Source of the DNA: Octopus sinensis
Lineage: Eukaryota
Assembly (NCBI RefSeq): GCF_006345805.1
Contig: NW_021835691.1
Coordinates: forward strand, 1 to 44,326
Direction of reading: 5' to 3'
DNA length: 44,326 nt
A program made the position numbers and the translations under genes. This document shows positions 1 through 44,326 of the stretch, piece by piece (position 1 is the first letter of the stretch; each line of letters begins with the position of its first letter). The notes under the pieces are model-generated. The model saw only the letters and a program-made list of their open reading frames with translations. It was not told where the DNA came from and searched no databases.

Positions 1-100
1 GTGAGAGGTTGTATGAGGAGAGAGTCGGATAGGTGAAAATCCGCGAAGTAGAAGCAGTACTCTACTGCATGTTTGTTTTTGTTATTGGTATATATAATAG

Positions 101-236
101 GTCCTTGCCAACCACATGGTTCCAGGTTCAGTCCCACTTCGTGGTTCCACGGGCAAGTATATTCTACTATTGCCTCGGGTCGACCAAAGCCTTGTCAGTG
201 GATCTGGTAGATGCTAACTGAATGAAGCCCGTCGTA
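101..236 (+). mobile_element. SINE family B, 5' half (tRNA-like head plus CORE-like motif), ending in (TA)n
   Basis: Matches copies at 2845, 11785 and 16804: ccaaccacatggttcc-ggttcagtccc (B box), gggcaagt, ccaaagccttgtcagtggat, gaagcccgtcg. Confidence 0.8.
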
Positions 237-239
237 TAT

Positions 240-275
<36 letters not shown>

Positions 276-340
276 TTTGTACTTGTTTCAGTCATTTGAC
301 TGCGGCCATGCTGGAGCACATATATATATATATATGTATT

Positions 341-401
341 TATACATACATACATACATACATACATACATACATACATACATACATACATACATACATA
401 C
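341..401. repeat. (TACA)n microsatellite
   Basis: Perfect tetranucleotide array seen directly. Confidence 0.95.
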
Positions 402-415
402 GTGTGTGCGTGCAG

Positions 416-648
416 TATTTCTTTACTACCCACAAGGGCCTACACGAAGAAAGGACAGACAAGAACAGTCAAACGGATTAAGTCGATCATATCGACCCCA
501 GTGAGTAACTGGTACTTAGTTTATCGACCCCGAAACGATGAAAGGCAAAGTCGATCTCGGTGGAATTTGAACTCAGAACGTAACGGCAGACGAAATACGG
601 CTACGCATTTCGCCCGGCGTGCTAACGATTTTGCCAGCTCGCCGCCTT
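416..648 (-). mobile_element. SINE family A, full length, tail type A1
   Basis: Reverse complement reads aaggcggcgagctggcaaaatcgttagc (A-box-like), gagttcaaattcc (B box), body, and tail ending gtgggtagtaaagaaata. Many near-identical copies in the window. Confidence 0.9.
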
Positions 649-976
649 ACAGGAAGAAATAGATTCAGAGAGGCAGAGAGAGACACAGAGAGAGACACAG
701 AGAGAGACAGAGAGAGAGAGAGGTGGGGAGAGATATCATAGTACGATTAATAAATTTGCGATTGTAACAATCTGGATGGCAATCATCGCATTAAGCCGTA
801 GTTATGGTAACTGCGGTGACGCACAGACAGAGGCCGACTGACTGATTGTCAGCTGGAGGATCGTCGACTGGAATCGTTAAAGAAATCTAGAATGGCAATA
901 AAATAGCTCGTAGGATTGCAAAACTTATCCCTCAGTGGATACCATCACGGGCGCAAACAGACAGACGAATGAAATC

Positions 977-1167
977 AGAATCGTTAGCACGGTGACTGGC
1001 ATTTCGTTCGTTCTGACGTTCTGACGTTCAAATTCCGCTGAGGTAGATTTTGCCTTTCATCCTTTTGGGGTCGATAAATTAAGTACCAGTGAAACACTAG
1101 GGTCGATGTAATGGACGAGTCCCCTTCCCCGATATTTCAGACCTTGTCCCTTTAGCAGAAAGGATTA

Positions 1168-1170
<3 letters not shown>
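977..1170 (+). mobile_element. SINE family A, tail type A2, ending in (ATT)n
   Basis: cagaatcgttagcac, gttcaaattccg, ctttcatccttttggggtcgataaattaagtaccag, then tail gaccttgtccctttagcagaaagg(att)n. Confidence 0.85.
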
Positions 1171-1216
<46 letters not shown>

Positions 1217-1271
1217 TGTTGTTGTTGCTGTTGTTGTTGCTGTTGTTGTTGTTGCTGCTGCTGCTGTTGTT

Positions 1272-1410
1272 AAGGCAGCGGGCAAAATGCTTAGCTGTAT
1301 TTCACACGTGTTTATGTTCTGCGTTCAAATCCGCCAGCAGTCGACTTTACTTTTCATTATTTCTATAAAATGAGCACCAGTCGAGTAATGGAGTTGAAGT
1401 AGTTCGCTGC
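1272..1410 (+). mobile_element. Degenerate SINE family A
   Basis: aaggcagcgggcaaaatgcttagctgtatttc and gttcaaatccgcc-agtcgactttac align to the family A body. Confidence 0.65.
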
Positions 1411-1767
1411 CTCCTCCTCCCGTCAAAAACTGCTGACAGTGTGCCATAACATCAAGCCATTATTTATTGTATATTAGGTTATCATTTCAAGCAGATCAAC
1501 CTATCACAGAAGACGGTCAAACAATTTGCTTGGAAATGAAAAGATTAGATAAAGAATTAATTTAGAAATTACGCCCTATTAAAATTTAATAAACCATTGG
1601 AACTTTACTGCGGTACTTCGAAATACTAGATATAACAGCCATATCTCCCTAAAACCACAGTTAACTTGAATCTCGGGTAACTGTTCCTTAACAATTTTAA
1701 GGCTACAAATGAAAAGCAACGTTCAATCTCTAACCGACCATAACAATCAACATTCCAGATATACTCT

Positions 1768-2604
1768 GTTCTACTCTAGGCACAAGGTCAGAAATTTTGT
1801 GGTAGGAAGGGCCAGTCGATTAGATCAAGCCCAGTACACAAATATAAGTAGCTCAATAACAATTTATTAAGCAACAACTACTTCCAAAACATCGAAAAAG
1901 ATGAAAGGTAAAGTCGACCCCGTGAGAATTTGAACTCAGAACTTTACGGCAGACGAAATACCTATTTCTTTACTACCCACAAGGGTCTAAACACAGAGAG
2001 GGGACAAACAAGGACAGACAAACGGATTAAGTCGATTATATCGACATCAGTTCGTAACTAGTACTTATTTAATCGACCCCAAAAGGATGAAAGGCAAAGT
2101 CGACCTCGGCGGAATTTGAACTCAGAACGTAGCGGCAGACGAAATACCTATTTCTTTATTACCCACAAGGGGCCAAACACAGAGGGGACAAACAAGGACA
2201 GACATAGGTATTAAGTCGATTACATCGACCCCAGTGCGTAACTGGTACTCAATTTATCGACCCCGAAAGGATGAAAGGCAAAGTCAACCTTGGCGGAATT
2301 TGAACTCAGAATGTAACGGCAGACGAAATACCGCTAAGCATTTCGTCCGACGTGCTAACGTTTCTGCCAGCTCGCCGCTTTATATTCTTTTCTATTCTAG
2401 GCACAATCCTCAAAATTTTTTTGGGGGGAGGGGGGCAACCGATTGGATCGAAACCAGTACGTAACTGGTACTTAATGTATCGCCCCCAAAAACGATGAAA
2501 GGCGGAGTCGACCTCGGCGGAATTTGAACTCAGAACATAAAGACAGACGAATACCGGTAAGCATTCCGCCCAGCATGCTAGCGTTTCTGCCAGCTCACTG
2601 CCTT
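1768..2604 (-). mobile_element. Stack of about five SINE family A units (A2 tail remnant, three head-to-tail units, one full A2 monomer)
   Basis: Body motif gatgaaaggcaaagtcgacctcggcggaatttgaactcagaac recurs at about 1900, 2087, 2270 and 2495. Heads at 2360-2380 and 2585-2604. Confidence 0.9.
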
Positions 2605-2844
2605 AACCTTCCAGTTATATTCTTGCTCTAATGTAGAGTGCACTTCTTTTTCGGTTATATGAGCATAGGTCAGTTGGGCGGGGGGTGCTGAGAGCTGACT
2701 CTGTATATACACTTATTTCTTTACAGTGAGAAATTATTTTCATGACAAAATACAGTGAATGGCATTTTTTACCCGTTCAAATATATATTTGAAGTGGAAA
2801 CATGTTTGTATTTATAGAAATCACTGCTTAGTATTGTCGCCGGC

Positions 2845-3184
2845 TGTGTAGCAAGAAGCTTGCTTCCCAACCACATGGTTCTGGGTTCAATCCCAATGTG
2901 TGGTACCTTGGGCAAGTGTTTTCTACTGTAGCCTCGTGCCGACCAAAGCCTTGTGAGTGGATTTGGTAAACGGAAACAGAAAGAAGTACCTCATATGTAT
3001 ATATCTGTATGCGTGTGTGTGTACGTGTGCGCGTGTGTGTGTATGTGTGTCATTGTTTGTACCACCACCATCGCTTGACAACCGATGTTGGTGTGTTTAC
3101 GTCCCCGTAACTTAGCGGTTCTGCAAAAATGACCGATAGAATAAGTCCTGCGATCGATTTGTTCGACTGAAGGCGGTGCTCCAG
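2845..3184 (+). mobile_element. SINE family B, near full length, internal (TG)n
   Basis: Head, gtaccttgggcaagt, microsatellite, then tail catcgcttgacaaccgatgttggtgtgtttacgtccccgtaacttagcggtt...aaggcggtgctccag. Confidence 0.85.
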
Positions 3185-3535
3185 AATAAAGAATTACAGT
3201 TTTATATATAAAACTCTGTAATTCTTTATTCTGTTGCAGTTTTAATGCTGCGGTCAGGCTGGGGCACCACCGTTATATATATCTGCAATAATTATAATGA
3301 TAGACAATATGGAGACTGTTTATTTTCCGGTTTGTCATACAAAATATTTTTATATTTATGACGACCTACACGTCTTCCGCTACACAGAGCCTGAACTGTT
3401 GCATGTGGAGCCAAGAATAAATTTATGTGCAGTTTCATTTCAACTAGCTTGTGTGTATGTATGTATGTGTGTATGTATGTATGTGTGTATGTATGTATGT
3501 ATGTATGTATGTATGTATGTATGTATGTATGTATG

Positions 3536-3852
3536 CAGAGTGGAGGATAGAATGGAGGATAGAATGTATGCAGAATGGAGGATAGAAGGATTCCTAAGCA
3601 GGTGCTCTATGGAGAACTTGTGAATGGAAGGAGGCTCCGGCAGAAACCAAGGCTACGATTTAAGGACTGTGTCAAGTCCTCGTTAAAGGCCTTTGCTATG
3701 CAGGACACTGAACGGGAAAACAATGCCTGTCATCGCCACAGATGGAGGAAGCAGGTTAAGGAGGGGACCGACACTTTTGAGAGAGCACGTATCCTGCATG
3801 AAGAACTTAAGCGAGCTGCGCGAAAGCGCACGACTCGTATAGTGAATGGGGG
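3536..3852 (+). mobile_element. RTE-clade LINE, 3' ORF fragment
   Basis: Peptide MEDRRIPKQVLYGELVNGRRLRQKPRLRFKDCVKSSLK...HRWRKQVKEG...FE...KRAARK matches the characteristic post-RT C-terminus of RTE/BovB-like elements (recognised, not searched). Confidence 0.85.
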
Positions 3853-4144
3853 ATGTATGTATGTATGTATGTGCAGATTTGTATGTTTTATGCATGTATT
3901 CCCATGTATATAGTTTCATATCTAGACATGCTCATATATATTTAGATGATAAACTTCTGGATTGGATGTGCGGTCTTCGAATTAGCTTTCTCCTTTCTGG
4001 TTTTGAGAAGCCTAATTTCTCAAGATTGGTATTTAGTCAGTGTGTTACATATCCCAATGTATGTATGTATGTATGTATGTATGTATGTATGTATGTATGT
4101 ATGTATGTATGTATGTATGTATGTATGTATATATGTATGCATGC

Positions 4145-4176
<32 letters not shown>

Positions 4177-4399
4177 TTACAGAGTGTCCTTAAATTGCCT
4201 TGACAATTTGAAAAGTTCATGAGGAAAATAAGGATAAGTCCGCAGAAGTTATTTGAAAAGGGACAAATAAAGTTCTATTTGAAAGATCAGAACACTTCTG
4301 CGAGGGCTCTTCTAATTGCATACAACACATCTAGACTAGCTTAATCTTAACAGCCACGATAAATTATGAAAGTCGTAAAGATAACATATAGACACCCTG

Positions 4400-4652
4400 T
4401 ATATATGCATATGTGTGTGTATATGTGCATGTAAGTATGTATATATATATATATATACATAATATATATATATATATTATTTCTTTATATATATACACAC
4501 ACACAGACACCCACAAACATTCATGCGTATGTATGCATGTATGATTGTATATGCGTGTGCGTATACACATATACAAACACGCATATTATATATAGTTATA
4601 TATATATACATATATATATGTATATACATATATATGTATATATACATGTATG

Positions 4653-4690
<38 letters not shown>

Positions 4691-4975
4691 CATATATACA
4701 TACATACCTACATATATTAATATATAGGTATAAGCATGTATATATATATATTGTGTGTGTGTGTGACTATATGTGTGTGTTCGTAGTAGACATATAAATA
4801 TGCATGCATAGAGAAACGTGTATTTGTGTGTATATGTGTGTGTACGTTTGTGTGTTTGTATGTGTGTGTGAGTTTGCGTGCGTGTGATTGTGGGTGTGTA
4901 CGCTGAACATGTTTATTTATCAGTGTGTGTGAGAGTCTGTGTCTGTGTGTCTGTGTGTCTGAGTCTGTGTATGCA

Positions 4976-5022
<47 letters not shown>

Positions 5023-5070
5023 TGTATGTGTGTGTGTGTGTGTGCGTGCATGTCAGTGTGTGTGTGTTTT
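4400..5070. repeat. Compound (TA)/(TG)/(TACA) low-complexity tract
   Basis: Seen directly. Confidence 0.9.
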
Positions 5071-5380
5071 GAATCTTTCAGTAGCGGAATCCTCAGCTGT
5101 GAAATTCTGTGAAACTAGAGATGATGGATGATAAGCAGTTGTCTGTGATTTCTCTGCAAAATTTACACATTTTATCGCCAACCCTAACGTGCCATCTTCA
5201 AAAACTTTCACAACAATTTTTTTTTCTTTTCAAAATAAATCATCTCACAAAACCGATTAACACATCAAAACAACCAGGAAATTCTTTCAGTTTAAAATAT
5301 CAAGCGTTGCACTACAAGCGTCAATTGATTTTAGTACTTTTGTGATTGTTCACGATTATCACCTTTTTTTCGAAATAATT

Positions 5381-6240
5381 CATTTATACATACATGCATA
5401 CATTCACACATGCATGCATACATTCACACATACATACATACATTTACACATACATACATACATTCACACATACATACATACATTCACACATGCATACATA
5501 CATTCACACATACATACATACATTTACACATGCATACATACATTCACACATGCATACATACATTCACACATGCATACATACATTCACACATACATACATA
5601 CATTTACACATGCATACATACATTCACACATACATGCATACATTCACACATGCATACATACATTCACACATGCATACATACATTCACACATACATACATA
5701 CATTTACACATACATACATACATTCACACATACATGCATACATTCACACATGCATACATACATTCACACATGCATACATACATTCACACATACATACATA
5801 CATTTACACATGCATACATACATTCACACATACATGCATACATTCACACATACATGCATACATTCACACATGCATACATACATTCACACATGCATACATA
5901 CATTCACACATACATACATACATTTACACATACATACATACATTCACACATACATACATACATTCACACATGCATACATACATTCACACATACATACATA
6001 CATTTACACATACATACATACATTCACACATACATACATACATTCACACATGCATACATACATTCACACATGCATACATACATTCACACATACATACATA
6101 CATTTACACATACATACATACATTCACACATACATACATACATTCACACATACATACATACATTCACACATGCATACATACATTCACACATACATACATA
6201 CATTCACACATACGTACATACATGCATACATTCACACATA
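5381..6240. repeat. 20-bp minisatellite, about 42 units of CATT(C/T)ACACAT(G/A)CAT(A/G)CATA
   Basis: Exact 20-bp period from 5381 to 6220 without indels. Confidence 0.97.
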
Positions 6241-6685
6241 CATACATACACATATACATACATGTATATATACAGCTATACATACTATGCATACAAACCA
6301 ACAAACGTGCATATATACATATTTCCATCTATATACATAAATGTGTAATGGTGTCTGTCTGTGTGTGTGTGTGTGTTTTGGGTTACTCTAACTCCTCCCA
6401 TACCCTGACCAACCGAGTGTAATGATTTTTGGCACATAGGTAGATCAGGTGCCCTGAATTTCAAATATGGCTGGAATTTTTCGAAAACTCGGTAATTCTA
6501 AGCTGACATCGATTTGTGTGAGCTCAGTCGGGTGTTTGAATGAAAATTCCCATAAAGAATTTACTTTTCCTGCAGCTTGGACATCTTCCTGGTGGGGCAA
6601 GAGTTTTAGTGGTGTTTATCCTAAACATGGAATACTTTGAGAATTCGGCTTTAAGATCAACACCACTAAAACGACCCTATGGCTG

Positions 6686-7110
6686 CGATATATGGGTGAC
6701 TTCTTTATACTCTGGCCTTACCAGGAAGATGTCCAAGTGCTGTTCGGTCATGTGAACTCAATAAAGCCACCCATACAGTTCACAATGGAAAAGGAAAAAG
6801 ACTATCAGCTACCATTCCTGGACGTATTAATAATACTCACGAAGTATGAATTCAGGACATCTGTATACCGCAAGCTGACCTTCACTGGACGATACCTAAA
6901 CTTTAATTCCCACTAACCATACAGTGTAAAGAGAGGGATTGCTCAGTGCCTAAAACATCGTGTAAAGAATGTACGTAGCGATCGTGATACACACCACGAA
7001 AAAATGATCAAGCTCAATAACAATCTATTAAGTAACAACTACCCCAAAAACATACTATCCACTCCAATTATGAAGAAAAGCGAGGATGAAAGCAACAAAC
7101 TGTCCGCTGT
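6686..7110 (+). mobile_element. Penelope-like element (PLE) reverse transcriptase fragment
   Basis: DFFILW...VNSIKPPIQFTMEKEKDYQLPFLDVLI...TSVYRKLTFTGRYLNFNSH*PYSVKRGIAQCLKHR is the typical PLE RT motif 6/7 and thumb signature, with an in-frame stop. Confidence 0.88.
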
Positions 7111-7345
7111 CTGTCTCTGTGCGTTGCAATAAGCGATTCAGAAATGGTGATCCACAGAAATGACATCCGTTCGTGCACGATTGCCTAATAAACAGCCCAT
7201 CGCATGCCATCATAGAAAGGTGAACATAAAACGAGGATTGTATATGGATCTTTATTTCTCTGTTTGTCTAGCTATTTATCAGTGTATTTATCAATCTACC
7301 TGCTTGTGTGTCTGAAAACACACATACATACATGCTTATATATAT

Positions 7346-7395
<50 letters not shown>

Positions 7396-7901
7396 TATAT
7401 ATATACTACATAGATATATATATAACATATATATATAAATACACACATATATATACATATATATATAAATACACACATATATATATATACATATATATAC
7501 ATATAATATACATATATACATATACACTTGCGTCAGAAATTAATTAGCACTTCTCAAATTTCTACATTAAATAGGTTAAATCAATTAACCTATGAGCTGT
7601 TCAAAACGTCTTACGCGATGAGAAAACTTAGTATGGTGTGATTCGGTCCTTGCGAGGCGCTACCTATTATCTATTAAACAAAGGAAGATTTGTCTGCATC
7701 CGCACTCCAAGTTGTTGCACTGCTATGTCAACATCATAAGGCTGTAGACTCTCAAACTGCTCTGCAAACAAAGTTACGTCATCGTTCTGCGCAACAGTGA
7801 ACTCGCAACAAAGCAATAGTTCGAGATATGGCCACTAGGTGACAGCACATACCTTGAATGAAGAGCAAATCAAGGGTGCTAATTAATTTCTGACGGTAGT
7901 G

Positions 7902-7946
<45 letters not shown>

Positions 7947-8627
7947 ATAGCAGTAGGAAAAATCAGTGGACACTACCTTCTTTTTAAATTTGTCTTTGCA
8001 CATATTTTGTTGTTAAAATAATTTTCCTGCCATCTTTCTACAATTTCTACAAATAATTGAGCTTCCTTCATCAATGCTTTCAATTAATTCCCTTGCATCT
8101 CAGCGGTTATTTTTTTTTTTTGCTTTTTATTTCCTTCTCTTTAAGCAATTTCTTTTCTTTTCTTTTTTTTTTTTTTCGCTTTGGGTATCGAATTAAAATT
8201 CCTCCTTGAACTTCGATAGGAACCCATCCTTAATCTTCTAACCAGAATTCTTGTACTAGTGAAACATTTCGCTCCTCTTCATTTCACAATTAAAATAAAA
8301 TCTCTGATATTCTGTGTTTATTTTTAGAAAATCTTTGAGGTGAAAAAGCCGATCCCGTTCGTTGCTATAATTTCCATGAATGAAGGAGATAACTCATCAA
8401 TTATCTTGTATAGAGCGAAACCTATGAACTTATGTAGCGAATCAGGTATATTCTAAAGCAATGTATAATAGACATATGGCTTTCCAGACGTCTATCTTCT
8501 CGAGTTCTGTAGTAGAAAACACTTGCTATAATAAGAAATCAATTGTTCAAGGGGCCAAGCAATGGGACTGAACCCGGAACCAAGCTTCTTACCACACATA
8601 TATTTACACACACATGTAGTCATTCCT

Positions 8628-8758
8628 ACATACATACATACATACATACATACATACATACATACATACATTCATACATACATGCATACATACATACATA
8701 CATACATACATACATACATACATACATACATACATACATACATACATACATACATACA
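8628..8758. repeat. (TACA)n microsatellite
   Basis: Seen directly. Confidence 0.95.
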
Positions 8759-9055
8759 CAGTCTAATCGACTGGACTATTGCCCCAAAATGTTGGGCCTT
8801 GTACCTAGAATAGAAAAGAATATTTCCAGTTACAAAAAGTTAAGGTTAATAAATTTCATTGTACCATATTGTCTTTACGTTTATTCCATTAACTTAAACC
8901 AAAAACTGAGTAATGGTATTACCGATAAACATTTTAAATTCAGAATTTTTTTATGTGTTACAACCTTAAATTTCTTCATTAATATCGTACTAATCAGTGA
9001 ACGTAACATTAACTTTTTATTTACGTAAAGAAATACTTTTACGTAACACAACTAG

Positions 9056-9228
9056 CTTTGGAGTAAAGATTGTTTGCCAACATAATATGGCAGTCCTAGC
9101 TTAGGACGAATGTTGCTGTAATTTAGTCACAGGAGACACTGTCTCCAGCTGGCTATACGACACGATCTGTGTCCTATATTCGTCCTAAACAAGGACTGCC
9201 ATGTTGGCAAACAATCTTTACTCCAAAG
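9056..9228. mobile_element. MITE-like element, 173 bp, terminal inverted repeats of about 50-55 bp
   Basis: Left ctttggagtaaagattgtttgccaacat...atggcagtcct...ttaggacgaat mirrors right attcgtcctaa...aggactgccat-gttggcaaacaatctttactccaaag. Confidence 0.8.
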
Positions 9229-10659
9229 AATTGTTGCTGAAATATCTCTCTTTGTGAGAACAAGCTTTATTTATTATATTCAGAATCGAATATGTTTCGT
9301 ATCATACAACTTTGAAGTCTCATTATAAGCCTGAAGTTTTGAAACCTACTTCAATTTATGGTTTGAAAATTCTAGATATGGTAATCTAAGTTTATTGGTA
9401 TTTGTTTTTGTTTTCAAGCATAAAATGTTTTCTAATTGATGAGGAAATCTATACAGATACGATGGTCAACGTATCACGTAATGTTAAGCGCCATCTGGGA
9501 GATAAATTGCAAAAGACCGCATAGAAATATTCGGAAAAATAAACTAAAGAATTATAAATGGTTCTAACCAAGCATACTTAATTTTATAAGCATTTAAAAA
9601 AAGTTAGCGTCAGGTAAATTCTAAGCAAACTAAAAAGCTAATGATTGGCTTTTTTTATATAAATAAGCACTTGCATCCCAACCAATAAACGCAAAAATAT
9701 TGGTAAACGTGCGTACATTGCGAAGCGCACACTCTTACAGTGTGCTGCCAAGGCGGCATTCCTTAATTTTTCTGACTAGTTAAATGAGACACTTTGTAAT
9801 AGGAGCTTTAGGGGTAACATATGAAACACGGCTGGCAAAAATATATTCATGTGTAAAGATAGACTAAAAAATAATCTTTGCCTTAATCCAGTTTCTAATT
9901 TAAACTTTCACCCCCACATTTCGAGGAATTAATCTCATTTCATTTCTCGATAAGACATTGATACCATAAGCTATTTTTATTAGTATACCATTAAGGTAAG
10001 CTGATCATGACGTAAAATTTCCAAAGATCTATTAATAACTTCAATTCCAGGAACTTTTCCAAAAGCAATAACGAAGTCCCTTACTATTTTTATGACTTCA
10101 TTGCTCCCACTATTTGACTTTTAACTGAAGTCGTCCTTCAAAGACTCTAATCTATTGATCTAAATCGAACCTGACTTTAATGGAAATATATAATGGTCCT
10201 AATGCTGAATTGTATCAAAGAACTCAATTGTTTAAGAAACCAGAAAGATTCTTTCATGAAAACCCCTCCAGATACGTTTGGCTTTTGAACGAAATATGTT
10301 CCATGGTGTTTGAAATTCTGTTGTCGATTTTTGCTCACTTTAGTACTAAGAAAATCTCAAGAGAGCTGAAAACAAAAAGTTTTCTGGAAAGAACCCCACG
10401 CCACTCTATTCAGACAGGTATTTCAGCTCTTAACTTCTTCCAGTCTAAGTGGCCCGGACCACATCCGGGTCATGACTTCTAAGTGCGCTTCTGCAGACAC
10501 TTTTCAACCACATGGCTATCGGAGACTTGTGCATTTAAACCTCTCAACTTTCAAACCTTATACGAAGAAATAACGTTGGTTGTCATGGTAGCGGTCAACA
10601 TCATCAAAATGACTCACTCAGAGTCACTTCCCTTAACGTTAAAATACAAAAATATTGCC

Positions 10660-10775
10660 TTCAACTCTAGGCACAAGGCCCAAAATTTTTGGGGAAGTGG
10701 CCAGTTGATTACATCAACACCAGTACGCAACTGGTACTTAATTTAAAGAATGAAAGGCGAACTTAACCTCCGAAA
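10660..10775 (-). mobile_element. SINE family A fragment, A2 tail
   Basis: ctctaggcacaaggcccaaaattttt...ccagtacgcaactggtactta. Confidence 0.75.
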
Positions 10776-11007
10776 ATATTTTAAATGTTGCCTTCAATGT
10801 AATAGAGATCCAATTGTATAATTGGATTTATTTCAGAAGGATACAAATTTTCAGAATTGTTACGCTTTTTCAGGTATGCTTCAAAACTCGCAATTACGTA
10901 TTTGTTGAAAAGTTGATAGAAGTAGTAAAATTCGTAAAATCTTACAATAAGAGCACAATTTTAGAGATCTTCTAAGCGAGTGTTTGTATAGATAGAAAAA
11001 AAGAAAG

Positions 11008-11035
11008 ATAGATAGATAGATAGATATATATATAT

Positions 11036-11110
<75 letters not shown>

Positions 11111-11118
11111 TATAAGTG

Positions 11119-11188
<70 letters not shown>

Positions 11189-11190
11189 CA
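11008..11190. repeat. (GATA)n microsatellite
   Basis: Seen directly. Confidence 0.95.
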
Positions 11191-11449
11191 TGTACATATA
11201 CAAAGATATATATATATATGTGTGTGTGTGTGTGTATGTGTGCGCGCGCATATATACATATATTCACACACAGATATATGTGTGTGTATCTATTTATCTA
11301 TGCATGCATACATTCATATATATATATATATGTGTATATAAAAATATATATATATGTATATACAAATATACATATATATATATATATATATATAATACGC
11401 ACACAATGCATGCACACGAATATATATATATATACATTACGCTTTTACA

Positions 11450-11695
11450 CTTTTACTTATTTCAGTCATCATGATTACGTCCATGCTGGAGCACCGCCTT
11501 TAGTCGAAAAAATCGATCCCAGAACTTATTCCTTGCCAAACCGCTAAGTTACGGGGACGTAAACACACCAACATCGGTATCCAGTGATGGTAGTGGTGGG
11601 CAAACACTGATACACAAATATATATATATATAGAATATAATATATATATATATAATATATAATATATTACATATACATATATACTATATATATAT

Positions 11696-11773
<78 letters not shown>

Positions 11774-11942
11774 CATTTATATATACGGGCTTCTTTCAGT
11801 TTCCGTGAGCCAAATCCACTCACAAGGCTTTGGGGTCGACTCGAGACTATAGTAGAAGACATTTGCCCAAGATACGTAGCAGGGGAGAAGCCGGAACCCT
11901 GTGGTTAAGAAGCAGGCTTCTTACCACACAGTCACCCCTGCG

Positions 11943-11943
<1 letters not shown>
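11450..11943 (-). mobile_element. SINE family B, full length, internal (TA)n of about 170 bp
   Basis: Tail at 11450-11615, (TA)-rich tract, head at 11785-11943 (reverse complement of gcaggggtgactgtgtggtaagaagcc). Confidence 0.85.
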
Positions 11944-11988
<45 letters not shown>

Positions 11989-12751
11989 GGGGGGCGCGTC
12001 CTAATTGATCTTTGTTTTTATTTATCCAGCAGAACTCTTAATATTTTAAACAATCGATTATATTATTCATCTGTTGTTCTTGTTGTTCTTTTTCGTTATG
12101 TTATTTTATCCTTTGATTGATTTCTATTTGTTTTTGTTTTGTTTTATTACTTTTTTTTTGTTAGAACACCCATTGTTTCTGATTCAGTAGACTTACAATA
12201 AAAGCATTCTGCTCCTGACCATCACATCGTATTTTCCTACAAAATTATAATTTTGACTACATTGTTGCAAAAATCCTATTTTTTTATATTGTTTTTTTTT
12301 TTTTAAGAAGCCATAGTGTAATTTGAGGATATCACGTTTACTATTTCCCAGTAAACTGGGCATCCACATAGAGTGCACTTTAGTAGTAGGTGGTAAAATG
12401 AAATCTAAGATTTGTAAACCCGAAAGCTTAAGGAAGATTTTCTTATGTAAACAATTGTACTTCTGTTATCAAGTCACGCACACACAGACAAATACAGACA
12501 CACATACACACACACACGCACACATACGCGCACACGCACACATACGCGCACACGCACATATAACTTTATATTTACAAACATATCCAACCATGTCTATTTC
12601 GATTCCTGCCACGGTATACATACATACATAATACTTATACATACATATATACATACAGGTAGATACGCACATACATACATACATACATACATATATGTAT
12701 ATATGTGTGTGTGCATGTTTATGTATGCCTGTATAATACATAGATACATGT

Positions 12752-12788
<37 letters not shown>

Positions 12789-12833
12789 TATATATAATTA
12801 TATATAGAGAGAGAGAGAGAGAGAGATAGATAG

Positions 12834-12878
<45 letters not shown>

Positions 12879-13099
12879 GGACACTACACACATCACACAC
12901 ACACACCACACACACACACGCATATATATATATTATATTATATATATATATATATATATAATATATATATACAGACACACAAGAGTCAGCTTGTGCTGTT
13001 ATCTATTATCTATAAAAGCTTTTTTGAACACCGATACTTGAAGCTGCCTCTTCTTACTAGAAAACTCTTATGAATGTCTGACGTTAATTGGCGACCTAC

Positions 13100-13157
13100 C
13101 ACCAAGTTTAGATACGGCGTCTTCATCAGTTTCCTTTCCAAACACAGGTTCGGTAAC
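13100..13157 (-). CDS. Candidate 58-nt internal exon (VTEPVFGKETDEDAVSKLG)
   Basis: Minus strand reads aatttcatgcag|GTTACC...CTTGGTG|gtaggt. Open in phase 0 and lies in non-repeat sequence. No homology recognised. Confidence 0.35.
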
Positions 13158-13380
13158 CTGCATGAAATTACTTAAGCTAAACGACTTTTACTTTCGTAAT
13201 TCGACGCTGAAATTTATGCAGCTGATATCCAGTTAAGCTCTAATATCAAATGAAGTCGTTGGCTTTTGCTAAGAGTGCTCCCGTTTGTTGCAGGAAATCT
13301 ATCTGAACTGCTATCAGGCTACGTGAAGCGATTAATCGCTATGTTTGCTTACGTATATTTTCTGATTATTAATCGTTGCA

Positions 13381-14040
13381 AGGCGGCGAGCTTGTAGATA
13401 CTTTAGCATGCTGGGCGAAATGCTTAGCGTATTTCGTCTGCCGTTACGCTCTGAGTTCATATTCCGTCGAGGTCGACTTTGCTTTTCATCCTTTCGGGGG
13501 TGATAAATTAAGCACCAGTTACGCACTGTGGTCGATGTAATCGACTTAATCCTTTTGTCTGACTTTGTTTGTCCCCTCTATGTTTAGCCCCTTGAGGGCC
13601 ACAAATAAATAAGGAACTTTAGCACGCTGGGGGAAATGCTGGCAGAGCTGGCAGAATCGTTAGCACGTCGGGCGAAATGCTTGTCGGTATTTCGGCTGCC
13701 GTTACGTTGTGAGTTCAAATTCCGCCGGGGTCGACTTTGCCTTTCATCCTTTCGGGGTCGATAAATTAAGTACCAGTTAAGCACTGGGGTCGATATAATC
13801 GACTTAATACCTATGTCTGTCCATGTTTGTCCTCTCTATGTTTAGCCCCTTGTGGGTAATAAAGAAATAGGTATTTTGTCAGTCTTTATGTTCTGAGTTC
13901 ATATTCCGCAGAGGTTGACTTTGCCTTTCATCCTTTCGGGGGCGATACATGAAGTACCTGTTGCGTACTAAGGTCGATCTAATCGATTGGCCCCCGCCAC
14001 CAAAATTTCAGGCCTTGTACCTATAGTACAGAAGATTATT
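13381..14040 (+). mobile_element. Tandem SINE family A array (A1 unit, partial unit, A1 unit, headless A2 unit)
   Basis: Heads at 13381 and 13645, junction aaagaaata|ggtatt at 13869/13870, A2 tail ending gattattaat. Confidence 0.9.
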
Positions 14041-14187
14041 AATAGCTGTTATTGTTGTTATTTTTTAAGCCTTTGTTAGCTTTCGCTTCAACAAATCACC
14101 GAACATGTATATTGAAGCCATCCGTGAACATGCCTTCTTTTTCTTCTATATTTTATGAGTATTATACATTAGTCTATGATGCTGCAC

Positions 14188-14340
14188 GCTGGCAGAATGC
14201 TTAGCGGTATTTCTTTCTTTTTTAGGTTCTAAGTTCAAACCTCGTCAAGGTCACTTTTGCTTTTAATTCCTCCAGGGTCAATAAAATTATGTAACAGCCA
14301 AGTACTGGTATCAATGTAATCGACACACCTCTTCCTCTCA
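14188..14340 (+). mobile_element. Degenerate SINE family A
   Basis: gctggcagaatgcttagcggtatttc and gttcaaacctcgtcaaggtcacttttgc. Confidence 0.65.
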
Positions 14341-14723
14341 CCTTGGAAACTGCAAAGGACCAGCGTCTCGTTCAAGTTAAATGCTGTGATCTCAGCCCCT
14401 TATGTGCCATGGAATCCAGGTAACCAGGTCTAAGATTCTTGGTGCTTGAAAACAAAAACAAATACCAATAAACTTAGATTACCATATCTAGAATGTCATT
14501 CTGGCATTTATTATGACAATAGCTTTGATTTTGAGGGATATGTGGTTGTTGTTTCTAGCATACACTCTACCACATGGATGCTCCCTTTGATAATTCGCAT
14601 TATATATATATATACACATATATATAGTTATAACATATATATATATGTATATATATATATTATATATATGTATATATACATATTTGTGTGTGGTGTGTGT
14701 GTAATTATATATTGTATATATAC

Positions 14724-14758
<35 letters not shown>

Positions 14759-15164
14759 TAATTATATATATCTATATATATATATATATATATTACGATG
14801 GTTTAAGCAAACACACAAGAGAGAGACCGATATCTGAGAATGCTACGGAAAGAAATAGGCTCAAGAAATCAGGAGCCTTGGATCCTTCTTTAACCATTAC
14901 TTCAATAGGAGCTTCCAGCTGCAATTTCAGTATTTGTAAACCAGTAAGTCATTGTGAGAAGCTTCTTCGATGTTCATCATGGACCCAACCAGACAGCCAG
15001 AGAAGTACTTATTTTTTTAAAATAGCATTTAAGAAAGTATAGCTCATCCAAACGAAGATGCTTCTTTACAGCCGCTTGGCTTTCTTGAAAAGGAAGTCAA
15101 GTCTCATCTAAAGCACAAATTGACGTTTTAAAAAGCATGATTGATTATAGGATGCGCTCTTGAT

Positions 15165-15590
15165 GTTACTGCCGAGGTCGACTTTGCCTTTCATTCTTTC
15201 GGGGACGATAAAGTAAGTACTAGTTGGCTACTGGGGTTGATGTATATAGACTTAATCCCTTTGTCTGTCCTTGTTTGTCCCTTCTATGTTTAGGCCCTTG
15301 GGGGAAATAAAGAAATAAGAAACAGCACGCCGGAGGAAATGCTTAGGGGTATTTCGTCTGTCTTTACGTATTGAGTTCATATTCCGTCGAGGTCGACTCT
15401 TCTCAAAGACCTTACCTTTGATATAATAATATATATATATATATATATCTTCCGCCGAGATCGACTTTTCCTTTCATACTTTCGGGGTCGATGAATTAAG
15501 TATCAGTTGCGTACAGGGGTCGATCCAATCGACTGGTCCCCTCCCCCAAAATTTCGGGTCTTGTGTCTACAGTGGAGTAGATTATTCATC
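15165..15590 (+). mobile_element. SINE family A fragments in tandem, interrupted by (TA)n
   Basis: Body plus A1 tail to 15320, second unit 15324-15410, A2 unit 15450-15590. Confidence 0.8.
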
Positions 15591-15840
15591 CTTGTTTGAT
15601 GCTCAAACGAAACTGCCAACCAAATGTTTCTCTCGAGCTTATTTTCTTCAGGGGATGTAATTTCCGCACTTAAATCCACCTGCCATGCAGTAGATACAAA
15701 TCAGAATTATAATTAGTGGGAGACCTATAACATTAACGAGTGTTTCGTTGAAGTGGAGTGCCAAGTTTGAATTCTACTTATACAACTACAAATGGAAACC
15801 CAAAGTATTGGGTATTCTGCATCAGAACAAACGTACCCAG

Positions 15841-15858
15841 GTGTGTGTGTGTATTTGT

Positions 15859-15946
<88 letters not shown>
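15841..15946. repeat. (TG)n microsatellite
   Basis: Seen directly. Confidence 0.97.
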
Positions 15947-15949
<3 letters not shown>

Positions 15950-16589
15950 CCAACTTTGATATTACTGGATTCAGATTCTGGTCCTAAAGCAATTGATACA
16001 TAACATTTCATTCTTCATGAAACCCATTCTACACACCCCAACCCCCACCACCGTCACCCACTACCACCTGCCACCACCCACCCCACCATCACACGAATAT
16101 CTTTCTCAACATCAAAGGATTAGAATTAGAAACTAGAAGATAGGAATCTTAATTGAAAATTAAATAAAGATCTTTCCTTTAATGGAAATTGTTTCGCGAG
16201 AAATATTTATTTGTACCAAAATCTTTGTTCGTGTAACAGAATTTTCGAACGGAAAAACATCAATACATTAATAGTTGTTTTAAATAAATAAACAATACTT
16301 ACTGTAGATAAATAGTGTTTTTGTCTTTTTTTTCTAAAATATTTACTATTGCAATATTGAAGATCATCTCACAAAGAAACATTAATAAAAAATAAAAACA
16401 ATAACTAGATAGATATTCGAATTTAATTGGAAAATTTTCATATTCTTTAAGATTTTTGATTGTCCGCTTTTTCTGTGAAGGTGTGTGTTTATTTATATAT
16501 ATATTTTTTTTTTTTTCATTTCCTTCTTGGTCTCCTGTCGGTTGGCTCGGCGTGAAGAATCTGTATTGTGATTTTTCCTGAGATATTTC

Positions 16590-16750
16590 AAGCCTTCGCA
16601 TACTCACAGCCCATGTCTCACTGCCATGTTGCATTGCTGCTCGTACACAGGGATAATACATTCTGCTTTTCACTATGTGGGGGAGGCCCTTCGTTACTAA
16701 CAGAGGTAGTAGCTCCCTGATTTCGCCCAGCCTATCCTTATTCTAGCAGC
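16590..16750 (-). mobile_element. RTE-clade LINE ORF fragment (post-RT region)
   Basis: With one frameshift it reads RIRIGWAK-RELLPLLVTKGLPHIVKSRMYYPCVRAAMQHGSETWAV. The GSETW motif is typical of RTE-1-like elements. Confidence 0.8.
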
Positions 16751-16803
16751 AATACTTTCAGAACAGCCTCCCCGACTAACTTGGTCATCTAAGTTACAGA
16801 AAT

Positions 16804-16965
16804 AGGTGCAGGAGTGGCTCCGAAGTAAGTAGTTTGCTTACAAACCACATGGTTCCGGGTTCAGTCCCACTGCGAGGCATCTTGGGCAAGTGTGTTCTAC
16901 TACAGCCTCGGGCCGACCAAAGCCTTGTGAGTGGATTTGGTGGAGGGAAACAGAAAGAAGCCCGT

Positions 16966-17000
<35 letters not shown>

Positions 17001-17100
17001 GACGGGCTTCTTTCATGTGTGTTATATGCTTGTGTGTGTCCCGCCCCCAACATCGCTTGACAACAAATGCGATGCTGGTGTGTTTACGTCCCCGTAAAGC
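16804..17100 (+). mobile_element. SINE family B with internal fold-back at (TA)n
   Basis: Head gcaggagtggct...ggttcagtcccact, catcttgggcaagt, tail catcgcttgacaac...tgtttacgtccccgtaa. Confidence 0.88.
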
Positions 17101-17374
17101 ATAACCTCACGCAAAGCATAACCTCAGTAAGTCACACTTCGGAACTCAGCCAGAAAATCTATAGAGTTGCTTTTGATATGACTTTATGGGGGAGATGCCA
17201 GATGATGTTACCCGCCACGATCTTTGCAGACATAGGGGGCAGAGAACGTGGATCGATGCTTAATAATTTTTATTTTCACAAATTTTTTTTCTCTTAAATG
17301 TTCGTATGGTGCAATTGTTTTTTCATAAACAAACGATTCCGTTGTTCAGTTCTATATTTAAGAGATGAGGATTT

Positions 17375-17530
17375 ATGTACATTATTTACATTATTTACAT
17401 TTGACGAATATTTGTCCGCATCTTGTTTGTTGTCAATACAACCTTTCGGCTGATATACTCTCCAGCCTTCATCAGATGTTATGGGGAAATTTCGAACCTG
17501 GGTTCTCGTTCCTAAGATATTTTTCGATGC
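17375..17530 (-). mobile_element. PLE-type pseudo-LTR element with hammerhead motif, in (AAT)n
   Basis: Reverse complement: ctgatgaaggctggagagtatatcagccgaaagg...caaacaagatgcggacaaatattcgtcaaatgtaaataatgtaaataat. Homologous to 18148 and 18846. Confidence 0.75.
17434..17480 (-). ncRNA. Minimal type I hammerhead ribozyme motif (core intact, stem I degenerate)
   Basis: ACAT-CTGATGA-A-GGCTG(gagagtatat)CAGCC-GAAA-GG-T-T-GTAT. Confidence 0.55.
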
Positions 17531-17568
17531 TATTATTATTATCATCATTATTATTATTATATTATTAT

Positions 17569-17800
17569 TATTTCTTTATTGCCCACAGCGGGCTAATTAT
17601 AAAGGGGACAAAAAAAACTGACAAAGGGATTAAGTCGATTACATCGACCCCAGTGCGTAACTGGTACTTGTTTCATCGACCCCGAAAGGATAAAAGGCAA
17701 AGTCCACTTCGGCGGAATTTGAACTTAGAACGTAATGGCATACGAAATACCGCTGAGTATTCCGCCCGGCGTGGTAACGCTTCTGCCAGCTCGCCACCTT
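17569..17800 (-). mobile_element. SINE family A, full length, A1 tail
   Basis: Alignment by eye to the 416-648 copy. Confidence 0.88.
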
Positions 17801-17821
17801 ACCACTACGCCATATGTCCGT

Positions 17822-17896
17822 GGGCATATAGCGTAGTGGTTAAGAGCGTCGGTTACTAACTCCAAGATTCCGAGTTCAATTCCAGGCAGTGATCTG
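17822..17896 (+). mobile_element. Short tRNA-derived SINE head followed by (AAT/GAT)n
   Basis: A box tagcgtagtgg and B box gagttcaattcc. No acceptor-stem pairing, so not a tRNA gene. Confidence 0.65.
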
Positions 17897-17935
17897 AATA
17901 ATAATGATGAAGATGACGATGATGATGATGATGAA

Positions 17936-18018
<83 letters not shown>

Positions 18019-18037
18019 TAATAATAACAATAATAAC

Positions 18038-18099
<62 letters not shown>

Positions 18100-18194
18100 T
18101 AATAATAACAATAATAATAATGATAATAATAGTAATAATAATAATAACAATAGAATCGAAATATACCTTACGAATGGTAGGAGATTTCACTAAG

Positions 18195-18238
18195 ACACTT
18201 GATGAAGGCAGGAGGGTATATCAGCCGAAACGTTGTGT
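18195..18238 (+). ncRNA. Minimal type I hammerhead ribozyme motif (C3U variant)
   Basis: ACAC-TTGATGA-A-GGCAG(gagggtatat)CAGCC-GAAA-CG-T-T-GTGT. Stem I ACAC/GTGT, palindromic ACGT in place of helix III. Confidence 0.55.
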
Positions 18239-18892
18239 TAACAACAAACAAGATGAGGACAAATATCCGTCAAATGTAAATAATGTAAATAATGTAAATA
18301 ATGTAAATAATGATTTCGTTGTTGTTGAGATTCTACAGAAAATATTTCATCGAAATATTAGCATTAATAGCAATCCAGCTAAACTTTAAATTACCAAACA
18401 ACTAACTACACGTCTCCAGTAGTCAGTTACTGCGTTTTTACATTTATGTTCACCCTTAAACTCTATCACTCCCCCAGCCAAGCCCTGCCCCGCCCCGCCC
18501 GCCACTTGGTGTTATGAGAGATTTCGAATTTAGAAACTCATTGAAATCAGTGATTAAAAAATTTAATTAAATTCCGTTCCTCTCTCTCTCTATCTTTCTC
18601 TCTCTCCCTCGCGCGCTTTCGTCTCTCTCTCTCTTTCTCTCTCTTCATGAATCAGACCGATGGCAATAAATTTTTACTATTACCACTCGAAAAATGAAAC
18701 ACACGCACATACTAATAATAATAATAATCATAATAATAATGATAATAATGATAATAATAATAATATAATTAATAATAATAATAATAATAATAACAATAAT
18801 AATAACAATAATAATAATGATAATAATAGTAATAATAATAATAACAATAGAATCGAAATATACCTTACGAATGGTAGGAGATTTCACTAAGA

Positions 18893-18937
18893 CCACATTG
18901 ATGAAGGCAGGAGGGTATATCAGCCGAAACGTGTGTT
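18893..18937 (+). ncRNA. Second copy of the hammerhead motif in the duplication (one T missing after GAAACGT)
   Basis: ccacatTGATGAAGGCAGgagggtatatCAGCCGAAACGTgtgt. Confidence 0.45.
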
Positions 18938-19489
18938 TAACACAAACAAGATGAGGACAAATATCCGTCAAATGTAAATAATGTAAATTGTAATGATAAT
19001 GTAAATAATGATTTCGTTGTTGTTGAGATTCTACAGAAAATATTTCATCGAAATATTAGAATTAACGCAATCCAGCTAAACTTTAAATTACCAAACAACT
19101 AACTACACGTCTCCAGTTGTCAGTTACTGCGTTTTTACATTTATGTTCACTCTTAAACTCTATCACTCCCCCAGCCAAGCCCTGCCCCCCCCCGCCCGCC
19201 ACTTGGTGTTATGAGAGATTTCGAATTTAGAAACTCATTGAAATCAGTGATTAAAAATTTAATTTAAATTCCGTTTCTCTCTCTCTCTATCTTTCTCTCT
19301 CTCCCTCGCGCGCTCTCTCTCTCTCTCTCTCCCTCTCTCTCTCTCTTCTTTCACGCTCTCTCTCTCTCTTTCTCTCTCTTCATGAATCAGACCGATGGCA
19401 ATAAATTTTTACTATTACCACTCGAAAAATGAAACACACGCACATACTAATAATAATAATAATCATAATAATAATGATAATAATGATAA

Positions 19490-19701
19490 TAATAATATGA
19501 TGATGATGATGATGATGGTGATTATGATGATGATGGTGATGATGATAAGAATAAAAATGGCGACTAATAAGACTGATAATAGTAATAGTATTAGTCGTAA
19601 CGACATTAATACTATCAGTAATGGTAATAATAGTAGCAATAATATAATAATAATAATAATAATAATAATATAATAACAACAACAACAAAAGTAGTAGTAA
19701 A

Positions 19702-19767
<66 letters not shown>

Positions 19768-19825
19768 AAATAGCAGCAGCAGCAGTAGTAGTGGTAGTAG
19801 CAGCAGCAGCAGCAGTAGTTGTAGT

Positions 19826-19863
<38 letters not shown>

Positions 19864-19870
19864 TAGCAGT
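19490..19870. repeat. Mosaic trinucleotide tract (GAT/AAT/AGT/AGC)
   Basis: Seen directly. Confidence 0.9.
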
Positions 19871-20564
19871 AAGGAAACAATGATGCAAATAATCTAGAAA
19901 ATACACTAATAACCTGTAGGTTCACAAGCACTATGAAAATTAATGTCTCGAATATAATTGTTTTTATTGTTAACGGGTAAACAAATATAGGAATCACTCG
20001 CTATCCGTCTTGCGTGTTTTGTTCAATTAAAAAAAAAAAACGAAAAACTGACAGAGAATTTCCATTAGACGCATACATTGTATTGCAGTGATTTTTCGCT
20101 TTTTTCTCTTTTCTCTTAACAACCACTTTGTGTCAATAATTCCATTTTTTTTTTTCTTCTTGTCTCCCATTTCTTCGTTTTGTAATTTTACTGAATATAT
20201 TTTCTCTGCAAATTTCAAATTATGTTTCGTCTGTTTTGGGCGGTGATTATTTTATTTGTTTAATTACAGAAGAAATATTCTTACGACCGAATGCCTTCAG
20301 GTTTGGTATAATAACGACAAAGCTGAACTCATTTTTGGTAATCTAATAATAGAACATGATTGCTGATTATCTATGTATTTTCCATCGTTATTCCAGGATC
20401 TAATTCTCAGAAAACGACAATATGGCGTCAGTGATTCCAATGGAGATAATTCCTTAGTTTTTTATGAACTTTAGCCCTTTAGCGCGTAATATTTTGCCGT
20501 GACTTAGGAACCGTAAATTGTCCGTGTCGTTAGAACATCGGACAAACTACTTCATAATCATCTT

Positions 20565-20810
20565 TTGATCGTTTCAGTCCTTATACTGTGGCCATGCTGG
20601 GGCACCGCACTGAAGAAATTTTATTTGAATGAATCGAGCCAATATATTTTGGTACTCATTCTCTCGTTCTAATTTGACGAACCGCTAGGATACGGGCATG
20701 CAAACGCACCAACATCAGTTATCAAGCGGTTATGAGGAAGAAACAGACACAAAACACACACATATTTACATAGTACATACATACATACATACATACATAC
20801 ATACATGTGG
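20565..20810 (-). mobile_element. SINE family B tail remnant with (TACA)n
   Basis: tgtggccatgctggggcaccgc and caccaacatcagttatcaagcg match the reverse complement of the family B tail. Confidence 0.7.
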
Positions 20811-21929
20811 GTGGAACAGTAAAAATATGCAAGACTTTTCTCAAGTTTCAAATATGAATTTGTCTGTGTTAACTACATCTCAAAGATGGAGCCATGTATC
20901 TTTGTTGGAAACCGGCTCCCTCCTCAGTGGAAGATTTAGTTGCAGTTTATCATTAAAACTACATAATAGGCACAATTGTCGGATTAAGACAGTAGGGTGT
21001 TTTGAGGGAGATTTGCCTGCTATTTCTACCAGGTCTAGTTACCTCTACCTACATGTAGAGGTCTCCCTCAATGGCGTATATATACATATATACATAAACT
21101 CGAAATAAAATACTTGAAGTAACAGGCGTCAAATACAAAATCCAAGGTCCATGCAATGTCATGGGGCCAATGAATTTCCAATCTTTTGCCTAATGAGAGC
21201 CCAGAGCAATCTCTTATCGCTTACACTATTCAGTATTACGTCTCTACTCTAATGTGAGATAATACATTCAGTTTGAGAGAAGTATTTCCTATACATAAAT
21301 ATATTCCTTGTGCATTCCAAAACGAGTTACAGATTTTGACGTATGGGGTATCAAAAGATATAGTACTATTTCGGCTACAAGTTAAACTTAATTTCCATTC
21401 ACATATTTGCATTTCAAAAATTTAACATAATCTTTTCAATAAATCAACTCAACTATCGTAAACATTTATACGATGACGTCACAGAGTCTATATACGTGTG
21501 TACCTTAAAAGACATCAATAATCACGACATGCACTTTCACTCTCTCACTCTTTCTCTCTTTGTCACTCTCTTTCTCCTCACACACACACGCGCACGCACG
21601 CACGCACACACACACACACACGTCCATTTCTTATAGACGCATATACATCTTTCACATTCTTTCTCTGTCCTTTTCGCTTTCTTTTCTTTTAATTTCTGCT
21701 CTCTTCAAATAAATTTTTATGGAATCAGCGGGAAAAACACAGAAGCAAATATAAAGCATGAATGCGAGGAAACCGAAGGTGCGAGTCTCAAGAGAGAAAC
21801 GAGATGAGATTTTCTTAAGATCAGTAAATACATGTTGCAGCACTTAATGCTGGATCAATTAAATCAATGTTTTAATGATTAGACAGAGGTCCAAGAGAAT
21901 AGCTCTCAGAAACAGACTACGTACAAATT

Positions 21930-22618
21930 CGTTCTTCACAACGCCTGAAGCTCCTTTTAGATATGATCCATCCTATTCTTATAAAACTTGGTGTGTTAAA
22001 TACAATTTGTCGTTTCTGTAGAGCTTTAAATTTTTCAAATGAAACAAATGGTATATGTTGCTCAGGCGGTCAGGTAACATTGCCAGCACTATTAGCACCT
22101 TCTCAACCTGTTATGAATCTTCTAGAAGGCACTTCCATCCAGTCAAAGGATTTAATGAACAATATAAACAATTGCAACTCTGCATTTCAAATGACATCGT
22201 TTGGTGCATCTAAGAAGATAGATAAACATGAATTTACGCCGACGTCAAAGTTCAGGGGCAAGTCCATGTTAACCCCAAATGAACAACCACAGGTCCTCCA
22301 AATTTACATTATGTAGGACAACGAACCCGAAGGAAGTGATAAAATTTCAGATGAAAAAGAGAGTATATCTACTGACAGCTTCTTATCGCGTTTAAAAATC
22401 ACATAACCCCGCTCCCAATTTTCCATGACAGGTTAGGGCCCGAAATACTCCTAACGGACACATAGCATGTTGCTTAGTCGAATTAGCCCAGCATTTACTC
22501 CACAATTGTTTTGTTGTCAAATTTGGTATTTTCTATATCACCTGTTTCAACATAACTGTGATATATTATATACAAACGATGCGATTTTAATCCCGAGCAA
22601 CGCCGGGTATATCTGCTA

Positions 22619-22619
<1 letters not shown>
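21930..22619 (+). mobile_element. Helitron remnant: N-terminal RepHel fragment plus intact 3' terminus
   Basis: FRYDP...CRFCRALNFSNETNGICCSGGQVTLPAL...NSAFQMTSFGA...QVLQIYIM matches Helitron RepHel N-termini. 3' hairpin cccgagcaacgccggg (22592-22607) followed by CTAG|T (22616-22619). 5' end not located. Confidence 0.88.
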
Positions 22620-22694
<75 letters not shown>

Positions 22695-23417
22695 ATGTAT
22701 GTTTGTATGTATGTATGTATGTATGAATGATGACTTGCTGCATCCAAGAAATGGACAATGCACTGGTTACAATTATTTCTATGACGTAACAATTTAAAGG
22801 AATGTTAAAGAGAATTTATTTTAATAACATGAACTGTCTGTATAAAAATCAAATAAAAAAAGAAACAAGGTGGAAAATTTTGTAAATAATGTTCAACGTT
22901 TAAGAAAATTTGCAGCATGTAAGATGTTTGTAAGCAATTCTAGAACAACAAAAGCCGTTACTTTCACTGCAAAATTTAAGTTTCGTTTGTGTCTAAATAT
23001 TTTCGTTCTTTGAAACCACGGCAAAACCCTGACAAAAATTCGTGCTGCATCTGTTTTGTCAGTGAACAAGTCTCGGTTTCAAAGCGACAAAAATATTGAG
23101 ATTGAAATGAGATTTAAATCTTGCAGTGAAACCAGCCATTTCTCTTTTTTGTGTGCGATTGTGTGTTCTTGAATGGCTTACAAACATCTACTCTTCAATT
23201 GTTTTTGCTCATACTATTGTGTAGAAGAGAAAATCGTAAAAGTTTTGTGCGTAAATTTTTGTTTTCATCTTCAGAGATAATTTTTTTAGTGTGAAATGCC
23301 ACCTTCGGCCTCCAGGACACATTGGTCGGCCCGAGGCTATGGTTGCAAACACTTACTGGCGAGCAGAGGGGTGGGGAGGAATAGGACAATTCAAAAGACC
23401 CTAAAGAATATGGATAT

Positions 23418-23475
23418 TCTTCCCAACCACACGGTTCCGGGTACAATCCCACTGCATTGCACCTTGGGCAAACAC
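23418..23475 (+). mobile_element. SINE family B head fragment
   Basis: cttcccaaccacacggttccgggtacaatcccactgcattgcaccttgggcaa. Confidence 0.7.
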
Positions 23476-23850
23476 TGGAGTTTAAAGGACATGTTGTAAG
23501 GCTATTACACCGTTAAAAAAAATTTTTGTTTTTGCTCGGGTCAAGCACAAGAGTTTAAAGGTCATGGTCTGCGATGTGAATTTTCCGAGTCCTCTTCGCG
23601 AGCGACCATTTTTTAACTATTCATTTACTACATGTTGTTGTACAGCTATTACACTATGTTTTCGTTTTTTTCTTTTGCTCGGGTCAAACACTAGAGTTTA
23701 AAGGTCATGGTCTGATGATATGAATTTTCCTAGTCCTCTCCTCGACCCACCCCCATTCGCGAGCGCGCATTTTTTCATGTTCGTTTACAGCAAGTTGTTT
23801 TAAACCTATTACACTATTTTCCTTTTTTATTTTTTTGCTCGGGTCAAACC
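23470..23850. repeat. Degenerate three-unit tandem repeat, period 143-160 bp
   Basis: ctattacac...tttgctcgggtcaa anchors at 23534, 23677 and 23837; gagtttaaaggtcatggtctg occurs twice. Confidence 0.8.
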
Positions 23851-23869
23851 CCTTAGTTTGACCGAAAAC

Positions 23870-23950
23870 AACACACAGCCCGACCCGGAAATCGAACACA
23901 CTACCTCGTGATTATGAGCCTGACGCTGTAACTACTGTGCCATGCACCTT
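23870..23950 (-). mobile_element. tRNA-derived SINE head (family C-like)
   Basis: Reverse complement: ggtgcatggcacagtagttacagcgtcaggctcataatcacgaggtagtgtgttcgatttccgggtcgggctgtgtgttg. Confidence 0.65.
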
Positions 23951-24252
23951 GATGGCACTATAGTTTTCGCCGTTTTCTTTTTAAACATTAGAAATTAAAT
24001 AACGACAATCGCATTTTGGTGACTTCTCCGCATGTTCAGTCTCCAAGAGATTTGCTAAGACAGCATACAGTTGGTGTAGCGACATCTATTGGTATAATTT
24101 AAAGAATTTAATTTGCTATAAACATTGATAAGCATTGTTGAAAGTTGTTTTATACACTCATTACGAATGTGCAATTAATTTTTGTATAAAATGCAGCATT
24201 CAATATCGAAACAGCTGTAACTGACACGAGACAAATCAATAATAATACAAAT

Positions 24253-24358
<106 letters not shown>

Positions 24359-24367
24359 GTAATAATA

Positions 24368-24422
<55 letters not shown>

Positions 24423-24449
24423 TAATAATAATAATAATAATAATAGCAG

Positions 24450-24986
24450 TACCAGGCAGTGGCTCTCATGGTTTCTGATCTTAATGATTGGAAGTTTATC
24501 ATGTACATTGTTTTGTCTTGGTTATAAAAGATGGGCTACAGCAAATATTCTGCTCAATACCACAGATTTGCTTGTCAGTTGTTTGACCTTAACCAGTTGA
24601 GCATGTCCCTTAGTGGCTGACGATATTTGCATCTCTGATCACGAGCAGAAGTAGTGGGGGAGCATCATAGCCATGTGTTGAGAGGGATTCTTTGGGGTTT
24701 GAATATTTCACCTCTGGAAACAGGGTGTTTCTTTCAACATCCTTAAAAACACCCTTATTCAGGGACCGTTTGAGCGGGATGGCTACTCAACTGAAGAAAA
24801 TTCTAACTGGGCCCCATCTGCAAGGTCATGTGCTGTTTATCTTGATATGAGATCACATGTCGCGCACATATGGTTGTGATGCAGTGGCCTGGTGTACCTT
24901 TATCAGACGGGTAGTCATGATGGGTTATATTGGGCTTCGTATATTACCCCAGTGTCACTTTGATGGCATGAACTGCTCTCTCACTC
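24450..24986 (+). mobile_element. Orphan ~540-bp element between (AAT)n arrays, copy 1
   Basis: Colinear with 41263-41804, same ends taccagRcagtggctctcatgg...ctYtYtcactc(aat)n. Confidence 0.8.
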
Positions 24987-25035
<49 letters not shown>

Positions 25036-25650
25036 TAATAATAATAATAATAATAATAATAAAATTCAGGAATCAAAATAGATTGGTTTGTTTTCCGCGA
25101 GTTTAGATTGTTTTTAAAACGACATCAAACTTCGGAAAATATTTTTAAAAATTAAATTGTAATGATCAGGTGTTCTGCTATGTATATTGTCACTTGTGAA
25201 GAATTTGTATAGTTAGTTAAAATTTGAAGCCACACCTGCTCCTTTGTGTATAAAGAATTACATCCATTCACATACCACACACTTTTAACAGACATGTTTG
25301 AACTACATTACTTAAGAGTAGCATTTAGAAGAGTATTTATCACACATGCTGGTTGAGTGGCAGAATTGTGTGAACATTATATATATAATATATATATAAT
25401 ATATATATAGAAAGATAGAGAGATAGAGATACATACATACAAACGTTATATATATATAATATATATATATAGATATATCTATATATATATATATGCATAT
25501 ATATACTTATTAACGTTCATTTAAACACAAAAGAGGTGACCATAGCTGGCAGCCTACATGCTAGAAGGAGCAGTCAAAACGTCCAAAACTATCTAGCATG
25601 TAAGGCTGTCTGTTAAGGGCCGCGTCTTTTTTTGTTTAAATATAATATAT

Positions 25651-25715
<65 letters not shown>

Positions 25716-25724
25716 CAGGCAGAC

Positions 25725-25776
25725 AGGCAGGCAGATAGATAGTTGGATAGACAGATAGACAGATAGATAGATAGAC

Positions 25777-25852
<76 letters not shown>
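25725..25852. repeat. (GACA)/(GATA)n microsatellite
   Basis: Seen directly. Confidence 0.93.
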
Positions 25853-25853
<1 letters not shown>

Positions 25854-26884
25854 TGTGTACCATAACTTTATTTATGTGTTGAAACTTAGCTACTATTATT
25901 GGTGTTTTGTTTGTTCATCTCCAGTTGAATGCCATCGCGCAGACCAATGTTCGAAGCTGTAACCAACCGCAAATGTAACCATGCCTTTCTTGTGGACAAA
26001 GTATTTAAGACTACATAATAACCCAATGCTTCATTTTTTTTAAAGAAGGTGTATTACAGCGTGTGATTTGAATGAGATTTAGTTGCTATTTCTCACTGGC
26101 TGTTTGACTAGACAGAGTCTCCACCATTACCTTTTTATACTAGCATTCGTTCAAGCAACGACCTATAACTCCAACAAATCGTTCGCTTTCAACCTATTAT
26201 TTAATCGCCATCACTCGGAGTCAAACCCAAAGAACATTGTCGTTAGCATTTATCCTTCCGGCCGCTATTTAAAATAAACACTATTCATTTTATTATAGTG
26301 CTGGCTTCGCTCATTGAAATGAAACCATGATAGAGCACCCGTTTCTAAGGTAGATGCGATAAAATAGGTTTTACTTTATCGACTAGTACTTTCTTTATAT
26401 ATCAGGTCAGGCCGTTACTGGCACCATGTAGACCACTACCAATTGTTGGGTGGTCGGTGACTAGACTAATCTTGTTCCCTGCCTTATGTAACTTGTTACT
26501 ATTTTAATGGAGGTGTCTGGACACATAGCGTGAGAAAAAAGCAAGACTTGTTGAAGGGTAGATGAGTTCCTTGCGGACCAACTGCTATCCATTTAAAGGA
26601 ACACGATGGTAATCCACCACTAGTATCCTCGCCAGGGAAACACTATGAGAAATGTAGAACTAAGTAAATCTATGGCTTCTATCCATAGGCAACTGGTGCT
26701 TAATCGGGAAGACCTTAGTTGAAGTATGATCAACGCGTTGAAAAAAGAGTACAGTACATGACGAAGAGGACAACTTCCTTTATAGATAGAGATTTTTATG
26801 GATATATTTTACACACCTAGGGCATTGTTCTGACGTGGTTATACAGGTATGGTGTAAAATTGCATTACATAAATAAATAATTGG

Positions 26885-27090
26885 TTTGTCCCCTCTGTGT
26901 TTAGCCCCTTGTGGGTGATAAAGAAATAGGTATTTTGTTTGTCGCTATGTTCTGATTTCAAATCCTGCAGAAGTCTACTTTGCCTTTCATCCTTTAATAG
27001 GTCGATAAGTCAAGTACTGGGGACGAAGTGATCGTTTGTTCCTTTCCCCACAAAAATCCAGGCCATGTACCTATAGTAGAAAAGATTATT
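26885..27090 (+). mobile_element. SINE family A: A1 tail joined to a headless A2 unit
   Basis: Junction aagaaata|ggtatttt at 26928/26929. Confidence 0.8.
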
Positions 27091-27317
27091 GTGGTTGTTA
27101 TTGTTTTTGTGGGCGTCGTTTAGTCCGAGTCCTGGTCCGGTCTACATTGGGCAACGTGCCATTCTTTTAAAAGACATTCGGTTATAATTTCAGAGTGATT
27201 TGGTTGCTATTTCTAGCATTTTCCCGAGAGAGTGCTAGAAATAAGAGTAGGAACTCCTTACCTACGGAAGAAATTTTATGATTTGAAACCGTCGCTTAAG
27301 ATCTTTCTTAAAACACA

Positions 27318-27505
27318 CATTGCGGCCATACTGGGGCACCGACTTTAGATGAAAAAAATCGACCCCCACCCCTGCTCGGACTTATTTTTTTCTAAGTCTA
27401 GAGATTCTATCGATCCCATTTTGCCGAACCACTAGAATGCGGGGAATAAACACACCAACATCAATTGTCAAGTGAAGGTGGGAGGACAAACACTGACCAC
27501 AAATC

Positions 27506-27546
<41 letters not shown>

Positions 27547-27634
27547 CAAATGAAAGGCAGATGGAATATACGAGAATTTATTATTAATCACGACCATTGT
27601 AAACCATGCGTATATATATATATATATATAGATA

Positions 27635-27665
<31 letters not shown>

Positions 27666-27812
27666 CATATATATATTATACATACTAGGGCTTTTTTCAG
27701 TTTCCGTCTACCAAATCCACTCACAAATTTTGGTCGGCTCGAGGCTATATTGGGAGACACTTGCTCAAGATACCACACAGTGGAACTGAACTCGGAAGCA
27801 TGTGGCTGCCGC
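27318..27812 (-). mobile_element. SINE family B, degenerate full length, internal (TA)n tracts
   Basis: Tail gcggccatactggggcaccg and head cagtttccgtctaccaaatccactcacaa. Confidence 0.78.
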
Positions 27813-28972
27813 GTCTATGAAAGCAAAAACGGTAAGAAGTCTGAAGACTTCCACAGGAATTAAACAGTAGTGGAAACGAGCATTATCACAAATTTGTGAA
27901 ATTTAAAATTTATCATTTTACCAAAAAACAGATGTGGCCTCATGCTGTCTTTCGTGTTTGCATATTATTAAAACGGTTCTCTGGACACAGATTTATATAT
28001 TCACTGGTTCCATATTTTCCATAATTAAACAGAGACGTAGAGAAAATTAAGTTAAATATCCAGACATTTGTTGTGCGTCTGCCGGGATCCCGCACCATGA
28101 TGCGGCAGATAGGATTTTAGTTCGGATTAATTTTTTTATTATTACCAAAAATTACATTTCCAGAATCATTGTGCGTCTTCCACGATGTAGTGTCAGTCAT
28201 CTTGTAAAGTACGGAGTTCTAAGATCAAATTTTGCATCCGTCCACACTTTTGACTTTCGTGCCTACGAGATTGCGTTGTACGATAAATTCATTCGTTTTT
28301 CCTGTTTTTTGTTTTTTTTCATTTTTTGTCCCAACTTTTATTCATGTGTGAAAAGAGGTGAAATTTTATTCAAGATTCAAAAGCAATACAAACATTGAAA
28401 ACTACGGTAAAAATATTTCTTTCTCTATTAACTTAAATAACAATGGAAAGAGAAATAATTTTAAAAAAAAAGAAAACGAACGAATTCATCTGACATTACA
28501 GAAGAGTACTTACCATTCAACGATTGGGATTGATTCTTTGGCCTATACCCTGCCACAAACGTCACCACCACCGTCGCCATCAACGACAAGAGAAACAACA
28601 TCAACAACAATACCAAAGGTATTATCACAGGTATACATCATTACCGCTGATAATTAAATCTAAAAATATAACCTGTAAATCGGCTGAAACGGATTAAACG
28701 AAATCGAAATATTTAGGTTTATTTAGTCAAAAATGATTATTTTTCGTTTTTGTTTATCAAAAAAATAATCGATATTAAAAACAAAAATGACAAAGGAAAA
28801 AAGAAAAAAATAATTGAACCGACCATTGGTTTTTTTTTTTCTTTCCTTCAAAGAAAAGAAAAGCAAATACAAAAAAAAAACAGAAATTAGAAATAAATTT
28901 CATGGCCGATTATATTGCGTAATATTTGTTGCTAATCATTATTACAATGTCACGTTCACGGCATCGTCATCG

Positions 28973-29011
<39 letters not shown>

Positions 29012-29036
29012 CCATCATCATCACCATCATCATCAC

Positions 29037-29129
<93 letters not shown>

Positions 29130-29520
29130 GTAAGGCGGCGAGCTGGCAGAAGTCCTGGTCGAAACGTTAACCGGATTTTCACCCGTCGCTACGTTCTGAG
29201 TTCAAATTCCGCCGAGATACACTCTGTAGTAGAGAGGATTATTATTACTCTTACTACTACTACTACTACTACACTATTATTATTATAATTTACGGCGGTG
29301 AGACTGCAGAATCGTTAGCACCATGGCCGAAATGCGTAGTGGTGTTTTGAGTTCAATTTCCGAGTTCTGAGTTCAAATTCCGCCAAGGTCAACTTTGCTT
29401 TGCATACTTTCGAGGTCGATAAATTTAGTACACAAGTGAAGCACTGGGGAGGGGGGGATGTAATCGACCTCCCCACTCCAAAAAAAAAGAAATGGCTGCC
29501 CTTGTCGCAAAATTTGAAAC
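29130..29520 (+). mobile_element. Two SINE family A fragments separated by (ATT/ACT)n
   Basis: aaggcggcgagctggcagaa at 29132 and ggcggtgagactgcagaatcgttagc at 29294. Confidence 0.8.
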
Positions 29521-29543
29521 AATTATTATTATTATTATTATTA

Positions 29544-29589
<46 letters not shown>

Positions 29590-30239
29590 TATTGTATTTA
29601 AATCTTCAAAATTGATGACTAATGTCCCTTCAAGGACGTATCTGCTGGTTTTGTTCGTCAGAGGAATTGTTCAAACAGATATCCCCCCTTACCTACCCAC
29701 CCACTCCACGCTTCATCTTTCATCCACCCACCCACCCACCAACCCCAACCCCCCGCTTCTCCCGCGCCAAACACCACCGACACCAGCGCCATCATCAGCA
29801 CCACCATTTCAACCATAAACACGATAGGCAACGGTTTTTCCGGCTCTCCCCTACTTCAAAGAAGAACCATTACTAGGTCTTCCCTTCTCTGCTATCTTTT
29901 ATACTATTGAAGATAAACTTTCACATGTTTACACGACATTTTATCTCTTTCATCTTTCATCACTGCAACTACGTCTCACAGGCACAACTCCTCGTGTAGA
30001 GAGAGAGAGAGAGAAACAAGCATACATCACTTTGACTCTGTCTCCTTGTCACTCTTTCTCTCCTTGTCTATTTCTCTCTCTTCCTCCTCTCTCTCTCTCT
30101 GGCTGTGTGTCTCTGTGTCTCTGTTGTCCCTATTTCTTTCTCTTTGATTTTCTCTTTCTCACTCTCATCCTTACTAAACTCCTGCATCTCATACACTCAA
30201 GTGTAATATGTTTGAGAAAATGCTGTTCCCTACGTATGT

Positions 30240-30318
30240 AGATATAAATATATATATATATATAGACATATATATATATGCACATATGTATATATAATGT
30301 GATATATATATATATATC

Positions 30319-30349
<31 letters not shown>

Positions 30350-30618
30350 GTAATATATATATATATGTAACATATACATATACATATTATAACATATGTA
30401 TATATAAATGTGTATATATATATACATATACATATATATATACACATATGTATATACACTCAGACACATATATGTATATACAAATGTGTGTGTATATATA
30501 TATATAGATAGATATATAGATATATATATATATACACATATACATACACATGTATATACACTGACACACACACATATATATATGTGTGACACACACATAC
30601 GTATATATAAATGAATGC

Positions 30619-30656
<38 letters not shown>

Positions 30657-31009
30657 CAGAGAAAGAGAGAGTGAGTTAGAGAGAGTAAGAGAGAGAGAGA
30701 GCAAGAATATAAATATAGATGGATTGATAGATAGGCAGATACATCTGTAAGTATGTACATATGGAGCATGTATGCATATAGGAACTTACACTCCCCCCTA
30801 CACGCACACACATGCACTCAGATATGGTTACGTATGAAAGGACATATCTTGGATTAAACACAAACCCACACACATGCGCGTATCCACACAAGCATAATGC
30901 TTTATTAAAAACATTTGTGAAATTGCATGTGTATATATATATATATATATGTGTGTGTGTCATGTGCGTGTTTGTATACATATATATGTGTGTGCGTATA
31001 TGTACATAA

Positions 31010-31048
<39 letters not shown>

Positions 31049-31199
31049 AATATATGCCTACATTTATATAGATAAATATATATATTTAAATGCATACATA
31101 TTTTCATATATATATGTGTGTATTGGTATATGTTTACACACACAGACAATATATATATCTATACATATATAATACATATATACATATATATATCTATAC

Positions 31200-31235
<36 letters not shown>

Positions 31236-31264
31236 CATACATATATATTTTATATACATACATA

Positions 31265-31303
<39 letters not shown>

Positions 31304-31440
31304 TATATATATAATATATATACTATATAATATGTATATATATATATTACATATATATACATATAGATGGTTAGAGAGATAGATAGAAAATACACATGCG
31401 CGCAAAACACACACACACACACACACACACCAACACCCAC
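30240..31440. repeat. Extended (TA)/(CA) low-complexity region
   Basis: Seen directly. Confidence 0.9.
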
Positions 31441-31888
31441 CCGCACACACACAAACACAATATATTTACTTTTCTGCTTTTCAATTTTTTTCTTTTCTGC
31501 AGACTTGCTACGTTTCGTTTATTTTTTATTTTTATTTTTATTTTTATTTTTGTTTTCATTTTTTATTTTTATTTCTACCTTCATTCCTCCTCGTCAGAAA
31601 AGATATTCTTCAAATACTTAAAACCCAACAATATGGCAACGGCAAGCAGAAAGAAATACAACAGAAGATCCTGTGAGGCTTCATATATGAGTTGATTTTT
31701 CAAGTGGCTCTTTCTGATTCTAAGACGGAATTATCCAGTTTGGAACAACGAATATACAATACAACTCCTTTTAACAGTTCTTTAAATTTCTTCCTGACTT
31801 CCCTTTCTTCTTTCATATCCTCTATCACACTCCATTTTCTCACTCACACATTCTCTCCCCTCTTTCTCTTTCCTTTCTTATCATTTTC

Positions 31889-31968
<80 letters not shown>

Positions 31969-32650
31969 GTCTATCAATTTCATGTCTATCAGGGTGTCTC
32001 TCGACGTCTCTACGACGTTGCTTTCCTTCCTACTTTCAAATTTTCTAGTAGGGTTTGAACTTTGCTAAATCTTGATACGTGTCTCATTCTATAAAAGCTG
32101 TCGGTGGTGGTAATGACGGTGATGATGATGATGATAATGAGGGGGGGAGGAGGAGGATAGTGTTGATGGTGGTGGTGACAAGTTTATGATGATGGTGGTG
32201 GTGGTGGTGGTGGTGGTGGTGGTGGTTGTGGTGGTGGTGGTGGTGATGATGATGATGAGGATGATGATGATGATGATGATATTGCCGGCAAGTCGTACAG
32301 TTCTATTTCCTTTAATCAGAATTGCAAAATAATCCCAATTCTGGTCACTGTGACATAAAAAAATCGGCGCTTTCTTCAAGAGATTTGAAAAATAGATAGA
32401 ATACCAAAGACACACTCGTGCATATGCATACATACATACATGTGTATGTGTGTGCATGTATATACATATATATGTGTGTGTACGCGCATGTATGTATGTA
32501 TCTATGTGCTTGTGTGTGTGTGTGTATTTATCGGTCAGATGTTTATAAAAATAAGGTCAAGTGCTTCTGGTCAGCAGATTGCATGAGTAACCTGCATTGC
32601 TGAGAATATATATATATTATATATAATACTATATATATATATATATATAT

Positions 32651-33802
32651 AGATAAGAAAGTTTGTTTGGTAAAGCACGTGGGTGAATATATAAGAAAAT
32701 AGTAAAGTGTGAAAAAACGACAGAAGGCTTAAATGTTAAAAAATATATATATTTGTGTCAAAATGTCTGGAGAATATTGGAAAAATTTTTTTCCTTTCCT
32801 TAAAATGACATAATTTTAAAATTTTTAAAGAAATGTAGATCCTTACTCACCTGGTCAGTGTAACGGGTTGCATCTTCATTGCTTTTACTTTCCCGGGCGA
32901 GTAAGTTTGATTCCTCGATTTTGTTGTTCAGGTTAAGAAGCTGTGAATTAATATTTTTCAGTTCTTGGAGTATGTCCTCATTTAAGGTTTTGTCCGAGGT
33001 GTTTGACTTCTGTGTGGCATTTTCGTTCTCACGTGTTTAATATATAGATAAGAAAGTTTGTTTGGTAAAGCACGTGGGAATATATAAGAAAATAGTAAAG
33101 TGTGAAAAAACGACAGAAGGCTTAAATGTTAAAAAATATATATATTTGTGTCAAAATGTCTGGAGAATATTGGAAAAATTTTTTTCCTTTCCTTAAAATG
33201 ACATAATTTTAAAATTTTAAAGAAATGTAGATCCTTACTACCTGGTCAGTGTAACGGGTTGCATCTTCATTGCTTTTACTTTCCCGGGCGAGTAGTTTGA
33301 TTCCTCGATTTTGTTGTTCAGGTTAAGAAGCTGTGAATTAATATTTTTCAGTTCTTTGAGTATGTCCTCATTTAAGGTTTTGTCCGAGGTGTTGAATTCT
33401 GTGGCATTTTCGTTCTCACGTGTTTAATATATAGATAAGAAAGTTTGTTTGGTAAAGCCACGTGGGTGAATATATAAGAAAATAGTAAGTGTGAAAAAAA
33501 ACGACAGAAGGCTTAAATGTTAAAAAATATATAATTTGTGTCAAAATGTCTGAGGAATATTGGAAAAATTTTTTTCCTTTCCTTAAATGACATAATTTTA
33601 AAATTTTTAAGAAATGTAGATCCTTACTCACCTGGTCAGTGTAACGGGTTGCATCTTCATTGCTTTTACTTTCCCGGGCGAGTAAGTTGATTCCTCGATT
33701 TTGTTGTTCAGGTTAAGAAGCTGTGAATTAATATTTTTCAGTTCTTTGAGTATGTCCTCATTTAAGGTTTTGTCCGAGGTGTTTGACTTCTGTGGCATTT
33801 TC
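32651..33802 (-). repeat. Three tandem copies of a ~390-bp unit (antisense to its exon)
   Basis: agataagaaagtttgtttgg starts at 32651, 33046 and 33433. Starts right after a (TA)n tract. Confidence 0.95.
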
Positions 33803-33887
33803 ACACTTTACTATTTTCTTATATATTCACCCACGTGCTTTACCAAACAAACTTTCTTATCTATATATTAAACACGTGAGAACGAAA

Positions 33888-34055
33888 ATGCCACAGAAGT
33901 CAAACACCTCGGACAAAACCTTAAATGAGGACATACTCAAAGAACTGAAAAATATTAATTCACAGCTTCTTAACCTGAACAACAAAATCGAGGAATCAAA
34001 CTTACTCGCCCGGGAAAGTAAAAGCAATGAAGATGCAACCCGTTACACTGACCAG
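33888..34055 (+). CDS. Candidate first coding exon of an unknown gene (56 codons, coiled-coil-like), the only intact copy
   Basis: gaaaATG...GACCAG|gtgagt. MPQKSNTSDKTLNEDILKELKNINSQLLNLNNKIEESNLLARESKSNEDATRYTDQ, 168 nt, phase 0. Confidence 0.6.
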
Positions 34056-34282
34056 GTGAGTAAGGATCTACATTTCTTTAAAAATTTTAAAATTATGTCA
34101 TTTTAAGGAAAGGAAAAAAATTTTTCCAATATTCTCCAGACATTTTGACACAAATATATATATTTTTTAACATTTAAGCCTTCTGTCCGTTTTTTTTCAA
34201 CACTTTACTATTTTCTTATATATTCACCCACGTGCTTTACCAACAAACTTTCTTATCTATATATTAACACGTGAGAACGAAA

Positions 34283-34449
34283 ATGCCACAGAAGTCAACA
34301 CCTCGGACAAAACCTTAAATGAGGACATACTCAAAGAACTGAAAAATATTAATTCACAGCTTCTTAACCTGAACAACAAAATCGAGGAATCAAACTTACT
34401 CGCCCGGGAAAGTAAAAGCAATGAAGATGCAACCCGTTACACTGACCAG
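34283..34449 (+). pseudogene. Frameshifted copy of the same exon (1-nt deletion). Minus-strand copies at 32851-33020, 33242-33407 and 33632-33798 also carry indels
   Basis: Lengths 167, 170, 166 and 167 nt versus 168 nt for the intact copy. Confidence 0.6.
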
Positions 34450-34620
34450 GTGAGTAAGGATCTACATTTCTTTAAAAATTTTAAAAAAAAAAAATTTTTA
34501 AATTATGTCATTTTAAGGAAAGGAAAAAAATTTTTCCAATATTCTCCAGACATTTTGACACAAATATATATATTTTTTAACATTTAAGCCTTCTGTCGTT
34601 TTTTCACACTTTACTATTTT

Positions 34621-34663
<43 letters not shown>

Positions 34664-34665
34664 AT

Positions 34666-35615
34666 TGGTGAATTGAAGAAATGGAGCTGAACGCAGATTG
34701 AACAGAAATCGTTTTATTTCATTCTACACGTGTTTCGAAAGGCACAAATTACCAAAATCCGATTGAATAATGGGACCATATTGTGTCTTTCTCTTCAGGA
34801 AGAAAAAAGGAATCCGTTGGAAAAACAAAAACAGAACAGAGGCAGAGCAAAAAACAAATCGAACTGTGCTCCTAAGAGCCCATGGCGAAACTGTTTATCA
34901 GTGTATGTTGAGACCGGTGGCTGAAGAATTCAACGGGTCAGGCATCGTTCAATCATGTGGGTGAGGTGTATAGATGTTCTTTGTGACCGAGAATAAAGTT
35001 CTGACTATTTAAAGAATATTGGATGTTTTATAAGGGGCGAAAAAATCTACTTAGAGACGTGTGTTGTGTGTATCCTGTTCTATATATGTGTGTGTTGGCG
35101 TAGGGGTAGAAAACATTTTTTTGTGTACGCGTGTGCGTTTGATGATCGTTCGGCTGTCAGTGGCTACTGCCGTGATAACGCCAACACACACATATATAGA
35201 ACAGTATACACACACACACGTCTCTATAGATTTTTCTCGCCCCTTATAAAACATCCAATATTCTTTAAATAGTCAGAACTTTATTCTCGGTCACAAAGAA
35301 CATCTATACACCCTCACCCACATGATTGACCGATGCCTGACCCGTTGAATTCTTCAGCCACCGGTTCTCAACATACACTGATAAACAGTTTCGCCATGGG
35401 CTCTTAGGAGCACAGTTCGATTTGTTTTTTGCTCTGCCTCTGTTCTGTTTTTTGTTTTTCCAACGGATTTCCTTTTTTCTTCCTGAAGAGAAAGACACAA
35501 TATGGTCCCATTATTCAATCGGATTTTGGTAATTTGTGCCTTTCGAAACACGTGTAGAATGAAATAAAACGATTTCTGTTCAATCTGCGTTCAGCTCCAT
35601 TTCTTCAATTCACCA
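34666..35615. repeat. Large palindrome: arms 34666-35101 and 35178-35615, 76-bp spacer
   Basis: Arms are near-identical reverse complements, differing mainly by single-base indels. Confidence 0.95.
34799..34960 (+). CDS. Candidate second exon (mirror copy at 35318-35482 on the minus strand)
   Basis: tgtgtctttctcttcag|GAAG...TGTGG|gtgagg. Consensus of both arms (164 nt) reads EEKRKSVGKTKNRTEAEQKTNRTVLLRAHGETVYQCMLRPVAEEFNGSGI(V/G)QSCG in phase 0. Confidence 0.55.
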
Positions 35616-35781
35616 TAATGTTTTAATTTCAATATATCCGCACCAACGCACGGTTGCACGCCAGATGGTTGTACCTCCAACCGTGCTGTTCACTGCTGTG
35701 ATTTTTGCTACTAAGGTATCGGTTAAACTTTTGATTAATCTACTACAAGATTATTCATCTTCTATTTCACATAATATATAT

Positions 35782-35829
<48 letters not shown>

Positions 35830-35859
35830 ATATGTATATATATATATATATATATATGT

Positions 35860-35932
<73 letters not shown>

Positions 35933-36059
35933 TAGGGAATAATTATCATCCTACTACAAGTGTAATTCAGTATAATAATATTAGACCGAATTTCGTATAT
36001 ATGATATATGTATATAACTAATTTAGAGACGAACCACTATGGTTCGTCTCTAAATTAGT

Positions 36060-36150
<91 letters not shown>

Positions 36151-36204
36151 TTTATATATATATACAAGATATGTATGTAGTATATATAAATATATACAAA
36201 ATGT

Positions 36205-36410
36205 GACCGCGTGTGTACCGTTGCCGATATTTTTTCTGTCTTCCCTTCTCTGGATCTTTCCTTCTCCTATGTTTCCGACGAAGAGCTCCGCTCGAAACGT
36301 TAAACCCTCCTTCTTCCCTTCCTTCCTGAGCGTCCAATAATACTATATTTGTTCCACGTCCTCGCGTTGTTGTGTTTTTTTGTGCTTTCATGTTTGGATT
36401 AACTTTATAT
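36205..36410 (+). mobile_element. PLE-type pseudo-LTR element embedded in (TA)n
   Basis: Non-coding unit with GACGAAG...CGAAACG hammerhead-type core, pyrimidine-rich 3' part, ending ggattaact(ta)n. Confidence 0.65.
36271..36305 (+). ncRNA. Minimal type I hammerhead ribozyme motif (U4C variant)
   Basis: GTTT-CCGACGA-A-GAGC(tcc)GCTC-GAAA-CG-T-T-AAAC. Stems I and II pair perfectly. Confidence 0.6.
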
Positions 36411-36630
36411 ATATATATATATATATACATATATATCAGCTGGGACCCTCGTCGTCGTAACTGACGGAGTGCTCCTTTATATATATATAGATATATATAT
36501 ATATTATATATTATATATATTATATATATATATATATATTTATAATATAATATATATATATCATTATATCATTATTTTTTGAATACAATCTTCATCATCA
36601 TTTTTCCATCTTCATTAATTATTATTATTA

Positions 36631-36680
<50 letters not shown>

Positions 36681-36682
36681 TG

Positions 36683-36906
36683 AAGGCGGCGAGCTGGCAG
36701 AAACGTAAGCCCACCGAGCGAAATGCGTAGCCGTATTTCGTCTGCCGTTACGTTCTGAGTTCAAATTCCGCCGAGGTCGACTTTACCTTTCATCCTTTCG
36801 GGGTCGATAAATTAAGTACCAGTTACGCACTGGGGTTGATGTAATCGACTTAATCCGTTTGTCTGTCCTTGTTTGTCCCCTCTATGTTTAGCCCCTTGTG
36901 GGTAGC
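36683..36906 (+). mobile_element. SINE family A, full length, well preserved, A1 tail
   Basis: aaggcggcgagctggcagaaacg...gagttcaaattccgccgaggtcgac...gccccttgtgggtagc. Confidence 0.92.
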
Positions 36907-36920
36907 AAATATATATATAT

Positions 36921-36951
<31 letters not shown>

Positions 36952-36954
36952 AAT

Positions 36955-37213
36955 AGTAGCACTCCATAGGTTACAACGACGAGGGTCCCAGCTAATACGA
37001 TCAACGAAACAGCTTACTCGTGAAATTAACGTGCAAGTCGCTGAGCACTCCATAGACACGTGTACCCTTAATATACCTACTCATTTTGCCAGCTGAGTGG
37101 ACTGGAGCAACAGGAAATAAAGTGTCTTGCTCAAGAGCACAAAGCATTGCCGGGAATTGAACTCACGACCTTGTGATCGCGAGCCGAATGCCCTAACCAC
37201 TAAGCCACGAGCC

Positions 37214-37215
<2 letters not shown>
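36955..37215 (-). mobile_element. tRNA-derived SINE family C with CORE-like cttgagcaagacact motif
   Basis: Reverse complement head gtggcttagtggttagggcattcggctcgcgatcacaaggtcgtgagttcaattcccggc with A and B boxes. Confidence 0.78.
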
Positions 37216-37277
<62 letters not shown>

Positions 37278-38068
37278 CATATATATAACTATACAAGGAG
37301 CTACACTGTGGATCAGACACACAGCTCCATACAGAGCTACACATGCACATCTCTCCTCTCTCCCTCTCTCTCTATATATATATACACACATATACAAACA
37401 AATATATATATGTGTATGTGATATGTGTGTATGTGTATGTATTTATATATGTATATATGTGTATATATATATACATACATACATATACACATGTATATAT
37501 GTGTGTGTGTTCGTGGCTGTGTGGTGTGTGTGTGTGTGTGTGTGTATGTGTGTGTGTGTGTGTGTGCGTGTGTCAATGTATATGTATATGTATGTTGTAG
37601 AGCGTGGATTACAATCAGGTGAAACGACTTATCTCGCTCTGAAATATACAACGACGGGAAAGTTTATGACTTGTCGATCGCGAAAATCGTTTGCTAAGCA
37701 ATGTTTTCACTATCATTGCAATCTCTCCGACAGTTTATCAACAATCGCCTTTATGTTTATATATGTACGTGAGATGAGTTTGGTATTTTTCTATTTTATT
37801 TTTGTTTCTATTATTCCACGCAATAAATACGAAACTAAGGAGTCTACTTTGAACATCTCTCCCTTCAGCTGTCTTCCGCTGGATTGTCTTTTGTTTCTAT
37901 ACCAGCGTAAGCTTATGGGCATGTTGACAGAGTTAAATAAACACAGTTATTCTTAAGTTCAGTGAAGGGATTACTGCCATTTTTCTCTTCTTCTCTTTCC
38001 ACTCACATCTAACACATCTATACACGATATATGTATGAATACATATGAATACATACATATATATACAT

Positions 38069-38099
<31 letters not shown>

Positions 38100-38229
38100 T
38101 ATATATATATATCACTTCATGTACGTATACGTATATATATATATATATACACACATATATAGATAGTTAGATAGGTAGATATATATATATATATATATAT
38201 GCATATATATATATAAATATAATATATAT

Positions 38230-38291
<62 letters not shown>

Positions 38292-38568
38292 ATCATGCGT
38301 CTTTGAAGTATTTTATTTATTGGACTAAAAGTTTATTTTTCAATCTTTTAAACGTTATCTTGGCAAACTTAGAAAAATCCACGATCTGTCAGGTACATAT
38401 GTACACACATTATATATATATACACACACACGCACACACACACACACACATACACACACACATTGAATCATTTTTCGCACGAGCCAGGCTAGAAGCTTGT
38501 AGAACGAGCCAATAAATGGTGGTTTTTAAGTTGCCAGAAACACCAGTCAAATATGTCTGAAATCTCAC

Positions 38569-38615
38569 CCTTGCTATCATTATACAACGAAAATAACAGC
38601 GAACGACATTGTTAT
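38569..38615 (-). CDS. Candidate 47-nt exon ((D)NNVVRCYFRCIMIAR)
   Basis: Long pyrimidine tract then gtttcag|ATAAC...GCAAGG|gtgaga. Only one frame is open. Confidence 0.2.
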
Positions 38616-39381
38616 CTGAAACTGCTAAGAATTTGAAAATTAGAAGGAAAAGCAACAAGAAAAAATATCTAACATCCATCATGTTTGCCCGATGCGGCAT
38701 CATTTAACAACATTCTTTGAATAAACAACTGTAATGAGAGGCAACATACACGGGAACCAAGCATAAATTTTTCTTGTAATAACAATTGGATGATAAATTG
38801 CCGTGTCTTCAAGAGGTTAGGGGTTTCGTTTCTAATTAACCTCTAAGTACTATCCTGTTTCACCTATTAGCAAAATCGATAATTACAAATAATAAAATCT
38901 GGAGGAATTAATAAAGTACTATATTTCTTGAAATATTCCGTTGATACCCAGTAATGTAACAAAAGCCAGAGGAAGAAGAAGAAATGTATCGGGGTTCTGT
39001 ACTCTAAGCTGCGGCACAAAAAACTGTCACATTTTACCCGGTCGTTCGTGTGACGCTATCGCTGTTAAGAGGGTGGAAATCGTGTCTTCATGTAATACAT
39101 GTGTTACTTTTTGGCTCTTTCTGATCACCCTCATTTGAGTAGAGGCGTACGGTATGTTCCAAGTTTAAAAAATATATCAATTATGGTGACCCTGGTACGA
39201 TTTGTGCTGCAATCTGAAATGCTATCAAAGCCACATTTGAAATGGCTGAAAGTCTAATGAAAGAGAGAAGGATAAAGTCTTTCACAATACCCGTGCTTCT
39301 CCAAACATAGTTTGCATATAATATGTATAGTATATATATAACATCTAACTATTTGTGTATAGACATATCTATCTATCTATC

Positions 39382-40553
39382 AATCTCCGGCTCTATGTAG
39401 ACGATGGTGAACAGATGTGGTCGCCGTTTCTGAGGCACGCTTTTCCGCAGCTCGTCTCCATGACCGAACTGTAGTCGTGGATCAAAAAGAGGCCGAGGAA
39501 GGGCGAATGGCACCGCGAGTGTTGCGTTGCTCTCAAAGAACTATGTCGTCCTGAGTCGACCTTGAGTGACTTCAACTCAAGCAAAGCATTCTATAGGGGA
39601 TTAATGGAGGGGAGGTACGACGACGATCTCGGGGCGAATCTGGGCGTCGACGAGGAATACCTGACCCGCCTGTTTAAGACTACTTTCGGGCCGGGACCTA
39701 TGGACAACTTCCAGAGTTCCCTGGCCTGGCAGTGCTACCGAGAAGTGCAACCCGTTCGGGATAAGTTCTACAGACACGGCTCGAGAAACACGGGGCCGAG
39801 TTGCAGTCGGACTGACGAAACCGTTCTGCACGCACTCGTGCAGTGTCCAACTATTTTTGACTTGTGGGCTTATGTCGAACGACTGCTGTCACGTGTGGGA
39901 CAAGTTGGTTTATCAGCCGAGTCTATCGTCAGTATCGTCACGCCTCCTTCCTTCAAACAGGAAGGAAAAGCTATTTTCATCATACTTGTGGCTAAGGCGA
40001 AAGAATGTATCTGGTGGACGTGACTGAAAGGATTAGAGACAAACACTATGCTCTCTGGTCAATCTCTCATCAACTTCAAGGATCCCTTGAAAAGGAAAGT
40101 GAGAGTAGAGAGGCAAGTCTTGTCTAGCGAATGTTTCAAAAAATTATGGGTGAATGTAGCAAGGATGGCACGTATGAATGACGAAGCCACCTTGAGTATA
40201 ATCCTATGAACCCGGAAAAATTTAAAACAGAGAGTTACTTACTTGCAAATAAATGTGTTAACATGTGACATTATTGACCAAGGTTACCGTAGTCTTTTCC
40301 GTGGGCTTTTCTTTCCACGGATAAACCTCATCTGTTTCCCCCTTTACACTTTATATCATGACATTTCTGTGATACACGATCCCTATTCATCGATTTTTTC
40401 TCCCTTTTTTTCCTTTCCTTTCTTTCCTCTTTCTCTTTCCTTTGTCTTTCCTTTTTAATCGAAAACCTACCCCCCTTTTTTTCTCCCCACAAAGAAAAGC
40501 TCTACCTTGTAATTTGACCCGTCTGTGTGCAGCCCTGTGTGGCTTATAAAGAA
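39382..40553 (+). mobile_element. 5'-truncated Tx1/L1-clade LINE (ORF2 C-terminus plus 3' UTR) in (TATC)n
   Basis: LAWQCYREVQPVRDKFYRHG...SCSRTDETVLHALVQCPTIFDLWAYV (zf-RVT/CCHC-like) and KECIWWT*...VERQVLSSECFKKLW. In-frame stops; ORF ends at 40209. Confidence 0.85.
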
Positions 40554-40554
40554 A

Positions 40555-40567
40555 CATATCTATCTAA

Positions 40568-40611
<44 letters not shown>

Positions 40612-40632
40612 GAATCAATCTATTTATCTATC

Positions 40633-40678
<46 letters not shown>

Positions 40679-40800
40679 CCTATCTGTCGGTCTGTCTGTC
40701 TATCTATCTGTTTATCTGTCTGTCTGTCTACCTATCTATTTGTCTGTATGCCTGTCTTAATATCTACCTATCCATCTGTCTGTCTGTCTGTCTGTCTATA
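40555..40800. repeat. (TATC)/(TGTC)n microsatellite
   Basis: Seen directly. Confidence 0.93.
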
Positions 40801-40824
40801 ATAATAATAGTAATACTAGTAATG

Positions 40825-40865
<41 letters not shown>

Positions 40866-41157
40866 TAATAATAATAATAATAATATTGATGATGTTGATG
40901 ATGATGATAACAGACAAAACGAAGAGCGCGATGCGAGTGCAATAGAAATAATATTGGTTGAACCAATAAAATATCTATTGCAATCGAATCGCGTTCTTCG
41001 TCTTGACTGTTTACCTTTGTGAAGAGTTACGTGAATCCTTTAAAAATAATAATACAATGATGATGATGATGATGAGAAGGAGGAGGAGGAGGAGGAGGAG
41101 GGCAGGGAGGACGAGGAATACCACGACAAGAAGAACAAGAAGAAGAAGAAGATGATA

Positions 41158-41209
<52 letters not shown>

Positions 41210-41262
41210 GAGCAAACACTGCTCTCTCACTCAATAATAATAATAATAATAATAATAATAAT

Positions 41263-41804
41263 TACCAGACAGTGGCTCTCATGGCTTCTGATCTCAACTG
41301 ATCGGAAGTGTTGTCATGTAAATTGTTTTGTCTTGGTATAAAAGATGGGCTACAGTAAATATTCTGCTCAATACCACAGATTTGCTTGTCACAATTGTTT
41401 GACCTTAACCAGTTGACCACGTCCCTTAATGGCTGACGATATGTGCATCTCTGATTACAAGCAGAAGTAGTGGGGGAGCATCATAGCCATGTGTTGGGAG
41501 TAATTCATTGGGGTTTGAATAATTCACCTTTGGAAACATGGATAGTTCATTCAACATACTTAGAAACCTTATTCAGGCACCTTTTGAGCAGTATGGGCTA
41601 CTCGACCTGAAAAAAATTCTAACTGGGCCCCACCTGCAAGGTCATGTGCTGTTTATCTGGATATGAGATCACCGTGTTGCGCACGTATGGTTGTGATGCT
41701 TGTGCCTGGTGTACCCTTATCAGATGGGTAGTCATGAAGGGTATACTGGGCTTTGTATATTTTACCCCAGTGTCACTTTGATGGCACGCGCTGTTCTTTC
41801 ACTC
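41263..41804 (+). mobile_element. Orphan ~540-bp element between (AAT)n arrays, copy 2
   Basis: Colinear with 24450-24986. A 14-nt 3'-end remnant ctgctctctcactc(aat)n also lies at 41219-41232. Confidence 0.8.
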
Positions 41805-41866
<62 letters not shown>

Positions 41867-41868
<2 letters not shown>

Positions 41869-42120
41869 GGCAGAAGTTCAAAAGATAGTGCTCGTGGGAA
41901 CTGCTCATATCCTACGCAAAATACTTTCTTTGTAATCTCAAGTTTTAAAACAAACATAATTTTCGTATGGCTTTTTAGGCATTCACTAGTACAACACTAA
42001 GTACAAAATCAAATATATGGCACCCTAGGCATAACACCATGAACTTCCAACTTGTCTCTTGAGGTCTCTGGGTGAGACTTGGAGCCAGCTTGTGCAAATG
42101 TAAAGCAAATGTCAAACATA
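41867..42120 (+). mobile_element. R4/Dong-clade LINE, extreme 3' fragment in (AAT)n
   Basis: AEVQKIVLVGTAHILRKILSL* plus a 3' UTR nearly identical to 42790-43042. Confidence 0.85.
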
Positions 42121-42148
42121 TAATAATGATGATGATAATAACAACAAC

Positions 42149-42215
<67 letters not shown>

Positions 42216-43042
42216 GACAAAGCCCTGTCCCATCAATGGCTAATGACCTCTGGCTTAAAATCTGAAACAGAAGGGCTTATCATGGCAGCTCAAGATCAAT
42301 GCCTACCTACAAGGAACTACCAGGCCAACATATTAAAGAACGGCAATAGCCCAACATGTTGTGTATGTCAACAACAAAATGAAACCCTTGATCATGTTGT
42401 CTCCAAGTGCAGTCTTCTTGCGCCTGCAGAGTATCTCAACATGCATGATAGAACTGCACAATATATTCACTGGGTAATTTGAAGAAGCCTTGACTTGCCC
42501 CATGATAAAAACTGGTGGGAACACAAACCACCTCCAGTGCTTGAAAATGACCGCATCTCACTCCTCTGGAACTTCACCATTAAAACTGACAGAAAGATAG
42601 ACGCGAAGAGGCCAGACATCATAGTAAAAGACTTCAGACAAAAAACATGCCTCCTCATTGATATATCTGTCCCAATCGATATAAACGTATCTGTCAAGAC
42701 CTACCAGAAACTGAGCATATATAAGATCTGGAAGTAGAAATCAGCAAAATGTGGAACTTGAAGCCTAAAACAACCAGGAAACCCCCAAAATGGCAGAAAT
42801 TCAAAATATAGTGCTCATGGGAACTGCTCATATCCTACGCAAAATACTTTCTTTGTAATCTCAAGTTTTAAAACAAGCATAATTTTCGTATGGTTTTTTT
42901 TAGGCATTCACTAGTACAACACTAAGTACAAAACCAAATATATGGCACCCTAGGCATAACACCAACATGAACTTCCAATTTGTTGTCTCTGGGTGAGACT
43001 TGGAGCCAGCTTGTGCAAATGTAAAGCAAAAGTCAAACATAG
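42216..43042 (+). mobile_element. R4/Dong-clade LINE, 5'-truncated, CCHC plus restriction-like endonuclease region, in (AAT)n
   Basis: ETEGLIMAAQDQCLPTRNY...CCVCQQQNETLDHVVSKC...HD...HW...LLWNFTIKTDRKIDAKRPDIIV...LIDISVP...K, an RLE PD-(D/E)xK signature. Confidence 0.9.
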
Positions 43043-43070
43043 AATAATAATAATAATGATGATAATAATG

Positions 43071-43122
<52 letters not shown>

Positions 43123-43125
43123 TAT

Positions 43126-43156
<31 letters not shown>

Positions 43157-43594
43157 ATACCTGCATTATGAAATGTCTATATAATTATACATATAATACA
43201 TAATCAAGATAAGAAGACAAAAAAACTTTCATGTTTCCTTAATCAACAATTACAAGTGTTTCTGTACCAACTCTTCTTCCGAAGTAAATTTATGCAATCT
43301 TTCCAACTGAAATATATTTGTAATATTTGCGGGTTTCAAATATTAGAGTGGCACTTCCTCAGCCTTCCATCAAAGGGGCGCTCATTCACTGTGCTACAGT
43401 GTAACAACGCGTCTGGGGAAATGAGATTCTAATGTTTTAACCCCGCGAATATTCCGAGTCTACATCATTGCAACTTTTGCGAGAATTTGTTTCGAAAGCG
43501 GAGTCGGTATAGAAACACATATAACAATTGTAAATGCTTATTAAACATGTGTTAAAGTCATTCTAATTATTTATTTATTTATTCTGTCTTCTAA

Positions 43595-43959
43595 TCTCTC
43601 TATATATAAACGGCAAAATGTATGCGTGTTTGTCCTTTATAGAAATCCACAATTTTTTCAGTTAGAGGGCTCGCACTTTCTATGGTCATTCAAAACCGTC
43701 CAAGGGTGGTCGTGTACATCTTTACATTTCCCCAGTCACCCCGCAAAGCCGTTAAAAAATCAATAGAAGTTATTTTTGGTGAATTTTCTATCCAAAACCC
43801 AATCAAAATGCCCGAAACGTGATACGCCAATTGAATGCCAACTAGCTGTATGTGATTGGTGAGAGATTTGGACAGTACTCGCGTTTATGTGCGCACGCAC
43901 GCAGCTGTATATGCATGCACTAGCACTATGAATCTGGCATTGCCGGGTCATAGTTCTAG
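43595..43959 (+). mobile_element. Non-autonomous Helitron, 365 bp, both termini intact
   Basis: A|TCTCTCTATATATAAACGG at the 5' end; hairpin ctggcattgccgg (43934-43946) then CTAG|T at the 3' end. Confidence 0.8.
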
Positions 43960-44000
43960 TATGTATTATCTTTCATTTGGTTCCTCACTCCCTGCCTTAC

Positions 44001-44054
44001 CATGAAGAACACAGACCAAAATCATCTCACGTAAATATGTACACATAATGGTGA
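44001..44054 (-). CDS. Candidate 54-nt exon (TIMCTYLREMILVCVLH)
   Basis: cactttatctacag|TCACC...CTTCATG|gtaagg with strong sites. Only the phase-1 frame is open. Confidence 0.35.
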
Positions 44055-44326
44055 CTGTAGATAAAGTGTCAGAAGGATTGGAATGTGAGAGCTTGGCAAA
44101 GGATTTTCGCGATCGACAAGGCATAAACTTTCCCCACATTTTACATTTCAGCGAGAGATAAGACTTTTCATTTCATTGTAATTCACACTTTATAACATAC
44201 ATACAAATCTACACAGATGTATATACAAGTATATATACATACGTACATACATCTATACATATGTATATACATATATACATGCATATAAATATACATATAT
44301 ATACCTATGCATATGTATATATACAT

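What the first reader, a model, noticed from the sequence alone, without database searches (positions are those of the whole stretch)
33888..35482. Hidden two-exon gene that can only be read by combining error-complementary repeat copies
Seen: a 168-nt exon (ATG to CAG|GTGAGT, phase 0) lies upstream of a strong acceptor (tctttctcttcag at 34798). The second exon is broken in both arms of the palindrome, at different places: the left arm lacks two A's early, the right arm has one extra A late. The consensus is a 164-nt open exon ending at GG|GTGAG. Spliced product: MPQKS...ILKELKNINSQLLNLNNKIEES...YTDQ-EEKRKSVGK...RTVLLRAHGETVYQCMLRPVAEEFNGSGIVQSCG. Inference: this is the 5' end of a real spliced gene (heptad-like helix, basic linker, globular start) that I cannot assign to a family. 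It may be a lineage-specific host gene or a transposon-borne accessory ORF. The ORF track misses it.
Basis: partly seen in the sequence, partly recalled or inferred. Interest (0 to 1): 0.75.

Follow-up and report, generated by a model that had tools for sequence, protein, structure and literature searches.

The report
Penelope-like retrotransposon fragment, not a gene
The proposed "first exon" is the first 56 codons of an octopus Penelope-like retrotransposon protein gene, copied five times in a tandem and inverted array, and the "second exon" is a stitched-together reading of an unrelated palindrome, so there is no hidden two-exon gene here.

Summary

**Exon 1.**
- 33888-34055 is a real 168-nt ATG...CAG|GTGAGT open frame.
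- It is one of five copies of a ~395-bp unit: three on the minus strand (32645-33802) and two on the plus strand (33787-34629). Four of the five are frame-broken.
- Full-length relatives in Octopus vulgaris are 98-99% identical in DNA. They show the unit is the last ~190 nt of a pseudo-LTR plus the first 185 nt of ORF1 of a Penelope-like element (PLE).
- The PLE carries ORF1 (451 aa) and ORF2 (reverse transcriptase plus GIY-YIG endonuclease).
- In intact copies ORF1 reads straight through the "donor": CAG GTR/GTT AGT encodes Gln-Val-Ser, with synonymous variation in the Val codon. Val-Ser is kept in homologues only 39-46% identical.

**Exon 2.**
- It lies in an unrelated 438-bp-arm palindrome (34666-35615).
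- It has no homologue. Two of the eight possible mosaics are open in phase 0, and random sequence gives at least one open mosaic 12-24% of the time.

**Most likely origin.** The array is a non-autonomous mini-PLE inserted head-to-head into a (TA)n tract. It shows the typical PLE signatures: inverted 5'-truncated copies and a 40-nt "tail" at one end only.

**Open point.** The in-frame GTRAGT is used as a donor in at least 17 O. vulgaris gene models, each with a different second exon.

Interest is low.

The parts
32606..32655 (.). (TA)n microsatellite flanking the left end of the PLE-derived block. It is the presumed AT-rich insertion target.
   Evidence: TRF; sequence. PLEs prefer (TA)n or AT-rich targets (PMC8557442, PMC11167929).
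32645..32834 (-). Terminal pLTR fragment (element coordinates q118-308, equivalent to q4115-4303) that closes the minus-strand array. It includes the ~40-nt 'tail' at 32645-32686.
   Evidence: blastn to the full-length PLE L003:5674-9976, 99%; tail located.
32834..33226 (-). Complete ~395-bp unit (q118-512): last 190 nt of the pLTR, a 19-nt linker, then ORF1 nt 1-185. The ORF1 start is frame-broken by a CA insertion.
33226..33615 (-). Complete unit (q118-512). It carries 10 small indels, including loss of the G/A in the 'donor' (GGT-AGT), so the frame is broken.
33615..33802 (-). 5'-truncated unit (q324-512). The ORF1 start codon is at 33800-33798. There is a 1-nt deletion in an A-run.
33787..33802 (.). 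Head-to-head inversion junction. These 16 nt align to both the minus-strand block (antisense of the ORF1 start) and the plus-strand block (pLTR), which is an imperfect microhomology.
   Evidence: Overlapping blastn alignments; read from the sequence.
33787..34072 (+).
   Evidence: 98% identity to L003 with no indels.
33888..34055 (+). The frame runs on through GTG AGT (Val-Ser) to a stop at 34104-34106, because the unit is cut off 17 nt after the 'donor'.
   Evidence: It is 100% identical to the first 56 residues of the 451-aa ORF1 of L003 and L006.
34072..34466 (+). Complete unit (q118-512). The ORF1 copy at 34283-34449 has a 1-nt deletion and several stops.
34490..34629 (+). Terminal pLTR fragment (q126-266) closing the plus-strand array. 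It ends at the alternative, tail-less 3' terminus (q4263). It is preceded by a 23-nt A/T insertion at 34467-34489.
   Evidence: The same terminus is seen in L004, L006 and L007.
34623..34660 (.). (TA)19 microsatellite between the PLE block and the palindrome.
   Evidence: TRF.
34666..35103 (+). Left arm of the unrelated palindrome. It contains the acceptor-like tract ending at 34798 and 'exon 2' as written (34799-34960, 162 nt, one stop in phase 0).
   Evidence: No similarity to the PLE or to other loci.
35104..35177 (.). 74-nt asymmetric spacer of the palindrome.
35178..35615 (-). Right arm of the palindrome, 97.7% identical to the left arm. Its 'exon 2' copy is 35482-35318 (165 nt, one stop in phase 0).
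   Evidence: The hairpin folds at -536 kcal/mol, z = -70.

Best explanation
Region 32645-34629 is a decayed, non-autonomous derivative of an octopus Penelope-like retrotransposon (PLE).

**The full-length element** (about 4.3 kb) has these parts:
- pseudo-LTRs of about 305 bp;
- ORF1, 451 aa, with an N-terminal long helix, a conserved helical core and a disordered basic tail;

**The window's unit** is about 395 bp. It holds only the last ~190 nt of the pseudo-LTR, a 19-nt linker and the first 185 nt of ORF1. The end of that ORF1 piece is joined back to the pseudo-LTR at the junction GGATCTACA|TTTCTTT. The 'GTGAGT donor' is the in-frame Val-Ser that follows them.

**Shown here:** the identity of the unit, the read-through ORF1, the array anatomy and the PLE hallmarks.

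**Inferred mechanism:**
- The unit keeps exactly the parts a PLE reverse transcriptase needs in cis. These are the two initiation sites at the pseudo-LTR end (40 nt apart, the 'tail') and the start of the downstream ORF. In vitro, the Anolis PLE needs the first 172 nt of its ORF.
- A multi-unit transcript was copied by the RT of autonomous copies into a (TA)n tract.
- Both target strands were cleaved and extended. This produced two 5'-truncated arrays that meet head-to-head at 33787-33802, with their 3' termini facing outward.

**The neighbouring palindrome** (34666-35615) is a separate inverted duplication of unknown family. 'Exon 2' is a chance open frame assembled from its two arms.
For: **Copies of the unit**
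- Five copies share one deletion junction.

**Full-length relatives and ORF1**
- O. vulgaris loci L003, L006 and L007 hold full-length copies 98-99% identical to the unit.
- ORF1 is an intact 451 aa in L003, L004 and L006 and reads through the 'donor'.
- The Val codon is GTG, GTA or GTT, all synonymous.
- Val-Ser is conserved in homologues 39-46% identical.
- ORF1 dN/dS between L003 and L004 is 0.33 overall and 0.17 in the core.
- The model of homologue P0016 has a single helix over residues 7-77, which crosses the supposed exon boundary.

**ORF2 and PLE membership**
- L007 ORF2 (621 aa) matches RVT_1 at 31.6 bits, above the 29.6 cutoff. The motif IIYVIKCSGCHQDYVGSTG is visible.
- The relative in L002 is 60-66% identical. 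It matches RVT_1 (29.3 bits, just below the 29.6 cutoff, E 8.7e-07) and GIY-YIG at 24.4 bits, above the 22.6 cutoff.
- The pseudo-LTR direct repeats are L003 5674-5981 and 9669-9976.
- L006 has an upstream partial tandem copy. L007 has an adjacent inverted 5'-truncated copy.
- Alternative 3' termini lie 40 nt apart at q4263 and q4303. The window has one of each at its two outer ends.
- (TA)n flanks both ends.

**Literature**
- PMC8557442 describes pLTRs, tandem and inverted insertions, a tail at one end, (TA)n targets, and ORF1 with a coiled coil.
- PMC11167929 reports two RT start sites that define the tail, a template requirement for the first 172 nt of the ORF, and cleavage and extension of both strands.

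**Against exon 2**
Against: - No hammerhead ribozyme was found in the unit or in full-length copies. Many canonical PLEs have one, although the N-terminal-EN Naiads lack it.
- The deletion junction was found only in the window, not in the six other loci sampled. Retrotransposition of a mini-element is therefore not shown. Local tandem duplication plus inversion, or a long-read assembly artefact, could give the same picture.
- The 172-nt requirement was measured for a single-ORF Poseidon element. Here the ORF after the pLTR is ORF1, so the analogy is imperfect.
- The GIY-YIG Pfam score is below cutoff in this exact family (14-15 bits).
- The palindrome remains unclassified.
Confidence: 0.85

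Rival explanations
1. One reading: a lineage-specific, spliced, two-exon (or longer) protein-coding gene. Exon 1 (33888-34055) is joined to a consensus exon 2 reconstructed from the two palindrome arms.
For: - A consensus-strength donor and a pyrimidine-rich acceptor are present.
- One mosaic is open in phase 0.
- Exon 1 is conserved, coding-type sequence.
Against: - Intact homologues have no intron at this site and continue into different sequence.
- Four of the five exon-1 copies are broken.
- Exon 2 has no homologue.
- A second, different mosaic is equally open, and the chance expectation is 12-24%.
- The 17 or more annotated models that use this donor have 17 or more different second exons, none matching.
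Confidence: 0.03
2. A TE-initiated chimeric transcript. The pLTR promoter of the PLE fragment fires, and the in-frame CAG|GTGAGT acts as a cryptic donor. It is spliced to whatever acceptor lies downstream, here possibly 34798, giving a non-conserved and probably non-functional transcript. This is compatible with the best explanation.
For: - In six O. vulgaris loci examined, annotated models start at the PLE ATG. They splice from this exact site over the rest of the element to canonical AG acceptors 10-39 kb away.
- Two models attach it to real genes: DGCR6 (P0018) and a receptor-type tyrosine phosphatase (P0020).
- That annotation combined Iso-Seq and RNA-seq assemblies with ab initio prediction run on repeat-masked sequence (PMC10700109).
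- All four AGGTRAGT sites in the window belong to this unit.
Against: - No expression data could be examined here.
- The models could be artefacts of TransDecoder or EVM.
- The donor is GTTAGT (weak) in older copies, and its variation is synonymous, so selection acts on coding rather than on splicing.
- Nothing shows use of the 34798 acceptor.
Confidence: 0.15
3. The tandem and inverted arrangement, and the neighbouring palindrome, are not products of retrotransposition. They arose by local duplication and inversion (fold-back replication errors in a (TA)n-rich fragile region), or they are artefacts of a long-read assembly.
For: - Differences between copies are dominated by 1-nt homopolymer indels: 24 indels against 17 substitutions relative to L003. 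The same holds between the palindrome arms. This is the typical residual error of nanopore assemblies, and the O. vulgaris reference cites Flye (long error-prone reads) and the HyPo long-read polisher (PMC10700109).
- The deletion junction is unique to this window among the loci sampled.
- Long (TA)n tracts surround both structures.
Against: - Both outer ends coincide exactly with the two family-specific 3' termini, and the tail is present at one end only.
- The same inverted architecture occurs at an independent locus, L007.
- The palindrome has a 74-nt asymmetric centre rather than a perfect fold-back.
Confidence: 0.2

Closest known systems
Canonical C-terminal-endonuclease Penelope-like elements (Neptune/Nematis/Poseidon type; Craig et al. 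2021, PMC8557442)
   Same: - Reverse transcriptase followed by a GIY-YIG endonuclease.
- A CX4CxxC linker, a motif reported for Neptune and Nematis.
- Pseudo-LTRs formed by partial tandems.
- An adjacent inverted 5'-truncated copy.
- An optional 40-nt tail at the 3' end.
- (TA)n targets.
- A separate upstream ORF1 with a coiled coil. ORF1 plus ORF2 is also reported for a killifish Neptune element (PMC12602865).
   Different: - The window holds only a 395-bp internally deleted piece, with no RT or EN.
- No hammerhead ribozyme was detected in the pLTR.
- ORF1 is long (451 aa) and matches no Pfam family, PDB sequence or PDB fold.
- The clade was not determined by phylogeny.
Non-LTR retrozymes and non-autonomous PLE derivatives (bioRxiv 10.64898/2026.07.22.740005; the Chlamys non-autonomous elements in PMC8557442)
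   Same: - Short units of a few hundred nt derived from the PLE pLTR region.
- Head-to-tail tandem arrays.
- No coding capacity for RT, so presumably mobilised in trans.
   Different: - Retrozymes are defined by a hammerhead ribozyme in each unit. None is present here.
- This unit also carries the first 185 nt of ORF1.
- Copies at other sites were not shown.
TE-derived alternative first exons and chimeric TE-gene transcripts (a general phenomenon, from my own knowledge)
   Same: A TE promoter plus a TE-internal cryptic donor is annotated as the first exon of many unrelated gene models.
   Different: - Transcript support was not examined here.
- At this window locus no downstream host exon was identified.

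Membership tests
Penelope-like element (EN+ PLE) | PLE-type reverse transcriptase ORF | tested here: met
   - This holds for full-length copies of the same family (98-99% DNA identity to the window unit). L007 ORF2 matches RVT_1 at 31.6 bits against a 29.6 cutoff.
- The L002 relative matches RVT_1 at E 8.7e-7, 29.3 bits, just under the 29.6 cutoff.
- It is not present in the window's fragment itself.
Penelope-like element (EN+ PLE) | GIY-YIG endonuclease fused to the RT | tested here: met
   - The L002 relative (60-66% identical to L003 ORF2) matches GIY-YIG at 24.4 bits against a 22.6 cutoff.
- In L003 and L007 the score is only 14-15 bits, but the IIY...YVG motif and the upstream CGRSNCATC are visible.
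Penelope-like element (EN+ PLE) | Pseudo-LTRs from partial tandem insertion | tested here: met
   - L003 5674-5981 matches 9669-9976.
- L006 has an upstream 5'-truncated copy at 4435-4979.
- L002 shows the tandem order ORF2-pLTR-ORF1-ORF2.
Penelope-like element (EN+ PLE) | Adjacent inverted 5'-truncated copy (inverted-repeat insertion structure) | tested here: met
   - In L007 the inverted copy q2462-4263 abuts the full-length copy at position 4834.
- The window blocks 32645-33802 (-) and 33787-34629 (+) meet head-to-head.
Penelope-like element (EN+ PLE) | Optional 30-40-nt 'tail' (two alternative 3' ends), often at one end only | tested here: met
   - Copies end at q4263 (L004, L006, L007, window 34629) or at q4303 (L003, L005, window 32645).
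- The feature is defined in PMC8557442 and PMC11167929.
Penelope-like element (EN+ PLE) | Hammerhead ribozyme motif in the pLTR (typical of canonical PLEs, not universal) | tested here: not met
   - Rfam at E<=1 found none in window 32000-36500 or in L003 5000-10500.
- A CUGANGA...GAAA scan gave no credible core.
Non-LTR retrozyme | Tandem array of short PLE-pLTR-derived units | tested here: met
   About 5.2 units of ~395 bp derived from the pLTR and the ORF1 start.
Non-LTR retrozyme | Self-cleaving hammerhead ribozyme in each unit | tested here: not met
   - ORF1 is continuous across the site in L003, L004, L006 and P0016.
- Homology extends past the 'donor'.
   - No protein hit to the second half of the mosaic.
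- No Pfam match.
- Chance expectation is 12-24%.

The most novel reading that the evidence does not exclude
The 5' module of this PLE consists of the pLTR promoter, ORF1 codons 1-56 and an in-frame consensus donor CAG|GTRAGT. It may behave as a mobile 'first exon'. On this reading it is really transcribed and spliced to downstream host exons at many octopus loci. At least 17 O. vulgaris models use it, including DGCR6 and a receptor-type tyrosine phosphatase. The window's 395-bp mini-unit would be the minimal package that spreads both this module and the cis-signals for trans-mobilisation. Those signals are the two RT start sites and the first ~185 nt of the ORF, which mirrors the 172-nt requirement measured in vitro.
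Probability: 0.3. Interest if true: 0.45.

Novelty: new member of a known kind. Interest (0 to 1): 0.2.

Why it matters
- **For this finding.** A tempting "hidden gene" is removed. A consensus splice donor can sit in frame inside a retrotransposon ORF and mislead both a human reader and annotation pipelines. At least 17 "hypothetical protein" models in the O. vulgaris annotation begin with this same 56-residue PLE peptide.
- **For transposon biology.** The array is a natural deletion derivative that keeps only the pLTR end and the first 185 nt of the downstream ORF. This is the region shown in vitro to be needed by a PLE reverse transcriptase. If copies with the same junction exist elsewhere, they would give in vivo support for those cis-requirements, in an element without a hammerhead ribozyme.

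Tried and rejected
- **Pfam on both open mosaics of the spliced product:** only sub-threshold noise.
- **Pfam on ORF1 (255 and 451 aa) and on P0016:** nothing.
- **PDB sequence search:** the ORF1 alignment profile and the L007 ORF2 sequence each gave nothing.
- **AlphaFold model of the ORF1 homologue P0016:** mean pLDDT 58.7, with the core at 80-93. The protein is all-helical with a disordered C-terminal 150 residues. A Foldseek search against the PDB gave no match at E<=0.001, only generic helical bundles.
- **Exhaustive HMMER search with the 56-aa peptide:** only O. vulgaris repeat-derived models, no distant family.
- **Hammerhead ribozymes:** none by Rfam or by motif scan. The miRNA-family 'hits' at 33751-33936 and around 32410-32520 are far below gathering scores. 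They reflect the inverted repeat and microsatellites.
- **tRNA-derived SINE origin for the palindrome:** no tRNA-like gene found.
- **Palindrome against the PLE, the rest of the window and other octopus loci:** no similarity. blastn (word size 7) and tblastx were run against the PLE, and blastn against about 200 kb in total. A second blastn also covered L006 and L007.
- **Annotated second exons:** I checked whether any of the second exons attached to this peptide in O. vulgaris lies in the window. None does.
- **Back-splicing as the origin of the unit junction:** considered and rejected. The junction lies 17 nt past the GT and has no AG acceptor.
Full report
**1. Observation.**
- The window is AT-rich, microsatellite-laden animal DNA.
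- The protein hits place it in Octopus. The exon-1 peptide is 100% identical to the start of a dozen 'hypothetical predicted proteins' of Octopus vulgaris.
  - 33888-34055 is a 168-nt ATG...CAG frame followed by GTGAGT.
  - A pyrimidine tract ends in CAG at 34798.
  - The palindrome arms are 34666-35103 and 35178-35615, with a 74-nt asymmetric centre.
  - The arms differ by three single-A indels inside the proposed exon 2, exactly as described. They also differ by a T/G substitution and a G indel.

**2. Exon 1 is one of five copies of a repeat.**
- A ~390-395-bp unit occurs three times on the minus strand (32645-33802; TRF period 390).
- It occurs about 2.2 times on the plus strand (33787-34629). 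The two blocks meet head-to-head.
- Only the copy at 33888 keeps the 56 codons intact. The others carry frameshifts.
- All four strong AGGTRAGT sites in the 44-kb window belong to this unit.

**3. What the unit is.**
- O. vulgaris gene models that begin with this peptide each continue with a different, unrelated second exon. That pattern is the signature of a repeat.
- I fetched the DNA of six such loci. In each, the peptide is the start of a long ORF with no intron.
  - In L003, L004 and L006 the ORF is an intact 451 codons: MPQKS...RYTDQ-VSKDLQLLYTTLNS...RKNRR.
  - The 'donor' is simply the codons Val-Ser. The Val codon is GTG in the window, GTA in L003, and GTT in L001, L004 and L005. This variation is synonymous.
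  - Val-Ser is retained in homologues only 39-46% identical (EVSQDL, EVSRHI, QVSQQI).
- Homology between the window and these ORFs runs 5-8 codons beyond the 'donor'.
- ORF1 is under purifying selection. dN/dS between L003 and L004 is 0.33 overall and 0.17 in the conserved core.
- An AlphaFold model of the homologue P0016 shows one continuous helix over residues 7-77, crossing the supposed exon boundary. Three more long helices follow, then a disordered basic tail.

**4. The element is a Penelope-like retrotransposon.**
- Downstream of ORF1 lies ORF2. It is 621 aa and intact in L007.
  - It matches RVT_1 above Pfam's cutoff.
  - It carries a CGRSNCATC linker and an IIYVIKCSGCHQDYVGSTG motif.
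- A related element on a metagenome contig (L002) has ORF1 46% identical and ORF2 60-66% identical. It matches RVT_1 (29.3 bits, just below the cutoff) and GIY-YIG above its cutoff. Its order is the tandem ORF2-pLTR-ORF1-ORF2.
- The octopus copies show the structural hallmarks listed for PLEs in PMC8557442 and PMC11167929:
  - Direct pseudo-LTRs of ~305 bp (L003 5674-5981 and 9669-9976).
  - An upstream partial tandem copy in L006.
  - An inverted 5'-truncated copy abutting the full-length one in L007.
  - Two alternative 3' termini 40 nt apart, the 'tail'.
  - Insertion next to (TA)n.
- PLEs are an annotated component of the O. vulgaris repeatome (PMC13282606). Two-ORF PLEs are also known (PMC8557442 Fig. 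1 legend; PMC12602865).
- No hammerhead ribozyme was detectable. I therefore file the family as an EN+ PLE without that optional feature.

**5. Anatomy of the window's block in element coordinates** (q1 = pLTR start, ATG = q328).
- Each unit is q118-512: the last ~190 nt of the pLTR, a 19-nt linker and ORF1 nt 1-185. q512 is joined back to q118 at GGATCTACA|TTTCTTT.
- Minus block: [q324-512][q118-512][q118-512][q118-308]. It ends at 32645 with the tail (32645-32686), against (TA)n.
- Plus block: [q227-512][q118-512][23-nt A/T insert][q126-266]. It ends at 34629 at the tail-less terminus, against (TA)19.
- The two 5'-truncated ends overlap in an imperfect 16-nt microhomology at 33787-33802.
- The structure is the classic PLE picture: an inverted pair with 3' ends facing outward, the tail at one end only, in a (TA)n target. 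Here it is built from an internally deleted mini-element.

**6. Mechanism (inference).**
- Frangieh et al. (PMC11167929) showed three things for a PLE RT:
  - It initiates at two internal sites that bound the tail.
  - It needs the first 172 nt of the downstream ORF in the template RNA.
  - It cleaves and extends both target strands.
- The window's unit retains just those parts.
- I therefore propose a non-autonomous template mobilised in trans. A multi-unit transcript was copied from the q266 and q308 start sites back through successive units. This happened on both strands of a (TA)n target.
- I give about 0.6 to this specific scenario, against local duplication and inversion or an assembly artefact.
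- Two points argue against it:
  - The junction was seen only in this window among seven loci.
  - Differences between copies are mostly homopolymer indels, which is compatible with nanopore error.

**7. Exon 2.**
- The palindrome has no similarity to the PLE, to the rest of the window or to the other octopus loci fetched (about 200 kb in all). It has no tRNA-like part.
- No protein or Pfam match exists for the mosaic peptide.
- The mosaic is not unique. Of the eight indel combinations, two are open in phase 0, and every combination is open in some frame.
- Simulated sequence of the same composition yields an open mosaic in 12-24% of trials.
- I conclude that exon 2 is a chance frame. What the palindrome itself is remains open. 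Candidates are a fold-back element or an inverted pair of 5'-truncated copies of another (TA)n-targeting retroelement.

**8. A residue of truth in the splice idea.**
- In all six loci examined, the O. vulgaris annotation splices from exactly this site, over the rest of the PLE, to AG acceptors 10-39 kb away.
- Two models graft the peptide onto DGCR6 and onto a receptor tyrosine phosphatase.
- That annotation used Iso-Seq and RNA-seq assemblies, and ran ab initio prediction on masked sequence. Some of these junctions may therefore be real TE-initiated chimeric transcripts. This could not be tested here.

**9. Verdict.**
- This is an ordinary, decayed transposon fragment next to an unrelated palindrome. 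It is not a hidden gene.
- It counts as a new member of a known kind and is of low interest.
- Two modest leads remain: the mini-PLE as a natural map of cis-requirements, and a PLE-borne cryptic donor that contaminates or creates first exons.

Noticed in passing
O. vulgaris proteins P0001-P0015, P0018, P0020; loci L001, L003-L007: At least 17 annotated 'hypothetical' proteins of O. vulgaris start with the same 56-residue PLE ORF1 peptide and continue with unrelated exons 10-39 kb downstream. Two of them graft it onto DGCR6 and onto a receptor-type tyrosine phosphatase. They are either annotation artefacts or TE-initiated chimeric transcripts.
   Followed up: partly
window 6680-7084 (+): A remnant of a different Penelope-like reverse transcriptase. 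It is 33-35% identical to L003 ORF2 and to the L002 RT, and contains one stop.
   Followed up: no
window 39562-40023 (+) and 42072-42482 (+): ORFs with weak zf-RVT matches, which are C-terminal ends of LINE-type reverse transcriptases. The window is TE-rich and no host exon was recognised.
   Followed up: no
L002 (ENA ERZ23499095, scaffold_4415, 3787 bp): A contig labelled as metagenomic carries a tandem PLE (ORF2-pLTR-ORF1-ORF2) related to the octopus family. ORF1 is 46% identical and ORF2 is 60-66% identical. It is presumably animal, possibly molluscan, DNA in that sample.
   Followed up: partly
L003/L005 versus L004/L006/L007 3' ends; window 32645 versus 34629: Copies of this PLE family end at one of two sites 40 nt apart (q4263 or q4303), each running into TATATA. 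This matches the two RT start sites and 'tail' described for an Anolis PLE.
   Followed up: yes
window 36018-36058: A small, near-perfect 41-nt palindrome (taatttagagacgaaccactatggttcgtctctaaattag) embedded in a long (TA)n tract. It is picked up only as sub-threshold miRNA-like hits.
   Followed up: no
window 416-649, 1965-2395, 13383-14044, 17568-17801, 26884-26995, 36669-36921: An interspersed repeat of about 180-340 bp, present in both orientations at 76-89% identity. It is probably one of the abundant octopus SINE families.
   Followed up: no
window 34666 / 35615 flanks: The palindrome is flanked on both sides by TAAT (ATAAT|TGGTG...CACCA|TAATG). This could be a 4-bp target duplication, or just the AT-rich context.
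   Followed up: no
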